Assembly: GCA_003345595.1 (NCBI GenBank)
Contig: PRDI01000016.1
Coordinates: 1 to 24,670, forward strand
Length of the DNA stretch: 24,670 bases
Source of the DNA: Candidatus Thorarchaeota archaeon
GTDB taxonomy: Archaea; Asgardarchaeota; Thorarchaeia; Thorarchaeales; Thorarchaeaceae
Direction: 5' to 3'
Under the pieces are notes generated by a model. It saw only the letters and a program-made list of their open reading frames with translations. It made no database searches and was not told the origin of the DNA. This document shows, one piece after another, positions 1 through 24,670 of this stretch. The position numbers and the translations under genes are program-made. The stretch's first letter is position 1, and every line of letters begins with the position of its first letter.

Positions 1-1417
1 GATACTGCTTTGAGAGCAGCGTGATTTCCGGCATGAGAACATCAATCAGATCCACGACGACCAAGGGCTCCGATTTCGCTTCCTCAGCTCTACGGACCTT
101 AGTTATCAGCTCGATGCACCGGTTTGCACCTTCAGTGACATAACGTCTCGCGCTCTGAACCTCCGGAGTGGAGTGTCGCGTGTCGAGAAGGTCTGCCCCC
201 GCCAGAATGAGCTGAAGCTGGTTTCCAATGTCGTGGAGCAGGAGGTCCAAAAGGAAGTGGGCTTCCTCTTCCGTACTCTTCAGCTCTGATACATCCGTGA
301 AGATGCCAAAACTGCCAATGTACTTCCCACTCAAATCATACAGCGGCGATGCCGATATCATGGCAGGCACTAGACCACCCGATTTATGGATCAGCTCTGC
401 CTCGTAGTGATCGAACCGGCCCTCTTGGCGGGCTTTCCTCTTCTCGTCAGCAGTCTCCTTTGACCAACCGTGCACAATCTCGTAGAAGGGGCGGCCGATT
501 ATCTCGTTGACCGACTCATAACCCAACATCCTGCATAGAGCCGCATTCACAAGCACCATCGTCCCGCTCTCGTCATCAACGCCGAAACCCGAGTCCATCG
601 TTTCTATGAGAGTCCGATATCTGTGCTCACTCTCCTGCAGTCGGTTCTCCTTTTCTTTCTCGTCTGTTATGTCGATAGCCTGCACTACCGTTTTGACCTG
701 ACCACCGCGGCTCGTCATCGTGCGACTGTTCAGTCTCACCTCTCGGACCAAACCATCCTTGGTCAGCACCTTGATGTCATAGGATGACGGAACGCTCTCT
801 CCGCTCTGTCTTCTTCTGTATCTGTCTGATACGAGATCCGTACTGTCAGGGTGCAGGAACTCCCTGAAGTCATGCGTAAGTATCTCGCTCCTTGTCCTAC
901 CTGTGATGTCGCAAAGGCTGTCGTTTGCATACTCGAGATGGTACTCGTTGTCCACCACACATATGCCAGCGGAAGCGTGTTCAATAATCATCTGGAACAT
1001 GTCCATCTGATCTCGCATCTTATCTTCCACAACCACACGACGCGACAAGTCAAAACCATATACCAAGAACCCGGTCAGCTTTCCTCCAGACATCAACCGC
1101 TGAGCAAAGGTTTCTGTAAGGACCTGGATCTGTCTTCGCCGCAGCAGTCTTAACGATACAGGTGTTGGCTTTGCGCCAGTGGCGAGTTGCTTCAGCCCCG
1201 CATGAATCATGCCGACCTGCTCGGGTGCGACAAGCTCTTCCGCATGGATTCCAGCCTCGATGTCAGCCTGTGTAAGACCTAGGACATTCAGAGTATACTG
1301 ATTCGCGTATACGACTTTCAGCTCAGTATCAAGCTCAACGACCGCGATTGGCATCTCCTCTGCAACTCGCCGGAATTGTTTGCGGTCACGGGGCCCAAAG
1401 TTCTCTGAGGACTTCAT
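1..1417 (-). CDS. PAS-domain sensor histidine kinase (3 PAS/PAC repeats + HisKA), runs off the left edge of the window
   Basis: Not in the ORF track. Manual translation from ATG 1417 is open to the window edge: MKSSENFGPR...VVYANQY...LEYANDSLCDITG...VLVNAALCRMLGY...GSFGIFTDVSELKSTEEEAHFLLDLLLHDIGNQLQLI (H-box HDIGN). Confidence 0.9.
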   Translation of the reverse strand, partial: MKSSENFGPRDRKQFRRVAEEMPIAVVELDTELKVVYANQYTLNVLGLTQADIEAGIHAEELVAPEQVGMIHAGLKQLATGAKPTPVSLRLLRRRQIQVLTETFAQRLMSGGKLTGFLVYGFDLSRRVVVEDKMRDQMDMFQMIIEHASAGICVVDNEYHLEYANDSLCDITGRTRSEILTHDFREFLHPDSTDLVSDRYRRRQSGESVPSSYDIKVLTKDGLVREVRLNSRTMTSRGGQVKTVVQAIDITDEKEKENRLQESEHRYRTLIETMDSGFGVDDESGTMVLVNAALCRMLGYESVNEIIGRPFYEIVHGWSKETADEKRKARQEGRFDHYEAELIHKSGGLVPAMISASPLYDLSGKYIGSFGIFTDVSELKSTEEEAHFLLDLLLHDIGNQLQLILAGADLLDTRHSTPEVQSARRYVTEGANRCIELITKVRRAEEAKSEPLVVVDLIDVLMPEITLLSKQY

Positions 1418-1589
1418 CGGTGTTTCAACTGACGGGACTGTTTTACGGGCGCGCTTGCCTGAGAGACGGGCTGGCGCTAGACGCAGAATCGTTCTGCGCC
1501 TCTAATACTTTGTCGTGATGAGTACAAGGTCACAATGACAACAACTTAAATGGCTGTACGTCAGTCCAGTGGGTCCACGAACAGAGTAG

Positions 1590-2093
1590 ATGGAGAATTC
1601 GGTCCATTTGAACAGCATCCTTGCCATTGACATCAAACGATGTACGGGTTGCAGAAACTGCGAACTTGCCTGTTCGGCGGCGCACACTGGGACATTCAAC
1701 CCTCGCAGATCGAGAGTCCAAGTACTCAAGGATGAGGTCAGAAACATGATACTGCCGGTGGTCTGTCTTCAGTGTGAGAAACCCCTGTGTGCCGGTTCTT
1801 GTCCGACACTTGCGATAGCAAAGAACTCCAAGGATATACTGGTCGTCGACGATGAACTCTGTATCGGATGTAAGGACTGTATGGCAGCCTGCATCTATGG
1901 CGGAATAGTGATGGACCCGCCGACAGGAAGGGCAATCAAATGCGACTTGTGTCAGGGCGACCCAGTGTGTGTGAAGGCATGTCCGTACGCTGCAATCGTG
2001 ATGCTTCCTGCCAAGCCCGACGGCGCTAGAGAGAGGTACGGCGGAATTGAAACATTGTCGTCATCATACGGACTAGTGAAGGAGGAAGCGTAG
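1590..2093 (+). CDS. Polyferredoxin (4x[4Fe-4S], DmsB/HycB/CooF-like), electron-transfer subunit of the adjacent AOR
   Basis: CTGCRNCELAC, CLQCEKPLC..CP, CIGCKDC..AC and KCDLC..DP.CVKACP motifs; 2 bp upstream of the AOR. The start may be TTG 1608. Confidence 0.92.
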   Translation: MENSVHLNSILAIDIKRCTGCRNCELACSAAHTGTFNPRRSRVQVLKDEVRNMILPVVCLQCEKPLCAGSCPTLAIAKNSKDILVVDDELCIGCKDCMAACIYGGIVMDPPTGRAIKCDLCQGDPVCVKACPYAAIVMLPAKPDGARERYGGIETLSSSYGLVKEEA

Positions 2094-2095
2094 AC

Positions 2096-4030
2096 TTGCC
2101 GTTCCGCTACAAAGGATATGCTGGGCACTATCTCGAAGTGGATCTCACCAAGGGGAAAGTCAACACAAGAGAGATGCAGGAGGAATGGGCTAGACTCTAT
2201 CTTGGTGGGTCAGGCGTGAGTGCCCGGATACTATGGGAAAGAACGGGGCCGCAGACAGAGCCGTTATCGCCCGACAATGTCCTTGTGGCAGCTACCGGAC
2301 CACTCACTGGAGCAATGTTCTCGCCATCAGGCAGAATGATGTTCGCTTCAAAGAGTCCTCTGACCGGCATATGGGCTGAGAGTCACGTGGGCGGTTTCTT
2401 GGGACCTGAGATGAAATACGCAGGGTTTGACCTGGTCATTCTTCACGGACGGTCACCGAAGCCGGTCTACCTGTTCCTCAATGACGGTAGGGCAGAGCTG
2501 TGCGATGCTACTCAGCTGTGGGGCAGAGAAACTAACGTGGCAGCAACGATGATTCGCGAAGAACACAGGGACCCCTCAACCGAGGTGGCTGTGATAGGAC
2601 CAGCGGGAGAGAATCAGGTACTGTTTGGCAGCATCACAGTAGACTTCTATCGAGCAGCAGGCCGCACTGGACTGGGGGCAGTGATGGGGTCGAAGAACCT
2701 CAAGGCGATAGCCGCGACGGGTTCACTCGCTGTTGAGGCTCATGACATGGACAAGTATCTTCAAGCCAATGAACAAGAGATGGCAAAGCTGAGCGACCCG
2801 CTCTGGACGGAGTCAATAGCCTCGCTGAGGAAGTACGGAACCACCGGTCTCGTGACCATGATTAACGAGATTGGCAGGCTCCCGACGAAGAATCATTGGA
2901 CTGGCTACTACGAGCATGCAGATGACATCGGACCTGAGGCGATCTCGAAGCAGTACAGAATCGCACAGGAGGCCTGCTACGGTTGCGCAATCGGATGCAA
3001 GTACATCTTCCGTGTCAAAGATGGGCCATTCGCCATAGGCCCAGCTGGTGGCTCCGAGTATGAGAGCATCATGGCCTTCGGATCGAACTGCCTGAACAAT
3101 GATCTGGCATCTGTGCTCTACATGGGTACAAGATGTGACCTGCTCGGAATGGACACCATATCCTGTGGTAAGACTATCGGATTCCTAATGGAGCTCTGGG
3201 AGAAAGGAATCCTGACGTCCAAGGACACAGGTGGTCTTGATCTCTCTTGGGGCAACACCGAGTCCATGGCGAAACTCGTGGAGATGGCAGCCAAACGCGA
3301 GGGGATCGGAGAGCTCCTAGCACTTGGCACTAGAAAAGCAGCTGAGAGGATTGGCGGTGATGCTCCGATGTACGCAATCCACTCCAAGGGTCTTGAGGCT
3401 TCAGGACAGGACCCCCGCGCGCACCAGTCCGTGGGGCTGACGTACGCCATAAACGTACGAGGAGCTGACCACCTCAGGAGTCTGTCAAGCCTCGAGGAAC
3501 TGGGTTACCCCGAAGTAATCATCAAGAGATTCGGTAAGGAGAAGTATGAGGAGATCAAGAAGATCACGTCGCCGGTATACAAGGGCGAGGTGATCAAAGA
3601 CATCGAGGATCTGTACGCACTCGTTGACTCAGCCGTGATATGCAAGTATGGCACGATGTGGCCGCCTGTATACTACTTTGAAACTTTCACTAACGTGATT
3701 CCTCCTTTGACAGGCATGGATGAGTGGTCCAGTATGAAGTTCGTGAGGGAAGCGGCCGAGAGAATATGTCACCTTAGAAGGGCCTACAACCACCGTCTAG
3801 GCATCACTCGAAAACAAGAAACCCTTCCCAAGAGGCTCTTGTCCGACCCAATGCCCACGGGACCTGCAAAGGGCGGTCTCCCGGACCTAGACTACATGCT
3901 GGATGAGTACTACACGAAACGCGGATGCGATCTGAAGACAGGATTTCCGAAGAAAGAAACCCTTGTTCGACTCAAGCTGGATGCCGTTGCAGGCGACCTC
4001 GAAAGCCGAGGCTTGTTGGCAAGTAATTGA
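2096..4030 (+). CDS. aor: Aldehyde:ferredoxin oxidoreductase family (W/Mo bis-pterin) large subunit, paralog 1
   Basis: GYAG..L.VDL, KSPLTG, IGPAGEN, GRTGLGAVMGSKNLKA, CYGCAIGC, EYE, GMDTIS, RGADH, DSAVIC and LDEYY..RG motifs. Substrate unknown. Confidence 0.93.
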   Translation: MPFRYKGYAGHYLEVDLTKGKVNTREMQEEWARLYLGGSGVSARILWERTGPQTEPLSPDNVLVAATGPLTGAMFSPSGRMMFASKSPLTGIWAESHVGGFLGPEMKYAGFDLVILHGRSPKPVYLFLNDGRAELCDATQLWGRETNVAATMIREEHRDPSTEVAVIGPAGENQVLFGSITVDFYRAAGRTGLGAVMGSKNLKAIAATGSLAVEAHDMDKYLQANEQEMAKLSDPLWTESIASLRKYGTTGLVTMINEIGRLPTKNHWTGYYEHADDIGPEAISKQYRIAQEACYGCAIGCKYIFRVKDGPFAIGPAGGSEYESIMAFGSNCLNNDLASVLYMGTRCDLLGMDTISCGKTIGFLMELWEKGILTSKDTGGLDLSWGNTESMAKLVEMAAKREGIGELLALGTRKAAERIGGDAPMYAIHSKGLEASGQDPRAHQSVGLTYAINVRGADHLRSLSSLEELGYPEVIIKRFGKEKYEEIKKITSPVYKGEVIKDIEDLYALVDSAVICKYGTMWPPVYYFETFTNVIPPLTGMDEWSSMKFVREAAERICHLRRAYNHRLGITRKQETLPKRLLSDPMPTGPAKGGLPDLDYMLDEYYTKRGCDLKTGFPKKETLVRLKLDAVAGDLESRGLLASN

Positions 4031-4085
4031 CCAGGAAGACCCTGATATCAGAACTCTTATGTCAGGTGTCGCATGACCCTTTGAC

Positions 4086-5180
4086 GTGGCAGACATTACT
4101 GTTCAGATATCCGGACTAAGCTTCAAGACGCCAGTCATGACAGCAGCGGGCCCGATGGCACGTGACGGCGCGACGCTTCTAGAGGCTGCCAAGGGCGGAG
4201 CAGGGGGTCTTGTCGCGAAAACAGTCAGCACTAAGCCTGCCGAAGTGCCCAAGCCCAACATTGCTGCAGTAGAGAGCGGCAGACTGGGTTCAAGGAGGGG
4301 ACTGTTGAACGCAGAGCTCTGGAGCGAACTTCCCTTGGAGAGATGGCTCAAAGATGAGTACCCCCTGGCACTGAAGGCAGGTCTGCCCTTGATAGCGAGC
4401 ATCGGCTACACACCTGAGGATGTGGCAAAGATTGGGCCACTAGTCGAGAGTGCTGGAGTGAGCGCCATCGAGTTCAGCACGCACTACGTAGGCGGCCATG
4501 TTGAGATAGCCAAGGCCCTGAAACAGTGTGTTTCGATACCTGTGTTCGCAAAGCTGAGCCCTCAAGTGGACGTCGCCAAGGTCGCAAAGACGCTGGAGCC
4601 GTATGTCGATGGCATAGTGGCAATCAATACACTGGGTCCGTGTCTGAGGATTGACGTCGAAACATGCCGTCCCGTGCTGGGGAGCGACAAGGGCTATGGA
4701 TGGATGAGCGGAGCCGCTCTTAGGCCAATTGCCATGAGATGCGTTGCAGAAATCGCCCAAGCTGTGAATCTTCCAATTATAGCCTCTGGAGGTGTCATAA
4801 ACGGTCAAGATGCCATTGAGTTCTTCATGGCAGGGGCATCTGCAGTCCAGGTCTGCACTGCAGCGATACTCGAAGGGCCTGCCGTATATGGAAGAATCGC
4901 GACTGAAATCCACAAATGGCTCGACTCGCATGACTATCCATCGGTAGAATCGGTCCGAGGTGTTGCACTACCGTATCTCAAGAAGAAACGACTGCTCAGA
5001 CCGCCTGTCAGGGTCGACACAGACAGATGCACTCTGTGTGGGTTGTGCGCCAAGTCATGTGCCTACTCGGCCCTGAATTTGGACAGTCAGGCCAAGGTGC
5101 TTCACATTGATAGTGCCGCATGTGTGGGCTGCGGGCTCTGCGTTTCACTCTGCCCGGAACACGCACTCAGTAGCGAATGA
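4086..5180 (+). CDS. Dihydroorotate/dihydropyrimidine dehydrogenase (PreA-like) FMN barrel with C-terminal 2x[4Fe-4S] domain; atypical active-site loop
   Basis: PVMTAAGP, VAKT, VFAKLSP, GIVAINT, GWMSG.ALRPIA, PIIASGGV, AGASAVQVCTA; C-terminal CTLCGLC..SC and CVGCGLC..LCP. Confidence 0.85.
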   Translation: MADITVQISGLSFKTPVMTAAGPMARDGATLLEAAKGGAGGLVAKTVSTKPAEVPKPNIAAVESGRLGSRRGLLNAELWSELPLERWLKDEYPLALKAGLPLIASIGYTPEDVAKIGPLVESAGVSAIEFSTHYVGGHVEIAKALKQCVSIPVFAKLSPQVDVAKVAKTLEPYVDGIVAINTLGPCLRIDVETCRPVLGSDKGYGWMSGAALRPIAMRCVAEIAQAVNLPIIASGGVINGQDAIEFFMAGASAVQVCTAAILEGPAVYGRIATEIHKWLDSHDYPSVESVRGVALPYLKKKRLLRPPVRVDTDRCTLCGLCAKSCAYSALNLDSQAKVLHIDSAACVGCGLCVSLCPEHALSSE

Positions 5181-5196
5181 CACTATCTGTCGGTGC

Positions 5197-6381
5197 TCAT
5201 AACAATGTCACGTCATCAAGTCCACGGGTCAGCAGCTTCGCTTTGCCTTTTGTCACAACGTAGTCGTCCTCCAGTCGGACCCCGCCAGTGGACTTCAGAT
5301 AGACGCCAGGCTCAAGTGTGATCACATGACCTTCAGAGAACTTCTCAGTATAATGATACATATTGGGGTTCTCATGTACCTCGAGTCCGATGCCATGACC
5401 TAGACCATGAGTCATGCCCTCCGTGGCAGTGGGGTTGAGCCTTCTGGAGTCAAACCCATGCGCCTTCAAGGACTTGAAGCAGGCCATGTTCACGTCATCT
5501 ATGACTGCGCCATCGGTGAGTGTGTCTACTGCAGCGGCTTTGGCCTCATCTACTGCATCGTACATTGTCTTGACCCTATCACTCATTGGGCCCTTGACGA
5601 CAGTGCGTGTGATGTCTGCTACGTACCGATCGAGCTTCAGCCTTGGAAACACATCGATGATGATTGGCTCTCCTGCCTTCATCACATCCCGTGGTGCACC
5701 AAGATAGTGCCAGTCGAAACCCTTCTTCCCTACATCTACGATTGCATCCTCAGCGGACTCCGCAGACCTCGTGACCAGAGCTAGCTCAAGCTTCAGCTTG
5801 AAATCGCCTACAGTAAGCGGTTGACCCTTGTGGATCAGTATCTTGTTGGGACCCACCTTCGAATCCCGTATCATCTGAAAAGCCTCGGTCATGCTCTCAA
5901 TAGTGGCATCACCGGCCTTTCTGATTGTCTTTATCTCAGCGCCAGACTTCCTCGCGCGAGCTTCCTTCAGCAGGTCGGGCATGACTCTCACATCGTAACC
6001 CAGCTTCTGGACTGCAACTAGCACTCTCGCAGGAATATGATCGGGCACACCCAAGACCTTCCCTGTGAAGAGGTTCTTCAGAACATCTCGATAGATGATT
6101 TCTGGGTTCTCCTGCGCTCTCTTGTTCTCCCGCATCAGTGAGACGTACAGCTCTGTAAGGTCGTGTGTGTGCTTGACGAAACTCTGGCTTCGGATTCGAT
6201 CCAATGTATTGAATCCTGCAGCGATCACTTGGGGCTCGTTCCGGCTCTTGAAGCAGATTATAGAGTCAGTTGAACGAAACCCAGTCATCCAGAAGATATC
6301 AGGCACTTCGAATGCGCTGCCTTCAGCCACAATGGCATCAATGCCTGCGATTTCCATAAGACGGTCCAAGTCATCAAGCAT
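5197..6381 (-). CDS. Xaa-Pro aminopeptidase/prolidase family (M24B)
   Basis: Metal-ligand motifs IDVFP...ADITRT, HGLGHGIGLEVHE, EPGVY, GGVRLEDD. ATG 6381 preferred; the ORF track starts at 6408. Confidence 0.9.
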   Translation of the reverse strand: MLDDLDRLMEIAGIDAIVAEGSAFEVPDIFWMTGFRSTDSIICFKSRNEPQVIAAGFNTLDRIRSQSFVKHTHDLTELYVSLMRENKRAQENPEIIYRDVLKNLFTGKVLGVPDHIPARVLVAVQKLGYDVRVMPDLLKEARARKSGAEIKTIRKAGDATIESMTEAFQMIRDSKVGPNKILIHKGQPLTVGDFKLKLELALVTRSAESAEDAIVDVGKKGFDWHYLGAPRDVMKAGEPIIIDVFPRLKLDRYVADITRTVVKGPMSDRVKTMYDAVDEAKAAAVDTLTDGAVIDDVNMACFKSLKAHGFDSRRLNPTATEGMTHGLGHGIGLEVHENPNMYHYTEKFSEGHVITLEPGVYLKSTGGVRLEDDYVVTKGKAKLLTRGLDDVTLL

Positions 6382-6434
6382 GACAACACCCGGTATGGAG
6401 GTCTGCAATATGCATCAGTGAAAAAGCCTTCCTT

Positions 6435-7349
6435 TCACGAATACAGATAGGGTTTCATCCGCTTCTCGACTTGTTCGCGACTCGGCATGTCATAAGGACC
6501 CACGGTTTCCAGATTGTATGAGGCACACGTGGCACCAAACAGTCCTGCTCTCCTGATGTCACCTGTCCTCATGTACTCCAGCAGGAACCCGATCGTGTAT
6601 GTGTCTCCGCATCCTGTAGAGTCAACGAACTTGTCCGCGAGAACAAGAGGGATGTCGGTACGTCCGTTGCGCGTGTATATCCTGGATCCCCTACGATCGC
6701 GAGTCACTATCACAATCTTGGGGCCAAGCCTTGTGATCTTCTCCACAGCTAATGTCTCCGGTACCTTCCCATAGGCAATCTTGAGCTCCTTGTCATCGAA
6801 CTTGGCCGAGTCTACATACCTTAGAACTTCATCACGTTCATCCCAGTTCCTAGGTACAACTCGGTCGCCCTCTATTGCCCGGAGATATCCTTGAACATCA
6901 AGGGACACAAACGCTCCTGACGTGTCTGCAATCTCAAGACAAGACATGTGCAGTTCAGCGGCAGTCAATGGGCAGAAATGGAAGATGGTTGAATGTAGAT
7001 GGTGACTGAGATAGTCATCTCCTCTAAGGGAGGGCGCAACGGCCTCGACTCGTTGTGTCCTGTTTCCCTGAGCGTCGTATATGTTTACGAAACGCGTGGT
7101 GTGAGGCCCACTTGTCCTGAGTCCAGTCAGGTCGAGGCCTGACATCCTTAGAGCATTCATATACTCCTGATTGAAATCCTGTCCGACCCGCGTGACTATG
7201 CCCGACCTCATTGCACCCACGGCAGGCGCAAGCATAGCATAGGCGGTCCCGCCACCCAGTGACTCACGCGTCAGCTCGGGTGTGATAAGAAGGTCCCTAC
7301 TGAGATGGCCTACGACAGTAATCTCCAAGCCGGGCCGTACTCGTGACAT
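6435..7349 (-). CDS. PfkB/ribokinase-family carbohydrate or nucleoside kinase
   Basis: VGH...D, GGGTAY, DVQG, VT....GS and the C-terminal DSTGCGDTY signature. Confidence 0.9.
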   Translation of the reverse strand: MSRVRPGLEITVVGHLSRDLLITPELTRESLGGGTAYAMLAPAVGAMRSGIVTRVGQDFNQEYMNALRMSGLDLTGLRTSGPHTTRFVNIYDAQGNRTQRVEAVAPSLRGDDYLSHHLHSTIFHFCPLTAAELHMSCLEIADTSGAFVSLDVQGYLRAIEGDRVVPRNWDERDEVLRYVDSAKFDDKELKIAYGKVPETLAVEKITRLGPKIVIVTRDRRGSRIYTRNGRTDIPLVLADKFVDSTGCGDTYTIGFLLEYMRTGDIRRAGLFGATCASYNLETVGPYDMPSREQVEKRMKPYLYS

Positions 7350-7388
7350 AGAAACCCGAGCGGCAGAGGAACCTGCTCGCCTATAACC

Positions 7389-8054
7389 TCAGTGATGCTC
7401 AGCAGGTTCGTCCACGTGATATGAAACGTACCAGTATCGACTTCCGTAGAAGACGTTGGGTAGTCCAAAACTAGGAACAACACTCCTGAAAATCTCAACC
7501 AGCTGGGAAGTGGTGTAGTAGTTCTTCAGAATGAGGTGTTGGCTTCCGTCCCGCAGAATTCTTGACTTGAAGGTGTCATCACTGCCATCGATGACTTTCA
7601 AATCCCCGCCCAGGCCAGGCACAAAGTTGTTGTCTGCTATGAACACGCGTGAATGAGGCAGCAGCAATCGGTGTAGTTGGGATAGGAAGCCATGGACCAG
7701 ACTTCTTGGAATATGAGAGAACCAGAAGTTGGCAAGTGCTGCATCGAACGAACGTGACTTGAAAGGGAGGCTATAGGCGTCTGCGATTGCGAAGGTGAGA
7801 GGACAGCCGTACTCTTTTGTCCTGGCAATCGCGAGCATCTCTGAGGATACGTCTGTCGCGAGAATCCACTTGGCCGACTCGGACAGAGAACGCGTCCAAT
7901 AGCCAGTTCCGCAGGCCACCTCTAGAATGCGTCGTCCTTGGAGCGTTGTCGTAAGGCTATGTCTTATCGTCTGAAGTTCCCTCTGGGCAGCGCTGTCGTC
8001 CCGGTGGTATACTTCCTCGTACTCCTCTGCGCGCCTGCTGTAGTACTCTCGCAT
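7389..8054 (-). CDS. Class I SAM-dependent methyltransferase
   Basis: MREYYSRRAEEYE, ILEVACGTGYWT, ATD.S.EML, DAYSLP, FWFSHIP. ATG 8054 chosen because the longer ORF overlaps moaD. Confidence 0.88.
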   Translation of the reverse strand: MREYYSRRAEEYEEVYHRDDSAAQRELQTIRHSLTTTLQGRRILEVACGTGYWTRSLSESAKWILATDVSSEMLAIARTKEYGCPLTFAIADAYSLPFKSRSFDAALANFWFSHIPRSLVHGFLSQLHRLLLPHSRVFIADNNFVPGLGGDLKVIDGSDDTFKSRILRDGSQHLILKNYYTTSQLVEIFRSVVPSFGLPNVFYGSRYWYVSYHVDEPAEHH

Positions 8055-8121
8055 CCCAACAGATGTCCAGTAAGCAACCATTAAAATCCTTGGGGGTTTC
8101 CATGTATCAGGGTCAAACTCC

Positions 8122-8403
8122 TTGGCGACAGTAACTGTGAGGTTCTTTGCGACAGTCCGCGAGATTACGGGCACCAAGAGCATTGAGATTGAAGCAGAGG
8201 ACATCAATGATATGTTGACCAAGCTTGGTCAGACCTACGGCAAGTCCTTCACAAATGCCGTCATTGATTCCAGCTCAGGGCAACTCAAGCGATTCTACTC
8301 ATGCATGGTGAATGGCAAGAGAATCGAACTGATTGATGGCTATCAGACCAGACTCAAAGACAAAGATGTCGTGGCACTGTTTCCACCCGTTGGAGGTGGC
8401 TAA
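8122..8403 (+). CDS. moaD: MoaD/SAMP ubiquitin-like sulfur carrier
   Basis: VTVRFFAT.RE, MVNG, C-terminal ALFPPVGGG; TTG start; heads an operon containing an AOR. Confidence 0.88.
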   Translation: MATVTVRFFATVREITGTKSIEIEAEDINDMLTKLGQTYGKSFTNAVIDSSSGQLKRFYSCMVNGKRIELIDGYQTRLKDKDVVALFPPVGGG

Positions 8404-8451
8404 GAAGTGCACCGTCCGCTACCCGCTGGAACACAAGCACCCGGGCGAGCC

Positions 8452-9810
8452 GTGGATCTTGTCATAAGGAACGCCAAGCTGCTTCTCGAGTCGGGGCTTG
8501 TAAGAGGAGGTGTCGCCGTTTCTGGAGACCGCATCTGCCTCATTGCGACAGACGAGCATCTTCCAAGCGCGAACACGGTCATCGATGCCCATCAAAAGGT
8601 TCTGATGCCCGGCCTGATTGACGGCCATGCTCACCTTCACGATCCTGCGAGGCTTGACCATGAAGACTTCACGACGGGATCACGTGCAGCTGCCGCAGGT
8701 GGTGTGACCACTGTCGTTGATATGCCTCTAACTAGTCCGGTACTCTCCCCTCAAGCTGTGGAAGAGAAGGCAAAACAGGGGGAATCAATGTCGATTGTGG
8801 ACTTTGGGCTATACGCCGGCATGATGAGCGCAGACAGCGTCGCTGTAATCCCTTCTTTGATAGAGAAAGGAGTCGCCGCCTTCAAGGCTTTCACATGTGC
8901 CCCCTATTTTGCGAATGATGGCGTGATAACGCGACTGTTGAGCGAGGTCTCCGAACATGGTGGCCATCTGACTGTGCACTGTGAGAACCAAGGCGTCCTT
9001 GATGAGTTCAAGAAGGACTTGGAGGGTGAGTGGGATGCGCCGGTGAGCCACTCTCTCGCGCGTCCAAACCTGGCCGAACAGCTTGCTGTGCACCAGACAG
9101 TAGGAATCGCCCAGCAGACCGGCGGACACCTTCACATTGCCCATGTTTCCACGCGCGAGGCAGTGAAGGAGATCGAGCGTGGCAGAGCAGCTGGAATCAC
9201 GATCACTTCAGAGGTGTGCCCACATCACCTTGTGTTCTATAGGGATGAGATGAACAGGTTGGGACCAAAGAGCAAGATGAACCCGCCGCTGAGGTCCAAA
9301 GAAGACCGAGCCGCCCTCTGGGCTGCCCTTCTACGAGGGTCGATAGAAATGGCAGTGAGCGACCATGCGCCTAGCCCGGCAGAAGAGAAAGACAGCGGTA
9401 AGGAGGACATCAGAGAGGCATGGTCTGGAGTCGATGGCATCCAGATGATATTGAGAATCCTGCTCTCAGAAGGCGTTAACAAAGGGCGCCTCTCATTCTC
9501 AAGGCTCCTCGACGTGACCTGCAGGAATCCTGCAAGGATATTCGGGCTGTATCCAAAGAAGGGTGTTCTCCAAGTCGGGTCTGATGCAGACATGGTCATT
9601 GTTGACCCCACTCGAGAAGAAACAATGAAGACAGACATGATGTTCTCGAAGTGTGGATGGACATTATATGAGGGGATGGCGATGAAGGGGGCACCTGTCA
9701 TGACATTCGTCAGGGGAGTACAGGTCTTCAACGAAGACAGGACTACCATCAAGCCCGGCTATGGCAGGTTCCAGAAAATGGGAGATGCGGGAAAGGTCGT
9801 AGAGGACTAG
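8452..9810 (+). CDS. Cyclic amidohydrolase (allantoinase/dihydropyrimidinase/dihydroorotase family)
   Basis: DGHAH, AAAAGGVTTVVDMP, FK (carbamylated Lys position), HCEN, HIAHVST, EVCPHHL, KMNPPLR, SDHAP, NPARIFGL, GSDAD. GTG 8452 preferred; 8407 possible. Confidence 0.88.
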   Translation: MDLVIRNAKLLLESGLVRGGVAVSGDRICLIATDEHLPSANTVIDAHQKVLMPGLIDGHAHLHDPARLDHEDFTTGSRAAAAGGVTTVVDMPLTSPVLSPQAVEEKAKQGESMSIVDFGLYAGMMSADSVAVIPSLIEKGVAAFKAFTCAPYFANDGVITRLLSEVSEHGGHLTVHCENQGVLDEFKKDLEGEWDAPVSHSLARPNLAEQLAVHQTVGIAQQTGGHLHIAHVSTREAVKEIERGRAAGITITSEVCPHHLVFYRDEMNRLGPKSKMNPPLRSKEDRAALWAALLRGSIEMAVSDHAPSPAEEKDSGKEDIREAWSGVDGIQMILRILLSEGVNKGRLSFSRLLDVTCRNPARIFGLYPKKGVLQVGSDADMVIVDPTREETMKTDMMFSKCGWTLYEGMAMKGAPVMTFVRGVQVFNEDRTTIKPGYGRFQKMGDAGKVVED

Positions 9811-9813
9811 ACC

Positions 9814-10305
9814 ATGTCGGCACTCAAGTTCGTCTTTGGAAGCCCCACGGTATGCACAGGATGCATGATCTGTGCTAACGCGTGCAGCATGTTCTACTTC
9901 AAGGTCATTAGTCCTACCCGGGCAAGAGTCCGAGTGATGCGCTTTGAGGATGGGCTCGACTTTCCCCTCTTCTGCCGCAATTGTGAAGACGCACCGTGCA
10001 AAGAGGCCTGCCCCGAGGGAGCGATTTCCAGAACCTCCAAGGGAGTGTTGACTGTAAACAACACTAGATGCAACGGGTGCGGCTCATGTGTGAAAGCATG
10101 CCCCTATGATGCAATCTCAGTTAACCCCGACAGTGGCAAGGCTATCAAATGCATTCAATGTGGTGAATGTGTGAAGAGGTGCCCTGTGGAGGCAATATGG
10201 ATCACGACCCAGAAGGAGCTCGCAGACAAAGACAAGAATGGCAGGTTGCCGCCGCTCTATGACAAGCACAAGGCGGAGCTGTATTCGAGAGGTGAGTTCT
10301 TGTGA
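9814..10305 (+). CDS. Polyferredoxin (4x[4Fe-4S]) subunit of AOR paralog 2
   Basis: CTGCMICANAC, CRNCEDAPC..ACP, CNGCGSCVKACP, KCIQCGECVKRCP; GTGA overlap with the AOR. Confidence 0.92.
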   Translation: MSALKFVFGSPTVCTGCMICANACSMFYFKVISPTRARVRVMRFEDGLDFPLFCRNCEDAPCKEACPEGAISRTSKGVLTVNNTRCNGCGSCVKACPYDAISVNPDSGKAIKCIQCGECVKRCPVEAIWITTQKELADKDKNGRLPPLYDKHKAELYSRGEFL

Positions 10306-12158
10306 TCAAAGGAGTAGGCGGTCAGGGGCTATACATAGATCTGACAAGCCAGAGTATCAAGAAGAAGCCTCTCGATGAGCAGGTCGTCAGGAAGTACCTC
10401 TTGGGTGCAGGGTTCCTGTCAAGGACTCTCTTCGATATGATTCCCGACGGGACGGACCCTCTAGGCCAAGAAAACGTTCTTGGCTTCGCTACCGGGCTCC
10501 TCACAGGTTCTATGTTTCCGCAATCGTCAAGGCATGTCATCGCTGCATTGTCCCCTCTCACTGGGATATGGGGAGAAAGTCACGCCGCGGGATTCTGGGG
10601 ACCGGAACTCAAGCTCGCCGGGTACGACTCGATCATATTCACGGGGGCCGCTCGGAAGCCCGTCTATCTCCGGATCCAGGACTCGACCGTGGAACTCCTC
10701 GATGCATCATCCGTCTGGGGTCATGATGTCTTCGAGACTGACACGATACTCAAAGCCAAACATGGTAGGAACTGCCGGGTCCTCTCCATCGGGCAGGCTG
10801 GAGAGAATCTAGTTCGTTTCGCGGCAGTTATGAATGACAGGGACAGGGCATCAGCCCGTTCGGGCATCGGCGCAGTAATGGGATCAAAGAACCTCAAAGC
10901 GATATGTGTGAGAGGAACAGGCAAGCTCGAAGTTGCAGAGCCACGAACCTACCTTAAGGAGATGGACGAGCTCCACAGGAGAATGTTAGCCAATCCTTTC
11001 ACTCCGGGCCGGGCCGAGTTTGGGACTACCAGCCTAATAGAACTCATGCAGCACATCGGCCGACTGCCTACCTACAATATGCGGCAAGGGGTGTTCGACG
11101 GCTATGACAAGATAGGCGGGCATGCCATCAACCAAGGCCATCTTATAAAACCCAGAGCTGACTGGAGCTGCCTGCAGAGATGCGGCCGCTTCACCTGTGT
11201 GTCAGAGGGGCCGTACGCCTACACAGGAGGGTCTCCCGAGTTCGAGAGCCAAGCGGCCCTCGGGTCGCGTTGCGGAAATGCCAATCTGGAGTCCGTCCTA
11301 TACAGCCATCACTTGGCCAATCAGTATGGGATGGATACGATATCTCTTGGTGGCACGATATCTTGGGCAATGGAAGCCTGGGAGGAGGGGCTCCTCACAG
11401 AAGACGACACCGGTGGTATCGATCTTGGCTGGGGCAACCATGAGTCAATCGTCAAGCTGACCAAGATGATTGCCTTCAGAGAGGGATTTGGTGACCTACT
11501 TGCTGAGGGGAGCGCAAGAGCAGCAGAGAAAATCGGACGCGGAAGCGAGAGGCTCGTCATGGCCGTGAAGAAGCAGGAGATAGCTGGGCAGGAACCCCGT
11601 GCTCAGAAGTCGATGGGGCTCGCCGCGGTCACTGCTGCAAGAGGTGCCGATCATCTCTACGGTTTTCCCGTGTTAGATGAGGTGGGGTTTGACGACGAGA
11701 TCAGAAAACGCTTCGGAGAGCAGTACCTTCCTCAGATGGCGGATAGACTCGATCCCACATACAAAGGCATCATGGTGAAAGAGTGTGAGGACTTCATGGT
11801 GGTCGTTGAGAGCGTTGGCCTTTGTAAGTATGGCACGCAGATTCCTCCCGAGTTCTACTATGCAGATATCGCACTTGGACTGAAGATACACAATGGCCTC
11901 GACATCTCTGTGCAGCAGTTGAAGACTATTGGAGAGCGGATAGTGAACCTCAACCGCTTGTTCAATGCAAGGTTCGGTATCACACGAAAGGACGATGCAT
12001 TGCCGGATAGACTGACGAAGGAGAAGGCACCAGTCGGTCCCTCAAAGGGTCAGGTGGTCGAGCTGGACAGAATGCTCGACGAGTACTACAGTTCTAGGGG
12101 CTGGAATCTGAAGACAGGTTTGCCGCTCAAGAGCACACTGAAGAAACTCGCCCTCTAG
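10302..12158 (+). CDS. aor: Aldehyde:ferredoxin oxidoreductase family large subunit, paralog 2
   Basis: SPLTG, IGQAGEN, RSGIGAVMGSKNLKA, GMDTIS, GDLLAEG, RGADH, LDEYY..RGW. The Fe-S motif reads DWSCLQRC. Confidence 0.92.
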   Translation: MIKGVGGQGLYIDLTSQSIKKKPLDEQVVRKYLLGAGFLSRTLFDMIPDGTDPLGQENVLGFATGLLTGSMFPQSSRHVIAALSPLTGIWGESHAAGFWGPELKLAGYDSIIFTGAARKPVYLRIQDSTVELLDASSVWGHDVFETDTILKAKHGRNCRVLSIGQAGENLVRFAAVMNDRDRASARSGIGAVMGSKNLKAICVRGTGKLEVAEPRTYLKEMDELHRRMLANPFTPGRAEFGTTSLIELMQHIGRLPTYNMRQGVFDGYDKIGGHAINQGHLIKPRADWSCLQRCGRFTCVSEGPYAYTGGSPEFESQAALGSRCGNANLESVLYSHHLANQYGMDTISLGGTISWAMEAWEEGLLTEDDTGGIDLGWGNHESIVKLTKMIAFREGFGDLLAEGSARAAEKIGRGSERLVMAVKKQEIAGQEPRAQKSMGLAAVTAARGADHLYGFPVLDEVGFDDEIRKRFGEQYLPQMADRLDPTYKGIMVKECEDFMVVVESVGLCKYGTQIPPEFYYADIALGLKIHNGLDISVQQLKTIGERIVNLNRLFNARFGITRKDDALPDRLTKEKAPVGPSKGQVVELDRMLDEYYSSRGWNLKTGLPLKSTLKKLAL

Positions 12159-12192
12159 CCGGCCGGACCAGTCCAAGCTCCTGACAGTGGAT

Positions 12193-12235
12193 GCGTCGGC
12201 CCCAGACTCCGGGCATGGAATCTGAGAGTTGACGC
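12193..12235. terminator. Long imperfect hairpin between convergent genes (possible bidirectional terminator or stability element)
   Basis: GCGTCGGCCCCAGACTCC-gggcat-GGAATCTGAGAGTTGACGC pairs over about 16 bp including G.U pairs. Confidence 0.45.
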
Positions 12236-12256
12236 TGCCCTGGGATTGTGGTAGTC

Positions 12257-12502
12257 CTAGTCACAGGCCGCGCAGACATTAGTCACAGTGTCTTTCACGC
12301 CATCAACTTTCCTGAGCGTGTCCACAACGAACAGGCTTAGCGCCTCTGGCGTCTTGAAGCTGGCTTTGATCAAGAGGTCATAGGCACCGTATATGATGTA
12401 GGCCTCCTCCACTCCCTCAAGCTTCTTCACGAGCTGAAGAATGCTGCGCGACTTTGATGATTCGGTCTTCGCCATGATGAATGCAGTAATCACCGTTCTC
12501 AC
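12257..12502 (-). CDS. Stand-alone Lrp/AsnC ligand-binding (RAM) domain protein
   Basis: TAFIMAK...LEGVEEAYIIYGAYDLLIK...LRKVDGVKDTVT; no HTH domain; ends CAACD. Confidence 0.87.
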   Translation of the reverse strand: MRTVITAFIMAKTESSKSRSILQLVKKLEGVEEAYIIYGAYDLLIKASFKTPEALSLFVVDTLRKVDGVKDTVTNVCAACD

Positions 12503-12631
12503 TCACCGAATGGTCAGAATCACATTGAAACCGATGGATGCCGATAAACATATTCATCATCGTGAGCATAGACCCGTGAATCTCATAAGTTGACGTACTC
12601 CTCAAACCAAGACCTTTTCTAAGCAGCAATG

Positions 12632-12637
12632 TTTAAA
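12632..12637 (+). promoter_or_regulatory. Putative TATA box of the hydrogenase operon
   Basis: TTTAAA about 45 nt upstream of TTG 12683, within the divergent lrp/mvhD intergenic region. Confidence 0.45.
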
Positions 12638-12682
12638 GAACTGTACAAGTCCCGCCTGAGATGCCAAGGGGTTACGAATGGT

Positions 12683-13150
12683 TTGACAGCCGCAGGTCAG
12701 AAATCGGCCAGCACTCAGAAACCAAAGACAAAGGTAGAAGACAGATTCGAGCCCCGCATACTGGCCTTCTGCTGCAACTGGTGTTCATATGCCGGCGCAG
12801 ACCTTGCAGGCACTAGCAGAATGCAGATGCCTCCGAATATGCGAATCATCAGGGTCAACTGCACCGGACGCATAGACCCCGTCTTTGTCCTTGAAGCACT
12901 CAACCAAGGTGCAGACGGTGTGCTCATCTCAGGCTGTCACCCAGGGGACTGCCACTATACAACCGGGAATCTGAAGATGAAGTCACGCTTCGCCCTTCTC
13001 CAGAAGATGCTTGAGGAAGCAGGCATCGAGCCAGAGAGAGTCCATCTTCAGTGGGCGAGCGCAGCAGAGGGCGACGTCTTTACCCAAGGCATCACATCCA
13101 TGGTGGAGCGGATCAAAGCTCTGGGGCCGAACCCCGTAAAGAAGGACTAA
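12683..13150 (+). CDS. mvhD: F420-non-reducing hydrogenase [2Fe-2S] subunit D (all-Cys form)
   Basis: FCCNWCSYAGADLAG, RVNCTGRID, GADGV...GCHPGDCHY..GN, WASAAEG, LGPNP. TTG 12683 preferred over ATG 12629, which overlaps the TATA box. Confidence 0.93.
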   Translation: MTAAGQKSASTQKPKTKVEDRFEPRILAFCCNWCSYAGADLAGTSRMQMPPNMRIIRVNCTGRIDPVFVLEALNQGADGVLISGCHPGDCHYTTGNLKMKSRFALLQKMLEEAGIEPERVHLQWASAAEGDVFTQGITSMVERIKALGPNPVKKD

Positions 13151-13156
13151 TGAGAG

Positions 13157-14071
13157 ATGACCAAACGCATTGCGCTGGCCCAACTGACCTCCTGCTGGGG
13201 CTGCGATCAGTCACTGGTTGATCTACATCTTGGACTACTGACTGTCCTGCCCGAGATAGAGATAGTATTCTGGCCTGCCGTCGTCGACTTCAAGCTGAAG
13301 GACCTTGAGTCAATGCCGGACCAGTCAATCCACATTGGGCTTGTTGAGGGAAGCTGCAGGACTGAGGAGGACGTCCACCTGCTCAATGTCATGAGAGAGA
13401 AGAGCAAGACCCTTGTCGCATGGGGGGTCTGTTCATGTTATGGGGGTATTCAGGGTCTCGCGAACCAGTGGAACCTCGAGGAGCTGGTCGACAGGAAGTT
13501 CATGAAGGCCGACACGGTCACCGACCCACGAGTACCCTCTGAGAACGTTCCAGTCTTTACAGAAACCGTACAGCCAAACGTCGACATCGTGGAATTCGAT
13601 GTCTAGTTGCCCGGGTGCCCTCCAACCAGCAAGAACTTGCTCGACGCACTCACAGCTCTCATCTCTGGAAAGCCCTTTGACCTTCCTGAGAAGAGCGTAT
13701 GTGATCAGTGTAGTAAGGTGAAACAGGACAAACACATCAAGGAGTTCCACAGAACTCATGAAGGGCACATCGACCCCAGCAAATGCCTTCTAGACCAGGG
13801 GTACCTGTGTCTAGGCTTCGCAACAATCGGGCTATGCGGGGCCATCTGTCCAAATGTGAACACACCATGTAAGGGATGCTTTGGACCTGTTATCAGGGTC
13901 CGTGACCATGGTGCTAAGATCATCTCAGCACTGGGTGCTGTTGCTGAGATGGAGCCTGACAAATTGAGAGAGTCATTCCCGGATCCGATTGGGTCATTCT
14001 ACTTCACCGACTACGCGGCCTCTTACCTCTCGAGAATTCGCGCGGAAACGAGGAGGAAGAAGAAGAAATGA
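13157..14071 (+). CDS. vhuG: F420-non-reducing hydrogenase small subunit G, interrupted by one in-frame TAG at 13604-13606 (codon 150 of 304)
   Basis: The two track ORFs share a frame and join as ...VEFDV*LPGCPP... Motifs SCWGC, EG, G.CSCYGGI.GLAN, PGCPP, VCDQC, CLL.QG..CLG, CGA.CP..N.PC.GC.GP are all intact. Could alternatively be a pseudogene or a base-call error. Confidence 0.85.
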
Positions 14072-15381
14072 CGGGCGAGAAGACTGTCAAGATATCGCCC
14101 GTGACCAGACTTGAGGGCCATGGCGATATCACCATCAAACTAGGCAAGGATGGAAAGGTGAAGGACGCCCAGTTCAATATCACTTCTACCCGGTTCTTCG
14201 AGAAGTTCCTTGAGGGCAGGTTTGCCGAGGAAGCACCAAGGTTTGCTCCAAGGATATGCGGTATCTGTCCCGAGCCTCACCATTTGGCTTCCGTGAAGGC
14301 TGTGGAGGATGCATGGGGCATCACTCCACCTGCTGCGGCTGTGAAGGTGAGAAGGCTTCTAATCAATGCCAAACAGCTGAGCAGTCATGCGCTTCATTTC
14401 TTTGCTCTTGCGGCTCCGGACTTCTTAGTCGGGCCTTTTGCAGAGCCTGCAAAGAGGAATCTAGTCACCATAGTCAAGGCCATGCCTGATGTTGGCAAGA
14501 TGGCTCTCCAGATGATGCAGTTTGGCCAAGAACTGGCTGCGGCGATTGGTGGAACTGCCATTCACCCTGTGACTGCCATTCCCGGGGGCATGTTGAATCC
14601 GTTCTCAGAAGAGAACAGGGACAAGTTCCTGAAACAGATAGCAGACATCAGGCAGTGGACCGCTGATACACTCACACTAGCAAAGAAGGTCTTCGATGAC
14701 TATTGGGACACCATCACCAAGCTCGGAGTGGTCCAGACGTATTATATCGGGACTCACAACAACGGGGCTCACGAGATATATGATGGCAGTATCAGAGTGA
14801 TGGATCCTGAAGGCAGCGTTGTGGCCGACATCAAGCCGAAGGACTACCGCAAGTGCTTCGCCGAGTATGTGCCTGAACACTCCTATGCCACGCATGTGTA
14901 CTACAAACCAGTGGGATACCCAGACGGAGTCTGGCGGGCGGGCACTCTTGCACGGACCAACGTTGTAGACAAGATGGCTACACCTCTGGCTCAAGAGGCA
15001 TTTGAAGAGATGAGAAACAGACTCGGCCATCCCATTCACGCAACATTCGCATATCATTGGGCCCGGATCGTGGAACTTGTCCAAGCGATGGAGGAGCTCG
15101 AGATCCTGTTGAAGGACCCTCAGATTGTGAGCAAGGACATCAAGTTGTCAGTGGTCCAGCCGAAGAAGGGTGATGGTGTAGGATGTGTTGAAGCACCGCG
15201 AGGAACACTCATCCATCATTACTGGACTGACGAACAAGGGATCATCACAAAGGCAAACATGATAGTCGCCACAAACAACAATGTCGGCGGCATCGAGAAG
15301 ACTCTGATGGAAGTAGCCAAGCAGGTCTTCGAACAAAGGGCTCACCAGAAACTGAAATTGCCTAAACCTATGATAGGCTAG
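14068..15381 (+). CDS. vhuA: [NiFe(Se)] hydrogenase group 3c large subunit lacking the C-terminal L2 motif (VhuA-type)
   Basis: TRLEGHG, RFFEKFLEGR, L1 motif RICGICPEPH, HALHF, EAPRGTLIHHY, VAT.NN; ends KPMIG* without DPCxxC. ATGA overlap with vhuG. Confidence 0.93.
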   Translation: MTGEKTVKISPVTRLEGHGDITIKLGKDGKVKDAQFNITSTRFFEKFLEGRFAEEAPRFAPRICGICPEPHHLASVKAVEDAWGITPPAAAVKVRRLLINAKQLSSHALHFFALAAPDFLVGPFAEPAKRNLVTIVKAMPDVGKMALQMMQFGQELAAAIGGTAIHPVTAIPGGMLNPFSEENRDKFLKQIADIRQWTADTLTLAKKVFDDYWDTITKLGVVQTYYIGTHNNGAHEIYDGSIRVMDPEGSVVADIKPKDYRKCFAEYVPEHSYATHVYYKPVGYPDGVWRAGTLARTNVVDKMATPLAQEAFEEMRNRLGHPIHATFAYHWARIVELVQAMEELEILLKDPQIVSKDIKLSVVQPKKGDGVGCVEAPRGTLIHHYWTDEQGIITKANMIVATNNNVGGIEKTLMEVAKQVFEQRAHQKLKLPKPMIG

Positions 15382-15393
15382 GAGAGAACTAAG

Positions 15394-15546
15394 ATGACAG
15401 ACGAAATACCTGAAGGCGTACTGAACCTCCTTGAGATGGTAGTACGCTGCTACGACTGCTGACTCTCTTGCGCCGCTCACATCGTCATTGTGGACGAAGA
15501 GGGGCGCGAGATAGCAAGGAGAGAGCTCGTGACCAGCAGCGAATGA
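15394..15546 (+). CDS. vhuU: VhuU selenopeptide (50 aa; Sec from TGA 15460-15462) carrying the hydrogenase L2 Ni-ligand motif
   Basis: Not in the ORF track. MTDEIPEGVLNLLEMVVRCYDC[U]LSCAAHIVIVDEEGREIARRELVTSSE*. The TGA sits at the Ni-ligating Cys/Sec position; SD-like GGAG at 15381-15384; supplies the motif missing from vhuA. Confidence 0.92.
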
Positions 15547-15580
15547 TGGCACAGTCACAAACTACTGCACTGCGCCTGAC
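15543..15580 (+). promoter_or_regulatory. Eukaryote-like SECIS element for vhuU
   Basis: AUGA-U-GGCACAGUCA-CAAACUAC-UG(C)ACUGCGCC-UGAC: UGAN/NGAN core, roughly 9-10 bp upper helix, apical AAA 12 nt after AUGA. Lower helix is weak. Confidence 0.8.
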
Positions 15581-15635
15581 AGCCCTTGCAATGGGCTTGC
15601 CGGTCTAGGCTCTCCCTCCATCTCTGCTGTCCAAT

Positions 15636-18539
15636 CTACTCAAGGAAGAGAGATACCCTGCCAGGAAGAGCAAAATGCGCCTTCCCCTGGGGGTCACTCT
15701 GCGGCTTTTCAGCAGACTGAATCACTATCTCCAGACCCAGTTCCGACTTCAAGTACTCAACTGAGCTCTGTAGTGTCACGGTTTCGTCCTTCGCGCTTGC
15801 GGAGTAGCCCCAGAGTCCGTTCTCTTTTGCCATTCGGTCCACAATCATCTTGACCTCTTTGCCATATTGTCTGAAGCTGGGATTTGACATCAGGTGTTTC
15901 ATGATGTCACCGACAATCATCGGCAGATTGGCCTGTCGGACGCTGTCCATCGCATCGAACATCCATTGAGGTGCCACATAGATGTTTACTCTCTTCGGAG
16001 CCTTCTCCTTCAGAAGCTTCGAGATCTCGCGCACATCACGTATCGTTGCTTCGACCACGTCTTGCGCTCGTTCTGCCGGCAGATCAATCATCTTCTTGTC
16101 CGCTTTGGGCCATGGCGCCAGAGAAACATACCCTTCGTGCTTCATCTTCGACCACATCTCTTCGCAGATGTGAGGAGCTATGGGGGTGACGAGACGGACC
16201 CAGATGTCGCATGCGTATGCCATGGCAGAGTCACGTTCTTCCTTCGGCACCTCAGGGCGGTCCACGTACTGGCTGACAATACGCTGCATCTCTGAAGTTA
16301 CAAGCAATGCGTAATCCCTCAGCTTGAAGCTGTCAAAGCTCTCCGTACTGTCTTCAATCAGCGAGTTGACCTTGGACAGAAACCATCGAGTCATCATGGC
16401 AGGCCTGTCTTTCTTGGTGTACGCCTTAGGAGTCTTTGTCGCATACTTCTTGACTGTTTCAATGAACTGAGCAATCCTGTTCTTGACTACAGGTACGTCC
16501 CTCTCACGCCAGTCCATGAGAGTGGCAGGCTCGGCGGCCGAAATGACGTATGTACGATACACGTCGGCACCATATTTCTTCGGGATTTCCACGAGTGGGA
16601 TGACATTGCCCTTGCTCTTTGACATCTTCATCCCTTCCATGTTCACGTGCTCGTTCAGGCTGATACATTTCAGCCAGTGCTTTCTCGGGAATATCGCAAC
16701 ATGGTGAAAGATGGCGAAGCTCAGATGGTTCGATATGTGCGATGGTGCTGTATGTCGCTGGTCGTTCGGATACCAATAGAGGAACTCGTCGTGCATTGAC
16801 CTCAGGAGATCAATGCTCACACCTGTTTCTTCTGAAACCTTCTTCGGGTCACCCTTGCTCAGGAACACGTAGTCAAAGAATCTCAATGTCAGTTGTTCGG
16901 GCTTCAGCTTATTCCCGGTTATCTTATGGGCTATGGTGTAGAATGCCATGTAGATCGTAGAGTCGGACAGTGATTCGATGATCCACTCCTTATCAAACGG
17001 CAGACGAGTACCGATTCCCCGCTTTCTCGCGCAGGGCCTTTGGGTCAGCCAGTCAAATGTGGCCTCAAAGAGGTTCCTGAAGGTGTTCGGCAATATCTGC
17101 ATTGAGTCTAATGCACTGCGCGCCAAGTCCTTCCAGCCCGGACTCATGTAGTCCAAGAACCACTGTCCGGCGAACACGCCGACCTGGACATCTGTTCCAC
17201 ATTTGCAGACTACAGGTCTCCTATCGGGCTCGTAGAACACATCAACACGATTGTTTGACCTCATCCATTTGACGACATCGTCTTTGACTTCCTTGATTGC
17301 CCTGCCAGAGAATTGGCCACAGTTGTTTCTCATCACACCCTCGTAGAACTCAGCCTTGTAGATCTCCTGTGTGGCCTCTTCGAGCTCTTCAGCCTCTGCC
17401 TGTGACTTGATACCCCTCTTTTCGACTGTATCTTTGGCTGGAAACTCACTGTATCCTTTGATGTCGATCATGCCGATAATCTTGATACTCCGGACGTCTT
17501 CAGGCGAAATCCCGTATTGCTCTAGGCCAGAGGGATTCTCCCAGAGATCACGGAGTGCAACATAGTCGAACGGTGCATGGCCGGGAACGGAGTAGACCAC
17601 ACCGGTTGCATTCTGTGGGTCCACGAAGTCGGCTGGCAGGATTGGAATCTCATGCTCGTCATGAACCGCCCGAAACTTCTTGCCGACTATCTTGGCCCCG
17701 GAAAACGACTCAATCACGTCTACCTTCTTGGCTTGCAGTCTTAGCTTCTCGACTGCTGCAGATGAGATGACCCACTTTTCGCCGTCGACTCGGGCCCAGA
17801 CGTAGGTGGCATGGGGATTGATCCACATGTTTGTGACGCCGAATATGGTTTCAGGCCGCAGTGTTGCAGGGACTATGAATCCGTCCTCGAACCCGAACTT
17901 GATTGCCGTGAACTCCTTGATCTTGGCGTCCTCGCCCTTCAGCAGGTCGTCCTCTCCAACGGGATTGCCATCATGGGGACAGTACAGCAGTGGATAGGCG
18001 CCCTGTCGAATGTATCCCTTGTCCATCAACTTCTGATACTGCCATGTCACGAACATGTTGTAGATCTTGTCACCGGTCGTGAACTTCCTGCGCCAGTCAA
18101 TGCTGTAACCAAGGGCCTTGAAGTCGGCAGAGATGGCGTCGGCAAAGAACTTGGCCGTTACCCACGGGTCTGTGAACTTCCGCAGTTGTTCCTCGACTTC
18201 CTCCTCCGTCTTCAGATACAGTCGCAGGTCTCGTTTGTACTGCTCAATCGCATCATGATCGCCCTCTTTGATTCTCTCCACCATTCCGAGGATTGGTGTG
18301 CCGGTCATGTGTGAGGCCATTGGAAACAGTACATTGTATCCCCTCATCCGTCTGTAACGGGCTATCAGATCCCCCACAGTGTACGTCCTGCCATGGCCGA
18401 TGTGCAAGGCACCATTTGTGTATGGGTATGGTACGGTCAGGAAGAACTTGGGCTTGTTGGAGTCAGGGTCTGCCTCGAAGATCTTGTCCCTTTCCCAACG
18501 CCTTTGCCATTTCCTCTCAATCTCGGCGTATTCACTCAT
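15636..18539 (-). CDS. leuS: Leucine--tRNA ligase (archaeal/eukaryotic type)
   Basis: PYPYTNGALHIGH, DWRRKFTT, ATLRPETIFGVTN, SVPGHAPFDY, IESLSDSTIYMA, KMSKSKGN. ATG 18539 (MSEYAEIERKWQ). Confidence 0.97.
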   Translation of the reverse strand: MSEYAEIERKWQRRWERDKIFEADPDSNKPKFFLTVPYPYTNGALHIGHGRTYTVGDLIARYRRMRGYNVLFPMASHMTGTPILGMVERIKEGDHDAIEQYKRDLRLYLKTEEEVEEQLRKFTDPWVTAKFFADAISADFKALGYSIDWRRKFTTGDKIYNMFVTWQYQKLMDKGYIRQGAYPLLYCPHDGNPVGEDDLLKGEDAKIKEFTAIKFGFEDGFIVPATLRPETIFGVTNMWINPHATYVWARVDGEKWVISSAAVEKLRLQAKKVDVIESFSGAKIVGKKFRAVHDEHEIPILPADFVDPQNATGVVYSVPGHAPFDYVALRDLWENPSGLEQYGISPEDVRSIKIIGMIDIKGYSEFPAKDTVEKRGIKSQAEAEELEEATQEIYKAEFYEGVMRNNCGQFSGRAIKEVKDDVVKWMRSNNRVDVFYEPDRRPVVCKCGTDVQVGVFAGQWFLDYMSPGWKDLARSALDSMQILPNTFRNLFEATFDWLTQRPCARKRGIGTRLPFDKEWIIESLSDSTIYMAFYTIAHKITGNKLKPEQLTLRFFDYVFLSKGDPKKVSEETGVSIDLLRSMHDEFLYWYPNDQRHTAPSHISNHLSFAIFHHVAIFPRKHWLKCISLNEHVNMEGMKMSKSKGNVIPLVEIPKKYGADVYRTYVISAAEPATLMDWRERDVPVVKNRIAQFIETVKKYATKTPKAYTKKDRPAMMTRWFLSKVNSLIEDSTESFDSFKLRDYALLVTSEMQRIVSQYVDRPEVPKEERDSAMAYACDIWVRLVTPIAPHICEEMWSKMKHEGYVSLAPWPKADKKMIDLPAERAQDVVEATIRDVREISKLLKEKAPKRVNIYVAPQWMFDAMDSVRQANLPMIVGDIMKHLMSNPSFRQYGKEVKMIVDRMAKENGLWGYSASAKDETVTLQSSVEYLKSELGLEIVIQSAEKPQSDPQGKAHFALPGRVSLFLE

Positions 18540-18812
18540 ATCTGGAGGCCTCAATAGACGTTGAATCACTCGAGGAGCCGGATGCGGTATCTGCTATAAA
18601 GGACTCGAAGAAAAAGCAAATGTCACGGACAGAGAACACAATCCATCCTTGGCTCACTCTTGCATCCAGGCTCTTGGACCACCTAATAGAGCTTTGGATG
18701 AATCGAGTTGACCTTCGCGCTATTATTCGAAACATACGTGCCTTCAAATGGCCTGCCGTGCACTAGGTCGGCATGAATAGAGTGAAAAAGGCTTGAATGG
18801 GGCAACGCGCTC

Positions 18813-19478
18813 ATGAGTATGGGCTGGATGATGCACCCCTCGGGAGAGTACATAGATGTCCACGAACACTTGATGGGTTATCAGGAAACTCTGGCATTGC
18901 TTCAGGCTGTGGAGAAGGACTTCGGTGTCCGAAGGTACTGCAATGGATACAACGCAGGAGGAAGATGGATCTTCCAGATCTTCAACAAAGAGTTCGTGAC
19001 AAAACTCGCTCAAATAGTAAAGACAGTTCTCCTGCGTACAGGCAAACCGGGTCCTGTCCTAGAGGTCATGGCAGGCGATGGAAGACTCACTGAGTTCTTG
19101 GGACCACTGGTGGATAGACAAACCGTTGCGACAGACAGCAGAGATGGACGCTACGACATAGCATACCCCAAGTGGGTTGAAAGATTAGGTGCGCTCGAGG
19201 CGATAGCACACTACAGCCCATCAATTGTGATTGCATGCTGGGAACCTTACCTATCGATGGCAGGGCTAGATGTCATCAAGAAACGAATACCAACTCTATG
19301 GATCGGCGACCCCCAATGGTGTGGGCACCAAGACCTCTTCAGGAGTCGCTCCATCCCCATGGGGAGCGAGTATGCACTGTGTCGACACGATGACTTCACA
19401 GGAGGCACTCTCAGAAGTGGAATCTTCTTGTTCAATTGCAGAAGCAGATGGTTCTCAGGCCAAATGGTCGAGCAGTGA
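18813..19478 (+). CDS. Hypothetical protein with a SAM-methyltransferase-like motif I
   Basis: VLEVMAGDGRL...VATD, suggesting a Rossmann MTase-like fold; substrate unknown. Confidence 0.6.
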   Translation: MSMGWMMHPSGEYIDVHEHLMGYQETLALLQAVEKDFGVRRYCNGYNAGGRWIFQIFNKEFVTKLAQIVKTVLLRTGKPGPVLEVMAGDGRLTEFLGPLVDRQTVATDSRDGRYDIAYPKWVERLGALEAIAHYSPSIVIACWEPYLSMAGLDVIKKRIPTLWIGDPQWCGHQDLFRSRSIPMGSEYALCRHDDFTGGTLRSGIFLFNCRSRWFSGQMVEQ

Positions 19479-19601
19479 ATCATCGTTAGGAAACATAGAA
19501 AGATCCTGCCCCTACATCCCGAGACTCTTCGGCGGGCCTGTACCGTGCAGTTGCCCGTCTAGTTTATTTCTAGCCAATGCAGTCCTTGTGATGGTGATGT
19601 C

Positions 19602-20036
19602 ATGGTAATCTTTGGGTCTTCTGCAGGAATCATCTTTGATGTCAATCTCATCATACAGACAGTGCTCGCCATCTTGCTGGTGGCTGGTGTGGTGCTCAAA
19701 CGCCCACTGAAACGTCACGGCAACATAATGGCGATTGCAACGTTGGCTAATGTCGCAACCATACTCTTGATCATGCTACCATCGCTTGTGAGAAATTTCG
19801 GGGCTATTATCGCTGGTCCCGTTACTACTGGTATACTGGTCACTGTTGCTCATGTCATACTTGGCTCAGCAACCATACTGCTGGCACTGCTGTTCGGCTT
19901 CCGGTTCTTCTCCGCCACAAGGAACTCCAAACCCCTCAAGTGTGGAACGAAGAGGATGATGATCCTTTCTATTGTCTTATGGTTTGTTACCTTGAGCGCC
20001 GGGTTGGCCTTCTACTACTACTACTATCTGCTTTGA
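19602..20036 (+). CDS. Four-TM membrane protein, DUF420-like
   Basis: Four hydrophobic segments; KRHGNIM and AHVILG histidines. Confidence 0.65.
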   Translation: MVIFGSSAGIIFDVNLIIQTVLAILLVAGVVLKRPLKRHGNIMAIATLANVATILLIMLPSLVRNFGAIIAGPVTTGILVTVAHVILGSATILLALLFGFRFFSATRNSKPLKCGTKRMMILSIVLWFVTLSAGLAFYYYYYLL

Positions 20037-20203
20037 GAAGTCGCTCTCCGCCATCGTCCATGGCAGCCCGATTGAGCAGACGCCCAGCACATAGGCCTCT
20101 TCATGGCGGCTGACGCCGATCTATGGGGAACCACCTCATGTCTTACACCGCTTCATATCGACTAGGACAGAAGCAACAATATCAGTCCAAAGAAGGCCTT
20201 GCC

Positions 20204-21145
20204 ATGGTCAAGCCAGAAGTAAGTGCCGTAGACATCGACCTGAAGACAGGGAACACATTAGGATTCTACGCTCTCGGAACAGATAGACCGAATGTTCTGA
20301 TACTGTCTGCCATGGATGGGACGTCAGCCACAGATGTCTATGCGTCCTATCTCGTGATGAAGCACCTAGAAGGACTTGAGAGGATTGATGGCTCTGTTAC
20401 GTTGCTTCCTGTGGCGAACCCGCTGTCATTCAGACTGGGAACAAGGGTTTCTCCTCTCGACTCCCTCGACCTCGATACGGTGTTTCCCGGCAACGAACAG
20501 GGCACAGTGACCCAGAGGACTGCTTGGGAGATCTGGCGCAGAGTTTCGCAGGCGGACTTTGTTGTGCACCTCAGAACGGGGTGGCAATCATGCATCAGCC
20601 ATGTAGTTGCCCTCCACCGAGACTACATCCACGTCCGCAACATGGCCTCTCAGATCGCCCTTCCCCTTTTGGTTCAGGGCCCGGGCAACAGAGGTTCACT
20701 GATCACAGAGGCGGCACATGATGGTATAGCAGCCATCGCAATCGAAACAAGGGGTGAGAGAGGACAGGTAGAGCCTCAAGCAGCCGTTGAGGTGAGAGAG
20801 GCAATCCTCAACTTCCTCAGGATAAAGGACATGATTCCCGGGGAGAAGATGGAAACGTCCAGTGTCATCGCTGGAAGAATGCAGCATGTGAATGTCGAGA
20901 CCGAGGGGTTCTTTGTTCCCGTTGTACATCCAGGTGAGGCAGTGCGTCGCGGAGATGTGATTGGTCAAGTGCAGGACAGGACGGACGTGATATCACCTCA
21001 TGATGGCACGGTGGTGTCACTAAGCAAGATGAGCTATGTGTTCGAGGGCGACATCATAGCCCGGGTGGCAACCCCGATTGCTGACCAATGGAACGAGGAC
21101 GAGGCACGAGAGGACAGAACGCCGGCGAGGAGGAGAAAGTGGTAG
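20204..21145 (+). CDS. Succinylglutamate desuccinylase/aspartoacylase (M14-like) family protein with degenerate metal site and C-terminal biotinyl/lipoyl-like barrel
   Basis: GSVTLLPVANP, R..P.D..DL...FPG...GT.TQR.A, GSL...A, IE; C-terminal G......PG..V..GD.IG and SP.DG.V. ATG 20204 preferred. Confidence 0.8.
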   Translation: MVKPEVSAVDIDLKTGNTLGFYALGTDRPNVLILSAMDGTSATDVYASYLVMKHLEGLERIDGSVTLLPVANPLSFRLGTRVSPLDSLDLDTVFPGNEQGTVTQRTAWEIWRRVSQADFVVHLRTGWQSCISHVVALHRDYIHVRNMASQIALPLLVQGPGNRGSLITEAAHDGIAAIAIETRGERGQVEPQAAVEVREAILNFLRIKDMIPGEKMETSSVIAGRMQHVNVETEGFFVPVVHPGEAVRRGDVIGQVQDRTDVISPHDGTVVSLSKMSYVFEGDIIARVATPIADQWNEDEAREDRTPARRRKW

Positions 21146-21591
21146 CCCGAAAATGCAGTCGCTGCGAAGGACTCATGTGCACCAACGTAGGGGACGCCAG
21201 GCTGAGGAACTCAGGAAACCTCCTCTTGATTGGGAGCTGTATGGCTACGAGGTATCCTGACATTGTTGAAGAGTTCAGCAAGAAGAATGGTGACCAGCCA
21301 GTGCTTGAAGTGTGCCTTGAGGAAACCCACGTGGACCAAGCGGGCTTCAAGATAGCTTCAGTCGTCAGATACGCGAGCATACGAGGACTGACCGTTCTTA
21401 CAATTGACGGGAGTCCCCACTGTGTCCAGCTTCACATGGTGGTTGAGGACATCAAGCGCCATTTCACACCAGAGGTTGAAACAGCGCATTATGTCGTAGA
21501 GAAAGACAATGTGTACGAGATCTCCGCAGAAGCGGTGAAGAGAGCGCGACACCTGTCCAGGATTCAGGCATCACTGAACGGCGTGAGCTGA
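21139..21591 (+). CDS. Cys/His-rich putative Fe-S or metal-binding protein
   Basis: KCSRC, LLLIGSC, VCLEETH, VLTIDGSPHCVQLH; GTG 21139 with GGAGGA upstream, overlapping the previous stop. Confidence 0.7.
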   Translation: MVARKCSRCEGLMCTNVGDARLRNSGNLLLIGSCMATRYPDIVEEFSKKNGDQPVLEVCLEETHVDQAGFKIASVVRYASIRGLTVLTIDGSPHCVQLHMVVEDIKRHFTPEVETAHYVVEKDNVYEISAEAVKRARHLSRIQASLNGVS

Positions 21592-21596
21592 ACCGT

Positions 21597-22223
21597 TCAT
21601 GCTGAGTCGGACACAGGAGCCTTCTGCTCGTGTGAACGACTCACTCTTGGAAACATGAATCCAGCCTTGTGCCGATACTCAAGATACTCCTGTCCGTAGA
21701 TGACAATCAGTTTTCTCTCCTCAAGGCGTGCTCCTATGAACACGTAAGCAATCAATGACAGGTCAAAGACAATGACTCTCGGAAATGGATACAACAGCAT
21801 CATGCCCACGAGTATCAGGATTGTTGCGAGATATAAGGGGTGACGCAATCGGGAATACGCTCCACGAGTCACCAGCTCTGGTTTCCTGTCAGTTCTCATG
21901 TCTGCAACAGTCGTCACAGATAGATCCTTTGACGCTGCCTTGGCTATTATCAATCCAATGACAATGGATGCAACTCCTGCAAAGGTGAGAAATAGGTTGA
22001 CATCTTGCGGAGAGAAGATGAAGTACAACCAGTCCCAATAGTCCATCGATAGGAATGCAACTACGAGAGCGACCACACTGGTGACAGTGAACACTCTGCC
22101 ATACCCGTTCTTTCCCAACCTCTTGATGATCCTAGATTTGATACGTAAGGCCGAAAGACCGCTATGCTGGAGTCCGAACAGTCCCACCGCACCGACAATC
22201 ACGAGATATTCGAGCATTAACAA
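21597..22223 (-). CDS. Membrane methyltransferase, ICMT/PEMT family (MddA/nurim-like)
   Basis: LFGLQHS, LVTRGAYSRLRHPLYL, EERKL...YG.EY.EY; several TM helices. Confidence 0.82.
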   Translation of the reverse strand: MLMLEYLVIVGAVGLFGLQHSGLSALRIKSRIIKRLGKNGYGRVFTVTSVVALVVAFLSMDYWDWLYFIFSPQDVNLFLTFAGVASIVIGLIIAKAASKDLSVTTVADMRTDRKPELVTRGAYSRLRHPLYLATILILVGMMLLYPFPRVIVFDLSLIAYVFIGARLEERKLIVIYGQEYLEYRHKAGFMFPRVSRSHEQKAPVSDSA

Positions 22224-22342
22224 CTCCAGACATCGCCCACATTCAGCCTACAATAACTCTTCGCTGCAGCACTGTCCATTCTGAGAGTATGGTATCCATC
22301 GAGTCGACCGCATTCTAGTCGCCGATGTTGCGTTTCACAAGA

Positions 22343-22381
22343 CTTATATGGTTAGTTCACAATCGTTAAGTCAGAAGGTGA
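22343..22381 (+). promoter_or_regulatory. Putative TATA box (TTATAT 22344-22349) and SD (AGGTGA 22376-22381) of the orphan gene
   Basis: Archaeal TATA-like box with an A-rich upstream stretch; shares ACTTATAT with the tfb promoter. Confidence 0.55.
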
Positions 22382-22385
22382 AATA

Positions 22386-22955
22386 ATGCAGAAGGTCCTA
22401 AAGAATCCATTTGTTCCAGCCGAGATTTGGGACGAAGAAGAGGTCACCGTGAATGAGGGTGACGAAGAGAAGAAGGTCGATGCAAAGCGCTACTACGTTC
22501 GCTATATCGTAGGCGAGAGCGATGAGACCAAGTTCGTAGACGGAGGTAAGGACGAAGCTGAGTCAGTCCACGAGAAGACCATATACGCAGCCCCTTCGAT
22601 ACACAAGCTTGCCGGCGAACCCTTCCACTATGACAAGAACAGTGTGATGACTATAAGTGGAGACGGCGATCCTGATGACATCAAGCGCCTCAACCGTGTC
22701 GACGCATGTTCGGACCACGAGAAGGTTGAGGTGGCATTCGAGAGCAGCGGCGTCGAGTGCTGTGCCATGTCAAAGGAGGATGCTGACAAGAAGAAGATCC
22801 CAGTGCAGTATCTAGCTGGCTACATTCTGGGAAGAAGCGATGGAGTCTTCAAAGTGGCACTCTCAAAGACTGTGCTCGATGACGGCACTTCGTACTACGA
22901 GAACATACACATGATCCCTGAGGACGTAATCAGGTCTTGGTCATGTATAGAGTAG
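22386..22955 (+). CDS. Acidic hypothetical protein (189 aa)
   Basis: Clean ORF flanked by TATA, SD and terminator; no family recognised. Confidence 0.8.
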   Translation: MQKVLKNPFVPAEIWDEEEVTVNEGDEEKKVDAKRYYVRYIVGESDETKFVDGGKDEAESVHEKTIYAAPSIHKLAGEPFHYDKNSVMTISGDGDPDDIKRLNRVDACSDHEKVEVAFESSGVECCAMSKEDADKKKIPVQYLAGYILGRSDGVFKVALSKTVLDDGTSYYENIHMIPEDVIRSWSCIE

Positions 22956-22982
22956 TTGGCGAATGCATCGGCACTCCAGCAA

Positions 22983-23036
22983 AGGGGTTGGAGAAGGAGC
23001 GTGGTGGGCTTCTGTTCTCCGGCCCCTCTCTTTTTT
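22983..23036 (+). terminator. Hairpin plus U-tract terminator
   Basis: AGGGGTTGGAGAA-GGAGC/gtggtgg/GCTTC-tg-TTCTCCGGCCCCT followed by CTCTTTTTT. Confidence 0.75.
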
Positions 23037-23116
23037 GAGTTTTAGTAGCTTCCTGCGGCAATGGGCTATCTAGGCTTTCTTCGCCTAAGAAAGGCGTACG
23101 TTTTTTCATAGAGGCT

Positions 23117-23129
23117 TAAACTTATATAG
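23117..23129 (+). promoter_or_regulatory. Putative TATA box of tfb
   Basis: TAAACTTATATAG about 110 nt upstream of the tfb ATG. Confidence 0.6.
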
Positions 23130-23235
23130 TCATAAATCTCCGTCACGGGACAGCTCTTTTCGGAGCAGTTTTCTTTACTGATTGTGCCCAATCTCTGGGC
23201 CAAATCCTGAAAGGAGCGCCTGTAGGTGACCTCGC

Positions 23236-24180
23236 ATGGCGAAACCAGTCCGGGCTATGGCCGAAAGACGACAAGGCATCGGTGTGTGTTCCATTTGCGG
23301 TAGTAGCGAGTTCTACGAAGACACGACCCGAGGTGAGAACATCTGTACTGCCTGTGGATGTGTGATTAACGACCGCATGATGGACTCAGGTCCGGAGTGG
23401 AGAGCTTTCACAGCAGAGGAGAGAAATGCAAGGGCGAGGACTGGCTCTCCTATGACACTGACAATGGCAGACAAGGGACTTGCCACTACTATTGGCTGGA
23501 GCGACAGGGACGCGAATGGACGCTCAATCGCCGCGAACAATCGTGCCGCGATTTACAGGATGCGCAAGTGGCAGATCAGGACTCTTGTACACAGCTCACA
23601 GCACAGAAACCTCAGCATCGCCATGAGTGAGATGGACAGGCTGACCTCACAACTGGGTATTCCTAGTGAAACAAAGGAAACAGCTGCTCTCATTTACAGG
23701 AAAGCGCTCAGCAGGCGTCTGGTTCGAGGACGAAGCATAGAGGGAATGGTCGCGGCTTCAATCTACCTGTCCTGCCGTATTCACAAGATACCAAGGCAGC
23801 TTGATGAGATAGTCACCGAGGCCAGAGTGAACAGAAAAGAACTCGGTCAGTGTGTTCGACTTATCCTGCGCAACGTCGACATCAGAGTCCCGATACCGTC
23901 GGCAAACGACTTGATGCCGCGTATCTCGGCAGACCTTTCGCTGGATGGAAGAACCCTACAGTGTGCGATGGACATCATCAACAAGGCCAGAAAGCATGGT
24001 CTGACAGCCGGCAAGGACCCTGGTGGCCTTGCGGCAGCAGCACTGTACATAGCAGGTATTATAGAAGACGACAGACGCACGCAGAGAGAGATCGCAGAAG
24101 CGTCCAATGTGACTGAGGTCACTGTCAGAAACCGCTACAAAGACCTTGCGCAGTCACTGCAAATCACTATCAGACCATAG
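23236..24180 (+). CDS. tfb: Transcription initiation factor IIB (TFB)
   Basis: Zn ribbon CSICG...CTACG, GPEWRAF B-reader, two cyclin repeats (RGRSIE, GKDP.GLAAAALY), TQREIA, VTEVTVRNRYK. Confidence 0.97.
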   Translation: MAKPVRAMAERRQGIGVCSICGSSEFYEDTTRGENICTACGCVINDRMMDSGPEWRAFTAEERNARARTGSPMTLTMADKGLATTIGWSDRDANGRSIAANNRAAIYRMRKWQIRTLVHSSQHRNLSIAMSEMDRLTSQLGIPSETKETAALIYRKALSRRLVRGRSIEGMVAASIYLSCRIHKIPRQLDEIVTEARVNRKELGQCVRLILRNVDIRVPIPSANDLMPRISADLSLDGRTLQCAMDIINKARKHGLTAGKDPGGLAAAALYIAGIIEDDRRTQREIAEASNVTEVTVRNRYKDLAQSLQITIRP

Positions 24181-24257
24181 ACAGCGCCTGTCGCAGAGTC
24201 GTCGGGTTCAGCCTCAGCAAGACATTTCTGTCCCACCTTCAGAGTGAATCATGTTCC

Positions 24258-24670
24258 ATGAACAAGTTCCTCCTAGCCCTCTGTGGACTGCCTGCTTCAG
24301 GAAAGACGACTCTTGCCAGAGCAGTACGGGCCAAGCTTGGTCCTCGCGCAAAGGTACAGATAGTAAGTACGGACGAGTGGCGGGACCAACTGTACTATTC
24401 GGAGTTCTCACCTGAAAAGGAGCACAAAGTGAGAGAAGCGGCGCTAGAACGAGTCACCAAGATGCTTGCACAAGGATTCTCTGTGATTCATGATGACACA
24501 AACTACTACGCCAGCATGCGTCATGAACTTCGGGACGCGGCCAAGTCACAACAGTACTCCTTTGCAATCGTATTCGTGTCCACACCGTTGGAAACATGCC
24601 TCCGTTGGAATCGGGAAAGAAACACGGCACTGCCGGAGGATGTGATACTCAAGATTGACAGCAACTTCGA
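24258..24670 (+). CDS. pstK: L-seryl-tRNA(Sec) kinase (PSTK; KTI12-related), runs off the right edge of the window
   Basis: Not in the ORF track. MNKFLLALCGLPASGKTTLA...IVSTDEWR...VIHDDTNYYASMRHEL...TPLETCLRWNRER; P-loop plus DDTNYYxSMR and lid RxxxR motifs. Confidence 0.85.
   Translation, partial: MNKFLLALCGLPASGKTTLARAVRAKLGPRAKVQIVSTDEWRDQLYYSEFSPEKEHKVREAALERVTKMLAQGFSVIHDDTNYYASMRHELRDAAKSQQYSFAIVFVSTPLETCLRWNRERNTALPEDVILKIDSNF

Follow-up and report, generated by a model that had tools for sequence, protein, structure and literature searches.

The closest described system for the gene analyzed here is the F420-non-reducing (methyl-viologen-reducing) [NiFe]/[NiFeSe] hydrogenase, whose MvhG/VhuG subunit has been solved in 5ODC (chain E), 9SFI (chain I), and 9SW2 (chain E). 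The vhu operons of Methanococcus have the gene order mvhD-G-A followed by a separate vhuU that contains selenocysteine (Sec), and this is also the gene order in the window, which is the whole stretch of 24,670 nt that we analyzed. In this arrangement the large subunit is split between VhuA and VhuU. Relatives share this split, and VhuU starts from an ATG of its own. Two other known systems are relevant for a gene interrupted by a stop codon. One is the decoding of UAG as pyrrolysine (Pyl) by the pylTSBCD system, which occurs in Methanosarcina and Sifarchaeia. The other is the class of strain-private nonsense mutations, pseudogenes, and consensus errors of metagenome-assembled genomes (MAGs), in which a single stop is found in an otherwise conserved gene.

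The window is contig C16 of genome G000, a 2.73-Mb assembly in 129 contigs that is 83% complete and whose neighbors in the databases carry the label Candidatus Thorarchaeota. A hydrogenase operon made up of mvhD/vhuD, vhuG, vhuA, and vhuU occupies positions 12629-15546 of the plus strand. Its parts are as follows.

12629 to 13150, plus strand: mvhD/vhuD-like delta subunit, the first gene of the operon (Pfam FlpD, PF02662; E 8e-56)
13157 to 14071, plus strand: vhuG, whole frame (Pfam Oxidored_q6, PF01058)
13157 to 13603, plus strand: N-terminal part of vhuG, 149 codons (Oxidored_q6; coding score)
13604 to 13606, plus strand: in-frame TAG of vhuG (read from the sequence; found in this assembly alone)
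13607 to 14071, plus strand: C-terminal part of vhuG, 154 codons from TTG (PGCPP Cys and the remaining conserved Cys)
14068 to 15381, plus strand: vhuA, large subunit of the [NiFe(Se)] hydrogenase, lacking the C-terminal segment (Pfam NiFeSe_Hases)
15394 to 15546, plus strand: vhuU, small C-terminal piece of the large subunit, 50 codons (Sec TGA at 15460-15462, in YDC-U-LSCAAH)

The closest solved relatives of the window's VhuG are the MvhG chains 9sfi_I and 5odc_E. The match is full-length and collinear over residues 4-286 (E 1e-66 to 2e-68) with all conserved Cys present, and vhuG has mvhD and the large-subunit gene as its neighbors, as befits a member of the MvhG/VhuG family. The locus differs from the solved systems in three respects: the host is a non-methanogenic archaeon of the Thorarchaeota type within the Asgard archaea, no hdr genes adjoin the hydrogenase operon in the window, and vhuG has a premature TAG at codon 150. 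From the ATG at 13157 to the TGA at 14069-14071, TAG 13604-13606 is the sole in-frame stop, and a TTG directly follows it. The uninterrupted frame of about 300 amino acids that marks the family is thus broken in this copy.

The read-through product is 304 aa long and reads VEFDV*LPGCPP at the stop. A single Oxidored_q6 domain (residues 13-168) spans the TAG and scores 78.7 bits against a gathering cut-off of 27. The N-terminal half alone scores 57 bits, and the C-terminal half alone has no Pfam match. Both halves have strong in-frame coding scores, that of the N-terminal part being 0.35 in frame versus -0.7 to -0.8 out of frame. Twelve Cys (C13, C16, C92, C154, C182, C185, C210, C218, C227, C231, C238, and C241) are present, all in columns that are invariant in alignments of 84 and 48 sequences, and the conserved ligands include the CxxC, GxCxxxGG, and PGCPP motifs. 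The proximal cluster has four Cys, and three of them (C13, C16, and C92) lie in the N-terminal part. In an AlphaFold2 model of VhuG (mean pLDDT 70; about 86-90 around residue 150), residue 150 falls in a predicted beta-strand, 149-151, that leads into the PGCPP ligand loop. The original prediction had described vhuG as split by this TAG alone, with both halves in frame, the Fe-S Cys motifs retained, and a normal joined length of 304 aa. All of this is borne out, the orthologues being 301-305 aa long.

The other genes of the operon are intact, as had also been supposed. The mvhD/vhuD-like gene is 95% identical to its orthologue in the sister genome G001, and vhuA, which ends in TAG 15379-15381, encodes 437 aa here and in G001 alike. 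The vhuA ATG overlaps the TGA of vhuG (14069-14071), and a GGAGG motif lies 13-18 nt upstream of it. Over 14.5 kb, 11 other genes common to the window and G001 are collinear and free of frameshifts and stops, and their lengths are equal or differ with the start call. Therefore, the assembly is not generally error-prone or degraded. The vhuU ATG lies four codons after the vhuA TAG in the same frame (15379-15396), and reading through that TAG would restore an unsplit large subunit. The vhuA stop of G001 is likewise TAG. In a paralogous operon on contig C125 (see below) the vhuU frame differs from that of vhuA, so nothing suggests that readthrough of the vhuA TAG is used. Elsewhere in the window, two aldehyde:ferredoxin oxidoreductase (AOR) paralogues are located at 2096-4030 and 10302-12158, and between them, just upstream of the hydrogenase operon, are genes for an amidohydrolase and a 2x[4Fe-4S] ferredoxin. 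An Rfam scan of the whole window at the gathering threshold gave no match.

The vhuG stop is not shared with relatives. All 15 vhuG orthologues found in 40 relatives and about 80 database orthologues are uninterrupted at 301-305 aa. Within the same genus, codon 150 is ATG in G001, G003, and two metagenome loci (L084 and L085) and TTG in G002, and the other orthologues have Ile, Val, Leu, or Met at this position. At the nucleotide level, vhuG of G001 is 90% identical to that of the window, and the two metagenome contigs are 91% identical. Among 83 homologues, column 150 is a variable hydrophobic position (I25, V17, L14, Y10, M6, A3, R3, S2, F2, P1) at which Lys never occurs. The idea that sister genomes might keep the TAG, or have Lys or Tyr in its place, did not survive the alignment, which gave Met and Leu codons and no stop.

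A still closer comparison is provided by P0130, a 304-aa VhuG from an independent assembly (JGI/IMG and ENA) that is encoded on a 24,141-nt contig. P0130 is 99% identical to the read-through product of the window, with two differences, Leu at 150 and A296T, and it falls in a 90%-identity cluster with the G001 protein and the two half-proteins of the window. The neighboring proteins on its contig are equally close to those of the window (VhuA 99.8%, AOR 99.7%, amidohydrolase 100% identical). Since P0130 reads Leu, the stop arose or was introduced after the split from this approximately 99.7%-identical strain. A metagenome scan with P0130, from which the records closest to this genome may have been excluded, returned 11 loci, and P0130's own contig is not among them.

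The deposited half-proteins, one of 149 aa and one of 154 aa that begins MPGCPP, are on record from this 24,670-nt contig only, by way of the NCBI deposit only. VhuA and AOR proteins identical to those of the window are also in ENA, and the sole ENA VhuG with at least 99% identity is the intact P0130. This is a hint that a second assembly of the same strain has an intact vhuG, the sources being listed per protein, not per contig. Between G000 and G001, vhuG differs by 66 synonymous and 18 non-synonymous codon changes, with 43 nucleotide differences upstream of the TAG and 45 downstream. Both halves were thus under equal purifying selection until recently, and the gene was functional until then.

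We conclude that the TAG of vhuG very probably reflects a single, isolated change of a Leu codon found in this MAG alone, either a very recent nonsense mutation in the sequenced population or a consensus or assembly error. Between these two, we lean slightly toward a real mutation. Such a change was one of three options in the original prediction, and it is the one that agrees with a private TAG and a 99%-identical protein that reads Leu. The stop resembles other strain-private stops in that neither a 99.7%-identical strain nor any relative has it, its flanks are under purifying selection, and a paralogue is available; nothing sets it apart from that class. Judging from the Leu of P0130, the ancestral codon was most likely TTG, one transversion from TAG, because no other Leu codon is a single step away from TAG and G002 uses TTG at this site. 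AAG, TAC, and TTG had been put forward as the ancestor; Leu and Met in the relatives point to TTG.

A second explanation, which we regard as unlikely, is that VhuG is a genuinely split subunit, in which UAG terminates translation, re-initiation occurs at the adjacent UUG, and the 149-aa and 154-aa halves assemble with the PGCPP Cys supplied in trans. The TTG that directly follows the TAG is what this mechanism needs, both halves keep full coding character, and the depositors' annotation gives two proteins. There are also 27 same-frame junctions in this genome at which a stop directly abuts a start, so a restart after UAG is conceivable, and the TAG-CTG junction at which thiL meets a radical-SAM gene, being conserved, suggests that near-cognate restart occurs in this lineage. 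A split VhuG would be similar to the VhuA/VhuU pair in that a second polypeptide would supply a metal-ligand Cys. In contrast to that pair, however, the VhuG break is private, has no Shine-Dalgarno (SD) signal, and cuts a beta-strand. The junction is absent from every relative and even from the 99.7%-identical strain, which has Leu there. SD pairing at the junction is -3.6 kcal/mol, which is background (median of random positions, -3.4), whereas the same-frame abutting junctions of the genome have a median of -10 kcal/mol. At 36 of 54 junctions, defined as genes whose start lies 0-1 codons past an upstream in-frame stop, pairing is -8.7 kcal/mol or stronger. The anti-SD sequence used for these energies is one that we assumed from general knowledge, and the assumption is supported by the enrichment of pairing at real junctions. 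Moreover, the break is predicted to fall within strand 149-151 of the flavodoxin-like domain and not in a linker, and residue 150 would be lost.

When each half was compared with 5.8 billion protein clusters, only contig-end fragments were recovered, and no protein in these clusters ends or starts at the break site. The junction therefore looks like an accident rather than an evolved gene boundary. Of the split proposed in the original prediction, the abutment of TAG and TTG and the conceivability of a restart stand; an SD signal and a split homologue are missing. A narrower version is that the TAG is real and tolerated via UUG restart, with a VhuG in two pieces that both supply Cys ligands to the proximal [4Fe-4S] cluster, i.e., a split newborn within the population. 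We consider this version a little more doubtful still.

Two further observations concern gene junctions in this genome. About two-thirds of the 54 junction genes are preceded by a GGAGG/GGTGA-like motif inside the last codons of the upstream gene; as a rule, operon-internal genes of this Asgard archaeon thus seem to be coupled through Shine-Dalgarno sequences. The second concerns thiL, which ends in TAG 14380-14382 on the minus strand of contig C106 (L055; also L095-L098). Next in the same frame comes a radical-SAM gene whose first codon is CTG, and there is no ATG, GTG, or TTG for 62 codons. The junction, ...GGGAGTGGAGT TAG CTG..., is kept in G000, G001, G002, and G004, and G003 has GAG in place of the TAG, which results in a single fused frame of 912 codons. 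This points to either termination-coupled CUG initiation or a conserved site of readthrough or fusion.

The last explanation, programmed decoding of the UAG by Pyl, another suppressor, or readthrough to give a full-length VhuG in a Sec-using operon, is close to refuted, and we give it hardly any credence. The frame past the TAG is open and conserved, and an in-frame UAG in a gene that otherwise looks intact is the one feature shared with Pyl-decoded genes. However, the vhuG site is not conserved, the gene is not a methylamine methyltransferase gene, and every relative, the 99%-identical protein included, has a sense codon there. The residue itself is a variable hydrophobic strand residue that is never Lys. 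Nor is UAG reserved for a special use: it is an ordinary stop in this genome, as the original prediction had noted in calling TAG a common stop. TAG ends 481 of the 1122 stop-to-stop frames of at least 300 codons (43%), a frequency that sets the genome apart from known Pyl users, although Sifarchaeia carry the Pyl system despite high UAG stop usage (PMC9723677).

We also counted the sites at which a single in-frame stop is flanked on both sides by coding-like sequence of at least 80 codons. These same-frame junctions number 71 for TGA, 64 for TAG, and 18 for TAA, in proportion to stop usage. We examined the 30 most suspicious TAG junctions, of which 10 have no start codon for at least 14 codons past the stop and 20 have a near start with a weak Shine-Dalgarno sequence. 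In none of the 30 does a Pfam domain cross the TAG, and the domains found belong to different families on the two sides. The vhuG gene is the only case found with a domain across the stop, and the count of other genes with a single internal TAG, which had been proposed as a check, came to none among these 30. An MFS_1 half-match upstream of a TAG on contig C100 was considered as a second interrupted gene and rejected; its score is below the cut-off, and nothing matches downstream.

The machinery for Pyl decoding was sought as well. Profile models for PylS, PylB, PylC, and PylD (TIGR02367, TIGR03910, TIGR03909, and TIGR03911) gave no match over the cut-off in the 83%-complete G000. Because this genome is incomplete, 31 genomes of the family, many of them 95-99% complete, were also searched, and neither PylS nor PylD exceeded the cut-off in any of them. 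This agrees with a published survey reporting that Sifarchaeia are the only Asgard archaea with the Pyl system and that Thorarchaeia are without a pyl cluster (PMC9723677). Among the tRNAs detected in G000 by ARAGORN and Rfam RF00005 (about 25, an incomplete inventory, most of them with introns), none has a CUA anticodon, and ARAGORN run without introns also gave no CUA tRNA. At 83% completeness and with about 25 tRNAs, the inventory may have missed a suppressor tRNA of G000 itself. The search for pylTSBCD and tRNA-CUA thus spoke against UAG recoding, the first option of the original prediction. Together with sense codons in all close relatives and with no other gene found to have an internal TAG, this is the combination that the original prediction had itself named as refuting that option.

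One tRNA gene seemed at first sight to say otherwise. When introns are allowed, ARAGORN labels the gene at C106:12486-12593 (L025:287-394) as tRNA-Pyl(cta). We rejected this call as an artefact, the gene being really tRNA-Arg(UCU). The Rfam model builds the anticodon stem from CUAGC and GCUAG, which gives the anticodon UCU, and the intronless orthologues in three genomes of the family read CTTCTAA (Arg, UCU). The gene carries an intron of 30 nt at 37/38 and, unusually, C33, and all four genomes of the genus keep it. Elongator tRNAs seldom have C33. A candidate tRNA-Gly(UCC) at C30:838-905 seems to have C33 too, in the loop CCTCCAA behind a perfect CAAGC/GCTTG stem. Two calls made by ARAGORN without introns, 'ctat' and 'ttga', were likewise discarded, as they are the intron-containing tRNA-Arg(CCU) and tRNA-Gln(UUG). 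ARAGORN is the program used by Prokka. A 'remnant tRNApyl' has been described in Thorarchaeia and Lokiarchaeia using Prokka (PMC9723677), and these published calls may be the same ARAGORN intron artefact.

A hairpin can also be drawn just past the vhuG TAG. It folds at -17.8 kcal/mol, compared with -13.3 ± 2.7 for shuffled sequences (z -1.68), and 14 of 200 shuffles fold as well. The hairpin falls in the codons of the invariant PGCPPTSKN motif. Since it is not better than shuffles and its sequence is constrained by the motif, it is no evidence for a readthrough element.

Unlike the TAG of vhuG, the in-frame TGA of vhuU has the marks of recoding, and the view that this operon recodes UGA was upheld. 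TGA 15460-15462 is kept in nine relatives (among them G001, G002, G003, G004, G019, G024, G009, and G010) and in one metagenome contig, wherever vhuU is in reach. SepSecS (427 bits) is encoded in the genome, as is a SelD whose gene has an in-frame TGA. No match to Rfam RF01852 for tRNA-Sec was found in G000, which we attribute to gaps in the assembly or to divergence of the gene. In addition, the genome has a second complete vhuD-G-A-U operon at C125:13325-17500 (L004). Its VhuG is intact and 53% identical to that of the window, its vhuA is intact, and its VhuU, with the Sec TGA, is nearly identical to the window's. Both paralogous vhu operons are present in most genomes of the family.

Returning to a stop that is private to this MAG, the consequences depend on whether the mutation is real. 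If it is, translation would end after residue 149. Of the conserved Cys, the N-terminal half would have only three of the four that ligate the proximal cluster, and all the others would be missing from it, and this Vhu copy would lose the small subunit that carries the electron-transfer Fe-S clusters. From the architecture of the family, a hydrogenase copy so truncated would be inactive, because the N-terminal half is without the remaining conserved Cys. Some C-terminal half may still be made from the adjacent TTG. The intact vhuD-G-A-U operon on C125 could cover the function, and the loss of one vhu copy could be tolerable, since that operon is intact and relatives keep both.

The case of vhuG is thus an ordinary one, a private stop in one copy of a duplicated and otherwise typical Sec-type Vhu operon. 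Recoding, if true, would have meant that Sec and Pyl occur together in a hydrogenase for the first time and that Thorarchaeota use Pyl, also a first; it is not true. For annotation, ARAGORN with introns, and hence Prokka, mislabels the tRNA-Arg(UCU) of this genus as tRNA-Pyl. More generally, a lone in-frame TAG in a gene of a MAG counts as evidence of recoding only if relatives share it and the decoding machinery is present as well. In the same operon, the conserved Sec TGA of vhuU serves as an internal control for what genuine recoding looks like.

Follow-up and report, generated by a model that had tools for sequence, protein, structure and literature searches.

How could one short gene have its first UGA codon read as selenocysteine (Sec) and its second, 84 nt further on, as a stop? 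The gene that raises this question is vhuU, the last member of a vhuD-vhuG-vhuA-vhuU hydrogenase cluster on the plus strand of the window, by which we mean the whole 24,670-nt stretch of DNA analyzed here.

12629-13150, plus strand: vhuD/mvhD-like gene
13157-14071, plus strand: vhuG, hydrogenase small subunit
14068-15381, plus strand: vhuA, hydrogenase large subunit
15394-15546, plus strand: vhuU, 50 codons
15460-15462, plus strand: Sec codon UGA of vhuU, 84 nt 5' of the stop UGA at 15544-15546

The identification of vhuU rests on its translation, its position 3' of vhuA, and 36 Asgard homologues with the same motif. The large subunit of this [NiFeSe] hydrogenase is split, and vhuU supplies its C-terminal piece, with the motif YDCULSCAAH; the translation starts MTDEIPEGVLNLLEMVVRCYDCULSCAAH... 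(U = UGA at 15460-15462), with Sec sitting in DCULSCAAH. An earlier reading of the sequence alone, the original prediction, had placed a eukaryote-type Sec insertion (SECIS) element at the end of this gene, about 80 nt downstream of the Sec codon (84 nt as measured here), and had proposed an Asgard origin. The latter agrees with the closest relatives of VhuA among 185,579 species genomes: a MAG at 96% identity is followed by MAGs labelled Candidatus Thorarchaeota, among others (82 to 63%), by Atabeyarchaeia (about 60%), and by Loki-type Promethearchaeota (about 58%), the nearest relatives thus being Thorarchaeota MAGs.

Several features of the surrounding DNA deserve mention in their own right. 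An in-frame TAG at 13604-13606 (FDV*LPGCPP) divides vhuG into two ORFs; the same position is ATG (Met) in the 96%-identical relative L001, a Tyr codon in a paralogous cluster of the same genome, and a codon for L, R, P, Y, or F in other relatives. A search of the genome for PylS gave none. The TAG may have arisen by nonsense mutation as the paralog decays, may be an error of assembly, or may be read through; because vhuG carries it, the window's copy of the hydrogenase operon may not be fully functional. Contigs from four runs of wetland DNA leave out 13591-13636, the region of the TAG, and have no listed difference across 15528-15608, at the end of vhuU. Upstream, 470 nt without a long ORF (12159-12628) separate an aldehyde:ferredoxin oxidoreductase gene (10302-12158) from vhuD. 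Downstream, a convergent leucyl-tRNA synthetase (LeuRS) gene occupies 15636-18569 on the minus strand, its stop about 30 nt from the end of the vhuU element, and the ends of the vhuU and LeuRS transcripts must therefore fall within a very short common spacer (15606-15636).

The hairpin in question takes in the vhuU stop codon and has the following parts.

15543-15546, plus strand: AUGA, 5' half of the core; U15544-G-A15546 is the vhuU stop, invariant in 37/37 sequences
15547-15555, plus strand: helix II (upper stem), 5' strand UGGCACAGU, compensatory changes in 9/9 pairs
15556-15568, plus strand: apical loop CACAAACUACUGC, 13 nt, with A15559 and A15560 invariant (columns A48 and A49 of alignment A1)
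15569-15577, plus strand: helix II, 3' strand ACUGCGCCU, covariation in both alignments
15578-15579, plus strand: GA, 3' half of the core, with A15579 invariant

All of the core, stem, and loop letters are in place at the coordinates originally given. The 3' side of the core reads U15577-G-A15579-C, and its GA (15578-15579) would make sheared pairs with G15545 and A15546. In helix II, G15548 to U15555 pair with A15569 to C15576, with a single mismatch at A15551.C15573; U15547.U15577 adjoins the G.A pairs, giving the window's stem two nonstandard positions (U.U and A.C). The AAA of the apical loop lies at 15559-15561, 12 nt past the AUGA. Two further pairs that had been drawn at the top of the stem (C15556-G15567 and A15557-U15566, with C15568 bulged) do form in a single-sequence fold, and the covariation described below covers the nine-position stem only. 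Folded on its own, as a single sequence by minimum energy, the window's element is not unusually stable (z = -1.55).

The comparative evidence is far more telling. We compared the window with 36 fetched Asgard loci from MAGs labelled Thor-, Loki-, and Atabeyarchaeia, giving 37 Sec-type vhuU genes, and in every one of them the stop is the UGA of an A-UGA that is followed by the stem, as had been proposed for the window alone. Sec UGA and stop UGA are 84 nt apart in 36 of these 37 genes, the window's included. The structure is strictly tied to Sec-type genes: the only Cys-type vhuU in the set (L041, labelled Odinarchaeota, with the motif DCCLSCSAH) ends in a TAA stop and has neither stem nor SECIS. 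Another member of the set, L034, has an in-frame TAA within an otherwise normal Sec-type vhuU, which reflects either a pseudogene or a sequencing error.

Checked across these related 3' regions, the element covaries. All nine helix II pairs show two-sided changes, 92% of alignment cells are paired, and the covariation score of 0.495 compares with 0.243 for shuffles, none of 500 of which reaches the observed value; sliding the partner strand by 1 to 3 columns drops the score to 0.15 or less. The covariation was repeated on a second alignment, and de novo prediction by RNAalifold agrees. Invariant in the 37 sequences are the AUGA, the AA of the loop (15559-15560), and the 3' A (15579), which are hallmarks of eukaryotic and Asgard SECIS as these are described in PMC4989117 and PMC11227280. 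Just 5' of the invariant 3' A, the Thor clade has G and most of the Loki clade A, and apical loops of the Thor clade measure 10 to 14 nt. The 3' UGA at 15577-15579, to which attention had been drawn as lying in frame, is indeed in frame with the stop, 33 nt away. The corresponding position is CGA in the paralogous vhuU, other Thor relatives are spaced differently, and the Loki clade has AA; the frame of this UGA is coincidental, and it has no conserved role.

Searches of the genome (2.7 Mb, in an assembly that is 83% complete) gave results that depended strongly on the descriptor. A loose pattern ([AG]UGA, 9 bp, 8 to 20 nt, [GA]A) has 511 matches genome-wide and is uninformative by itself; filtering left 89, of which those at selD and at an ORF on C115 were the only ones taken further as real elements. 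The covariance model R1, in contrast to the loose pattern, has two matches at an E value of 0.01 or less in the whole genome, both at vhuU stops, and the second of these (C125:17218-17261) lay outside its training set. Applied to the genomes of five relatives, R1 found vhuU and its paralogs only and no other gene family. One of the compared loci, L009, has at 4231-4308 a second, degenerate vhuU 3' end with a SECIS (37.8 bits with model R2), some 1.2 kb further downstream than the genuine 3' end; between them lies an unrelated ORF (MTDIEETLRIVCSYLNENDMKYVIVGG...), an arrangement that resembles duplication around an inserted gene.

Similar elements had also been expected at the genome's other selenoprotein genes, and they were found at the paralogous vhuU, at selD, and at the ORF on C115.

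C125:14182-17282 (L082, L093, L098): paralogous vhuD-vhuG-vhuA-vhuU cluster with its own Sec UGA, AUGA stop, and SECIS
C78:1518-2790 (L085): selD, with Sec in GUSCK (UGA at 1698) and a stop UGA at 2688
C115, AUGA at 18391, minus strand: CSSU (CxxU) selenoprotein ORF of 298 codons, with Sec 732 nt before the stop
C89:1-2602, minus strand: adjoining genes for SepSecS and EFsec (selB), on one short contig

The element of the paralogous vhuU (C125:17218-17261) has the strands AGGCGCGGU/ACUGCGCUC. In selD the stop UGA lies inside a GUGA core, 990 nt downstream of the Sec codon; the arm is type II-like (an ACAA bulge plus a ministem), and the kink turn is standard-looking (UCC|CGU|GA...GA|GGA). On C115 the UGA that ends the ORF lies in an AUGA, past which stand a fully paired stem of 9 bp with a loop of 13 nt (GCAAAGCUGAAAG) and then GA; the kink turn again looks standard (GGCC|GAU|GA...GA|GGCC). 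The stop therefore lies inside the core in 4/4 recognized selenoprotein genes, at Sec-to-core distances of 84, 84, 732, and 990 nt. None of the five genes with an MvhD/VhuD domain in this genome has an in-frame stop. For tRNA-Sec, an RF01852 search of the 83%-complete assembly found nothing; a 93-nt ARAGORN call on C56 was rejected as an ordinary intron-containing tRNA. A search of the same assembly for an SBP2-like L7Ae paralog found none, the single L7Ae-domain gene (on C75) encoding 123 amino acids.

Taken together, these comparisons make it very probable that the hairpin is the SECIS of the vhuU mRNA of a Thorarchaeota-like Asgard archaeon and that it is a member of the eukaryote-like type I class already published for Asgard archaea. 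The AUGA and 3' GA would then come together as a kink-turn-like core below the nine-position stem. For a ribosome standing at the first UGA (15460-15462), the element would lie some 70 to 145 nt downstream, free to fold, and once folded it would act with EFsec-Sec-tRNA(Sec) and a putative binding factor to have that UGA read as Sec. About nine codons ahead of the second UGA, the ribosome would start to unwind a lower helix (helix I, below) whose 5' strand consists of the last vhuU codons, and by the time the second UGA occupied the A site, the ribosome would enclose the core together with the 5' half of helix II. This UGA, itself a piece of the core, would be decoded with no SECIS left, and release factor would terminate. 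From this geometry we infer that the second UGA stands too near the SECIS for recoding, the SECIS being unfolded at the moment of decoding.

Other readings of the same structure fare less well. The two GC-rich hairpins stand at the extreme 3' end of the gene, 28 nt from the convergent LeuRS gene, and might form a general mRNA 3'-end element for stability or termination that is merely 3' of vhuU, with Sec insertion directed otherwise. We consider this highly improbable, given that the hairpin accompanies every Sec-type gene (37/37) and not the Cys-type one (0/1), that its invariant letters are SECIS hallmarks and not terminator features, and that the same core recurs 3' of selD and of the C115 gene. 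Nor was an alternative SECIS found: RNAalifold, run on 27 sequences, predicted 0 pairs over the 84 nt that separate the two UGAs, and this lack of conserved pairing argues against a bacterial-type SECIS; a search of 15441-15760 for a methanogen-type GAA_A element gave no candidate. Slightly less probable again is that the structure mainly governs how ribosomes terminate or pause where vhuU ends, for instance so as to time hydrogenase maturation, and not Sec insertion. The stop and last codons are embedded in helices and the Sec and stop codons keep a fixed spacing of 84 nt, as this would predict, but conserved protein length explains the fixed spacing, the same core is found at 990 and 732 nt in other selenoprotein genes, and the Cys-type homologue lacks the element. 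A chance match to a loose motif, to which the 511 pattern matches per genome and the unremarkable fold might seem to point, is scarcely credible at all: the single fold and the loose motif carry no significance by themselves, but covariation over 37 sequences and genome-wide covariance-model matches only at vhuU stops rule it out.

Below the SECIS arm, the element extends in both directions from the core and takes in part of the coding sequence.

15531-15538, plus strand: helix I, 5' strand GACCAGCA, the last vhuU codons, pairing with 15598-15605
15581-15597, plus strand: second hairpin, AGCCC / UUGCAAU / GGGCU, between the 3' GA and the helix I 3' strand
15598-15605, plus strand: helix I, 3' strand UGCCGGUC, indicated by covariation and RNAalifold

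Helix I shows two-sided changes in seven of nine aligned pairs, with 84.5% of cells paired in 36 sequences. A paired fraction of 84 to 85% is conservative, because MAFFT shifted the helix I 3' strand in seven Thor rows, which a covariance-model realignment (A5) left unmoved. Where the coding strand changes synonymously at third positions, the downstream strand changes to match: GGC/GCC becomes GGU/ACC in L014 and L036, U-A becomes A-U in L034 and C-G in L027, and A-U becomes G-C in L003. The helix is a perfect 8 bp in the paralogous vhuU of the same genome (GACCAGCA/UGCUGGUC) and is also present in the paralogs L105 and L106, which were absent from the training set of every model. Unaided, RNAalifold predicts helix I, helix II, and the second hairpin. 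The second hairpin was picked out in 38/38 vhuU elements (28 distinct sequences) with stem sequences that differ among clades, a count that comes from a hairpin-seeking parser and is partly circular; neither MAFFT nor the model places it in a single register, and its statistical support is therefore weaker than that of helix I.

The resulting topology has the covarying helix I on one side of the core and a third helix, the second hairpin, leaving the nonbulged strand beside the tandem G.A pairs, which is how a k-junction is defined (PMC10573300). It is possible, and we put it forward tentatively, that the vhuU SECIS is a k-junction-type three-way junction that each terminating ribosome dismantles. 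Its parts would be the coding helix I, the SECIS arm on the G.A core, and the second hairpin off the nonbulged strand. With helix I partly in coding sequence, any ribosome that terminates would on this model take the element apart, which would force termination at the core UGA and would leave Sec insertion briefly off for the next ribosome, 84 nt behind. The hairpin is perhaps general in Thor-type SECIS, since the selD and C115 elements also have a 3'-side hairpin inside the closing helix; in selD it has the loop CGCGA and lies within a 7-bp helix (GAGACCG/CGGUCUC). Known k-junctions (Wang et al. 2014, PMC4005666; Li et al. 2023, PMC10573300) likewise combine tandem G.A/A.G pairs with a three-way junction whose third helix branches off the nonbulged strand, opposite the loop. 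They differ in having a 3-nt 5' linker, against 5 to 6 nt in the vhuU element, and in being known from TPP riboswitches and not from recoding signals; the likeness comes from predicted pairing only. The main texts of PMC4989117 and PMC11227280 make no mention of a second hairpin or junction, and in the literature on archaea we found no open paper that joins SECIS with a three-way junction. Relative to those main texts, the combination of a coding-strand helix I and a second hairpin into a three-way junction may thus be new, in a modest way, and this reading could guide structure probing and a search for the SECIS-binding factor.

How does the element compare with known SECIS? The original description of it as eukaryote-type holds in the sense of the eukaryote-like kind known from Lokiarchaeota and fails for the Rfam eukaryotic model. 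Rfam found no SECIS family in the whole window at the gathering score, and with RF00031 included, a search of 15380-15700 at E values up to 10 returned noise matches only and no SECIS. This accords with the report, in PMC11227280, that SECISearch3 detects nothing in Asgard genes. Eukaryotic SECIS (RF00031) and the vhuU element share AUGA_AA_GA and the succession of helix I, internal loop, core, helix II, and apical loop, and both work at a distance from the 3' end, as is predicted for the latter. The vhuU element has a shorter upper stem, overlaps coding sequence, and carries an extra hairpin on its 3' side; eukaryotic SECIS is an SBP2-bound kink-turn, whereas here there is neither an Rfam match nor an SBP2-like protein among those found. 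Euryarchaeal SECIS (Methanococcus/Methanopyrus) also lie at the 3' end, and the 88-nt distance from UGA to SECIS in Methanococcus maripaludis fruA (PMC9622424) is similar to the 84 nt of vhuU, but the vhuU element lacks their GAA_A bulge and three G-C pairs.

Its closest counterparts are in Asgard archaea. The structure, the overlap of stop and AUGA, and the too-close-to-recode explanation are already described in PMC4989117 and PMC11227280: for VhuU.1, Mariotti et al. (2016; PMC4989117) report that the AUGA doubles as the stop and explain this by a minimal distance, and according to Huang, Xiao, and Zhang (2024; PMC11227280), whose type I model comes from a study of more than 400 Asgard genomes, Thorarchaeia included, stop UGAs frequently overlap AUGA. 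As far as sequence comparison can establish it, the vhuU element is confirmed as a real, conserved SECIS and one more example of this published class. Asgard SECIS have been proposed as a link between archaeal and eukaryotic selenocysteine insertion, and the vhuU locus offers a clean further example. Two points are incremental and leave the published picture unchanged: the stop lies inside AUGA in 37/37 Sec-type vhuU across several Asgard classes, beyond a single Loki gene, and the closing helix of the element covaries and is partly coding sequence.

In the lokiSECIS of Mariotti et al., AUGA precedes a stem of 9 bp, the loop is A-rich and 11 nt long, and GA follows the stem (AA in the case of VhuU). 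The window's element resembles that of VhuU.1 in having AUGA before a nine-position stem, an A-rich loop, [G/A]A, and a location at the very end of a selenoprotein gene. It departs from the strict lokiSECIS shape (9-bp stem and 11-nt loop AAAAA...G) with its 13-nt loop (CACAAACUACUGC, starting CACAAAC), has GA where Loki VhuU has AA in the 3' core, and comes from a host in a Thorarchaeota-like clade. The type I model of PMC11227280 is wider: a core of GA_[G/A]A, an upper stem of 7 to 15 bp with at most two mismatches, and a loop of 8 to 20 nt, with a lower stem of [U/C]GG_C[C/U][A/G] for frhA/vhuU. Against it, the window has AUGA (15543-15546) and GA (15578-15579) for [A/G]UGA ... [G/A]A, nine stem positions with two mismatches (U.U and A.C), and a 13-nt loop with unpaired adenines (A15559 and A15560) near its 5' side. 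It also stands at the end of a vhuU whose frame contains a Sec UGA, and the genome encodes SelD(Sec), SepSecS, and EFsec. The likeness to type I frhA/VhuU elements of Thorarchaeia extends from core, stem, and loop to the lower stem, which fits the published pattern. The differences are that the commonest Thor frhA loop starts G[U/G]AAA and the window's CACAAA, and that the hairpin inside the lower internal loop belongs to the window's element and is absent from the main text of that study. The window's element belongs to the broader Asgard class and not to the narrow Loki form.
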